Below are positions 1 to 64,000 of a DNA stretch of 64,000 nucleotides, one piece after another. The translations under genes were made by a program, and so were the position numbers. Position 1 is the stretch's first letter, and the number at the start of each line of letters is the position of its first letter. Location: assembly GCA_013265495.1 (NCBI GenBank), contig MU058065.1, positions 6,386,302-6,450,301 of the forward strand, given 5' to 3'. The stretch comes from Vicugna vicugna (Eukaryota). The notes beneath the pieces were generated by a model, which worked only from the letters and a program-made list of their open reading frames with translations, ran no database searches and had not been told where the DNA came from.

Positions 1-1670
1 CCCCCACACACAAGTGGAATTTACATTTCCAAGTGACAGAAGGTGCTAAATAGTTAACAGCATTCCCAGGTTCTCCTTACTTTGAACCCTGCCTTGAATG
101 CTATTTTCTGAGACCAGAGGCACCATTTGGACTCATAAAGAGTAGGATCACCTATATGTTTATTATGACTATCTTAATATGGATAATCAAAGGAAATAAC
201 ATTATAAATCCATATACTCTATCTCCAGAATTAAAAACTGTTAATATTTGTCATATTTGCTTCAAATCTATTTTAAAAATGAAAGCACTTCAGATTCAAT
301 GTTTCCTTCTTATCCTTCCCTTTGCCTTCCCTCCTCAGAGCAACCACTATATAACCTTACTACATATATATGTATCCAACAATAACCTATAGTATTTTTG
401 TATGGTTTTTAATTTATAAAAATAGTTTTCTACCATAAATATCATTCTATACTCAACTTTGGTTCTGAGTTCTATATTCATATATAAAAAGCTTGTGCAT
501 TCATTATGACTATTGCATAGTATTTCATTGTATACATCAAAATTTATTTATCCCGCTGATTGGCATATAACATGTTTCTGAATTTTTTATTCTACAAAGC
601 TGCAAAAAAAATTTTATGCATATGAGCAGCCATTACTTCAATAATCGTTAAAATGTCTGGTTTTATGCAAGACAGCAGAACTGTCATAAGTTTACAAATA
701 CATGGACCAGATAGTTGGACAGTAAGAATTTCCCTTTGATCTTCCACTGTAGAGGAACAATGGGCTGAGAGTAGAGGAAGATTCAAGACTGAACCAAAAA
801 AAAATTCCCTGGGATGCCCTCAGAGAGGCTGTTAGGAAAACAGAAGCATTTCCCACCTGCTATCTGAATCCCTCACACACCCAGAGACAAACATCAGTGC
901 TGAGCACACCTTTGCCTACAAGCTGGGAGGGGCGGGAGTGGAACAATGAGAGTACTCCAAGAACAAGGAGGGGATGGTCAGCAATGGATGCTGAACTAAA
1001 AAGAGGATACAGATGCAGAAGTGAATACCAAAAGTAAGGATCCAGAGCCAAACAGGGGTACAAAAGGAAGGGCCATCAGAAGACTTCAGAATTTTACATT
1101 GGACCAGGAAGCACTTGATCAGCAGTCCTTTTATCTCCTGTTCTCCATTCTTCTATTGTTGTTTTAAAAATTGTAAAAGGTAATACATATATGCACACTG
1201 TTAAAATTCAAACGTACAAAGGGTTCAAATTGACCCAAATAATGATGAACTATGCCTGTGCAGGATGATGCCAGAGGAAACTCTGGGAGGTCCATAGCAG
1301 TCTTGCAATAAAAAGTAATCTTCCTCCTACCTCTCATCTCCAGACTTCAAGACCCCTACACAGAGGCAACAATCATTACCAATTTCTTGTATGTCCTCCC
1401 AGAGATATTTTATGCATATAAAAATGTATATATGCATATATGCCTCACACTCTTTATGCACAAATGATGGCATACTATATAGTTTTGCACCTTACTTTCT
1501 TTCCATCTCTTAGCAAGCAATTTATATTAATACACATAGATCTGACCCTACTCTTTTTAATGGTTGCATAAAATTCCACCCTATGAATGTACTGTAATTT
1601 CTTTAATCAGTCCCCTACTAAGACATGCAAGTCATTCTAACCTTTCCCAATCAGAAATATTGCTGTCTTG

Positions 1671-3696
1671 GGATTTTCCGGTCAAGATGGCAGAGTAGTA
1701 AGGACCATGAGCTCGCTTCTCCTCGCAACTACAGCAAAACCACAACTGACTGCTAAACAACCACTGGGGAAAAAAACAGGCTGGAACTTAGCAAAATAAG
1801 AACTTCACTTGGAAACATAAAGAGGGAACCACAGCAGGATGGTAGGAGGGGTGTGCTCATGATATAATTGGGGCCCATACCCACTAGGTGGGTGACCCAC
1901 AAGCTGAAGAATAATTAAGCTGCAGAGGCCCTCCCACAGGACTAAGAGTTCTAAGCCCCAATTCAGGCTCACCAGCCGAGGTTCCCAGCATTGGGAGGAG
2001 GAGGAGACCACAGGACATCTGGTTTTGAAGGCCAGCAGGGCTTAACTCCAGGAACCCCACAGGATTGGGGAAAACAGGGACTTCATTCTCTTGGGAAGCA
2101 AACACAGAGTCTTGCATGCGCCAGGTCCAAGGGCAGAGGCAGTGATTTCATAGGAACCTGGGCCAGACCTGCCTGTAGGTTTTGGAGGATCTTCTAGGGA
2201 GGTAGGGAATGGCTGTGGCTCAACCAAGGGACATAAAAGCTGGTGGCAGACATTCTGGGAGTGTTCATCTACATGAGCTTTCATGGAGGCTGACATCTTT
2301 ATTGGATCATTAGCACCCCTAGCCCCACCCAACAGCCTATAGACTTAAGGGCTGAGAAGCCTCAGGCCAAATAACATACTGGGTAGGACCACATCCCCAG
2401 CCAACAGCAGACTTCCTGAGCCACAAACAACTCTAGACACGGCCCTACCCACAAGAGGTCCAGGACTAAGGTTCACCCAGAAGTGGGCAGGCACTGAATC
2501 CTCCGGCCAGGAAGCCTGCATAAGCCTCTAGGCCAGCCTCATCCACAGGGGGCAGATACCAGAAATAAAACAACAATCCTAAAGCCTGTGGAAGGAATCT
2601 ACAAACACAGGCCAGACTCTATACTGGGACCAGCTGAACACTGGCCCTTGGGTGACAAGAGAGGAGTATACTACTGGGACATGTAGGATGTCTCCCACAG
2701 AGGGCCACTTCTCCAAGGTCAAGAAACATAAATAACCTACCTAAAAATACAAATAGAAAGACAGACAATATGAGGTGACAGAAGAATATCTCCCAGGCCT
2801 AGGTACAAGATAAAACCCCAGAAGAAGAAATAAATGATGAGGAGATAGGCAATTTATCCAAGAGAGAGTTTAAAGTAAAGAAGTGAAGATGTTTGGAGAA
2901 CTCAAGAGGAGTACAGATACACAGAGCAAAGTTTTTAGCAAAGAGTTGGAAAATATAAAGAATACCCAAACAGAGTTAAAGAATAAAATCACTGAAATGA
3001 ATAACACACTACAAGGAACCAAGAATAGACTAAATGAGGCAGAAGAACAGATCAATGAGCTAGAAGACGTACTAGGGGAAATCACTATTGCGGAATAGAA
3101 AAAAGAATGAAAAGAAAGGAGGATAGTTTAAAAGAACCCTGGGACAACATGAAGCATACTAATATTCACATTATAGGGGTCCCAGAAAGAGAAGAGAGAG
3201 AGAAAGGACGTAAGAAAATTTCTGAAGAAATAATAACTGAAAACTTGGGAAAGGAAACAATCACCCAAGTCCAGGAAGCGCAGAAAGTTACACACAGGAT
3301 CAACCCAAAGAGGAACACACCAAGGCACATAATAATCAAGTTGACAAAAATTAAGGATAAAGAGAAAATATTAAAATTAGAAAGAGAAAAGTAACAAATA
3401 ACATACAAGGGAACTCTGCAGATTTTTCAGCGGAAATTCTACAGGCCAGAAGGGAGTGGCACGATATATTTAAAGTGATGAAAGAGGAAAACTTACAACC
3501 AAGAACACTCCATCCAGCAAGGCTCTCATTCAGATCTGATGAAGAAATCAAAAGCTTCACAGATAAACAAAAGCTGAAAGAATTCAGTACCACCAAACCA
3601 GCTTTACAACAAATGTTAAAGGAACTTCTCTAGTCATTAAACCATAAGAAAAGAGAACAAAAAGAAGAAAGAGAAAAAAAAAAAAAGACCTACAAA
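1671..3696 (+). mobile_element. LINE-1 5'UTR plus disrupted ORF1 (first module of a TSD-bounded composite insertion 1671-5662)
   Basis: Starts with a typical L1 5' terminus (GGATTTTCCGGTCAAGATGGC). ORF1-like peptides at 2883-3098 and 3107-3394 (NIHIIGVPE, RINPKRNTPRHIIIKL). Likely ORF1 ATG at about 2770 and TAG at 3631, with internal stops and frameshifts. Confidence 0.9.
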
Positions 3697-3996
3697 AGAT
3701 TGTTTTGGCACTTCAGGGTCTTTTATGGTTCAGTATAAATTTTGGAATTGTTTGTTCTAGTTCTATGAAAAATGTTGTGAGCATTTTGACAGGGGTTGCA
3801 TTGGATCTGCAGGTTGCTTTGGGTAGTGTGGCCATCTTGATAATGTTGATTCTTCCAATCCAAGAGCATAAGAGATCTTTCTGTTCCTTTGTATCATCTT
3901 CAATTTCCTTCATCAATGTCTTGCAGTTTTCAGAGTATAGGTAGCCTCCCTGGTTAAGTTTATTTCTAGGTATTTTGCTGTTTTTGATGCAATGGA
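3697..3996 (-). mobile_element. Inverted LINE-1 ORF2 fragment
   Basis: Minus ORF 3713-3916 contains CSWIGRINIIKMATLPKA...FFIELEQTIPKF, typical of L1 ORF2 downstream of the RT domain. Confidence 0.85.
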
Positions 3997-4062
3997 AATG
4001 TTTATGCCAGTTATAAAATTCTGGTTTTTAATGTGAAAAGAAAAAGTGAATGATGGGCCACA

Positions 4063-4700
4063 AATGGCAAAAAATCCTTCTTCTTTATGGGTGGGTTGTA
4101 TTCATATATATATACATATATATAAATATTTATAAAAAAAATATATATATATAAATATATATATGTAAAATGTCTTCTTTATCCATTTATCTATTGATGT
4201 GCACTTAGGATCCTTCCATATCTTGGCAATTATAAATAATGTTGCTGTTAATAGCAGGGTGTATATATCTTTTTGAATTAATGTTTTTGTTTTTCTCAGA
4301 TATATACTGAGGATGAAATTGCTGGGCCATATGGTGGTTCTATTTGCAGGCTTTTGAGAAACCTCCATAGTGACTGCACCAATTTATATTCCCACCAGTG
4401 TACAAGGGTTCCCTTTTCTCCATATCCTTGCCAACATTTGTCATTTGTATTCTTTCTGATGATGGCCATTCTGACAGGTGTGTGATGATGTCTCACTGTG
4501 ATTTTTATTTGCATTTCCCTGATATTAGTGATGTTGAGCAACTTGCATGTGCTTGTTGGCCATCTTCATTTCCTCTTTTGTTAAAATGTCTGTTCATTTC
4601 TTCTTGTCTATATTTTAAATGGGTTGGCTGGTTGGTTGGTTGATTTTTAATTGAAGTACAGTTGATTTAAAATGTTGTATTAGTTTCTGGTGTATAACAT
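4063..4700 (-). mobile_element. LINE-1 ORF2 C-terminal and 3' fragments
   Basis: Minus ORF 4296-4541 contains [21 protein letters not shown]...[25 protein letters not shown] (ORF2 cysteine-rich region). Confidence 0.85.
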
Positions 4701-5120
4701 GGATGGACTTGGAGGATTATGCTAAATGAAATAAGTCAGAGAAAGACAAATACAGTAAGATATCACTTACATGTGGAATCTTAAAAAATACAAAAACTAG
4801 TGAATATAACAGAAAAGAAACAGACTCACAGATGCAGAAAAGGAACTAGTGGTTCTCCCCAGTGGGGAGAAGGAAGGAGCAGGGGCAAGATGGAGGTGGA
4901 GGATTAAGTGGTACAAACTATCAGGTATAAAATAAGCTACAAGGAAGTATTGTACAACATGAGGAATATAGCCAATATTTTATAATAACTATAAATGGAG
5001 TATAATCTTCAAAAATTGTGAATTACTATATTGTATACCTGTAACATACAATACTGTACATCAACTATACTTCAGTTTTTTAAATATATTATAAAATAAA
5101 TACACAAATAAATTTTTAAA
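4700..5120 (+). mobile_element. LINE-1 3'UTR fragment
   Basis: ATGGATGGACTTGGAGGATTATGCTAAATGAAATAAGTCAGA...CAACTATACTTCA followed by an A-rich end. Confidence 0.8.
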
Positions 5121-5338
5121 AGGCCATGATCAGGCAAGAAAAAAATGAATACAAAGTAACTTATTAAAAAACCCAAAAACAATGATCTTTGATGTTCCCA
5201 CTACCTGGTTTTTGTTGCAAAAACTCTTCTGTATCCTCGTTCCTCCCTTATCTCTTTAGAGCAGTCCCTCAGAACTACCTGAGAGGCTGTCTTCCAGGCT
5301 TAAGTCCTCAGTGAGTCTGCTGAATAAAACAATTCTCA
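5121..5338 (+). mobile_element. ERV LTR 3' fragment with poly(A) signal; resumes at 5651-5655 after a nested L1 piece
   Basis: GAGCAGTCCCTCAGAACTACCTGAGAGGCTGTCTTCCAGGCT...GAATAAAACAATTCTCA[...]ACTTT resembles the U3/R region of ERV1-type LTRs. AATAAA at 5323-5328. Confidence 0.6.
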
Positions 5339-5641
5339 GATTCAGACATAGTAAACAATCTATGGTTACCAGTGGGGAAAAGGGGTGGGAAGGGATAAAT
5401 TGGGAGTTCAAGACTTGCAAATATTAAAAAAAAAGATTCGCAAATATTAACTACTATATAAAAAATAGATTTAAAAAATTTCTTCATATAGCACAGGAAA
5501 CTATCTATATTCAATATCTTGTAGTAACCTATAATGAAAAAGAATATGAAAATGAGTATATCTATGTATATGTATGATTGAAACATGTTGTACACCAGAA
5601 ATTGACACATTGTAACTGAGTATGCTTCAATTAAAAAAAAA
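5339..5641 (+). mobile_element. 5'-truncated L1 3' end nested in the LTR fragment
   Basis: L1 3'UTR motifs (ATGGTTACCAGTGGGGAAAGGGG, ATAGCACAGGAAACTAT) and an A tail. TSD AAAACAATTCTCA (5326-5338) vs AAAATACTTCTCA (5638-5650). Confidence 0.8.
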
Positions 5642-6274
5642 TACTTCTCAACTTTAAAAAAAAGAAATATTACTATTTTGAATAGCCTGGAATATCTCTT
5701 TGACCACAGAATTTTATCTGTAAGATAAAAAATCTGGCAGTGTATTTACTAAATTGGTATGATTCACATTTATTTACCTTAATATCTAGTTTCAAATTTC
5801 CCATCCCTGAGGCTTTAAAGGCAATACACTTGTTCTGCCAGAGTCTCAAGGACAATCTGTAAATGTCTGCCAGATGAGACTGAAAAACACTCAAGCCAAG
5901 TCAAGGTAACTGGAGGATAATCTCTGGAAGGCTTGATGGTAACATGAGTACTGGGAAAGAAAATCCATCTAATCAACGGTATTAGCCAAATTGAAGAAAG
6001 AATGTGTTAACAGGATGGGAGTGGCCATTATAAAACCCAGAAGAAGGAGCCAAACAGTAAAAATAGGTAGCATTTATCTCTGAAGAGAGAGAGACATACT
6101 TAATCTAATGGACAGGCACCAGAGAAGCACATTCAACTAGGTTTCTCCAAGGCCTAGATTAAATTTCCTTCCATATAATCCTACTGTTTTAGTTCTGGGG
6201 TCCCTGCACAGCAAGCTGTCCAGTGATGTAGTTGCTAATTTATCTCCCTAGGAACCTGGATTCTAGGAAGAAGA

Positions 6275-6882
6275 TGTGGTGAATTAAAGAGGGCCACTGA
6301 TTCTTTGACATTTCTCCCATCAAGAGGTCAGGTCTACATCTTCTCCTCTAGAATCTGGGTAGGTTCTGTAACTGCTTTGATGGGTAGAATATAGCAGAAA
6401 TGATGTTCTGTCAGTTTCCCGATCCAGGCCTTAAGAAACTGCAACTTCTACTTTCTGTCTCTTGGAATATTCTCCCCGGGGGAAGCCAGCATTATACAGA
6501 GACCCTCATGCTGTGAGGAAGCCCAAATTAGCCTTGTGGAGAGAGACATACTCAGCTGTTCTGACCAAACCAGTCTATGTACCCAACGTGCAATTGAAGA
6601 AGTCATCTTGGAAATTCCAGCCCCAGCAGATGCAATGTGGAAAAAAGGATGAGGAAGCCAACCAAAGCCAGACCTGAGGCCCAAACACATGGCCCCACTT
6701 GAGCTATCCCACATATCTTCAGCCATTCAAACTAAAACCCTACTCTATGGTGAAGCACTGATAAGCCATTCCTGATGTGCACTGCCCAAACTCCTGATCC
6801 ATAAATCATGAGTATAACAAAATGTTCTTTTAAGCCACTATGCTTTGGGATAGTTTGTTACATGGTGGAGGATAACTAGAAT
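6275..6882 (+). mobile_element. MaLR (MLT1-type) solo LTR
   Basis: TGTGGTGAATTAAAGAGGGCC...TTTTAAGCCACTATGCTTTGGGATAGTTTGTTAC...GATAACTAGAATA has MLT1-like ends. Subfamily not assigned. Confidence 0.7.
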
Positions 6883-7879
6883 AGTGAGTTTCTGTGTGAT
6901 GGAGTATTATGATCCCTGGGATGGCTAACTTCCATAAATAAATACATGGGCACTCCCATCCACAATTTGTTTCTGTGAGTTTGGCTAATGTGGGTCAGTC
7001 CCCAAGAGCCTACCCATGCTGAATATGCTGACAAAATTTAGTTTCTAAACCTGGGAAGCTGACACCTGAAAGCCCAGGCTTAATCAATCTGCCCACCTCC
7101 CTCACTGTCTCTTTTTCCCTTTATCTTATGTCAGACAACCCAGTTAGGGAACTGAGAAGAGTCTCACAAATAACTTTACCACCAGATGTAGCCACTACTC
7201 AGTACCACACACAGCCCTTTGTTTTGGTACATGACATGTATTTATTTGTTAAACATTACAGAAAATTTCTCCTATTCTCAGAATTGTGCCTGCTGCTGGG
7301 AAGTACAGAGCTGGGAAAGACATAAGCCAGCCCTCAGAGCTTCACCATCCAGTATCTAAGCCATATAAACAGGTAATGATCAGAAACATGTGAACTTAAA
7401 TATATAACAGACCTAAAGGGAGAAATAAACAGCAATACAATAACAGTAGGAGACTTTAATACCCAACTTTCATCAGGGGATAGATCATCCAGACAGAAAA
7501 GCAATAAGGAAACATTGACCTTAAATGTCATATTAGACCAAATGAAAGTAACAGACATATACAGAACATTCCACCCAAAAGCAACAGAAAACATTTTCTT
7601 TTCAAGCACACATGAAACATTCTCCAGGATAGATCATATGTTAGGTAAAAAAAACAAACCTTCATAAATTTAAGAAGACTGAAGTCCAATCAGGCATCTT
7701 TTCCCATTCAATGTTATAAAACTAAAAATCAATTGCAAAAATAAAACTGGAAAATTCACAAATATTTGGAGATTAAACAATATGCTACTGGACAACCACT
7801 AGGTCAAAGAAGAAATCAAAATAGAAATTTTTAAGTACCTAAAGATGAATGAAAGTGGAAAACACAACACATCAAAAAT

Positions 7880-8343
7880 TAAAGGAAGGGGTGCCTGGGA
7901 AAAAGGAGACTGGGGCTCCAAATGTCAGCTTGAGGAATTTAAAGCTGATTCCCCAGACCATGCAGGGATTCCCAAGCAGTGGAGTAATTAATCAAACATG
8001 CTTTAAGGGGCACTGATATGGCAATGGTGAGGGGGTAGATTGCAAGGGCAGATCAAGCAGCGAGGGAGATCAAGCAGGAGGGAGCATCCATACATCATCT
8101 CTTCCCAGAGTCATGCAGCTGCTCATGCTGCCAGCCGAGCTGCAAACAAGCAAGGAGGCTGACCTGGTGCTGGAGCTGCTGGAGCTGCTGGAGCTGCTGG
8201 AGATGGAAGTGATATCCTCTGCACTGGGCAGAATAAAGCCTGCCAGGTTCAGAAGGTCATGGATCATCTGGCCTTTGATGCTGATGTCCAGTGGAGAGTG
8301 GGAACAGAGGCTTTGAGGAAAGGATGCAAAGAGTGGTAAAGGC
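7880..8343 (-). pseudogene. TTLL4: Unprocessed duplicate of one TTLL4 exon (copy exon 8164-8310) with flanking intron sequence; source 33897-34338
   Basis: Manual alignment gives 125/138 identities over the exon plus one 9-nt in-frame repeat-unit insertion. The intron flanks also align. Peptide SPLDISIKGQMIHDLLNLAGFILPSAED vs source SPLDISIKGQMIRDLLNLAGFVLPNAED. Confidence 0.95.
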
Positions 8344-8628
8344 CAAAACTTATCAGAAGCAGCAAAAGCAGTTCTAAGAAGGAAGTTCATAGCAATAAAT
8401 GCCTACATTAAGAAACAAGAAAGATCTCAAATAAACAGCCTAACTTTACACCTCAAGGGGCTAGAAAAATAAAAATAAACTAACCTCAAAGTTAATGGAA
8501 GGAAGGAAATAATGAAGACCTGAGCAGAAACAAATAGAGACTAAAAAGGACAATAGAAAAGATCAGCGAAACTATGAGTTGGCTTTTTAAAAAGATAAAC
8601 AAAATGGGCAAACCTTTAGCTAGACTAC

Positions 8629-8629
<1 letters not shown>

Positions 8630-8670
<41 letters not shown>
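8630..8670. repeat. Poly(A) run of about 41 nt inside L1 ORF2
   Basis: Direct reading of the sequence. Confidence 0.95.
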
Positions 8671-8671
<1 letters not shown>

Positions 8672-10166
8672 AGAAATGAAAGAGGAGACATTACAACTGA
8701 TAGCACAAAAACACAAAAAGTCACAAGAAAATATTCTGAACAATTATATGCCAACAACTTGGACAACCTAGAAGAAATGGATAAATTTCTAGAAATATAC
8801 ATCCTATCAAGACTGAACCATGAAGAAATAGATAATCTGACCAGACCAATTACTACTAAAAGATCGAATCAGTCATCAAAACCTCCTAACAAACGAAAGT
8901 TAAAGACCAGATGCCTTCACTGGTTAATTCTTCCAAACATTTAAAGAGTTAATACCAACTCTTCTTAAACTTTTCCAAAAAACAGAAGAGGAAGGAACAC
9001 TTCCAAACTCATTTTATGGAGCCAGCATTTTCCTAATACTAAAACTAGACAAGGACACTACAAGAAAAGAAAATTACAGGCCAATATCCCTGATGAGTGT
9101 AAATGAAAACATCTTCAACAAAATATTAGCAAACCAAATTCAACAATAAATTTTTTTAAAAATACACTATAATCAAATAGGATTTATTCCAGGGATACAA
9201 GGATGGTTTGACATCTGCAAACCAATCAATGTGATATGACACATTAACAAATGAAGGATAAAAATCATATGATCATCTCAATAGATGCAGAAAAGCATTT
9301 CACAAATCCACTTACAATAAAATCACTTATAAAATATCCACTTACAATAAAAACTCTTATAAAAGTGGGTATAGAGAGAATGTAAGTTAGCACAATAAAA
9401 GTCATATATGACAAGTCCATAGCTAATATCATAGTCAATGGCAAAAAGCTGAAGGCTTTTCCTGTAAGATCAGGAACGAGACAAAGATGCCCACTCTTGC
9501 CACTTTTCACCATAGTATTAGAAGTCTTAGCCAGAGCAATTAGGCAAGAATAAGAAACAAAAGGCATTTAAATCAGAAAGGAAGAAGTAAAACTGTCACT
9601 ATTTGCAGATGACACCATATGATATACAGAAAACCCTAAAGACTCCACCAAAAAAAAAAAAGTTACAACTAATAAATGAATTCAGTAAAGTTGCAGGATA
9701 CAAAATCAATATACAAAAATCAGCTGTATCTCTATACATTAATAAAAAACTATTAGAAAGAGACATTAAGAAACACTCTCATTTGCAATTGCATCAAAAA
9801 AAATGCCTAGGAATAAATTTAACCAAGGAGGTGAAAGACCTATATGCTAAAAACTATGATGCTGAAGGAAAAAATTAAAGAAGATACAAATAAATGGAAA
9901 GATATTCCATACTCATAGATTGGAAGAATTAATACTGTTAAAATGACCATACTACCCAAAGCAATCTACAGATTCAATGCAATTCCTACTAAAATTCCAA
10001 TGGCATTTTTCACAGAAATAGAACAGTCTTAAGATTTGTATGGAACTACAAATGACCCTGAATAGCCAAAGTAATCTTGAGAAAGAAGAACAAAGCTAGA
10101 GGCATCATGCTTCCTGATTTCAAAGTATATTACAAAGCTATAGTAATCAAAACAGTATGGTATTGG

Positions 10167-10169
<3 letters not shown>

Positions 10170-10203
<34 letters not shown>
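10170..10203. repeat. (CA)n microsatellite; similar tracts at about 10708-10734 and 11221-11257
   Basis: Direct reading of the sequence. Confidence 0.95.
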
Positions 10204-10206
<3 letters not shown>

Positions 10207-11218
10207 GTGGAACAGAATAGAGAGCCCAGAAATAAACCCACACATATATGGTAAATTAATTTATGACAAGGGAGCCAAGAATATATAATGGAGAATGGGT
10301 AGTCTATTCAATAAATGGTTTGGGAAAACTGGATAGCCACATTCAAAAGAATGAAATTGAATCACTACCTTACACCATACACAAAAATTAACTCAAAGTG
10401 GATTAAAAACTTGAACATAAGACCTGAATATAAAACTTCCAGAAGAAAACATAGGCAATAAGCTGCTTGATATCAGTGTCAATGATGATTTTTTGGATTT
10501 GACACCAAAAGCAAAGGCAGCAAAGGCAATAAAAGCAAAAATAAACAAGTGGGACTCCATTAAACTAAAAAATGTTTTGCATAACAAAGGAGACCATCAA
10601 CAAAATGAAAAGGCAACCTACTAACTGGGAGATAATATTTGCAAGTCATATATCTGATAAGGGCTAACATCCAAAAATATATGAAGAACTCATATACTGC
10701 AATAGAAACACACACACACACATACACACACACACCCCAAACAATACAATTAAAACATGGGCAGGGGTTCTGAATTTGATATTTTTCCAAGAAGACATAC
10801 AAATGGCCAACAGGTGAATAAAAAGGTACTCAACATCACTAGTCATCAGGGAATTGCAAATCAAAACTACAATGAGATATCACCTCGCACCTGTTACAAT
10901 GACTAAAAGATAAAAAAGAAAAAAACAAGAGTTGGCAAGGATGTGGAGAAAAAGGAACCCTTGTGCACAGTTGGTGGGAATGTAAATTGGTACAGCTACC
11001 ATGGAAAAGAGTATGGAGGTTCCTCAAAAAATTAAAAATAGAACTATCATATAATCCAGTGGTCTCAGTTATGGGTATTCATTCCAAGAAAATGAAAACA
11101 CTAAACTCAAAAAGATAAATGTATCCCCAAGTTCATTAAGCCTTATTTACAATAGCCAAGACATGGAAACATGGAAGCAACCTGTGTTCATCAATGGATG
11201 AATGGATTAAAAGATGTG

Positions 11219-11260
<42 letters not shown>

Positions 11261-12044
11261 GAATATTATTCAGCTATAAAAAAGAAGGAAATCCTGCCAT
11301 TTACACCAACAAGGATGGACACTGAGGGAATTATGCTAAGTGAAATAAGTCAGACAGAGTAAAACAAATATCGAATGATCTCATGTATATGTGGAATCTA
11401 AAAACAAAACAACACTCATACATACAGAGAACAGATTGGTGGTTGCCAGAGGCAGGAGGATGGGAGGAGGGCAAAATGGGTGAAGGTGGTCAAAAAGTAC
11501 AAACTTCTAGTTGTAAAATAAATAAGTGGGGATTACAGACTTACATCCTGGGGATGTAATGTATAGCGTGGTGACTATAACAATACTAGATTGTATACTT
11601 GAAAGTTGCTACAAGAGTAGATCTTAAAAGTTCTCATCACAAGAAGAAAGTTTTAACTAAATATATATATGTAAAAGAAACATGGCATATGAAATGGAAA
11701 ATACTATGTTCAGGAGGCATTAAGGGGACATGAGAGGGGTCACCAACTCAGGCAGTCTACAATTAGCACTACATAATAGATAGCTGATCTCATCATTCTC
11801 GGGGCTGACATCTTTGAAAGATCAATTTAATACAAATTTAACATATGTTCACATTTCATTTTCTCATCACTCTCAATATTATTTTAGTTAGGAAAGAGAA
11901 AGGAACTGGCATTTATAGACTAGCATGGTTTTCATATGTCCCAATTTCCACTCCAACCCCTTAAAGTCCTACATTGTTTCCCTAAGTTGATTTTATTAAT
12001 TGTATGTGTGATATGCAGTTTTTGACAACTCGGGGGGCAGGGGA

Positions 12045-12415
12045 CATTATGGTCAGCTGCCCTTATATCAATTCCAATCCTCCTCCTTGTGCAGTAGCCA
12101 CCTGTTTAGGTGGTAGAAACCCCAACCCCAGCTTTAGGAGTGAGCCTGCATGAGTCTAAGCTTGAGTATGCCTATGGTCACTATGATGGGTTCAGGAATG
12201 GGCAATTAACCCAGGCCAGCCAACTAAGTTCTGTGTGAAAGCAGAGCCAAGAGAACTGCAGAAGGACAAAACTGTAGCTTTGATGATCTCATGAATCTCT
12301 AGAACAAACTATATCTGAAGGGCGCTCAACTATTAGACTTTTCGGTTATATGAACCAATAAAGCTGCGTCATAGTTTAAGCCAGTGTGGCAACCAAATGG
12401 ATTTGAACTGACACA
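12045..12415 (+). mobile_element. Old MaLR (MLT1-type) LTR remnant
   Basis: GACTTTTCGGTTATATGAACCAATAAA...TTTAAGCCAGTGTG resembles an MLT1 3' end. Confidence 0.5.
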
Positions 12416-14329
12416 AAGTGGGCCACTGGAACACATCCTCTTCCTCAGTAGGGGTATTAACTGGCTTTTATAGATGTGCAGCACTCTGCTCTTTATTAAC
12501 TCACACCACCCACATAGAGGAACGGCTAGTATATTTCCCATGGAACAGCCTAGGTTCATGTGACTCCAGATTTTTGGGATACAAAGACGAGCCCGGAGGC
12601 TCTCCTAAATCATAGTCTTGGCCTCTCCTTTAAAATGCCACACATTCCTGGCTTTCTTCTTCATCTTCCACTTCCTAGGGCAGTCTAGAGTTTCTTTGGT
12701 AGTTGCTTCTCTAGAGATAATCCTGAGCAAAACTCCCCAGTAAACTCTCCCTAAGATATGATGAGAAATCCTTAGTCCTCACCCTTGGGGCATTCACTGG
12801 GCTCCTCACATTTCTAGATGTTAAATCAAGCAGAAGAACATCTCAGGACTCTAGTTTCTTGGCTTACTTGGTTTCTTGGAGCTAAGCACACAGGGAATTA
12901 TCTTGTAATCATCTCTGAGTACCTTATGGACTTGCCTACCAAGTCTCGGAAATAAGAGCTCAGCAGGGAATGTCCCAGGGGAGATGGTAGTAGCCCAGAC
13001 AGGTACAGAGAAACTGTGGTTAGTGTGGACCTTCAAACTCTCAGAATCATTTCCTCCATGATCTTTAACTCCCAGTCCAGCTTTCTCTGGAGGGTGGCTC
13101 ATATATTGCCACACTGGAGCTTTTGTCACCTGAGGCCCTCTCTACTGACTGCATTTCATCCGACTGTCCAATCCACCCTACTGCACACAACAGAACCTGG
13201 ACAGTGTCCCTTGGAGGCCATCTTCCCCCTCTATCCCTGCTCAAGAGCCCACCATAGCCCCTCAGAGGAACCAAGGCCCTTAGTCTGGCCTTCAAGACCC
13301 TCCTGAAAGGCCTGTCCTAATGCCAGTTCCCACAGCTCCTCCTCACAGCTCACTCCTGCCCAGCATGTAGCTACATGGTAACCAATCTGTTCATCAGCCC
13401 AGACAAAGTCCTCTTGTCAAGACTCCTCTTGTCAATCACTGATAAACACACATGTGCCTGGGTGGCACATATGAATCAAAGGTTCCACTCCTCCCCCAGC
13501 CCTGGACCAGCTTCTCCTTCCAGGGCACTCAAGTTCTCTTTCTGAAATTAGCTGTTTATTGATTTGTTTACTCCCTTGTTCTCCCTCTTCCTTCCCATGA
13601 GGGTATTGGCCTCATCTCATTAAACCTCAGCTCTTGGAAAAATGCTTGGGGCAGAGTGGGTGCACTAATATTTATTAATAGTCATCAAGAAGACAGATCC
13701 CACATGAATCTCTTTGGTGCATTTCCTAAAACCTCTCCAACTTATCCAACATTGGATATTCCAGTCCCTTCTCCACTGACAGCGGGCTATACATTCATCC
13801 TTGCCTCATACTGGTGTTCTACTGGATAAACCCTTCTTATGGGACATTGATTTCTTAATAACAAAAATGCACCTTTTCTTTAATGTCTATGATTTGGCTT
13901 TCACTCTCTGAGAAATGACATCTTTTTTCTAAGGGGAAATTTATCCTGCAAATTGCTAAACCTCTGTAATCTTCCAGAAGCCGTTACCTTTGGAAGAAAT
14001 CTGTGATAGTCAACATCACCACAGAGATAAATAGTGGTTCTATACCATCTGACAGCTTATGCACTTGCATCTGTCATTCTTTTACCAAGATAGTTCCTTC
14101 CTCTCTCTAACTCTGTCCACTTTAAACCTAGCCTCCCAAATCACCCCCTGCCCGGTGCCCTCCTGCTTCATATCACTCCTCGACGGGGTCATTTCAGTTC
14201 ATGACCCACAGATTTCCAGTGTATGACCACAGCCCCAGTTGGTCCCGAGTTAAGTGCCCGGGTCCTTCACTTCTTGTCCAATGTCTCCCCATCCCCAGCT
14301 TCTCTGTCCAGTTGCTCACTGTATCCCCT

Positions 14330-15250
14330 GGTTGTGAGCCCCCCACCCCCCACCCCGCTCGGTTACCTGGAGCTGATGCATTTGCAGAACGTAGCCTCGC
14401 ACGAACAGCTGGAATAAGAGGCGCAGATGCCCTGGCCCTGAAAGCTCCTCCAGGCTCCGCAGTCTTCGGTCGCCAGGCCCGGTTCCAGGAGCCTCCGCTG
14501 CCTGGGCCGCCGGAAGGGCGGCGGGGATCGCGGCCTTGGCTCTGGCTCCGTGTGGGCCGAGGCCAGGGAGGGCCACCCTCCTCCCCAGCAGCGCCCACCG
14601 CAGCCTCGCACAGCCTAGCGCACGCATACTATTCATGGTCTGTGCCGCCGAGTCTTTGGATCGAGAGTGCAGAGAGCCCGGAACTTGCCCAGATGCGGAT
14701 CGGTAGGGGCGGGTTTAAGGGCACCGGTAGCCCAGGGTGGGCCGGGCGAAGGCTGACCAGGCCCTTTATTGCTCACTTTCCCTCGCGGTCTTCAGTCCCT
14801 CCAAATAGGATCTAACGAACTCACGGAAGCCACATTTTCCAACTGTAAGCCTCCTGGCTCGGGAAGGGGTAGGACAACGCCAAAACAGAAAATGCACAGA
14901 GGGGCTTAGGAGACCCACAGAGCTCTGATGATGGCCGCCTCTTCCGCAAATCCCCACCTCGCACTTCCGCGAACTCTCAGAAGAACTTGATGTTCGCTTG
15001 GTCCCAAGTCCGTGCGGGAGTGCTGGCAAGGTTCTCCGTGGCCCGGGAGGCTTCCAAGACCCGGAGGCCCCACCCAGTGAGACCCGCCTCGCCTGACCTG
15101 GGGTTCCCTACCCAGAGCGCCAGCGTCTCAGCCGTCCTCTCTTCCCGGAGGGACTGAGAACCGGCTGTTGAGATTAAACTGGCGGCTGGCTTTTCCTAAT
15201 AGCCCCCGGTGGTGATCCCAGAGTGTGATCGCTGAGCGAGGAAAGAGCAA
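14330..15250 (-). promoter_or_regulatory. CYP27A1: CpG island and promoter of CYP27A1
   Basis: GC- and CpG-rich stretch over exon 1 and upstream. GC box GGGGCGGG at 14706-14713. Confidence 0.8.
14367..14636 (-). CDS. CYP27A1: Sterol 27-hydroxylase (mitochondrial cytochrome P450 27A1), coding exon 1; later exons lie left of the window
   Basis: Translates (MNS)[15 protein letters not shown]...[15 protein letters not shown]...RSLEEL...[17 protein letters not shown], the CYP27A1 N-terminus with an Arg-rich targeting peptide. Donor CAG|GTAACC at 14367/14366, phase 0. Position downstream of TTLL4 matches known synteny. Confidence 0.95.
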
Positions 15251-18029
15251 AAACCCGCAAACCCAAAATCCGGTCATGTGTCCAAAATCCATGTGTCATG
15301 ATTCCTGGAGGGAGGAAGCCAAACAAACAAATGTAAATATTCGGGTTTTTTTGTTTGTTTGTTTGTTTGAATGCAATTCTACCCCCTCCCTCCCCACCAT
15401 CCGCACACTCCCAGGTCTGCTAAGGCAAGATTTCTCAAACTGCAGGTTGAGACCAGATTTAATGAACGTGAACAAAACTATTTTTTTTATAAGATGGATA
15501 AGAATAACATAGTACAGAAAATATTGCAAGAAGAGTAAGTGCTATTTCATGAATTCTTTGTTTCATACATGTATATTCGAAGTTAGAAACATGACTCATA
15601 CAAATGTAAAATCAACACAGGGTCAAAGATTAACCCATTAGCAATGGAACCTGCAGGATGATAAAGGTTGTTCTAAGAGCTTTTGAAGAATTGTTTATTT
15701 ACAGGCAGCGGAAGGAGGGGAACGGGCATATTAAGTTCAAGGGGAGGGGCAACAACAATGAGACCAACACCTGATGCAGCTAGGTATGGATTTCTTTTCA
15801 TTTATCCTCTTAAGGGTCACAGGGTTACTTGACTCTGTGACTGAATATCTTTCATTAGTTTTGGGAGGTTTTCAGACATTCAAACATTTCTTCTGCCCTT
15901 TTTCTTTTTCTCTTCTCCCTCTGGGACTTCAAATTTTGTATATATATAAATTTTATATATACATATATATTGGACATTCTGACTGTATCCTTCCTGTCTC
16001 TTACCCTATCTGTGTTCTTTTGTCATTTTGTTTCTTCTAGCTGATTAATTCTCTATTCAGCTGTGTCTAATCTGCTGTTAAATCTATCTATTGAGAAAAA
16101 GAATATGAAAACGAATATATGCGTGTATATGCATGACTGGGACATTATGCTGTACACAAGAAATTGACACATTGTAACCGACTATAGTTCAATTTTTAAA
16201 AAATCTATCCATTGAATTTTTAATTTCTATTATATTTTTCAGTTTTCAATTTTGATTAGTTTGATTAGTTTTTTTAATGTATGTCCTTTTTTATATTTCC
16301 AGTTTTATGCCAAAATTCTTAATTTTATTTTTTATTATACCCTTTACTTTTGTAAGCATAGTTGTATTAAGGATTACGACCAATAACTCCAGTATATAAA
16401 ACCCATGAGGGACAGTTTCTATTGTTCATTAGTTCTGGTGGTTTTTGTGCATGTTGCCATGTTTCTTCCTGAGCGTGGTTTCTTTTGATTGTGTACCAGA
16501 AAATGTATTCTTTAAGTTTCTGGTGGAACCAATTTGAAGCTTAGGATGATTTCATTTTCCTCAAAGACGATTTACTTTTGTTTGACAGCTGCCTAAAGGC
16601 ACAAGCAAAATAAGATCACCATAATTCAACTTCAGGGAATGAGATGCCTTGAAGCCGAACTGCAGTCCTTTAGGAGACTCGTCTATTTCCAGTCCTTAAT
16701 CCTTTTGGGTCCCAATCCAAAGTTTTGGTATAAAAGACTATGGACTCCAGCTATTCTTCACACAGCCCTTTAAGACTAAACCACTCAGCTCCTCAGCTTC
16801 CTCTTCTGAAAATGGAAAATACTACTAATTGGAAAGTGGTACCCAATTGCCTAAGTTACCTCTGGATTTTTGTCTTCTCCTGGTTCTCTTACTTCTGGAT
16901 TTCTCTCTTCTCCTGGTTCTCCTGGTAATTATCTTGTTTGTTCTCTGATGCTGATGCCTTCAAGTAAATGCTGGTTATATTTTATTCAGCTTTTTCATGT
17001 TATTCTTCAAGAGAGAACTGAGTTCAATATTAACAGAAGTGGAAATCCAATTTATGCTTTTAATTTTTTTTCCCTATCTGGGTTCATTTTCTTGATATAG
17101 TTTAACCTTTCTTAAAAAATGACTGCTTAATGAAATTTTCTTATTTCCTAATAAATGGACTTAATGGTATACATTTTCACATGATACTATGTTGGCCATA
17201 TCCAGCAAGATTCAGTACACAATTTTTCTCACTATCATTCATTTCCCAATAGTTTGTAATTTCCATTTTAACCTGAGTTGTGCACAAAGGTGTTTTTATT
17301 TTATTTTATTTTAATCCTCTGTAGCCTTACTTATTTTTGTCTACTTGTTAATTTCTGGATTTTTAATAATATGGCTTTGTGGATTTGTCTATTTTTCTTG
17401 TTGTATTTTCAATAGCTTTTGTTTTATATGTTGAAGATCTGTTATTAGGTTCATAAAGGTTCATAACTATTATAGATTCTTGATGGGTATCACCTTTTAT
17501 ACATTTGAAATATTAAATTGCTTTGAATTTGGTTTGTTTGACTTTAATGTTGTTAACTCCTGCTTTATTTTTTATGCATTTGTTTGATGTATCTTTTATT
17601 TATCCCTCTATTTTTCTATCATTCTAGGTTATTTTGATTTAGAAGTATGTCTCATAAACACCATGTAGCTTGATTTTTTTTCTTACCTAAAAAGAGAATC
17701 TTTAAATAGCAAAAATTATTTTTATAATTTGAGTGAAAGTTTAAAAGCAAATAAAGAAATGAAATAAAAACTAAAACATCATTAATGGATAATTCATAGG
17801 AGAGGAACTATAAATGGCTCTTTAACACATGCAAAAATGTTCAACTTTACTTATAATAAGAAAGACAAATCAGAAGAAACCATTTTTCATCTTTAAGATT
17901 GACAAAGATCAAAAGCTTGGTATCATTATGTATTTGGGATGTAGGGAAACAAACTCTCAATCAAGATTCAAAGGAGTGCAAATTGCTACAGAGCTTTCAA
18001 AATTAGAAGTGCACTTACTTTTTTACTGA

Positions 18030-18445
18030 AATATAGTTGATTTTTAATGTTTTGTTAGTTTCTGGTGTACAGCACAGTGATTCAGATATATATATTTTTT
18101 TTTTCATTATAGGTTGCTACAAGCTATTGAATATAGTTCCCTGTGCTATACAGTAGGACCTTGTTGTTTATCTATACATAGTAGTTTGTATCTGCTGACC
18201 CCAACTCCTAATTTTTCCCTCCCCACCGACTCCTCCTTCGGTAACCTTAAGTTTCTTTTCCTTGTCTGTGAGTCTCTGTTTTGTAAATAAGTTCATTTGT
18301 GTCATTTTTTAAGATTCCACATATAAGTGATGTCATATGATATTTGTCTTTCTCTCTCTTACCGCACTTAGTATCCTAATCTCTAGGTCCATCCACATTG
18401 TTGCAAATGGCAGTATTTCATTCTTTTTATGACTGAGTAGTATTC

Positions 18446-18480
<35 letters not shown>

Positions 18481-19090
18481 CCACATCTTTATCCAACCAT
18501 CTGTCGATGGATATCTAGGTTGCTTCCATGTTTTTGCTATTGTAAATAATGCTTCTAGGAACATTGGGGTGTGTATATCTTTTCAAATTGGAGTTTTCTC
18601 CAAATATATGCCCAGGTGTGGGATTACTGGATCATATGGTAACTATATTTATAGTTTTTTAAGGAATCTCCATACTGTTTTCCATAGTGGCTGCACCAAA
18701 TTACATTCCCAGCAGAAGTGTGGAAGGGTTCCCTCTTCTCTACACCCTTTCCAGCATTTATTATTTATGGACTTTTTAATGATGGCCATTCTGACTGGCG
18801 TGAGGTGATATCTTATTGTAGTTTTGATATGCCTTTCTCTGCTAATTAGCAATATTGAGCATCTTTTTGTGTGTCTATTGGCCATCTGTATGTCTTCACT
18901 GGAGAAATATCTGTTTAGGTCTTCTGCTCATTTTTTGATTGGGTTGTTTGATTTTTTTGTTGTTACTGTTGAGTTGTATGAGCTGTTTGTATATTCTGGA
19001 AGTTAAGCCCCTGTCAGCTGCACAATTTGCAAATATTTTCTCCCATTCCACATGTTGTCTTTTTGTTTTGCTTATAGTTTCCTTTGCTGA
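18030..19090 (-). mobile_element. LINE-1 3' portion (ORF2 C-terminus plus 3'UTR)
   Basis: Minus ORF 18649-18885 [17 protein letters not shown]...[12 protein letters not shown]...[18 protein letters not shown]. Confidence 0.9.
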
Positions 19091-19940
19091 AAGTGCACTT
19101 ACTTTTGAACCAGTAGTCCTATTTGTAGGGATTTTTTTCTATGAATATACTTCCACATTTGCAACATCACAAATATACGAGGATATTTACTACAGCATTA
19201 AAAGAAAATATTGGAAACAACTTAAACCAATCAGTAGGGGACTAATGAGATAAATTATAGTAAATCCATGCACTGGAATCATTTGCAGCTTTAAAAAACA
19301 ATGATACAGCTCTAGATGTACTGATATATAACAATTTCCAAGATATATTTTTTAATTAAAAAAGCAAGATGCAAAACAGTGGTATGGTAGGCTACCATAT
19401 AAATATGCCAGTACTTACACAGGCATAGAATAATTCTGGAAGGATACACAAGAAACACGTAATAGTTATTGGCCTCAGGGACAAAGGTGGCAGGGACACA
19501 ACTTCACAGCATGCTCTTTGGACTCTTGGAATTGTGTAATACCTTGTTTTTATCAACTGGCTTATTCAAAAGTCACATAGCAAGAACATTTTCTTTTGAC
19601 ATTTCAGAAAACTTGTTTCCCAAAGTGATGTCTTGCTATATATTGATTTGATCACTTGGGTCCTCACCCAGGGCCAGAAACTATTGAAAGCAATAATAAT
19701 GATTAAGATAATTAAATTCTTATATACATGTAATACTTTATTTTTCCTTTCTTTCTTTTTTTTCTTTTCTTTTCTATTTTCAGGAGAAAGAGGATATCTA
19801 GAAAGAAGTATGTTGGGGAAAATGTATAATTGAAGATATCCATGAATTAAGTACAAGGACAAACAGTGTGAATAAAAATTCGTTTGAGGTGTGAGAATAG
19901 GTAAAAACTGATCTAATTCTTTTACTTAACTCATATTTTT

Positions 19941-20087
19941 GTGGTTTGTTTGTTTGTTTTGGTTTATTTATTTATGTATTTATTCATGTATTTACTTCTT
20001 TATTTAAATGGAAGTACTGGGGATTGAACCCGGAAGCTTGTGCATGCTAAGCATGCACTCTACCACTGAGCTATGCACCCTCCCCCC
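19941..20087 (-). mobile_element. tRNA-Ala-derived SINE (camelid Vic-1-like) with A-rich tail
   Basis: Minus strand GGGGAGGGTGCATAGCTCAGTGGTAGAGTGCATGCTTAGCATGCAC...GGGTTCAATCCCCAG has A and B boxes of tRNA-Ala(AGC) type, then an (AAAT/AAAC)n tail. Confidence 0.85.
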
Positions 20088-22139
20088 TCATTTTTGTAAT
20101 TTTGAAAATTAAAACAAATAAACAAAAACCTTCCAAACCTCCTGAAAATAGAGAATTTATGCTTGCATGTCTTTTCAAGGAATTAAATTGTACAGGATAA
20201 CATTCTCAAAGTAAAAAATCACCCATAATCCCACCACTTGAAAAATTACATAAAGTAACAAAATTAAAGGCTGTTGATTTGCTTCCCCAATTATACTCCT
20301 TCAAAACGAAGCACTGTTCATAATTTAGTGCATATTCTTTCAAATCTTGTTCTATATTTATATAAACCTTTTTTCACCTGTAGGTGAAAAAAATCATGTT
20401 GATACTTTAATGTGAATTCCTTTAAATATTATAAAGGCTCAGGGTTGGTTTTTTTTTAAAATATGTTTATTGACTTTTTATTTATTCTATGAAGTCTTTA
20501 CTCATGTCCTTTGATCTTTTTCCTATTGGATTTTTTTGTCTTTTCTTATTGGTTTGCTGGTATTCTTTTTCTAACTAGAGAGAGTAATCTTTGTCTGTTA
20601 TGTACACTATAAGTATTTTCTCCTTGTCATCTGTTCCCTATATCTTGGCTGTATTTAGAGTATCTTTTGTTAATTTCTGTGTGGTCCAATCTGGAATTTT
20701 TCCCTTTTATGAATTCTGAGTTTCATATCTTGCTTGGGGCTACCCCAAGATTATTAGGGGGAAAAAAATCCCTCCTATATTTTACCTTGTATTCAATAGT
20801 GTCATTTTTTACCTGCTACATTTTTTTTTTCACAGTTAGAAATTCAATCTACCTGGAATTAATTTTTGGTTTTGGTGTGACCTAGAGTCTTAACTTATTA
20901 TCTAATTATTCTAGCACCATTTAATTAAATAATATCTAATTATTCCAAAATTATTTATTAAATAGCTCAGGAATTTGCTGTATGCCCCCATCTCCTATCT
21001 GGGAGCAACAATCTTTAAATTACAGGATTCAGCAGAAGATTTGATCTTCCATTTCACTCTAGAACATTCCTTTGGTGCCATGTAGCTTTCAGGAGCTGCC
21101 TCTAGGTCATCCTCTGATACTGCAATGACCACCTGGAGCTCAGAGTTACAGTCCACCCAAGGGTGACCCTTCATCTTCACTGGAGGCCAGGAGGAGATGG
21201 GAACAACAGACCCTTCTATCTCATGCCACTCAACCTCCTTAGTGTTCACAGGACCAACATACCAAACAGCACATGTTCCTTTGGCAAAATGTAAAGATAT
21301 TTCCAGAGGGGAATAACTATGTAGGAGAATCAAACATGTCAAGTCTCACTTCTTCTTCAGGTTGCATGAAGGGAGGCAGCTGGTGGCCTAGACCTTCCAG
21401 ACTCTGTGCTTCAAGATGCTTCTAACCAGGTTCTCTGATACTTTGGTTTTAGTGTCCCTCTTTCATCCTCTTCTTCAGATCTCAAACTAGAGAAACTCTA
21501 CCTTCTCTTCCTCAGGAAAATCCTACTTCTTCTCCCAAGGAGCCTGGATCCTTTTCTTCTAGTAAGGTTCTGAGTCTTAGTTTGGTAGTCTCATCCCACC
21601 CTGAGTTTCATCCATAGTCCACAGGTGCAGAGTGGGTGGGCACCCTGCTTCTGGGAGATAGCAAAGGAAGAACCACCAGTTCCTGTTTTATTTACAATAT
21701 CTCCACCCAGGAGCATGACAGCATGGTTGCTGATGTGGTTCCTCTACTGGTTGACCTGTAAAAGTAAGATTCTCACTCTGGATAAATTACTTTTCTTCCC
21801 TTTAAAGACTGTACAGTGTAGACCGATGTCAAAGCAAGACAATTTCCTCCTAAAATTAGCAGAACCAGTGAGTATCAATTATTTTGTCGAAAAACATACA
21901 AAGCATTTGGTTTCTCTCCTTCTTTTCTTGAGGTCTGGGGGAGACCTTCTGGCATCAGTGAAAGTGTATAGTTCTTAATGGCTGTGCTCTGTGATACCCA
22001 GAGAAAGGCACCTGCCTTAGTTAAATTCTTCAAGCATGGGAGACTGAAAATTTAAGGAGAAAAGCCTACCCAAAACAGAATGTTGCTTTCAGCAGCCTTG
22101 CAATATATGAAGAATTAAAATGTACATCAGTAATTAAGA

Positions 22140-23146
22140 GGTTCTGCTCACGCAATTCCAATAGCAGGGGGTGGGGCAGTGGGTGTTTCAACAAGCAATG
22201 TTCCCACACTAGCTGTGTGTCCTCCAACTCAATTCTATCTATCTACTCGGAGAGAATATCAGAGTCCACAGGTTAGGGGCTCAGTCCCACTCCAGATGCT
22301 AACCACAAGCCCAGGTTGTTATCTGTGCTTCTGACCAACCAGTTAGATTGGAGGTTCTCAATGACCCCCTCCTTGGACTTCAGATGCCAGTCACAAATCC
22401 AAGTTATTTGTACTTCTGACCAACTGGCTATAAATCAGAGGTTCCCATGACCTTCTTTTGAGGTTTAATTAATTTGTTAGTGATTCACAGACTCAGAATA
22501 ACCATTTGCTCATTAGATTACTGGTTTATTAGAAAGGATATTAAAGGATACAAATCAACAGATGAAGGGGCCGGCTGGAACAAAGTCTGGAACAAAGGAG
22601 TTTCTATATCCATGGACTTTGGCCCTGGCATGGTGGCACATGGAAGCATTCTGGTCCCCAACCTGGAAACTCTCTGAAAGCCCTCCTTTTGGATTTTTAT
22701 GGAGGCTTCATTACATAGGCATGGTTGACTAAATCATTGGCCATCAGTGATTAATTCAACATCCAGCCCCTCCTTGGAAATCAGGTGGTGGAACTGAAAG
22801 TTCCAACCTCTATGCATGATTGGTTCCCCTTTCAACCAGCCCTCATCCATAGGTGCTTTCCAAAAGCCACCTAACTAACATAAATAGTTGTGGTGGAAAG
22901 GAGCTTGTTATGACTAGCAAGACAAGCATTTCACCTTTATGGCTCTAAAGCATTTTCAGGAACTGTGGACAAGAGACCAAATACTATAACAAAAGATTCT
23001 CCTATTGCTCTTATCACTCAGGACATTCCAAGAGGCTTGGGACCTGTGAGCCCAGAACCATGGATGAAGACCAAATGTATATGAGAAATATATTTTGGTC
23101 ATCTGAATGACCAAATGTGTATTTCTTATAAATCACAATATCACAA
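22140..23146. mobile_element. LTR element (MER21-like)
   Basis: CTTCTGACCAACTGGCTATAAATCAGAGGTTCCCATGACC and terminal ATTTCTTATAAATCACAATATCACA. A related copy in the opposite orientation lies at 36455-37080. Confidence 0.65.
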
Positions 23147-23229
23147 TAATAATGCAAAAGACAGGAAGGGGTAAATGGAGCTAAAGTGTTCTAACATTCT
23201 AGTACTATACAGTAAAACCAAAAATTTAT

Positions 23230-23770
23230 GTTAGACTTTTGCTATTGCTGCATGACAAACTGCCCAAACATGTAGCAACTTAAAACAACAATCATTTTAT
23301 TATGGGTATGGAGGCTGGAGATCAGGAATTTGGAGTGGGCATAGTGGGAATGACTTGTTTTTGTTCTATGTCTGAGACCTCAGCTTGGAAGACACAAAGG
23401 CCATGGGCTGGAAGAATCCGGAAGTGCCTGATGACTCAGAGACAAGGATTGTTGCCCAGAGTGTCCTCACATGGCCTTTCCTTGTGGCTTGGCTTCCTCA
23501 TAGCATGGCAGCCGCAGGGTAGGATTTACCATGTGGCAGCTCAGGACTGCAAGCATGAAGGTTCCAAAGAATAAGGCAGAAGCTGCATGATCTTTTATGA
23601 CCCAGCTTCAAAAGTGATGCTACGCTCTTTCAGTCAGAGCTGTCGTGTGCTCCCCCAGATTCAAGGCGAAGGAAATTAGACTCCACTTCCTGATGAAAGA
23701 GTGGCATGGTCAGTTGTAGAATTGCATGTGTGTTGCAGCTACCTTTGGGGAAAAATAATCTCCCAGATAT
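23230..23770 (-). mobile_element. MaLR (MLT1-type) LTR
   Basis: GCTATTGCTGCATGACAAACTGCCC...TTAAAACACAA...CTCACATGGCCTTTCCTTGTGGCTTGGCTTCCTCATAGCATGGC is an MLT1-like LTR in reverse. Confidence 0.65.
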
Positions 23771-23923
23771 AGGCATCAGGGAACTACAAACCCTAAATAT
23801 ACCATATACTTCAACGGCTATCATAATTATTCCAGAGAGCTGCAAACTCAGACTGATAACATCATTAACATAGCATTATCAGTAGCTGATCTGACCTAGG
23901 AACTCCACTCCTAGGTATATGCT

Positions 23924-24370
23924 TGTGATGGGTTGAACTGTGTGCCCCTAAATACTATGTTGAAGTACTGATCATACTGTGACCTTTTTAGGGAACAGCG
24001 CAGAGATGTAGTTAGTTAAGATGAGGTCATACTGGAGTAGGGTGGGCCCTATTCCAGTATGACTGGAATTCTCACGAAAAGGGGAAATTTGGACACAGAT
24101 ATGGACACGGGAACATGCCGTGCGAATATGAGGGCAGAGATCAGGGTGATGAGTCTACAAGCCAAGAAATACCAAAGATTGCCAGCAAACCACCAGAAAC
24201 TAGAAGAGAGGCATGGAACAGATTCGCCCTCATAGTCCTCAGAAGGAACAAACCCTGCTGACACCCTGATCTCAGGCTTCTAATCTCCAGAACTGAGACA
24301 ATAAATTTCTATTGTTCTAAGCCATCCAATTGTGATGCTTTGTTACAACAGCCCTAGCAAATTAATAGAA
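23924..24370 (+). mobile_element. MaLR MLT1A/B/C-type solo LTR
   Basis: TGTGATGGGTTGAACTGTGTGCCCC...GAAGGAACAAACCCTGCTGACACC...TTTGTTACAACAGCCCTAGCAAA. Confidence 0.8.
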
Positions 24371-26630
24371 TATCCAAAAGAACTGAAAACAGGTACTCAA
24401 AAACATATATACAACATGAACACATACTCAAAATCATGTTCACAACAGCACTATTCACAATAGCCAAAACACAGAAATAGCCCAAATACTCATCAGTGGA
24501 TCAACGGATAAACTGTGGTAAATACATACAATGTAATATTATTCAGCCATAAAAAGGAATGAAGTGCTGATAAATACTGCAAAGTGGATGAACCTTGAAA
24601 ACATGCTAAGTGAAAGAAGTCAGACACCAAGAGATCACATACTGTATGATTCCACTGATATGAAATATCCACAATAGGTAAATCCATAGAAACAGAAAAA
24701 CAAAAGCAGGGGCTGAGGGGAGGAAAGTAGGGCCCTGGTATCCTTTTAGGTTAATGAAAATGTTTTGAAACTAGATAGAGGTGGTGGTTGCACAACACTG
24801 TGAATATACTAAATACCACTCAGTTATCACTTTAAAATGGCTAATTTTATGTTACCTCAATTTCACCTCTATTTTAAACAATTGCTATCTTTAATGCATA
24901 GGTATTAAGGGAACAATTTGATGAGTTTTAACTAGTGTATCATCTACAACATCCCAATCAAGAACAGAGCATTACCATAACTCAAGAAAGTTCCCTTGTG
25001 CCCCTTTTCTTACTATACCATTAACTCCCACAGGGAACCATTGTTCTGACTTTAATCCCCATAGGGTAGTGTCCTCTGTTCTTGAATTCCACATAAACAG
25101 AACTATACAATATGTCTTCTTTTGTGTCTGCCCTCTTTCACTCAACACAGTTTTGAGATTCATTCATGTCGCATAAATCAGCGGGTCTGCTTCTTTTTAT
25201 TGCCTAGCATTCCAAACCATAGTTCATCTGATTTTCTGTTGAGAACATTTGAGTTGTTTCCAATTTTTTGTTATTATTAAAAAGCCACAATACACAATTG
25301 GCGGGACATATGATTTGATCAAGCCCAGGAGAGAATATCTAGAAGTGGAATTGCTGAGTCACAGGTAAATATGTGTTAACTTATAAGAAACTTTCACAGT
25401 GATTGTACCATTTTACACTCACAACAATTATATATGAAAGTCCCAATTGTTGTACATCCTCTCCAACATTTGGTCTTGGCTGCCTTTTAAATGTTAACTA
25501 TTCTAGAGTTATTTCATTGTGGTTTTAACTTGCATATGCATCATGAAATGCTATCTTGTTGGCCTTTTTAAAGTCAGCTTTACTTACAATAAAATTCATC
25601 CATCTTAAGTGTATAATTCAGAGTTTCAACAAATGTACAATCATATAATCACCATCACAATCGAGATATAGAATATTTCCAATGTGCCCCTCAACAGCCA
25701 CTCCCCTCCATCATCTATAGTCCTTGGCCACCACTAATATGCTTTCTGTCACTAGTTTGCCTTTCCTAGAATGTTATATAAATGGAATCATAAAGTATGT
25801 AGTCTTTTGTTTCTGGCTTCTTTCACTTAGCATGCTTTTGAGATTCATCCATGTTGTTGCCTGTGTTAGTTCATTCTTTTTTATATCTAAGTAGTACTGA
25901 ACAGATGTATCACAATTGGTTTATTCATTCACCAGTTGCTGAATACTGGGGTTGTTTCCAAGTTTTTGCTATTACGAATAAAGCTGCTGTGAACATTTGC
26001 AAGCAGGAGTGAATTGCTGGGTCATATGCTGAGTGTGTTTCACTTTGTAATAAATTACCAAGCTGTTTTCCAATGTACCACTTTGCATTCCCACCAGCAA
26101 TGTATGTACGCCACATTCTCAGACACTTGATATTTTCAGTTATTTGAACTATTCTACTGTGTAAGTGGTGTCTCCTCGTAGTTTTCCTTTTCCTTTTGTT
26201 TTCTGGGTTTGTTTTTTTTTTAATTTAGCCTTTTAATTTTTTCCCAAACTCTTTATGTTGAGGGCTGACTTTTGATAGATCTGTGAGGGAGCTGTTCCAT
26301 GACACAGCAAACTTGACCCAGAAGCAGATTGTCTACGAATGGTTTAGCACCAGGTTCCCCAGGAATGCGACATGTGAGGGAGCAGCCCCCTCCATCTGGA
26401 CTAGAGGCTCTCTGCTCAGGCCTCATGGCGGAGGGAGGGCTGCCTGCATCCAGCAGGAACTGTGGGGTCAGCCAAAGGAGGCTTAGCCACACTTGCCCTT
26501 ATGGTTCTGCCTTTGTGGGATTCTTATTTAGAAGTTCAGTCATAACCCCACAGATGGTAGCTTTACCCCATTGGCTTCTCAGCCTGCATCATTATAGTTT
26601 TAATTGCACTTCTCTGACAACTAATGTTAA
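24371..26630. mobile_element. Old L1 3' fragments (plus 24371-24870; minus about 24870-26630), interrupted by the rRNA retrocopy
   Basis: L1M-type 3'UTR motifs on both strands, e.g. ATGCTAAGTGAAAGAAGTCAGACAC and [16 protein letters not shown]. Confidence 0.75.
26245..26584 (-). pseudogene. Retroposed 3'-terminal fragment (~340 nt) of 28S rRNA with A-rich tail (T-rich on plus, 26186-26243)
   Basis: The plus strand matches the reverse complement of the 28S 3' end: GAGGGCTGACTTTTGATAGATC, GACCCAGAAGCAGATTGTCTACGAATGGTTTAGCACCAGGTTCCCC, TTCAGTCATAACCCCACAGATGGTAGCTT. Diverged and CpG-decayed. Confidence 0.9.
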
Positions 26631-29600
26631 GGGCTCCAATCTTTCTAATAATCTTGACTAAATTACCTAGTTTGCTGTTCCATGTTCAGAATCAAAGTGT
26701 ATTTTATCACTGTTTTGTAACAGCAACATGCTATTGTAATAGTCTCATAATACCCCTGTAATAGTAACATGCTGTTACATAGCATGTTATTGTTACTTTA
26801 TGAAAATGTTTTTGGTGATGTTACTGTTTTGGATTTTTTCTGTTTTAGAATCTATGTAAAATCTGCACTATATATGTATCAGGCACTTTGCTAGGTGCTT
26901 TATGGACATCCCGCTCCCCCACCCCTCACTGAACCCTCGTAACCACCCTACGAAGTAGGCTTTGGTCTCCCCACTTTACCAGTTGAAACTTAGACATTAT
27001 TTTTTCAAAACTGTGTTAGATTTCTCCATGACAGTCCTTAGCATTCCACGTGTCTTAGTCCATTATAAAAATTAAGGCACAAATGGGTTTTGGTAAACGC
27101 TGACCTTGCTATTGATCCTTCATGTATATTCTACCTCTGAGAAATCTGCCAAGAACAACATGAGGCTGCTTCAGCTCTCAATGCTCCAAAGCTGATCAAC
27201 AGTCAAGTCAAAGGAGCCTGACATTAACGAGGGTGCATACTGCCAAAGGGGGATTTAAAAGGCCAAGTTCGCTAGGGTGACAGGAGGGACAATCACCCTC
27301 AACTAAATAGCCTAAAGTCATAAGAACATACCTGTAACAAGTGTCCATTGGCACAGCTGTTTCGTCGGTACCTCTTTGGCTCCAGTTCAAGGTCTCTCTT
27401 TTCTGTACCTGCTCCTCATCTCCAGCCCCCATGCACCTGGTGCTCCCCTGCTTCCCTTTCTTATCAAAACTTCTCACAGAATAGGACTGAAGAACCCCAA
27501 TTCGCATACTTTTAATTTGTTTTTTGTCTGTGAAATATTTAACCAAAGAAATAAATCCTCCACAAAGAGTGAAACAGTAGACTGAATAATGGTGATAGGG
27601 TTTCTGTGTGCACTGGGGTGAAGGTAGGGGTGAAGGCCCTGTTCTGGCCTTCTTCACTTCTGTAATGTTTCTACAGCTGCTTCATTCCCTCGTGGAAAGG
27701 GTTTTACACTTCTTGCCTGCCTTTCCCTACCCAAAGAACTGGACTTGGATAGCAAATGGAGAAAGGAAAAGCCGTGCATTAAGTCCTCTCTACGTTCTAG
27801 GTGCTTTTACTATGTTTTGCTTAATTTTCACAACCTTGCAATGTAGGTATTAAGTTCTCATTATTTAAAAACAGACTAAAAACTTAGATGACATGCCCAA
27901 GTCTACACAGCAGAACTGAGGTCTGTACCCAAGGTCAGACTCCAAGGTCTATGTTCTTTTCCTATCGCCATGCCACCTCTTGATTAAGTATTCATTCTAA
28001 GTTCCTTAGTTTCTGATCAACCTTGAGTGAATTTGAATTGAATAAACAATGACCACTGTCCTTGCCCCAATATCCCAAATCCTTACTCCACTGTCTCAGA
28101 AATACCCTGTACACTTCATTCCTTGACTCAGGAGCACTCACTCCCCTTTCTCCAAACAGGGACTGGGTATATTACCAAGTTAGGTAAAAACTGACATGTA
28201 CTGACAAACATTTACTCTACTATACCCTCAAATTTAAACTTTCCCCCAAATCTCATTGCTTCCCCCAAATTCCTTATTTAGCCAAATACCTTATATTGCG
28301 GGTATTCATTGCTAAGTATATTATGCTGGATGCTGAATAAGCAAGATTTAACTTTCTTTCAAGGTTGAAAGGGAAGTATGATACACACACCTCATTCCTT
28401 TCTCCTACCCAGCAACACACTCACACCTATTAGATACTCAAAGGTGATGAAAATTTTAAATTATAAGTATGTGCAAACATGTTTTAATCTACTAAGAATA
28501 TTCTATTTTCATCACTCATTTAATTTCCGAAGCCCTTCCCTGCTGCCCACTGCCCTGCTTCCCATCGTGCTACAATGCTGGTCCCTCTGCAGTTATGGGA
28601 ATGGAAATGGATTGGTTGTACCATCTGGGGATTCTCAGAAGGCAAAGAATTGAAGCTGGTTGCCAGGGAGTAGCACAGCTCAGTCAGGCCTCCACACCTA
28701 ACCCCTGGCACCAGAGGATCAGCCACAATAGAACTGCTTAAGCAGGTGGCTAGTTTTCTTAGGAAGGCTGCTTATTACCTTGTCACAAAGTTTGTTTTAA
28801 TATTTGCACTAAAATATTGCACCCACATAGGGCAAGAGGGAGCTGGCTTCAATTCTATCAGAAGAGCTTTAACAGGACTGTCCAGGACCTCTCTTGCGGG
28901 CCTGACTTTGAAGTTCTTACCACTAAGCAGCAATGTCCCTGGACTTTGTGCCATCAAGCTTTCTTCACAACTGTCAACATGACCTTCACACATTAACTAT
29001 GTGGCCTTGAACCCAGTCAGGACTCTCGGTGATTTTTCCAGAGCTCCATCCCAACTCACCACAGAAATCCTGGAGCCATGAAGCCACGTAATTTCCATCT
29101 CTGCAAAGCTCAAAAATGAAGGCAGAGAAAGCCCAGGATGAGACCATGAGCAGAGCTTCCTGCCTGATACGCAAAAGAGAAAATTTGAGTGTCAGAATTA
29201 GGGGACCAGTTGGCTTGTGTTGGGCCCCACTGCTAGAAAAATGAAGTAAAGGGACTGTAGGGCTGGGGAGAAGGGCGAGGGACAACCAGGAAGTGTCCAG
29301 TTAAGGAGGATCATATCCCAAGAGAAAACATCCTTTCTGATCTAAACTCTCCCACCTTGGCTTCCCCCGGGGCTCCACTCTAGCCCAGGAGAGAAGTAGA
29401 GGTTCTGGTTAAGCTGTGCGTGTCCTGTGAGATCTCCGTACATACAGTTCACGCAGTGGGGGTCAGCATTAATTGAAAACTCACTGTTTACTGAATCTTG
29501 GGGACGGAGGCAGATCCAGTTCAGAGCACAAGAGTTTAGTCCGGAGCCTGACTGGAAGCCCATTCCACAGCAGTGACTACTCCTAAAACCCACCTGCCAG

Positions 29601-30465
29601 GCCACCAGTCTGCCCTAGCAACCTGGGAAATTGGGAAATCAGGGCAAACCACAGCTCCTTCTACCCTCCTCTTGGATTGCACCCTCTGAAATATGGACAA
29701 AGCAACAGCAATTGGGATTATCTGGGCTCCTTTACTAAGGCCATGGGAAATTCACAAAGTTCACAGAAACTCTCATCTCACAGAAAGCCAAGAGCTGAAG
29801 AGGTAACATCCATGAGAGAGCAGTCCAGAAGGTTGAACAAGGAGTGATGTAAGGTCAGAGTAGGAAGATCTAGCGCTATTGGCTGGGTGAGTATATGAAG
29901 CACAAATGATCTGGAGGTGGTGACGCCCCCAAGACTAGGATGACAGGAAATCGGTTCAGCATGCCATGGCCTCTGCCTATCTACTGAGGAAGTCTGAAGG
30001 TTCCTGAAAGTTGCTTCTCAGGACAGGGGGTTGAGGAGGAGGGACGAAGAAACCTTAGGAAATAATGACTTTCAGAGTCATTACAGAGCAAGGGACTTCA
30101 GGCCCAAATATGTTCAGTATGTTTTCTCCTCTTGAGCTGTGACTCAATCACTGCACCAAGGCCTAAAACAAACCACACATGGCTCTCTGAAGGTAGAAAC
30201 CAAACCCTGCTTTATAAGGCTGAGTGGCCATCATAGGCTTCTCTGCTGAGATATGAGGTGTCAGCCAGTGAACCTTCCTCACCTTCTCCCCGTCCCCACC
30301 ACCCCTCCAGCCCACCAGATACCCATTTCTACAATTCAACCACTTCAAAAGATACTCTGAGGAGGGGCAAGGTGGAGGGGGTGGGGGCTCAGGCTGGCCG
30401 GCTGGCCGGTTCCCATGAGGTAGCTAATGCTGGTGTGCCTGGGCAGGTTAGGGGAGAGAGGCCAG

Positions 30466-30724
30466 TCATGGGCTCACAGCAGCCAGGAGGGAGTCACCAG
30501 TTGACTGGGAGGTGGGGGAAGCAGAGAGTCTCGAAGTCTGCCCAGAGTACTTGATCACAGGTAACATCTGGGTGGAGAGGCCAGGCTCTTTGCCGGTGTC
30601 CTCACTGTTCTTTGAGGAATTGGGTTTCCTGGAGAAAAGGGAAACGCCAGCTTGGATCTTCTTGGGCTTGGGCATGGTCCCATCTTCAGAGAGTGGTATG
30701 TTTCCCTCGGAGGAGCCATGTTTT
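30466..30724 (-). CDS. TTLL4: TTLL4 last coding exon (coding exon 18)
   Basis: Acceptor CCCTTCAG|AAAACAT, phase 2. KHGSSEGNIPLSEDGTMPKPKKIQAG...DSLLAAVSP*, TGA at 30468-30466. Confidence 0.92.
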
Positions 30725-31046
30725 CTGAAGGGAACAGGTTGGGAGAGAAAGGACTGAGACTGTGTAGCTGAGACTTTAACCCACAATCTGCTACCTTCAG
30801 AGTCTAGACCAGGCATTTACAACATTCATGTCAGTACAGCTGAAAGTGCCTGCTTCTGTGGATGATTTTGTGCTCCAGCTCAGCTTCACTGGGCACCAGG
30901 AAGAGGATATCGTGGCTCCATAATCTGATATTCCCACCAACCCCTAACTGAAGAATGCTGATCTCATCATAGTCTGGGAAGAGAGGAAGGAAGAAAACTC
31001 CCTGAACTCACACCCAACACCCTTCCCTTTCCCAGGCAGCACTCAC

Positions 31047-31132
31047 CCCAGCTTGCCAGTCTCCGATTTGGAGAAAGCACTGAGTGTCACATCGCCCTTT
31101 GGGACAGTCAGAATTGATGTTGGGAGAGACCA
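31047..31132 (-). CDS. TTLL4: TTLL4 coding exon 17 (86 nt)
   Basis: TTTTAG|TGG...CTGGG|GTGAGT. WSLPTSILTVPKGDVTLSAFSKSETGKL. Phases 0/2 fit both neighbours. Confidence 0.9.
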
Positions 31133-31683
31133 CTAAAAGCAAACGAAATAATGAGGCCAAAAGGGCTAGGCAGAGGTCAGGGGAGAGTGTTTGGGTCTTA
31201 AGACACTTTCCCAGCTCTACCCCTGCAGGAACAAAGGGCTCATCCCTTCCCTACCCTGCAGGCACGGGCCTATATGGGGAAAAATCTTGGTTCTCTCGTG
31301 ATCCAGACAAGAAGTTGAGGCTATAAAGTACTTCTTTTCTTTCTTTCTTTCTTTTTTGTTTTTACTACCTAACACCGCTTCTATTTTTATTTAGAGTGCA
31401 TGCCCTCAGTCTGGGTCAGCATGCATATGTAGTTTCTATAATTGATCATAATCAACTGTAAGAGTCTACAAAGTACTTTTGATCCTTGAAAGAAAGGCAT
31501 CTAGGGAATCCTGGAGGCAATTATTCCTTGAAAGGGAAGGGTCATGAAACACACAGGCCTGCAGGACTTTGGGAAGAAGTGAGAGGGTCCGGACCTACAC
31601 CCAACTCCCACTGTATTCTTAAGGTGGAAGAGGGAAAAGCCTGAGGTGGAGCTGTCCCCTTGCACTCCAATAGCATCACTCAC

Positions 31684-31754
31684 CACTGGAGCAGATTCAG
31701 AGATGGCTCCTGTGTGGAACCCTTTGTAGCACCAACTCCGAAGCAGATCTACTC
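31684..31754 (-). CDS. TTLL4: TTLL4 coding exon 16 (71 nt)
   Basis: CCTAG|GA...GTG|GTGAGT. VDLLRSWCYKGFHTGAISESAPV. Phases 1/0. Confidence 0.92.
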
Positions 31755-31897
31755 CTAGGACAAGATTAACAAGGGTGGGACTTAAGAGAGTGGAATCAAC
31801 TGGTCTATTTTTCTTGCCAGAGAGGCCCATTTCTTGGTCTACTGGGATTTAATCTCTCATTAAACATGGCTTCGTGTGGGCAGCGGGGACACATCAC

Positions 31898-32108
31898 CTT
31901 TGAGCTTGTTGCCATGGTACTTCTGTTCCCATTGAGTGGTGAGAATGTTGAAATATCGTGGCTGCTCAAAAAAGCGGAGATAGCGAGAAGAGATTCGAGA
32001 AGGAAAAATTCGTTCAAATTGTCCACGGCGAGAAAACTCATCCTCCATCTCGACCAGAACCCGAACGTCATCTGGTGTTAGGACATCCAGCACAGATGCA
32101 TAGAAGTC
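31898..32108 (-). CDS. TTLL4: TTLL4 coding exon 15 (211 nt)
   Basis: CATAG|GAC...AAAG|GTGATG. DFYASVLDVLTPDDVRVLVEMEDEFSRRGQFERIFPS...YHGNKLK. Phases 0/1. Confidence 0.95.
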
Positions 32109-32749
32109 CTATGGCCCAAGGAACAGGGAGGAAAACGGTGGCAGAGAGTGTAAGCCAGAGGCAGAGAATCAAGAAGCTGAGGGACCAGGAGTACAGCTCT
32201 GGGGTCCTAAGGCTCCACGACTCTCAAAGGACCACCAAGGCAGCCTGATGGGCTAGCTCTGGGCCTCATCCATTCCCAAGCCTACTGAGCTTAGCTGGGA
32301 AATTAAGAGACTCTTGGTCAGGGTGAGAAGAGCCATGGGGGCACAGAGACTCAGTGATTTGTTGGATGAAGTCAAGATCAGAATCCAGCAACTCAGATTT
32401 GTCCATAGCCTTGTGTCTCCCCCTCTTCCATGTCTGGCTCCCTCATCTGCTCTGAGAAAATCAAGCCTTCCAAGGGCTCAGTGCCCCTTAGGGAAAGAAA
32501 CCCAAAGGGTCTATGGCTCTGACAAGAAGGGTGAGCTGGTACAGCATTTAGGTAAGAGCAGTGGTTGCTGAACGCATAATAAAGGCCATCGACTTTCTCT
32601 TGGAGTGACATACATGCCAACAAATCCTTGCACATCGGGGGATCATAGGAAGCCCTGCCCCAGAGGGAAAAAAAGCTGCTTGCCTTCGGGTCGCCCAGGT
32701 TTGACCAGGGAATATTTCTGCTGCTACTGGGGTGAAGGCAGTCTCCTAC

Positions 32750-32852
32750 CTGATCAGGAATTTTCTGGGTTAGGTAATAGGCTTTCTTCATCTTCTGTGC
32801 AGTGAAGTACTCGGGGGCCATTTGACATCTGTCCCTGAGGGAGCTGGGCAGG
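32750..32852 (-). CDS. TTLL4: TTLL4 coding exon 14 (103 nt)
   Basis: CCTTAG|C...CAG|GTAGGA. LPSSLRDRCQMAPEYFTAQKMKKAYYLTQKIPDQ. Phases 2/0. Confidence 0.93.
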
Positions 32853-34167
32853 CTAAGGCAGGGGGTGGAAAGGGGGCAAAGGGCAAGGTCAGCAGCTTCA
32901 CATCCTGAGGACATGTGGAGAAAGGGTCCAGCCCAGGAAGACAGCTTTCTCAAGAGAAGACAAAGAAGGATGGACAGATGATTGTTACTTGAGTAGATCT
33001 GAGTGCAATGCACTCCACTCAAGTAGTCTATCTGAGACTCAAGTACCATGGAAGAACCAAAAGAGTACAAAGCACACTCTTTAAATTGCATTTTAATGGT
33101 GAAAAAAAAAAAAGAGGACCATGGAATAATTGCTGTATACTTCAGTTCAGTTTAATTTAGTGAACACTTACTAAATATCCAGCTTGGCCCTACTGGCTAC
33201 CTGATTCTGGACAAATTACCTAACCTCCCTGCACCTCAGTTTTGTCATCCACATTACTATAATTACTACTGAGAAAGACAAAAAGATTGCCTCCCAGGAG
33301 CTCACAGAATGGCAAGTGTCAAATGACAGCTATAGCACAGAGCCAAATATAAGTCCATAAGGTATGGTGGGGAAAGCAAGTTTTGTTACCAACAAATTAG
33401 GATTTGAAGTCCAACTCTACAACTTTGTAGCTAAATGACCTTGGATAAATTACTTAATCCCAGTGATTTTCCATTTCCTCATCTGTAAACCAAGGATACT
33501 AATACCAACTTCATGGGGCCGCTATGGGGATAAGCTATAGGTTTTTCCTTAAACATAGCAAGTACTGACTAAATATTAGCTCCCTTTCCTCAAGAGAAGT
33601 TCTGAGTGCTATGGGGGTGTAGAGGAGAGAGACCACACTGAGCTGGTTTCATGAAGATGCTGCCTTCAGGTAGTCTTGGAGGATGGGTCTTGAAGTTACA
33701 ACAGGGAGGCCTGGCTGAAGTGGAATTTCAGAAGGAAGAAACCCCATGAGCAGAGGAGGGGACACTATAGGGGAACAATAAGAGGCAGCGAACGCTTCAG
33801 GGAGGAGACTGGATTAACGGATCCTTAAGAATCCTTCCAACCTTGAGATTCTATGAGTGATTCAATTTGTCAGAGCACAGGAGCTGGGAAGAGGAGTAAA
33901 GAAAGGAATGCCTGGGCCTCAAATGTCTGCTTGAGAAATTTAAAGCTGATTCCCCAGGCCCTAAGGGGACTCCTGAGTAGGGAAGTAATCAACCAAACAT
34001 GCTTTAAAGAGTACTGACTTGGCAGTGGTCAGTGGGTATATTGCAGGGGCAGACTGAGCAGCAAGGGAGACCAAGCAGGAGGGAACGCCCAGACACCATC
34101 CCTTCCCAGAGTCACAACGGAGCCACTCATGCTGACGGCTGAGCCGCAGACAAGCAAGGAGGCTGAC

Positions 34168-34305
34168 CTGGTGGTGGAGCTGCTGGAGCTGCTAGAGCTG
34201 AAAGTGACATCCTCTGCATTGGGCAGAACAAAGCCTGCCAGGTTCAGAAGGTCACGGATCATCTGGCCTTTGATGCTGATGTCCAGTGGGGAGTTGGAGT
34301 GGAGG
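34168..34305 (-). CDS. TTLL4: TTLL4 coding exon 13 (138 nt; source of the copy at 7880-8343)
   Basis: CCCTGAAG|C...CAG|GTCAGC. LHSNSPLDISIKGQMIRDLLNLAGFVLPNAED. Phases 2/2. Confidence 0.95.
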
Positions 34306-34722
34306 CTTCAGGGAAAGGATGCAAAGAGTAATAAAAGCACACTATTTCCAGTCACGTGTCCAACTCAGTGCGAGCCCCATTTACATCCAAACTCATGAGC
34401 ACCATCATGGGGGTCTTCTTGGCCCACAAATAGTGAATAACCTCCCTCAGGGTGGATCCTGCCCATGACCTTGGTTTGAGAGGGGAAAAGTATGCAATAG
34501 GAATCAAGTTCAAAAGAGCAACTTTTAACAGTCTCTCTCCATCCTCAGGGAACCTTGAGATAATGGCAAAGAATAAGGGAATGGGTAAACAAACAGACCA
34601 TGAAGAAAAAAAAAATTCTAGTGAAGGAAAGGTCTTCCCCAAGTCAGCAAGTCTGGAGCAGAAACAGGATCATAAGAATACAAAACAGGTTCTACTGTGA
34701 GTGCTCTGAGAATACCACCTAC

Positions 34723-34857
34723 CTTGGGGAGATGTTCACCTCTAGGACCCAGGGCTTGAGGTTCTCATCCAGCATGATGTCGAAACCAAAGAGCTCGTGG
34801 CAGCTGTAGGGCCGCCGCACATACATCTTCAGCAGGCTGGTCACGTAGGGTTCTGAC
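34723..34857 (-). CDS. TTLL4: TTLL4 coding exon 12 (135 nt; TTL-domain catalytic motifs)
   Basis: ACCAG|G...[52 protein letters not shown] contains the ELFGFD and ExN motifs of TTL-family ligases. Confidence 0.97.
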
Positions 34858-35179
34858 CTGGTCACAGGGAGGTGAAAGTATTCAGCTCAGCTCCTCTCAG
34901 AGGCCCTACCTAGAGCTGCCCTGCCAACGGAGCAGCCCAGAGATGGACAGAAGCAACCCTGAAAAAGAAGCTCTCAAGAGATGTCTGTGACCTGGAGCCA
35001 GCTTCTGGGGATGAAGTTCAGTAGAAGGGCAGAATTTAAATCTATCCACTTCTTTCTATTCCCTGTCCTCAAAAACGGAAACACAGCATGGTCAAAAGTC
35101 TGCAGCACAGCAGTTTGGAGGCCCCGGAAAAAGAGGGTTCAGCGGCAGACTCCACACCCAGGGTGGCAGTGTGACTCAC

Positions 35180-35278
35180 GAGATGATGGTTTTGACAACA
35201 ACATCCTTTATCTTCTCCCAGATGGCATCACTATTGACTCCCTTCTGGCTCAGATAGCTCCATAAAGCTTTCAGCGCC
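35180..35278 (-). CDS. TTLL4: TTLL4 coding exon 11 (99 nt)
   Basis: TTACAG|G...TC|GTGAGT. ALKALWSYLSQKGVNSDAIWEKIKDVVVKTII. Confidence 0.95.
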
Positions 35279-35356
35279 CTGTAAGGCAGGGAGGGGAAGA
35301 AGGGAGTATCTGGGGTTATACTCTCTGAATGAGTGATGAAGAAAAGAAAGAAAGCC

Positions 35357-35842
35357 CTATTTATAGTAGCCAAGACATGGAAGCAACCTAAATGTCCACC
35401 AACAGATGAATAGATAAAGATGATGTGATATATACATAATGAAACAACACTCAGCCATAAAAAAGAATGAAATAATGCCATTTGCAACATGGATGGACCT
35501 AGAGATTATCATACTAAGTGAAGGAAGTCAGTCAGAGAAAGACAAACATCATATGACATCACTTATATGTGGAATCTAAAACATGATACAAATGAACTTA
35601 CTTACAATACAGAAGCAGACTCACAGACACAGAAAACAAATTTATGGTTACCAAAGGGGAAAGGGGGTGGGCGAGGAATAAATTAGGAGTTTGGGATTAA
35701 CAAATACAAACTACTACATATAAAATAGATAAACAACAAGGTCCTACTGTATAGCACAGGGAACTACATTCAATATCCTGAAATAAACCACAATGGAAAA
35801 GAAAAAAAGAGAGAGAGAAAAGAAAAAGAAAAAGAAAAAGGA
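35357..35842 (+). mobile_element. L1 3' end with A/G-rich tail
   Basis: AGCCAAGACATGGAAGCAACCTAAATGTCC...ATAGCACAGGGAACTAC followed by an (AAAAG)-rich tail. Confidence 0.88.
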
Positions 35843-36067
35843 GTAAGTAGCCCAAAGGTATTTTCCTTATAAATTTTCTTTTGATGGTTTGAATTAAGTT
35901 AGAGATGAGCTTGGATGCAAACAGACCAATTCTGAATTGCCAAGCGTTTATATAATCTTTGGGCCTTATATTAATCCTCCACTTACCACTCCCTCCACCC
36001 ACCTCCCCAAACCCCAGAACTCTGTGATCCTCTAGGCCTCCACTTGACAGGGACACTGTCTGGGTAC

Positions 36068-36190
36068 CATTTGTGGCCCTGGCAGGCCGTTTCATCTTCA
36101 TTGGCCTGGTACTCAGAATTCTTTTTATTGACACTGTAGTTGGTCAGGTGCATGAACTTATTGCCGAGGCTCTTCATGGAAGGGGAATAC
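36068..36190 (-). CDS. TTLL4: TTLL4 coding exon 10 (123 nt)
   Basis: TTTCAG|G...TG|GTACCC. YSPSMKSLGNKFMHLTNYSVNKKNSEYQANEDETACQGHK contains the TTL-family HLTNYSVNK motif. Confidence 0.95.
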
Positions 36191-36454
36191 CTGAAAGTGA
36201 GAAGAAAGGCAGAGGTAAGATGGTGAGATAGCAGATGGATAATGGCCCAAACATTTTCCCAAGTCCTGAGGAGGTAAAAGACAAGTGGACAGATCTTCAG
36301 ATGCACAAGGGCCTGAGAAGCATATCTGCTGAAAGGTTTCTAGAACACCATAGCTAAGCTCATCTCCTAACTGATCTCATCTCAGTCCTGCAGGAACAGT
36401 CTTCCCATTCAGTGAAGTAGAGGACCTCCTTATTTCCCATTCCCCATGTAATAC

Positions 36455-37080
36455 TGTGATTTACAATAAGAAATATATATATTGGTCCTTGTCTCCAGTT
36501 TCTGACACAGGAACTCCTGAAACCCTTATAATTTCCTGAGTGATAGGAGTGTCTTTTATTCTAACGAGGTGACTCTGGGTAGGCTGCTGGATGGCTCCTG
36601 GATGAGGGCCAGTCACTGGAAAAATCAAACCATGATTAGAAGCTTGGAATTTTCAGCACCCACCAATCCCCATTCTCTTAAGGGAGAAGAGCTGAGAATG
36701 GAGTTCATGATCAATAATTTTTTACATGATTTTTTGCATTCTGTAAGCTGCTCCAGCAACCCTTGGCCCCAAGGAGGGAATCATGGGCACCTCTTATTTA
36801 CAGCCAACTGGTCAGAAGCAGACTGGCACCTGAAGTGGTGGAGGGAGGGGCAGCCTTGTGAAACTGATCCCTTAACCTGTGGGATCTGACACTGTCTCCA
36901 GGTAGTGTCAGAATTGAGTTAAATTGTAGGATACCCATCTGGTGTTGTGTAGAATTGCTTCACGTGGAGGAAAAAACCCACAGATTTGGTGACCAGAAGT
37001 GTCAGAAATGAAGTGCTTGATGTAAAAGCAAAGGAGACACACAGGAGAAAAGGAAGACTAGGTTCTTCCAAAGGCACTCC
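36455..37080. mobile_element. LTR element (MER21-like), opposite orientation to 22140-23146
   Basis: Begins TGTGATTTACAATAAGAAATATATATTGGTC, close to the reverse complement of the 23.1-kb terminus. Confidence 0.6.
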
Positions 37081-37206
37081 ACATTCTTTGCTAACAAAAA
37101 CTACCAAAACTGGTTATTTTCTTGTTTGGTGTCCTCCAGCTTCCCTCCCTGGAGAGAAAGCAAATACCCAAAGCTGTCAAGGTGAGGCCTCACCACTACC
37201 ACATAC

Positions 37207-37335
37207 TTGCAACTGGCAAAGCGGACGAGTCCATCTGAAAAGAGGTAAATCCGAAGAGGATCGTAGGAGGTGACGTAAACATAGATTCGCAGATCAAACT
37301 TGCTGCCGCTGATGAGGTAGGGTTTGTGGAGATAC
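37207..37335 (-). CDS. TTLL4: TTLL4 coding exon 9 (129 nt)
   Basis: GTATAG|G...AA|GTATGT. YLHKPYLISGSKFDLRIYVYVTSYDPLRIYLFSDGLVRFASC contains the KFDLRxY motif. Confidence 0.97.
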
Positions 37336-37569
37336 CTATACAGGGAAAGGCCAACTTCAAGGACAGGAAAGATAAGCTACAGCTCAGTGGGTAATTGAGC
37401 CATGGCAAAAGCCAGCTAACAGTCCCCTGGGGATAAAGACCTTAAAAGAGTTGGCTGAGGAAGGTCTTTGACTGGGAGGACAAAGGACAAAGAACATTGT
37501 GAGAAGGGAACTTCTAGGCTGAGAAGATGGGAGGATGGGGAGCAGGATCGGAGCTGGAGACAGGCTTAC

Positions 37570-37652
37570 CTCTGTACTAGAAGGGGCCTTCGCTTGGGGA
37601 GCTGACTCCACTTGTGAATGACCTGGATGCCAATGCCTCGAGCGGATGCTGG
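37570..37652 (-). CDS. TTLL4: TTLL4 coding exon 8 (83 nt)
   Basis: TTCTAG|CCA...AG|GTAAGC. PASARGIGIQVIHKWSQLPKRRPLLVQ. Confidence 0.95.
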
Positions 37653-37756
37653 CTAGAAGTCAAGTGGAAAGGAGAGAAGATTTGTACCCGGCCTGACACC
37701 CCATTGTTCCCACTCTCAGGCCCTGGCCTGAGATCCACTAGCTGTGATTCACTCAC

Positions 37757-37948
37757 TGGTTTAACAATCCACTTTTGGCGGCTGCTGCTCTCCCAGGCTT
37801 TGCGCAGGAGCTTGGCATCCTGGGGCAGGATGAAGGACTGAGGGAAGAAACTGAACTCCTTCTTGCCAAAGCGGCTCTGCATGCGGGACAGGTTCCGCCA
37901 CAGTCGGTCCTTTCGCCCAATCTGGAATGAACCTGGGAAGTGGTTTAG
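37757..37948 (-). CDS. TTLL4: TTLL4 coding exon 7 (192 nt)
   Basis: CTGTAG|CTA...CCA|GTGAGT. LNHFPGSFQIGRKDRLWRNLSRMQSRFGKKEFSFFPQSFILP...KWIVKP. Confidence 0.97.
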
Positions 37949-38660
37949 CTACAGAAGGGACAAAGGGTGGGAACAGGGAGAAAGAGGGCCCAGATGAGAC
38001 CATAAGGAAGACAGTAAGACTATACCATTCGAACTTCCTTAGCAACAATCTAAGCTCTTGTTCCTTCTTATTATCACCGTCTAAAAGTCCTTAAGTATTC
38101 AGCTACTGAGCACTCACCAAAAGATGATTAAAACACAAACAAAACAAAATTTAGAGCTCTTTAGAAGCCAATAGTTCACAACATAAAATAGTAATTAAGA
38201 CAGACATAATATTCACCTTAACAGCATAGAAAAAGTTGTTAAGCCTTTTTCTATACCTATGGGACAAAGAGAGGAAAGCACCTGGGGGGACAAGGGACTA
38301 TTCATTCCAAGAGGAGACCAGAGTCCTCTTTACACATATTAAGCTTGGAGGAACACAGGCAGTATGCAGTGGTTATAGGAGAAACATAATAAACTGAAAA
38401 CAGACACTCCATCTCAAGACACATTAGAGAAAAAAAGTGTCTTTTAGAGGCTGTGACAGTCTAAGACACTGCAGCTGAACGACTAGACATGCATGATCTA
38501 CTGGGGTCTCATCCTGCACTCTCCTCCTGTACTTCCCCCACTCCTCTGTAAGCCTTCTTGACTTCTCCGCGGTTATCCTCCTCGTCCCCTACTTCCACCA
38601 GCAACCTCCTCTTGCCCAGTCCAAAGTCCAGGGGAAGAGCGGCTCAGAAAGGGTCCCTAC

Positions 38661-38737
38661 CTTCTGATGCTCCTGAATGGATCGGAAACTAGAAGACTTC
38701 ATGTGGTGACCCCAGCAGCCCAGCCAGTCATCATTTC
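38661..38737 (-). CDS. TTLL4: TTLL4 coding exon 6 (77 nt)
   Basis: CTGTAG|GA...AAG|GTAGGG. NDDWLGCWGHHMKSSSFRSIQEHQK. Confidence 0.95.
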
Positions 38738-39098
38738 CTACAGAAGGTACATCAGGAAATCAGGCCTACTAGCAGCTCAGCCCCCAGGACAGAGAGAGGA
38801 TCAGAGGCCCTAGGAATACCTCTGGGCCTGGGCATAGATCCCAGCCCCAGATTTCTAAGAGTTGCCATGGAGCTGTCCTACAGGAGGCCCTGGGGTCAAG
38901 AGAAGAACAATGGCCCTCTGTCTTCCAATTTTGATGATTAGGCTCTGGCCTGGAGGGATTTCAGAACTATGTACTCCTATGAAGTTGGGAACTTCAGGAC
39001 AGGGTCCCCATATAGCAGGAAGTATTTAGGGCTCTTATCCTGCCCAAAACCCATCTGTTGGGGCAGAAGACAGGCTCGCAATAAGGCAAGTGACTCAC

Positions 39099-39209
39099 TC
39101 TTGCTGATCTTGAAGTGGGACCGTCCAATGGTCTGCTTGACAATGTTGGGGGTCACTGTACTCATCTTCCACCGGAGAAGCTTCCTCTGCTCCCAGGGGA
39201 GTTTCTCAA
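39099..39209 (-). CDS. TTLL4: TTLL4 coding exon 5 (111 nt)
   Basis: CCCTAG|TT...A|GTGAGT. EKLPWEQRKLLRWKMSTVTPNIVKQTIGRSHFKISK. Confidence 0.95.
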
Positions 39210-39644
39210 CTAGGGGAAAGTGGAGGGGGGGTGTTGAGAAGAGCAGGAGAGTCATGGTGAGAAGAGGAAAAAGACGGCACTGTTGTTCAACCTTCCCTAG
39301 TTACGCAAGTCACTACGTATTGTTCCATATCAGTTTCAAAGGAGCACACTTTGGGGAAGAAAGGGGCTACACAGAAATGAAGAACACTCAGCGGAGAGGA
39401 GGTTGAAAGGGGAAAGATACAAGTTTAGAAGGCAAGAATGAAGCATGAGATTATGGCGCTGAGAGGGTTGGCTACAGGATGGACAAGATAAAGATCCCCA
39501 CATTGGACTGGTGAACCAGGCTGGGAACCAAGCACCAATACAGCCATTCTGAAAAGCTGCTTCCACCCTATTGCCACCTCCTCCCAACTTCACCAACACC
39601 CTTCTCCTGGAGGCTCTTCTAGTCTGACACTTGGCCAGATTTAC

Positions 39645-39766
39645 CTCTCTCATCCTGAGTGCCAAAATAGATGGTAGGGGGCACGTTGGGAAAAAGACTG
39701 TAGATGAGGGCTGGTCGGATAATTTTCTCACTGGAAAGGGGTTTGGTCAGAATGTCCATGCAGTTC
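39645..39766 (-). CDS. TTLL4: TTLL4 coding exon 4 (122 nt)
   Basis: TCTTAG|G...G|GTAAAT. NCMDILTKPLSSEKIIRPALIYSLFPNVPPTIYFGTQDER. Confidence 0.95.
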
Positions 39767-40869
39767 CTAAGAAGAAAAAGAGATATGTGGTAGAGAAAGG
39801 GAAAGCCACAACCCTGGGGGCTATTACTATTACATATCATTTCTTTCAGGGTGCTATCTTTAAAGTTGTGATTTTACAAAGCCAAGTTCTCAATAATTAT
39901 TTTGCAAATACTAATCAATAAGGTGCTAGAGCTAACCTAGACACAGCCACACCATTAAATGTGACCTAAAGACAAAGTTTTCCAATACTTCATTCTGTGA
40001 CACAGCTCCAAAATTTCCTGTGACAAGCCACAGGCTGGGGAGGCCCCTGAAAAGAGTGTCTCTGAGAGCAGGTAATGAGTTTAAGTGGATATTAGTAGAG
40101 GAATCTGCTATACGAAGACAAACAGAAATAAATGAGGAGGGGGGGAAAAAAGATATGGATAACTAAAAGGAGGAAAAGCAGGAAAGAGAGAAAAGACCTA
40201 AGAAGAGGTATAGAGAGTTTTTAAAAGAAAAAGAGGGAAAAGCAACAGAAAGAAAAGGAACAGTGATACTTCTAACTCATTTTATATTTATCTGACAATA
40301 TATGGATGACTAATGCTCTTCTCTCTTTTGGAAATGACTCATGACATCAGATTTTTATGTAACAGTGCGGTAACGCAGCCTGGGAATCTGGGGCAGTGGG
40401 CCATGGGGTCCCTACTGTTATCCTAACAATGTCTCGGTCAAGTCTATCTCAAGGAATCTCAAAATAGTGTAAACTTCAACTATCTATGGGCTACAATCTG
40501 ACAGACCCAGACCATTTCTTTAAATAGCACTGAGAACAGAGAGAACAGTTATTACTCTCTATAATGAGCTGATATAATCCAAAAATATTACTATTTAAGA
40601 TTAATTTTTAACTTACAAAGAGCCACTCTCAGTTGTTATTTTGCAGCGAAACAAAAATAGGCACTGTATGTAAAACACTTCAGTGTTTTAAACCTTAGAG
40701 ATTTTTAATGAATTTTATTGGGTCAAGTTAAATATTAATTCATAATTAAATAATTCCAACTAATTAAATTCTATTCCTCATTTCCAAAATATTTTACTTC
40801 AAAGGCTCTTCATTCACTGAGTAATTAAGATTGTTGAAAATCAAGGAGAATGAGTTAAGATTTAAAACA

Positions 40870-41560
40870 AAGATAGGAATGTAAAATGGTACAATCACTC
40901 TGGAAAACAGTTTTGGTGGGTTCTTAAAAAACTAAACATGCAATTACCATACAACCCAGCAATTGCACTCCCAGGCATTTATCTCAGAGAGATGAAGATT
41001 TACATTCACACAAAAACATGTACACAATGGTTTAGAGCAGGTTTATTTGTAACGGCCAAAAACTGGTAACGACCAAAATATCCTTCAGCAGGTGACTGAT
41101 TACACAAATTGTGGTTCATGTACACCATGGACCACTACTCAGCAATATAAAGGAGTGAACAATGGATACACAAAACAACCTGGATCAATCTACAGAGAAT
41201 GCGCTGTGTTAAAAAAAAAAAAAAGCCAATCCCAAAAGGTTACATATGGCTATCATTCCATTTGCGTAACATTCTTGGAACAACAAAATTATTGGTTGCC
41301 AGGAGTTAAGAAAGGGTAGGGAGTAGGAGGGAATTAGGTGTGGCTATCAGGGTAACAGGAGAGATTCTTGCAGTGATGGAAATATTTGTATCTTCACTAA
41401 GGTTAATGTCTTGGTTGTACTATATTGTACTACAGTTTTGCAAGATATTACCACAGGGGGAAACTGAGTAAAGAATTCAGAGGTATTATTTCTTAGAACA
41501 GCATGTGAATCTACGATTGTCTAAAAATCAAAAGTTTAACTGAAAAAGAAAAGAAAAGAA
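40870..41560 (+). mobile_element. Old L1 (L1MC/ME-type) 3' fragment
   Basis: GGAATGTAAAATGGTACAATCACTCTGGAAAACAG...CCCAGCAATTGCACTCC...AAAAGTTTAA. Confidence 0.75.
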
Positions 41561-43558
41561 AATTTGTTAGCTGCCTCTCAAGAGTACTGAACTTAACCTC
41601 AAGAGGCCTGGTCTAGCAGTGCTGGAAACATTGACCTTGCATATAGTTACTTAACTTCTTTGAGCCTCAATTTTCATATCTGAAAAAAAGAGGCTGGACT
41701 TGACGATCGTCATCTCTAAATTTACGCAATTCTTAGAAAAAGAATATGGAACAGGAAACCTAATAAACAACTGCTCGGTAGAGAAATAAATACAGGTAGT
41801 GTTTTCAATAATCCTGTGATTACCAAATGTTCTATAATAAATATATAAATCTTTCATAATTGGGAAAAAGTAAGATTTTTAGCAATCCAAAAGTATTTCT
41901 CATCTTAGCCAAAATGCAAAGTGGTTTAGCATTCATCAACCTCCATTTGCTTGAAAACTCATGTTTTAAGCTTTGTGTAGATTGTACATTTTGTAGAAGT
42001 TAAATTAATTAATGAGAAAATTATTAACAAACACCTTTTGTGAATTTTATCTTATAAATCAGAAAGGTTAAATAAAGGGCTGTGCAGCTATCTTGAATTA
42101 GGCCTGAAGACAAACCCAGATCACCCTTAAGTGTGGAAAAGGGACCCCAAGTCAATTACATGTTAAATATATTTCTCTTATGGAGAATGGAGGCCCTTAG
42201 TCAATATCCAACATATGCAACCAGAAGCAGCTTTTCTTTTCTGAAAAGAAAGATGGGTTAGGCTTAAAGTAACAGAATTTATGCAACAGACTGAGGGTAC
42301 CTATGACAGGATTTCTATCCACCTTCACAGAAAGTCCCAATTCTGTCTCTCCATCTCCCAAACAACTCTTTCCACCTTGCTGGTTTGGGACTGGTATGGC
42401 TGCTGACACCATCATATTCACAGAGATGCAGTCTGCCTCATCCATACTAACCTTAGATAAAGCTAACTTTTCCTCTTAGCTTCATCTAAGGCATAGCTGA
42501 CACAAAGAAAAGCCACCAGAGTCTGGCTGCTCCACATGTTAGGCAAGCCTTGACATACATGGCCAGATTTTAATTAAATTAGAATAGGAATTTTGTTTTA
42601 CATTTCAGTAGAAGTTATTTTTAAAGAGAAAAAGACTTTATGTATAGTACTTTGTGAGAATTCTTTTTAATACTGAATAACAATTGATGACAGAGCTTCA
42701 TATAGAGACAAAGTTGGAAGTGATGAGGGGAACAAGGAAGATTATATTGAAGAATGCTTCTACTAGAAAGGTAGTCTATATGATCCTTAAGCAAGTTCTA
42801 AAAATCTTTAGCACAATGACATGTCCTCATTTACAGGAATTTCCTCATAGTCCTGCATTCCTTCCTCTCCCCAGGCTCCTCAGTTATGCAGCATTCCACA
42901 ATTATCTGCTTTACAGAAGAAGGGCTTACGTTAAGAGAGTGACATTTTGGTTTCCTAGTTAGAGTTCCTAGTTAGATTCCACTCAGATTTCATCAAGGGC
43001 AGTAAATAAAATAATCTAGATTAAAGCTAGAGAATTTTTTATTCAATTTCTTATTAGTAAGGTCAATTTCAGAATATAAAACTGAGAGCAAAAGAGCATT
43101 GCAGAAAGCTCCAGTTAGTGATATAGCTATCTCAGAACTGTTTCTGGCAGTGGCATACATCTATAGTGAAGGTGGCATCTACACCCATGTGGGCAGCCTA
43201 ACTAAGAATCTACCTCAAACATTATGTCTCTTCCTTAATTAGTTATTAATTTTCCAAACACTTCTTTAGATTACTTGAATTTTACTTGAACAATTTCTTG
43301 GAGACTAAAGACCAAATTGCAGCCTAAGGAACATAGTACTATTTTTAAGCCCAACTGATGCAATATGCTTCTGGTCCCTTCCATTGCTCCCTGTTTGAAA
43401 ACTAAAGTCCTAAATGTAAAAATCTGGTAAAAAGAAAAAATGAGTTAGGGTTAATAGGGCCATTGATTAATGACTTAGGTGATTAATCTCTTTATATAAT
43501 CTTAAAGAGACAGAAAATAGGCATCTAAGAACAATCCACATAGCCAACCAACACTCAC

Positions 43559-43622
43559 CGAGAGATCACTGCTACTGACTCGCTGCGGGAGACAGCACTG
43601 AATGAGGAGCACTCTGAGTCTG
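43559..43622 (-). CDS. TTLL4: TTLL4 coding exon 3 (64 nt; alternative NAGNAG start at 43619)
   Basis: CCCCAG|CAG|AC...CG|GTGAGT. DSECSSFSAVSRSESVAVIS. Phases 1/2. Confidence 0.9.
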
Positions 43623-43972
43623 CTGGGGAAGAGCAGAGAAGTTCCCGCTGGGAGAGGCTGCCACGCAAACTCACCAAGCCCAAGCAGCTCCTCCCCAGAC
43701 ACCTTGGCTCAGTCTTCTTGCAGAACCACAAATAGCCACTGCTGCCTCGCACGGCCTTCCCTGAGCGCGACAGCAGCAAGGAGAAGGCAAGACTGGTGGA
43801 TGGAGAACTAGAGAACAAAGTCCCCCAAAAGCCACTACTGCCCAGAGACCCCCAAGCTGAATGATAAATGTAGGTGACAGAGTGAGTCAAGGATCTGGTA
43901 CACAATTGTTAGCCCCCTTCCCCAGCAGTGGTGACCAATTCTGGGTTGGAGGTGAGAGGGTCCCCTACTCAC

Positions 43973-44082
43973 CCTCCTCCTCTTCATTCTCATCATGGCT
44001 ACAGCAGTCTTCCAACCCATCTATTAGCTCTTCTTCCAGATCTTCAGCTTCAACCTGGTCTAGCTGGAGGTCAGTAGCTGAA
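43973..44082 (-). CDS. TTLL4: TTLL4 coding exon 2 (110 nt, acidic)
   Basis: TTATAG|T...G|GTGAGT. SATDLQLDQVEAEDLEEELIDGLEDCCSHDENEEEE. Phases 2/1. Confidence 0.93.
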
Positions 44083-44621
44083 CTATAAGAAAGAATCATG
44101 TCCCCAGCCCAGCCAACTCCATAAGAGAGGTCACAGTTAGATTCTCCTTCCTTCATCATCTCCCACTGTTTGTCTCTTCCCCAGTCACCAATCTGCTGTC
44201 TTGTGCCCAGGCCTTACAATTCATTTCTCTTGCCCTCAGAATTTAGGTCTAGTCATGGTTCCTCAACCCTACAGCCCCTATTCTGCAGAGAGGCACTATG
44301 CTTTCCATCTTTTTTGAAGTTCCTCATAGCATATAAATACAAAATTGTGCATACAGATCACCATCAATAAATGTGTGAAAATAGACTTCAAAGGCCCAAG
44401 ACCTCTCTCTGGGAACACAGAACAAGGCCCTAGTGGCCAAGGTTCCAGAGAAGTAACGAGGTGCAAGACAAAAGACCAAGGATGTATATGCCTTAACTCT
44501 GAAATGACTGTCAAACCACAAATGACTGAGAATCTGATTCGGTTTGGAATTAAGCAGAGAAACCACAGTCCCCAGCACATGATATTTGGTATTCTTATAT
44601 TTCCCTGGTTATAACCTGAAA

Positions 44622-44842
44622 CAGGAGTTAGAAAACACTTCCTCTAAAGAACCAGATAATAAATATTTTCAGTTTTGAGGGCCATTCAGTCTATTGCAAC
44701 TACTCAATCCTATCATTATAACAAGAAAGCAGCCGTAGATAGTAGTAAATGAATGAGTATGGCTGCATTTCAATAAAACCTTATCTACACAAGCAGGCAG
44801 AGGGTGGCATTTGGCCTGCAATGTGTAGTTTGCCAACCTCTG
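44622..44842. mobile_element. hAT-Charlie MITE (MER58A-like)
   Basis: Imperfect terminal inverted repeats CAGGAGTTAGAAAAC / GTTTGCCAACCTCTG. Internal AAATATTTTCAGTTTTGAGGGCCA and TTCAATAAAACCTTAT motifs. Confidence 0.75.
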
Positions 44843-44973
44843 CCCTAAAGTGAAAACCAAAATTCTAGGGCAGTTAAAAAAACAAAACCAACCTTCAGAG
44901 ACATAGGGTCAGTGTCACAAAATGTATATACATTCTACAGCTTTAAATGAACCAAAAACTTTCTCCAACTTAC

Positions 44974-46451
44974 CCAATATCCTTAGCAGGTGAGTCCAGC
45001 TCCCTGGCTTCCTTAGGCCCCTCCCTCCCAAGTTTGCCCAGATGGATGGAAGAGAGACGGGTGGCCACCTCGGCTATACCAAGGGACTGAGGAGAAGGCA
45101 GAACTGGGGTTTTATCTTCTCTAAGAGGTGGGGAGTCGACAGCAGATCCACAGGCAGGGCTGCAGCTGAGCCCATTGGTGTGTGAGGCAAGGAGGTGAAT
45201 GCTGATGCGTTTGGTACAGAAGACTGTACTGTCCAACTCCAAGGTGTCCGAGGCTCCAGGGAGGACCCCACTGTCTGCCCCAGCGCCCTCCCCGAGGAGC
45301 TGCTGGCCTACCACAGGAGGCTTCCACCGTCTGTTCCTGTTGAGGAGACCCCACTGCAGACGGGGGCTCATGAAATAAGACTGTTCAAAATGATAGCTTT
45401 GCCTCGGCTTCTTCTCAAAGCCTCTTGCAGTCAACTTCCTCACAGCCTCAGTGAACTGAACCTCCTTAGTCAGAGCCTGGGAAACAGAATCACCATCCAG
45501 GCCATGTGGCTCTGCCCTCGTGGCTGTGTTACTCTGGCTGCAGTGGGGAGAGGCAACGCTGGTGGTGGAAGTGTCTAAAGAGCTAGGGGTAGACAGGGTG
45601 CTCTGGGAAGGGGCCTCATCCAGGACAGCACCATGGCTCCTGGGTACCTTGTGCTCGACTGGCTGGAGGACACAGTCTCCGGTACCCCCCGGATGATGCC
45701 AGGAGACAAGCTGGATCTTGGTTGAGGATACTGGTTTCAGGCCCTCTGTGGCCTGGGATAAAGGCACTTTAGTGCTATTTGGCCGCATGAAGGAGTTGTT
45801 ATTTAGCATGGGCTTGTAGGAAGAGGAAGAAGAGAAGAGAGGAGATGGGATCTTCCCTGAGATGGCAGAGGCCAGGCTCTTCCCCGAAGGATTTTCCCCA
45901 GCTGCTCCCAGCGAGAGGTATGGATCTGTGGATGAGGATGCCATGGGGGAGACCTTGGAAGAAGTGACCTTACTGGCAGTGAGTCTGACAGGGAGGCTCT
46001 TTTGAGGGAGAGAAAAAGGTCTTTTTTGTGACAGGCTTGAACGCAAGCACAAAGACTCCAGCTGCTGGTATGGTTGGTGCCCGTAGTTGGAGCGGCGATA
46101 CAGCAGGGTATTGCTGAACAGGCCCGGGAGAGAGTGCAGGTGACAGGAGTTGCTGTGGCCTGCAATGACAGCTGTGGTCCCAGAGCTACATAAAGTGCTG
46201 GGGCAAAAGAAATATGCTGGCTGTGGTGGCACACCCAAGAGCCCCGGGCCCAGCCCTGTGGAAAGTGTCCCCACGTGCTTCTTCTCCAGCTTCCAGATTG
46301 GCTTCACCTGCTGATGAGCCTGAGCCCAAACTTTGCTCTCAGAGGGTTTCTCAGGTGGTGGGGGAGGCACTGTGCCTGAGGGACCACTCTGCTTAAAGCT
46401 GTTTCCCTGGTGGAGGCCAACACTGTAGTGCTCTGTTCCCGCTGAGGCCAT
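44974..46451 (-). CDS. TTLL4: Tubulin tyrosine ligase-like 4 (tubulin monoglutamylase), first coding exon (1478 coding nt; exon begins at 46549)
   Basis: 493-aa ORF MASAGTEHYSVGLHQGNSFKQSGPSG...QAHQQVKPIWKLEKKHVG is the TTLL4 N-terminus. Acceptor CCCCTTCAG|GCC at 46550/46549, donor GG|GTAAGT at 44974/44973. The 18 exons sum to 3591 nt with all phases compatible. Confidence 0.97.
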
Positions 46452-48437
46452 GAGGGGTCCACATCACGGCCACATAGCCTCATGGCCCGGCTCAGGTAAG
46501 GTGCCATGCACCTCCAGTAGTAGCAGCTGCATCCTTGAAGTCCGTCGGCCTGAAGGGGAGAGAAACAATTGGGGACGTCTCAGTCCCAGGAAGACAGACA
46601 CAAGGCTACAATGATTCCCCAGGCAAGCAAGAGTCCCACTTCAGCACTTCCTGGGCAACCAGTCTTGGTCATCATTTGGGGCCCTGGGAGAATAACACTA
46701 GAGTTCTAGGGTGTTTTCAGTGGTCTTCCTGCTACCCTCAAGCAATCAAAGCCAACTTCATCACGGACTGGGACACTGAGGTGCCACTATTGTGAATCTG
46801 CTCACATGTTCCCACCCTCTCACTCAGAGAGCTCTTCCCTCTTTCTCCAAAGAAAAATTTCCCTTTCTGTCTCATCCTCACGACTTTATATGAGTGGCTT
46901 CCTTCTCTCACCTGACACCAGCATGGCTAGGAATAAGGCAAGTCTGGGTGTGGCAGAGAAACCAGCCAATACCCTCCTCATCAATCAACACTTAATGGTC
47001 AAAGATTGTTTCAAAAGCATTGACTGCTCCCTGACCAACTCTCAGCAGCCCCTGGTGTGGTCTGCTTTTCACAGTTAAGTGTGACAACTTCAGATAAGAG
47101 CAGAGATTTCTCCTGCTGACCTCTGGAGTTCAATCTGGAGCTAAGGCAGTAATTTTACCTCTTTAAGAGCCTTGCTATATAGGCTTAAATTCCATCCAAT
47201 GTGTTGGTGGGAAAGAGAACAAAATGGAACCAAACTCTAACATTATTTTTACTTAAACTGACTGTATTTCCGGCAGCCACGATGAGACAGGAGAGTTCAG
47301 GGAGTAGAATATAGAGGTGAGAAGGAGAGGAGAGAAACTTTCTTTATTCCAAATCCCAGGCTGATCTCAGGGAGGGAGAACCCGTCTCTCACATTTCCTC
47401 ATTCAATCTTTCCTCTAACGCAAAACCTCTGAACCAGCCTGTAGTTCTGGGTCCCAGATAGTTTATCATGGTCACTTACTTTTTAAATAAAATTCACAAA
47501 ATATTCTGCAGTTATCACAATGGTAGGGAAAGGTGGGCCTACTTTCATGACAGTATCCAAGGGGGGAAAAAACAAGACCCATCTATAAGAAGTCATTTAT
47601 CTGGGATAATTCTGAATGGAATCCTAGCATCCTTATCAGGTGTTTTTAGAATGGCTAGAGAGAAGGAATTAGCAGATTTTTTTTTTTTTGCTCAAGTTAT
47701 ATTTAAGACACAAACTTCAATGGGGAGAGGACTTTGTATTTTGATAGGTGAACAACAACCAAAGAAGATCCTCATTCCCGTCTACAGCTACAGGAACTGC
47801 TGGTGTCATCCACCACCAAAAAGCCTGCAGAAGGCACTGCCCCCTTTTCCTGCAAAGGCTGACCTACACTGTGCAGGGGACAGTTACACTTTGTGCACTT
47901 ATGGAAGAGAAACATACACAAAAGGAAGAGTCAAATCCTGCCAGTGATCTTAAAGATCACACACGAGTGTGTGTCATGTACACTCAACAGATTCACAGTT
48001 TCAATTCACGTTTCAGGAATCCACATATTTCCCCACCGATGCAACACAACAGATACACCAGAAACTTTGTGCAGAGTAGCTTGAAGAATATGAAGTAAAC
48101 AGTATCACTCATAACAGCATCACATACAAATGCTCTAACCTGTATCACTGTTTTTGGTTCAGAAGTAGTATCTGGTTTAACAAGGAAATGATGATTGCTA
48201 AAGTAACCTTCTTCTTCCTCCTTACAGAGACTCCTGATGAAATCAAAACTCCATGTGATAGGGAAGCAGAGACCTAGCTAGAATATTCAGGCAGCCTGGG
48301 TCCCAGGCCCCCGACTGTTGCCACAGGTCTCATCTTTTCCCGCATGTTGTCCTCAACGGCATTGGCACTCACGTGCCAGAGAATGATCCCATCACCTTAA
48401 GGGAATGCAGTGTGATAACTTTTAAAAAGCTCTAGAA

Positions 48438-48650
48438 GGGAAGAGAGTATAGCTCAAGTGATAGAGCACATGCCTAGCATGCCTGAGGTCCTGGTTCAAT
48501 CCCCTGTATTTTCTCTAAAAATAAACCTAATGACCTTCCCCTCCACCACCAAAATAAAATGAAATAATTAAAGTAATACAATAAATAGAATAGAATAAAA
48601 TAAAATAGAATAGAATAAAATAGAATAAAATAAAATAAAATAAAATAAAA
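48438..48650 (+). mobile_element. tRNA-Ala-derived SINE (Vic-1-like) with (AAAAT/AGAAT)n tail
   Basis: GTATAGCTCAAGTGATAGAGCACATGCCTAGCATGCCTGAGGTCCTGGTTCAATCCCC followed by a simple-repeat tail. Confidence 0.85.
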
Positions 48651-49144
48651 TGCTATTGATCTTTCTGACTTTATCTGAGCCACTCTTCACCCTCACCAGA
48701 CATGTTCCCACCTGTGTTCCCAGGTCTTTATTGTTGCCTCTGAAATACTAAGTTCCCTCACTCAGAATTCAGCTAGTATCACCATCTCAAAGAGCCTGTC
48801 TACCCTAATACTACACCATTCCTAATCATTCCGTATCACATTACCTTGGACTAGTCTGTTTCATTCCTCCACTATCTAAAAGTATAGTATATTAATATTT
48901 CCTTTTATCTGACAAAAGCAATGGAAGGATAAACAAGAACTGATTTTTTTTAAAGGTTACCAATCGGGTATGAGATTTATCTGTGTATACCTTTTACTAT
49001 CATTTTAATTTCTGAGATATATAAATGAATCAAATGGTCAAAACCCATATTAATTATATTTTAAAATCAAAACTTCAACTATTTATGCATTCCTTTGCTG
49101 TCTAGCTTATCTTCCAGAATGAAAGCTCTTAAAAAACTAGGACC

Positions 49145-49544
49145 AAAATACCATATGAGATCGCTCATATGTGGAATCTAAAGACTCATGGACAGAGAAT
49201 ACAGACTTGTGGTTACCAGGGGGGTAGAGGGTGGGAAGGGATAGACTGGGATTTCAAAATTGTAGAATAGATAAACAAGATTACACTGTATAGCACAGGG
49301 AAATATACACAAAATGTTATGATAAATCACAGAGAAAAAAATGTGACAATGAGTGTGTATATGTCCATGAATGACTGAAAAATTGTGCTGAACACTGGAA
49401 TTTGACACAACATTGTAAAATGATTATAAATCAATAAAAAAATGTTAAAAAAAAAGCAAACATGGTGTATATGTTAACAGTGGAATATTATTCAGCTATA
49501 AAATAAAAGGAAATCCTGCCATTTGTGACAAAAAAAAAAAAAAA
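49145..49544 (+). mobile_element. Young 5'-truncated L1 3' end with a 74-bp 3' transduction, inserted into an L2 remnant
   Basis: Perfect TSD AAAAAACTAGGACC at 49131-49144 and 49545-49558. Two A tracts (49447-49455 and 49530-49550). Confidence 0.88.
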
Positions 49545-49714
49545 AAAAAACTAGGACCTTGTTCACACAGTGTATGCCCAGCCCTGGAAATGTAATCAAG
49601 GCTCATTAAATATTTGCTAAAAAACAAATACATCTAAAGCAGGTACAACCAGCAAAGCCACAAGTTGAACCTTTTCAAATTAAACTTGTGCTCCCCTCCT
49701 ATAACCATCTCCTT

Positions 49715-50300
49715 TTTTTGAAAATTTGAATATAGTTGGCATACAAGATTATGTTAGTTCCAGGTATATACTACATAGTGATTTGACATTTGCATACATC
49801 ATGAAATTATCATGATAACTGTAGTAATTATTTGTCTCCATATAAAGTTATTACAGTATTACTGACTATATTCCTTATGTTATATCTTACATTCCCATGA
49901 CTTATTTATTTTATAACTGGAAGCTTGTACCTCTTAATCCCTTTCACTTATTTCACTCACCCTCCCCTCCCCTACCCTCTGGCAACCACCCATTTTTTTT
50001 CTCTGTATCTATGAGTCTGTTTTCATTTTGATTTTTGTTTTTTAGATTCCACATATAAGTGAGATCACAGGGCATTTGTTTTTCCCTGTCTGACTTATTT
50101 CACTTAGCATAATACCCTCTAGATCCACCCATGTTGTTGTAAATGGCAATATTTCTTTTTAATGGCTAAGTAATACTCCATTGTGTGTGGAGTGTGTATA
50201 CACACACACCATATCTTCTTTATCCATTCATCTATCAATGGACACTTGGGTTGCTTCCACATCTTGGCTGCTATAAACAATGCTGCAGTGAACACTGGGG
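49715..50300 (-). mobile_element. L1 3' end fragment
   Basis: TTTAGATTCCACATATAAGTGAGATC...GGACACTTGGGTTGCTTCCACATCTTGGCTGCTAT is an L1 3'UTR in reverse. Confidence 0.85.
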
Positions 50301-51745
50301 TGCTACCACCATCTCCTTGTTGCTACTTCTTTACTCAGTGCAGGAACTCTGCCACAGCCACACCGAACTGCTTCAACAGTGCCTTTTTCTCCTGAGGTCC
50401 CCTCCAAAATCCTTCACAGCTCCTCTTATCCTCTCTCCCACATCAAACGAATCTGCTCTCACCATTTTAACTATTACATGCAGGAAAACAGTCACTTTTT
50501 AGACCTGCCTTCTCTCAAATTCCATGTCCTCATTGCCAACTGTCTGCTCCACCTTTTCCACATGCATGTCCAACCACTTCAATCCAGCTTGCCAAATTAG
50601 CTCTGTACTCTCAACCTTCCAATTTCTTTCAGTAGGACGTTCTTTCTGTTACCTAATGGGAAAACTTAAGTCACTTCTGATTGCTTCCTCCAAAGCCAAA
50701 CCAATCACAAACTTAAGAGATTCTTTCTTCATGGCAAGCTTCCTCCTTTCATTTCCATCATCTCAGGTCTGGGCCATTGCAAAAGCATCCAGAATGAAGT
50801 CTGTGTCTCCAGAGTCTACCCTTCCTAAGGTTCCTGTAGGAAACCTCCAGATTAAATTTGCTCAAATATTACTTGATCACGTTATTCCCTTTCCAAAAAT
50901 TTTCCCTGAGTCCTCACTTAATATCACTGTTGCCATTTTTAGACAGCACTCAAAAGCTGTCCATCTCATTCTGCCTTCCACTCTTTGTGGGGTCATTTGC
51001 CTCAAGTTTCCTCCTTACGTGAGGGTGAATAACAAGCAGCCTATGCCAGGAAATCTATGGCTATTGTCTCAAACCATCAAGTCTCCAGGGCCAGGGCCAG
51101 ACCAACTTGGACAAGGTATCTATGTCTACAGAAAGTAATTATTCATTACACACAGACTGAATTACAGCAGTGTGTGTGGCTCTTGGGATCTGCATTTCCT
51201 CTTCCTCCTCTATCTAGGTGTTTCCCTAAGTCACCAGGGGAACTCAGGACATCAGAAACAGGTCAGAGTCTATGATTCACAAGACCTCTGATGAGATTAC
51301 TTTAATTGCTCAATAATTCTGTAAAAGGATAGAACTGATTTGTCTGGAATCAAAAAGAATGAGGAGGAGTGTAGGAATCAGACCCATTTTCTATTATGAG
51401 ATAAATCTCAAACTACGTCTCCCTAAAGGAAGCTGGAGGAGCACAGAACTTCTTTAAAGCCCTGTTGAAAAAAGTCATCATCCCAGCCCTAATGAGATGG
51501 AGAGTCAGTACCACAAGTTGAGAGAGGTAGCTCTTATAGAACAGAGTGCAAAAGTAGTTAGCAAACCTGAGGAAAAATACAGCTGATAGCACCTAGAGCT
51601 GAGAGGTAAATATGCAAATTACTGAAAAGTGAAAACAGCTGAAGGCTTCACATAATTACGTGACTAGCTCTCACGAAGCCTTGACCTTCATCAGCTTCAG
51701 AAAGAAGTGAACTCTAAAGCAGTGGTCCTCGGGTGAACTCTAAAG

Positions 51746-53760
51746 CAGTGGTCCTCAAAGTGTGGTCCACAGACCCTGAAGGAAACCTGAGGCCTTTTCA
51801 GGGGTTCCACTAGGTGAAACTATTTTCATAACAAAACTCAGATATGATTTGCCTTTTTTACTGGGCCAGCCATTCCACTGATGGTACAAAAGCAATGGTG
51901 GGTCAAACTGCTGGTTCCTGAGCAGGAGTAGAGACAATGGCACCAAGTAAAACTCTTCACCACCACACACTTCTTCACTGCACAGGGAAAGACGAAATGC
52001 TAGCTTTATGAAAGAACATCCTTGTTGAGGCAGAAAAATTATATTCAATCTCAATCGTCAAGTACATCTTTTTGATATTCTCTGTGACAAAATGAGAAGT
52101 ACATATAAAACAGAAAACAATGGTAGTCTTCCAAGTAAAGCATTCATGTGATTGTTTGAATTGCAAAATTTTTCTGTGGAACATCATGTTTACTTGAAAG
52201 AATGGGGGACACACAGGTGATGGTTATTCAGACTTTGGTACTTGGCAGGCATTCTCTAGAAAATGAAACAGTAAGCCTGTCATTTCAAGGAAAACAACTG
52301 CCAGTATTTGCTGCCAATGATAAAATTTGAGCTGCCAAGAGAAAATTAGAATTTTGGCAAAATTGTATCTGTCACCATGAGCTTGGCAGCTTCCCAATAC
52401 TTAACTGTTTTTCTGATGACAGTGCAGTAATATTACTTTTTGACAATGCATAATAAAATGTGGCAACGTTTGGAAATTCTATATAATTCAATGAACCAGT
52501 ATTTTCCAAACACCTATCATACAATGTCACAGAATCATGCATGGGTAAAAGATCCAGTCAAAGTGAGAGAAAACCAATGGATTTTAATGTAACAAAGTAT
52601 GAAATGTAACATTTCATGTAATATTTCATACTTTGTTACACTGTAGCACTGATAATATGTAGCACTGATAATATTTGTAGCACTGATAATATTTCAGATT
52701 CCACACTGCAGCCAACCTTCACAAAACCACCCCTTGTTAACTTCTGTGTAGCACCAAACAAGAATACCCACCATTATCTGAAAAGGCTATAGAAATACTC
52801 TTCCCTTTTCCAACTAATTATTTATGTGAGGCTGGATTTTCTTTATAATTCATCAAAAACAACATATTGAACCAACTGAATGCAGAAACAATATGCAATC
52901 CAGCTATCTTCTATTAAGCCAGATATTAACAAGAGTTCATAAAGACAACACCATTCTTCCCACTAATCTTTTTGAAACAGCATTTTTCATTTTAAAAAAT
53001 GCTTATGTTTACTTATAATGGATTTATTATTTCTAAATGAATTAATGAACACTTCCATTCCCCACATTAAAAATATACTGATGGTATATACAATGGAATA
53101 TGACTCAGCCATAAAAAAGAATAAAACAATGCCACTTGCAGCAACATGGATGGACCTGGAGACCATCATTCTAAGTGAAGTAAGCCAGAAAGGGAAAGAA
53201 AAATACCATATGATATCACATATATGTGGAATCTAAAAAAAAAAGTATAAATGAACTTATTTACAAAGCAGAAACAGACTTCACAGACATAGAAAACAAA
53301 CCAAGTGGTAAAGGGGGTAGGAAGGGATAAACTGGGAGTTTGAGATTTGCAGATACTAACTACTACATATAAAATAGAATTTGTACTGTATAGCACAGGG
53401 AACTATATTCAGTATCTTGTAGTAATCTATAATGAAAAGGAATATGAAAAAGAATATATGCATGTACATATATGACTGAAACATTATGCTGTATACCAGA
53501 AATTGACAGAACATTATAAAATGACATTTCAATTAAAAAAATAAAATGTAAATATATATATGTAGAGAGAGAGAAAGAAGGGAAGGAAGATAATAGCTTA
53601 GTTGTAGAGCACATGCTTAGCATGCAGGAGGTCCTGGGTTCAATCCCTAATACCTCCACTAAAAAAAAAAAGTTAAAAAAATTTTAAATATATATATAAA
53701 GAAGACCCCAAAGAACTTTTAAAGTACATATAAGATACCAAAAGCCTGAGAACCACTCTG
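51746..53760. mobile_element. hAT-Charlie DNA transposon remnant, interrupted by an L1 3' end (about 53075-53545) and a SINE
   Basis: Termini CAGTGGTCCTCAAAGTGTGGTCC and CCTGAGAACCACTCTG. Internal Charlie-like transposase decay (GGTTATTCAGACTTTGGTACTTGGCAGGCATT, TATTTATGTGAGGCTGGATTTTCT). Confidence 0.7.
53580..53680 (+). mobile_element. tRNA-Ala-derived SINE (Vic-1-like)
   Basis: ATAGCTTAGTTGTAGAGCACATGCTTAGCATGCAGGAGGTCCTGGGTTCAATCCC plus an A tail. Confidence 0.85.
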
Positions 53761-56559
53761 GTCTAGAATATACCACTGCCTGTCCAGAATATCCATGAGG
53801 TTCCTAAGGACTAAGTATTTTGTATTTCAGGGCCTAAGAGAAATTAGCACTCTCAATATTTGTTCCAAAAATGCCAGGTCTAGTTACCCATTCTGTAAGA
53901 AGAGAGGGTGAGAATTTAGGGGCATTAAAGAAGGATTTTCTCTGCATTTCACCGACAGATCAAAGCATCTGATTTCATGCTAAAATCGAGGGAACCTATG
54001 ACCAGACAATTCCAAAGTCATAGAAGGAATCTAGCATGAAAGCTAAACTCAACTTCACATCATTATCAGATCCTGAAGTTAAGGGTTCCTCTAGATAGTT
54101 TTTCAGCAAGGGACAACTTATCATTTACATATTCATTTTTGGATTTGATTATAAATATTCTGCCCTCCTCCCATCCTTTTCTCCTACCCACCCCTTCAAA
54201 GTTGTTCCTCTGTGCTCAGTCTTCTCACTTTGCCTGGCATATAGCAAGTGCTCAATAAATAGCAACTGCACTTATTAACATAAACTCTCCCAGAGCAACA
54301 TCTTCTGTCCCATGACCTCAATCACGTCCAACATTCTCAACTTTCTATCACCAGCTAGACCTACAGAACAAACCTCCAGGCCTTTCTACCTAGATGTGCT
54401 GCAGGAACCTCAACTCAGTATGCCCAAAGGGTGACTCTTTTATATTTCTCCTCAAAGCTGCCCCTCCTCCTAATATTTTTTCCTGCATCACCGCCCACCT
54501 GATCATTAACATCAGAAACCTAGGACCATTCCAGATGCTCCTTGTCCCACTCTCCCTACATCTACTTTGCCACCAAGTTTTGTCCACTTTGCCATTGTTA
54601 ACATCTCTCTAAACCCTCTCTGTTCCCACTGCAACTACACAAAGTCCTCACCATCTCTAGCCTGGTCTCTAGTTTTCTCATTGGCTCCCTGCCTCGAGTC
54701 AAACTTTTCTCATCAACCCACACACTGAAAATACAGTAATCTCAAACATATATTTCATGTTACTTTCCTACTAATTATCTTTCCATGGTTTTCCTGCAAC
54801 ATGCTCTTCAAATGATTTTACTCATGTATGCCTCTAAGAATTTTTAAAACCATGTATTCCTTGCACATCTTAATGTTGAACTCTAAACTTTTTCACCACA
54901 AGTTTAAACAAGTTTATCCTTTTGTTAAGAGGAGGTTGAAAATACTATACATTTTGTAGAAAGAACTAAGTTAAGGATTGGCTGTAATTGAAATAAACAC
55001 TTCATGACTTGATTTGATAAAATAAATTTTAACTATCACATTGAATAACACACATCTAAACTAAAAGAAATCTCTTTTTACAAGTTTTATGCAAGTTTTA
55101 CCCAAAATAGCTTGAAAAATCTGTGGTCCCAAAAACATTTTACTCATATTTAACTGTTGTGTTCTTCTGAATTCAGAATATCCCAACAAGGAACAAGCTT
55201 CACCCTAACAGTGTATGAGGCAGAGGAAGACCAGAAGCCTTCTGGATTTTCGAGGTTCCTTGGTCAATCATCAAAGGAGGCCTCCCTATAATTAGTATTT
55301 CCAAAATACTCCATTTCCCAACATGAGGTTTTTATATCTGGAACAATACACCAGAGTAAAATTTGAGAGTGTGAGGAATATGACACTCCCCATCCTTTTT
55401 TTGTAAGATCAGTTTTAGAAGCGTTCATTCATTTGGAGGCTGAGGATCTGGAAATTGATTCTTCTAAAGCTGTATGTGCAGGTGTATCCCCTGGACGTGT
55501 CAGACCCCTGAATACCCTGCTTGAAAACCACTGCTCTGGAAGATACAGTTCTAACTCTGGCAAAACATCCAAAACCCTTTGTGATCTAACCCCTATTAAT
55601 TTCTTTCTTCCTATTTGTCCCTGGATGGCTCCCTTCAAACACAACTCAGATCTGTCAGACTGTTTTCAGTTCTTTTTTCAGACCTTGATGTATCTTCACT
55701 AAAGCTACTTTGTATCTGGAATGTCCTCTCATCTCTTTAATTCCAGAAAACACTTGACAATTTCTCAAGGCTCCATTCAGTCCAATCAATAAACATTGGT
55801 GACTTTATGGGCACCAAAGGGACGGTTTTTATGCAAATAGTGCCTCAGTATTTATCAGAAGAAACGAAGGATAAGATGAAACACTGTCCCTAAGGGCCTC
55901 TCAGCTACTTGTTGATTGGCTAAATCCACAGGGGATGAAGTTAAGATGTGATCTGAAGTAAATGAGAAAGCAGGGTTAACTCCACAAGGAAGGAAAGATT
56001 AAAAGATCTCCTAGATCCAGAACAGAAATGTGAAGACCACGGAATGGGAATAATATAGCTTTCCCAATAAATCTAGGTTAAATATCCTTCTAATGTTCTA
56101 TCAGAATACACATCACACAATATGGCAAATGCTGTTTACTTGATTAAAATCTCCCTTAGGCTATAATGCCTGTGAAAACACACCTGCCTTGTTCACCACC
56201 GTATCTCCTTCAGTGCCTTCCATTGTGCCTTGGTTCGTTTAATATTTGCCGATGTTTATTAAACACTGTTGAATGATTAAATGAACTAATGGATGAATGG
56301 ATACATGAAGAGTTAAATTCCACTGCATCTCAGATTCTGTTTGAATCTCTACGGTTTAGGAAAGTATTTCTCTACATATACTGAAGATGGGGAAGTTAGA
56401 AAGTGGGTAGTCATGTTAAATTCAGCCATGAGGCCTGAGAGGAGCTTGGGCTCACGCCTAAGCCAGGAGAATTTAAACTGCATTGGGGCGGGAAAGAGGA
56501 GGCACGGAGGCCCAGGATGAGGGGATGCTGCAGGGTTCGGTCACCCAGAGGAAGGGCCG

Positions 56560-57150
56560 ACTAAATTCATGGGGCGTGGCTGGGGGTGAGGGGTGAGAAG
56601 GATTCAGGAGAGGCGCGAAGTCCAGGCTGGGTAGGAGGCTGCGGCCCCCTCGCCTCCTAGGGGATGGAGAGGTGACTGGCGGAAAGCAGGGCTGGGGCAA
56701 GAGCGACCAGAGGGCTGGGGGCCGCTTGAAAGGACCCGGGCAGAGGGAGGGGCAGGAAAGTCAGGCCGGCAGAGGGTCGTTCTGCCGGCTCCGAGGCCAC
56801 ACTCACCCAGAGGACTCAGCTTCGCCCCGGCTGGGCGCCGGCTCCGCGTTGCTTCTTCCCTTGGCCTGCTAGGCGAGCCGGCGGCCTCAGGCGCCCCTAG
56901 CAACCACGCACCGCCACGCGACCCGCGCTCTCAGCCGCCGGCGCCGCTGCCGCCAGCCACGCACTGCGCGCGCCCCCAGCGGACGGACTGAGGGCCTGAA
57001 GGGGCGATAGCGGTGGGAGGGAGACCAGCGCGCGGAATCTCGGGGTTGTCGAGCCTGGGCGGGCAGGCAGTCACCGGCCTCGCGCACGCGCAGTCGCTTC
57101 AATGACGGTGGCACCTACAGAGCGGGATTCTGGGAGATGTAGTCTCGCAA
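56560..57150 (-). promoter_or_regulatory. TTLL4: CpG-island promoter of TTLL4 with ZNF143-type, NRF1 and X-box-like motifs
   Basis: High CpG density. GACTACATCTCCCAGAATCCC (minus, 57144-57124), CGCGCACGCGCA (57081-57092, NRF1 consensus YGCGCAYGCGCR) and GTTGCTAGGGGCGC (minus, 56904-56891). Confidence 0.85.
56807..57080 (-). other. TTLL4: Probable non-coding first exon of TTLL4 (5' boundary approximate)
   Basis: Lies in the CpG island. Strong donor CTGG|GTGAGT at 56807/56806, oriented toward the coding exons. Confidence 0.65.
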
Positions 57151-58221
57151 TTAAATTCCTAAAAGGCTCCTTTCTGGCATTCCAGGACTGTCTATAACCT
57201 GATTCCACTTAAGCCATATGGACTCTTTCTTTGTCCATACCTTAATTCGCTCCTCTAAAATTAAAGAGCTCAAGTTTTATTAAAGAATTTTCTTAAAATT
57301 CTTTCCAGTAAAGTCCTTTGAGTTTGACTTCAGGAAAGGGGAGATTGCCAGATCCGCTATGCTTCCCTCAACCCACCTTCCCCTAACCCTAACACACCTG
57401 GCAGGCTACAATTACAACCACCTGATTTCTGGGCTTCAAGTGGGAATTTTTAGAAACACTGTCTCAATTATTTCCCCAGACAAGATAGATAGTGCCCCCT
57501 CAGCCTCAGATGTCCCTACACCTAATGGATTTGGAGATGTAAAGAGAGCTGGAGAATGAAAAAAGCTTTTCTAAACAGTTGGCTACAGAAATGAAAGGGA
57601 CAATAAAAGATGAAACTAATTTAAAGAAAACAATCTGGACCAGAGCAAGGATGCTTACTAAATAATTGATTTAGGCAACAGTCACTGATGGATGTTAAAA
57701 TCATTAGAGGACTGATGAGAGAATTTTACACTGAAAGGATGTTTGCCATCACTTGTATATTTTACTCAATTTTAGATCATGAAATGTGGGATAGCTATAA
57801 ATTGTCTCTTGATGTGATGCAACATGAACTACGCAGTAATATTTACATAGTGTATTTTTGTCTAAAAATCTGTTGAATCTGAACCTAATCAAGTTTTGGC
57901 TTATGTTTCCAGTTTATAGGAAACAAAGAGAAACACCACCACAAGAAAGCAATCTGACAATTGCAGAATGTGGGCCAGTGTATAGATGAATCACCTTGTT
58001 TCTTCAACAATTTCAGAGTATAAAAAAATAATGAGGTGTTCTATATCATAAGAGATTTAAGAGACATAATCACATGCAATGAGTGGAACTTGTTTGGATC
58101 CAGAGTCAAACAAATGAACTGTAAAAAGAATTTTTGAGACAACAGACAAATCTGCATATGGACTGAAGACATTAAAAACATAGTTAATGTTAAGAAATCA
58201 TTATTAATTTTGTTAGTTATT

Positions 58222-58682
58222 ATAGTTTACTGAATGGGAATCCCCCCATATATCCTCAATCCAGGAATGTGTAAATATTCCCTTATATGGCAAAATATGT
58301 GATTAAGGATTTTGAGAGGATGATCTTGAAAGGATTAGGGAATTTTCCTGGCTTATTTGGATGGTCCCTAAATCCAATAACCACTGTTCTTAGTGAGGCA
58401 GAGGGAGATGGGACAGACACAGAAAAGACACAGAAAAAAGAAAGAGGCAATGTGACCAAGGAGACAGAGATCAGAGTGATGTGGAGACAAGCCAAGATGC
58501 CTGAGGCTACCAGAAAGTGGAAGAGGCAAGAATGGATTCTCGCCTAGAACTTTCTGAGGGAATGGGGTTCTTCAGACAGTCTGATTTTGGAATTCTGGCT
58601 TCCAGAACTGTGGGAGAATTTCCATTGTTTGAAGTCACGAAATTTGTGGTAATTTGTTGTGGCAGCCACAGGGTATTTTGAC
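58222..58682 (+). mobile_element. MaLR MLT1-type solo LTR
   Basis: CCTTATATGGCAAAATATGTGATTAAGG...GCCAAGATGCC...CTTCCAGAACTGTGGGAGAAT...TGTGGTAATTTGTT. Confidence 0.75.
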
Positions 58683-59672
58683 ATCTGAGTTATTTGGAAA
58701 GGTATCCTTATTTTTGTACAGACACTTTTAAGGATTAAATGACATAATGCCAGGTGTTTGCTTTTGCTTTAAAAAATTACAGCAAACACCCCAGTAGCAT
58801 CAAGCACATTTATCATTCAGGTCTTAGTTTCTAATATCATTCTCCATTAGAAGGAACCAGGGCTCCTTGGAGAAATGGCTGATTCTAGGAGTGAGACAGG
58901 AAATAAGCAGTCAAAATAAGCCTGAAGCATCAGCAGTTCCTAAAACAAAACAAAAAAACCAGATTGGTGGGAGTATGTCACAGGAGCTAACTGAAAGAAC
59001 TCCCAATGACCAAATGTGGAACAATCTGAGCAATAAAAGTAACAGTGGTTTCTAACCCAAAGTATAAAACAAGTATCCATGAGTCCTTGGTATAAATAAA
59101 TGGTTGGATATGTTCATAAATGCAGTAGAGACAAATTTCCTAGACAGAAAAATTCCAAATAAAGTATGTAGCCCTAAAGGAGGGGGTGCATAACATCCCC
59201 ACCCCATTCCTTAAGTGTGGACTGTGCAGAGTGACTTCTTTTCAAAAGAAGTATGGAAAGGGAGGTGAAGTAAGGCAAAAGGAGTAACAGTAGAAAAATC
59301 TGACAAACACCACTTCAGCCAGGTGATCAAGGTCAACATCAAGTCATAAATCATGTAGGTAATATATGCCCTTGATATGTGATAAAAAATGGCATTTTAC
59401 TTTTGTGATCTTCCTCTCCAAAACTCGTAACTCCAATCTAGTCATGAGAAACATCAGGCAAATTCCTATAGACGTGCCTCCTACAAAATACCTGACCAGT
59501 AATTCTCAAAATTGTCAAAGACATCAAAAACAAGAATTCTGAGAAACTGTTTCAGTCAGAGGAGCCCAAGGAGACAATTATATGTAATGTGTAATGAGAT
59601 CTTGAAACAGGAAAACGACATTAGGTAAGAATTAAGGAAATATTAATAAAATACAGGTTTCAGTTGATAATA

Positions 59673-59873
59673 CAGCTCACACTTGAACAACAGGTTTGAA
59701 CCACATGGATCCACTTACATGTGAATTTTTTTCAGAAATACCTACAGTAGTACTATACAATCTGCAGTTGGTTGAATCCTTGGATACGGAGGGTTGACTG
59801 TAAAGTTATGTTCAGATTTTCAACTGCGCAGCGGTCAGTGTCCTTGAACCCTGCATTTTTCAAGGGTTAACTG
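59673..59873. mobile_element. TcMar-Tigger MITE (MER8/Tigger2-like) nested in old L1 sequence
   Basis: TA flanks on both sides. Imperfect TIRs CAGCTCACACTTGAA / TTCAAGGGTTAACTG. Confidence 0.75.
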
Positions 59874-61579
59874 TACATCAATACTGGTTTGCTAGTTGTA
59901 AAAAATGTATCATAAAAATGTAAGATGTTAATAATAGGGGAAATTGTGTTTAGGGGTTAGGTGTAATATATGAACTTTCTGTACTATCTGCTCAGTTTTT
60001 CTGTAGATCTAAAACTGTTTTAAAATATAAAATCTGTTTTAAAAAAAAAAGCAGCAACAGAAATTTGCCTAGTTCACTTTAACTAAGTGCTCAGATAACT
60101 TCACCACTAATGAGGAAAAGCAAAATCATCAGTCTCCAGATTTGATATTCTAAGAGGACACATCACCACTTAGGCAGTGTTTCTGCCAAAAATGTATATT
60201 TGAATCAAATCACACAGAAAAATCTGATATACCCAAACATCAGCTATACTCAAATCACTAAAAAAAATCAGTTATACCCAAAGTATCAATCGATACTGTA
60301 AAAGGAAGGAAGGATGAGGAATGGTTCTAGATTGGAGGCTAACAGGACATCACAACCAAACACAAAGCATGATCTTGGGTTGGATCCTAGACTAGGAGAA
60401 AAACTAGTATAAAGAACATTACTAGAATAATTGGCAATATTTGAATATGGGCTGCAGATTAGTTAATAGTATTATATCAATGTTGAATTTCCTGATTTCA
60501 TTAATCATACTATGGCTACATAATTAAATACCTTTTCTTTCTTAAGAAATTCACACTTCATTACTTAAAGGTAAAAGGGGGATGGTATTTATAATGTACT
60601 CTCAAATGGTTCAGAAAAATATTATAAAACCAGTTGTGACAAAGTGTTGAATGTGGGTTACAGGTACGTGGGAGTTCTTTGTACTGTTCTTACAACTTTT
60701 CTTTAAATTTTAAATTATTTCAAAAAATGCTTATATAGAACTCTATCAATGACAAAATTTAAAAGGGAATAGGTAAGACCAGTGCGACAAAATGTTGATA
60801 ACTACTGTACCTGCGGGATCAGGGTATGGGGGTTTAGTATGCCATTCTCTCTACTTTTATATATTTGAAAATTTTATAAGCTCCTTCTCGCCTCCCAAAA
60901 AGGTAAAACACATATATGCTCACATGCAAGCAAAACCAAACACAAGCACAAATCCTCAAATCTTCCAGACATTCTCTAAATTCCAGGCACTGCTCAGACC
61001 GTTCACTCCAAATCCTCTCAACACTTTGTGCAATAATTGTTGTAAAACTGTTTACACATTCCTAATCCCTTAGATTGTATGCTCACAAGGATGGGAACAC
61101 ATTTTCATATAATGCTTCCTCATAAAATGATTAATTATTGTTTGATGCAATACTTGGCCTAAAAATTTGGATGTAAATTTAATTTCTCTACATCAAATTG
61201 TTTATGTACCAGATACACAAGATATTTCAAGCTAGTTTTTAACAAATTATTTGCAAGAAATGAATAATTATTTTATAAGGTAATCCCCTTAGTTTATCTT
61301 TTAGGAAAAAAAAATCCATATTTAAAAATACAATACTGTACATATTTGTCTTAATCCAGACAGGTCTTAGTGAAGTACTGTGGTTTTGTTAAAAACAAAA
61401 GTTCTGATTTGTTAGAGATATATTCCAAGGTATTTATGGATAACATTGTATGTTGCCCAGGATTTGTTTTAAAATACTTGAGTAAAGAAACAATAGATAT
61501 GGTAGCTACTGAAGTGGTGATGGGGTTCACTGAACTAATCTATTTTTGTGTACATTTGAAATTTTCCAACTAATAGACT

Positions 61580-62470
61580 TAATATGTTCAAAACTAAACT
61601 CAAATTTTCCCACCCACTACCACTCCACTAACAGCCTTCCCCATTTCAGTCAATGGGAATTCCATCCTTCCAATTGTTCAAAAAACCATGGAGTAACTTG
61701 ACTTGCTTTTCTTTGTTACACCCTCACATCCAATCAGTCAAGAAAATTTATTTGTTCCATGTTCAAGTATATTCAAAATCTGACTTATAAAAAAAAAATC
61801 TATTTTTCACCACTCCATTGGAACCACCCCAGTCCAGGATACCATTATCTCTTGCGTGGATCATTACAGTAGCCTCCCAACTGCTCACCCTACTTCCCAT
61901 CCTTCCCTACTCCTCACTGTCCATTCACAACACCACATTGAAGAGCAGTCTTTTAGAACATAAAGCAGATCACAGAACTCTTCTGATCAAAGCTCACCAA
62001 CAGATCCCTACTCTGTGTAAAGTACAAGGTGTACAAGGCCGACATCTGGTCTCCATCACCTTCCTGTCCTCATTTCCTACCATTCTCTCCCTTCTTCACT
62101 TCTCCCGCCCACATGGCCTCCTCATAGCTCCTCAAACACTCCAGGCATAGTTCCATCTCAGGGCCTTTGAAGATCATTCTACCTGCGTAGCCTTTTCCTT
62201 CAGAGAGCTGCACTGCTTTGTTTAAATATCACCTTCTCGGTGAGGCCTACCCTGGCTATCCAACTCAGCACTCCTTATCCCCTTTCGCTGCTTTTATTTC
62301 TCCAGAGCTTTTATCACCTTGCTACATACTATATAATTCACTCATTTTAATAAGTTCACTGTCTCCCCAACCAGATTGTAAACTCTGTGACAAACAGGCA
62401 GCTCCAGTGCCTAGAACAGTATTTGGCATATAGAAAGGACTCAATAAATGTATGTTGAACTGAATTGAAA
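61580..62470 (+). mobile_element. L2 LINE 3' remnant; other L2 pieces at about 50330-51000 and 54290-54790
   Basis: Ends GTAAACTCTGTGA...CCAGTGCCTAGAACAGTATTTGGCATATAG...CTCAATAAATGTATGTTGAA, the L2 3' terminus. Confidence 0.75.
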
Positions 62471-63144
62471 TAATCTAGATAGGAGGTAATTGTTGCCTCT
62501 AGAAAAAGTTATTTTTGCCAAAATACAAACACAGACAGTAGGCAATGAAGACGAGTATTAAAAATATTTCCTATAAAAATAAGGACACTTTACTCATCTA
62601 AAACAATTGGAATATAAGGAAGGATAAAGTAGTCTCCCTATGTTTTGGATGGAGAAATTAGCTTGTCACAAGCCATCCAATGAGTGAAGGTTTAAGCTTT
62701 CCAGTATGGATTAGGATTCTAACTAATGGGCCTGCCAAACACCCCTTCTGGTAAACTGCACAATCTCCATAAACAGCCGTTCTTCTAAAGCAGCTGGGCT
62801 TCCCTATACATTGAAACTCCACCAATTAAAACTAGTCACTAAGCCTGAGATCACAAAGCAATCCAATTTACCCTTCTGTTTAATCTTATTCTTTCCCATT
62901 TCAGCTCCACTGGCCTTGGCTTGGAAGTAGGAGACCACATGTAGCTCATCTGGGAGGCAGGATGCTTGAAGGCAGGAAAAGATAAAACCAGCTCTCAAAC
63001 CAGGATCTTGTTTGAACAGGACACCAGTTCTCTCAGCACACAAAGCAGCTATAAGAAGAGCTGAACCTCCCAACCCTTTACCTAGGCAGCTCCAAGTAGG
63101 GTAAGGCATACCTCTTATTACAAGAATTTACAAACAGAACTACC

Positions 63145-63320
63145 AAAAAGAAAAGAAGGGAGAGAGGGAGAGAGGGAGAGAGAGAGACAGGGGAGAGAAA
63201 TAGAGGGAGACAGAGAAAGAAAAAGAAAAAGAAAAAAAGAAAAACAAAGAATGAAACAAAGAAACAAAGAAAAGGAGAGGGAGGGAGGGAAGGAATGAAG
63301 GAAAGAAAGAAAGAAAAAGG
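63145..63320. repeat. Polypurine (GA/GAAA-rich) low-complexity tract in the STK36 3'UTR
   Basis: About 175 nt almost entirely A/G on the plus strand. Confidence 0.9.
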
Positions 63321-63863
63321 TACACTCCCCACCCCACCCCCATGGCCCCATGGATGGGAATGTGGGCTACAGGCTGGGGAGTCCTCCACAACAGGGGCTG
63401 ATAGCATCTATCTCCACAGCCTAGAGCTGAGGCAGGCTCTGTCTTCATCACTGTCTTGGGGTCAGTGCATCTAAAGCAAGAACCTGCTGGGAAGATTACA
63501 GGAGCTCTAGAAAGGAAGAGATCTCTCAGGTAGAAGGTGTCTCCCTAAGGTCTGGGAGCCATGTTCCTGGTGTTAAAGGCACATTATTGGAGAAAAGACC
63601 CCTGGATGTAGAGAAGGAAGGAATCTCCTCTGGCACCAACAACAATGAAGTTTACTGGTTGAAATCATCCTGAATCTGGAGGAAAGAAGGAGCTTTATAC
63701 ATAAATCTCTTCTATGTTCTCCTTCTCAAATCAGTTGATTGGCATCTTATCTCTCTCAGTCTCTTTAGCTCTAGGTTGAGTTGGTGGCTTGTAGAGTAGA
63801 AAAAGGAAGAGTTGGCGACAGCAAGGCAATGAAGGTTGGAGGCTGGACCCCGGGAATCTGGGA

Positions 63864-64000
63864 TCACGTGCTGTGGGTTGGCCTCAGGAGGTGAATGAGT
63901 TTCCTGCAGTGTTTGGTGGAGGCAGGCCTGGGACTGTTATGTGGCAGTAACTGATTCCCCAGAGAGAACAAGGCTAATTTCTCACTGGCACCCAGGGACA
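63864..64000 (-). CDS. STK36: Serine/threonine kinase 36 (Fused homolog), C-terminal end of the last coding exon (partial)
   Basis: Minus strand translates [47 protein letters not shown] at 63866-63864. Recognised as the STK36 C-terminus; matches the known STK36-TTLL4-CYP27A1 order. Not in the supplied ORF track. Confidence 0.88.

Follow-up and report, generated by a model that had tools for sequence, protein, structure and literature searches.

We analysed a window of 64,000 nucleotides from Vicugna vicugna (assembly GCA_013265495.1, contig MU058065.1), which is the whole stretch of DNA to which all positions below refer. The window contains the first coding exon of a P450 gene, which we take to be CYP27A1 from its sequence and synteny, and, further to the right, TTLL4 sequence. 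Exon 2 of the P450 gene lies 16.8 kb to the left of the window, and intron 1 holds a decayed L1 element that is itself interrupted by a piece of TTLL4 (Table 1). In Pfam searches, exons 2 and later of the P450 gene score as p450, and no family match was returned for its first exon or for one fragment of the L1.

Table 1. Positions of the TTLL4-derived insert, its donor and its host within the window.
Feature	Position	Strand	Remarks
Host L1, 5'-truncated decayed ORF2 with endonuclease-domain remnant at left	7390..10100	+	Weaker homology on to about 11400
Left copy of 9-bp target-site duplication (L1 sequence)	7873..7881	+	Last two bases double as microhomology with donor
Inserted TTLL4 genomic copy	7882..8343	-	Same sense as TTLL4 and CYP27A1, opposite to L1
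Copied downstream intron, 282 nt	7882..8163	-	GT donor intact; holds 16-nt ancestral stretch, since lost at donor locus
Exon of the TTLL4 copy, 147 nt (138 plus a 9-nt expansion of a Ser repeat)	8164..8310	-	Own frame open
Copied upstream intron, 33 nt	8311..8343	-	Pyrimidine tract and AG acceptor intact
Right copy of 9-bp target-site duplication	8344..8352	+	L1 ORF2 resumes here
First coding exon of host P450 gene	14367..14620	-	Intron 1 phase 0, about 31 kb
TTLL4 donor, exon at 34168-34305 flanked by intron	33899..34338	-	Peptide of this exon matches Camelus dromedarius TTLL4 at 100% identity

The host L1 additionally contains a run of 41 A bases within ORF2 (8630-8670), which is likely an expanded internal A tract, and two imperfect tandem copies of a unit of about 30 bp (9305-9364). 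At 2870-4000 lies a second L1 whose two parts are on opposite strands, first one resembling ORF1 (plus strand), then one resembling ORF2 (minus strand). Its positions 3696-4000 match 10078-9780 of the host L1 in reverse, and it is possibly an inverted or composite element.

A self-BLAST of the window aligned 7902-8343 to 33902-34338 on the same strand, with 81.9% identity over 447 columns (E 7e-123). Global alignment of the two segments fixed the breakpoints as given in Table 1, yielding an insert of 462 bp and a donor of 440 bp that are approximately 82% identical, with the donor located in TTLL4, 26 kb from the insert. Both alignments agree with a sequence-only reading of this DNA, made before our analysis, which had paired 7880-8343 with 33897-34338 in the same orientation. 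On the minus strand, the donor reads through 33 nt of upstream intron, then the exon of 138 nt, then 269 nt of downstream intron, so that donor and copy differ in length in the downstream intron and the exon. Within the exon 126/138 aligned bases are identical; of the figures in the earlier reading, the 9-nt insertion stands, and the count of 125/138 identical bases is replaced by this one.

The insert lies approximately 480 bp inside the 5' end of the host L1, and interrupts an otherwise continuous ORF2. As an insert-free reference, we used the paralogous empty sites of 29 other L1 copies. The L1 sequence ran through the site uninterrupted in 22 of the 29, consistent with the earlier claim that a continuous ORF2 had been split, and in none of the 29 did such a 9-mer occur more than once within 60 bp, indicating that the bracketing 9-mers are a true target duplication. 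The two 9-mers differ at one base in nine, making them the near-perfect repeat that had been described, and the 9-mer is absent both from the insert and from the ends of the donor. The dinucleotide TA common to 7880-7881 and 33897-33898 forms a 2-nt microhomology at the left junction; at the right junction homology is limited to 0-1 nt. Inspection of both junctions identified no poly(A) at either end of the insert, and the five consecutive A bases found 20 nt in from the left end form part of 16 nt that the donor does not have. With both ends intronic, no spliced junctions and no poly(A), the insert is not a processed pseudogene; the sequence-only reading had rejected an ordinary one on the intronic ends and missing tail, and our inspection and alignment agree on these two points.

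We investigated the distribution of the inserted sequence beyond the window. A search of the insert against its own assembly of 2.03 Gb returned four matches, namely the copy, the donor and two microsatellite matches of 47-53 bp. The local donor is the sole full-length match besides the copy within this assembly, which may be incomplete; this rules out a closer paralogous donor and bears out the earlier proposal of the local TTLL4 as the lone source. Three genome searches identified no other L1 copy carrying the TTLL4 piece (0/83 independent loci, counted after four duplicate loci were dropped), ruling out capture in a source L1, which the earlier reading had named as evidence that would tell against it. 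An insertion landing at random in the genome would fall within 26 kb of the donor with a chance of approximately 2.6e-5, indicating that the template was local. As the copy has diverged from the donor by 18%, it cannot be an assembly chimera of the donor. We additionally recovered 0.88-0.96 of 48 words sampled from 7840-8400, junction-spanning words not being singled out, in 12 runs of organisms B, C and D that belong to five studies, the possible source study not being one of them. In a fifth organism, one run gave 0.50 of these words and three gave 0.02, and four RNA runs gave 0.31-0.42; we do not take these values to show how widely the stretch occurs or that it is expressed.

These junctions bear on whether RNA or DNA served as the template. 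After cutting the site, L1 ORF2p might have copied an unspliced nascent RNA of the adjacent locus directly into it by reverse transcription, leaving no poly(A) tail. The RNA would have been either TTLL4 pre-mRNA, with priming at the left end, or an antisense transcript, with priming at the right. The 9-bp target duplication is compatible with such an event, as is an AATAAA on the plus strand of the donor at 34330, although no tail follows and this motif ends 3 nt before the breakpoint, rather than 10-30 nt. At the left edge, four T and then G on the bottom strand loosely resemble an L1 endonuclease site, but the nick is offset by one relative to TTTT/A and fits it poorly. Trans-mobilised RNA is not known to prefer landing beside its own gene, which also counts against an RNA template. 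Reverse transcriptase inhibitors reduced experimental templated insertions, according to the review by Onozawa and Aplan (2016, PMC5110952), which favours RNA, but the templated insertions reported there map to distant regions. Taken together, we consider the two variants possible but doubtful. Nothing in the sequence features separates a DNA template from an unspliced-RNA one, which weighs against a repair origin; on balance, a DNA template appears the likelier.

Several known insertions resemble this one in part. Pseudo-ATM, described by Ejima and Yang in 2003, is reportedly a retroposed copy of a single exon with intron flanks and a target duplication, located on another chromosome from its source and at an L1 endonuclease consensus. 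It would thus share with our insert the one exon with intron flanks and the target duplication, and differ in that our donor is local. Among the templated sequence insertion polymorphisms (TSIPs) of Onozawa and Aplan (PMC5110952), class 1 is described as carrying poly(A) with a signal 10-30 nt upstream and class 2 as having no target-site duplication (TSD), and donors are distant. Our insert has a TSD of at least 5 bp without poly(A) 10-30 nt after a signal, so that it departs from class 1 and from trans-mobilised RNA, and with both a TSD and a local donor it departs from class 2. It is similar to the TSIPs in the use of a non-repeat intronic template as a patch, having a TSD as in class 1 together with microhomology and no tail as in class 2, but its donor is local, and it is old and apparently fixed. 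In the LAIR1 inserts of antibody switch regions (PMC9457163), a break was likewise patched with an exon and the introns on either side of it; in the account given there these inserts are somatic, interchromosomal, spliced and functional, unlike the copy identified here.

The introns of copy and donor differ by a K2P distance of 0.225 (95% 0.16-0.30, 299 sites) and the exons by 0.094, a lower value (Fisher p 0.007) that would fit a constrained donor exon and a freely evolving copy. At 2.2e-9 per year, the rate used by Pace et al. (PMC2671141), the intron distance corresponds to about 51 million years (37-68), and the rates and bounds tried span 27-100 million years. The copy retains the ancestral Ile and Ser at two sites where camelid TTLL4 has Val and Phe in 13 of 15 listed records from Camelus and Vicugna; all 13 records with the motif have both residues, and the remaining two are without the motif. 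Thus, the copy predates the camel-alpaca split, unless both sites have reverted. The insertion most likely occurred in the germ line before the divergence of camels and alpaca, roughly 50 million years ago, as judged from these distances and residues, and the earlier description of an old event is upheld both by the intron distance and by the changes in TTLL4 that camels and alpaca share. In the donor exon, the Phe of camelid TTLL4 (Camelus and Vicugna) lies at 34198-34206, a position at which Ser is the residue in 116 of 120 listed relatives.

The copy contains 16 nt that are not found in the donor. Four mammalian genomic ORF translations match the copy across this stretch, and three of the four require a five-residue gap against the donor, indicating that the donor lost the stretch later. 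The approximately 15 extra nt of the sequence-only reading are therefore 16 ancestral nt, deleted from the donor afterwards and no part of the insertion event, and their interpretation as a template-switch scar is ruled out. The deletion lies between short direct repeats at 33909-33916 in the TTLL4 intron, and is younger than the copy. The copy keeps the state before this deletion, as a molecular fossil of the stem-camelid TTLL4 intron.

We compared the age of the copy with that of its host. The copy has diverged by about 0.11 per branch (0.08-0.15) and the host L1 differs from the majority of its paralogues by 0.12-0.16, suggesting that the L1 is similar in age to the copy or slightly older. 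Because the two ages overlap, arrival of the L1 before the insert is probable at most, which counts against repair of a resident L1. The overlap would also allow capture during integration of the L1 itself, in which reverse transcriptase or second-strand synthesis would have switched to TTLL4 DNA close by and then resumed on the L1 template 9 nt behind the point it had left. The position of the insert within the L1, and not at its 5' end, argues against this, as does the exon-based branch of the copy (at most about 10 changes in 138), which is lower than the L1 divergence. Nor is there a truncation hotspot at the site: the 5' ends of 6/83 L1 loci that appeared piled up there are an alignment artefact, and when these six loci and five others were re-measured against an insert-free paralogue, the ends were spread over -9...-181. 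We regard capture during integration as unlikely.

Nine of the 42 aligned codons differ between copy and donor, with eight amino-acid changes and one silent change; two of the eight are changes in the donor. The ratio of non-synonymous to synonymous changes gave no departure from neutral (p 0.5-0.7), with few sites contributing. His2 and Arg17, invariant in 120/120 TTLL4 proteins, are both changed in the copy, which shows signs of apparently neutral decay. Both splice sites survive (AG and GT), an outcome expected in 63% of cases for the four core splice bases at this age. The copied exon has phase 2/2 and intron 1 of the host has phase 0, so that inclusion would be out of frame and would reach a stop at codon 18, excluding protein-level exon shuffling into CYP27A1. 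Together with the loss of two invariant residues, this means that the event is not productive exon shuffling, and the earlier proposal of exon shuffling fails in its functional sense.

The copy might nevertheless be a functional exon, shuffled productively into CYP27A1 or used in TTLL4 read-through transcripts, given that it lies in sense, keeps AG, GT and a pyrimidine tract, has a length divisible by three and stays open in its own frame. We consider this very improbable, in view of the phase mismatch with CYP27A1 and its early stop, the altered TTLL4 residues and the frequency with which core splice bases would persist anyway. A further scenario, improbable in our view, is that a repair patch from 26 kb away, possibly templated by nascent RNA, gave rise to an out-of-frame "poison" exon in camelid CYP27A1, which would tune sterol 27-hydroxylase through nonsense-mediated decay. 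If true, this would be a lineage-specific regulatory exon, repair-patched from a neighbouring gene. We identified no sign of function for the copy, and it is probably a functionless accident.

The closest known parallel is found in the repair-mediated duplications (RDs) of Pace, Sen, Batzer and Feschotte (2009, PMC2671141), who looked for transposons into which a stretch of at least 50 bp from one donor had been placed. They report 1,136 events in human, with 824 donors within 5 kb and 58 farther away on the same chromosome, alongside 202 events in cow and 192 in dog. The donor distance is given as 1.2 kb on average and the length as 162 bp on average, with a maximum of 619 bp among proximal and a mean of 302 bp among distant events. 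Three of the 39 proximal events inspected in that paper had junctions with both microhomology and TSD (MH+TSD), and none of the 39 had poly(A). The 5-kb limit of the confident set is described as ad hoc, and some distant events on the same chromosome were considered true RDs. Two copies of intron, full exon and intron are also presented (ACSBG2 exon 7 and C17orf57 exon 20), neither of them reported there as being under selection.

Our insert corresponds to these events in most respects. It interrupts a transposon with more than 50 bp that are absent from the family (22/29 paralogues continuous, 0/83 with the insert), and the search of its own genome, in an assembly that may be incomplete, identified exactly one other copy more than 50 bp away. 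It lacks poly(A/T), and of microhomology, filler, deletion and TSD it has the combination that corresponds to class MH+TSD in Table 1 of Pace et al. It shares with RDs the single donor on the same chromosome and the full exon with intron flanks, and its 462 bp fall within their length range. In contrast to the mean donor distance and the 5-kb cut-off of that survey, the donor lies 26 kb away, in the group termed "distant, same chromosome"; the insert is longer than the RD mean of 162 bp, and lands in a neighbouring gene and not in the same one. The survey took in no camelids. By analogy, the insert appears to behave like an RD, outside the strict proximal set.

We therefore favour, with a probability of roughly two in three, a repair-mediated duplication, in which a staggered break in a resident L1 was patched by copying approximately 460 bases of TTLL4 from 26 kb away, the copy decaying neutrally since. 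The break would have left 9-nt 3' overhangs within the L1. The left 3' end would then have annealed to the donor through the 2-nt microhomology and been extended along it, in the manner of synthesis-dependent strand annealing, before the newly made strand was joined to the opposite end, using 0-1 nt of homology, and fill-in duplicated nine bases. Staggered breakage, donor-templated extension and rejoining would together account for the lone local donor, the intronic ends, the target duplication, the microhomology, the absence of a tail, the loss of conserved residues and the wrong splice phase. A templated insertion at a staggered break had been proposed from the sequence alone, and the 9-bp target duplication, the microhomology and the single local donor are in its favour. 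Against a repair origin, a 2-nt microhomology often arises by chance, and 26 kb is beyond the 5-kb confident RD group of Pace et al. A clean target duplication without deletion is a minority junction in the set reported there (PMC2671141), and is the usual signature of L1.

The event type has already been described by Pace et al. (2009, PMC2671141), and the transfer from TTLL4 to CYP27A1 is a further instance of it; a literature search, with most subscription journals outside its coverage, returned no paper on this locus. The locus provides a clear, datable example of the process, one whose donor distance lies at the upper end for such events, and its importance would rise only if the copy were spliced into CYP27A1 mRNA. 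It shows a route by which a whole exon with its splice sites can enter a neighbouring gene, and why this is usually a dead end, the exon arriving in the wrong phase. The presence or absence of the insert might additionally serve to mark the camelid stem.
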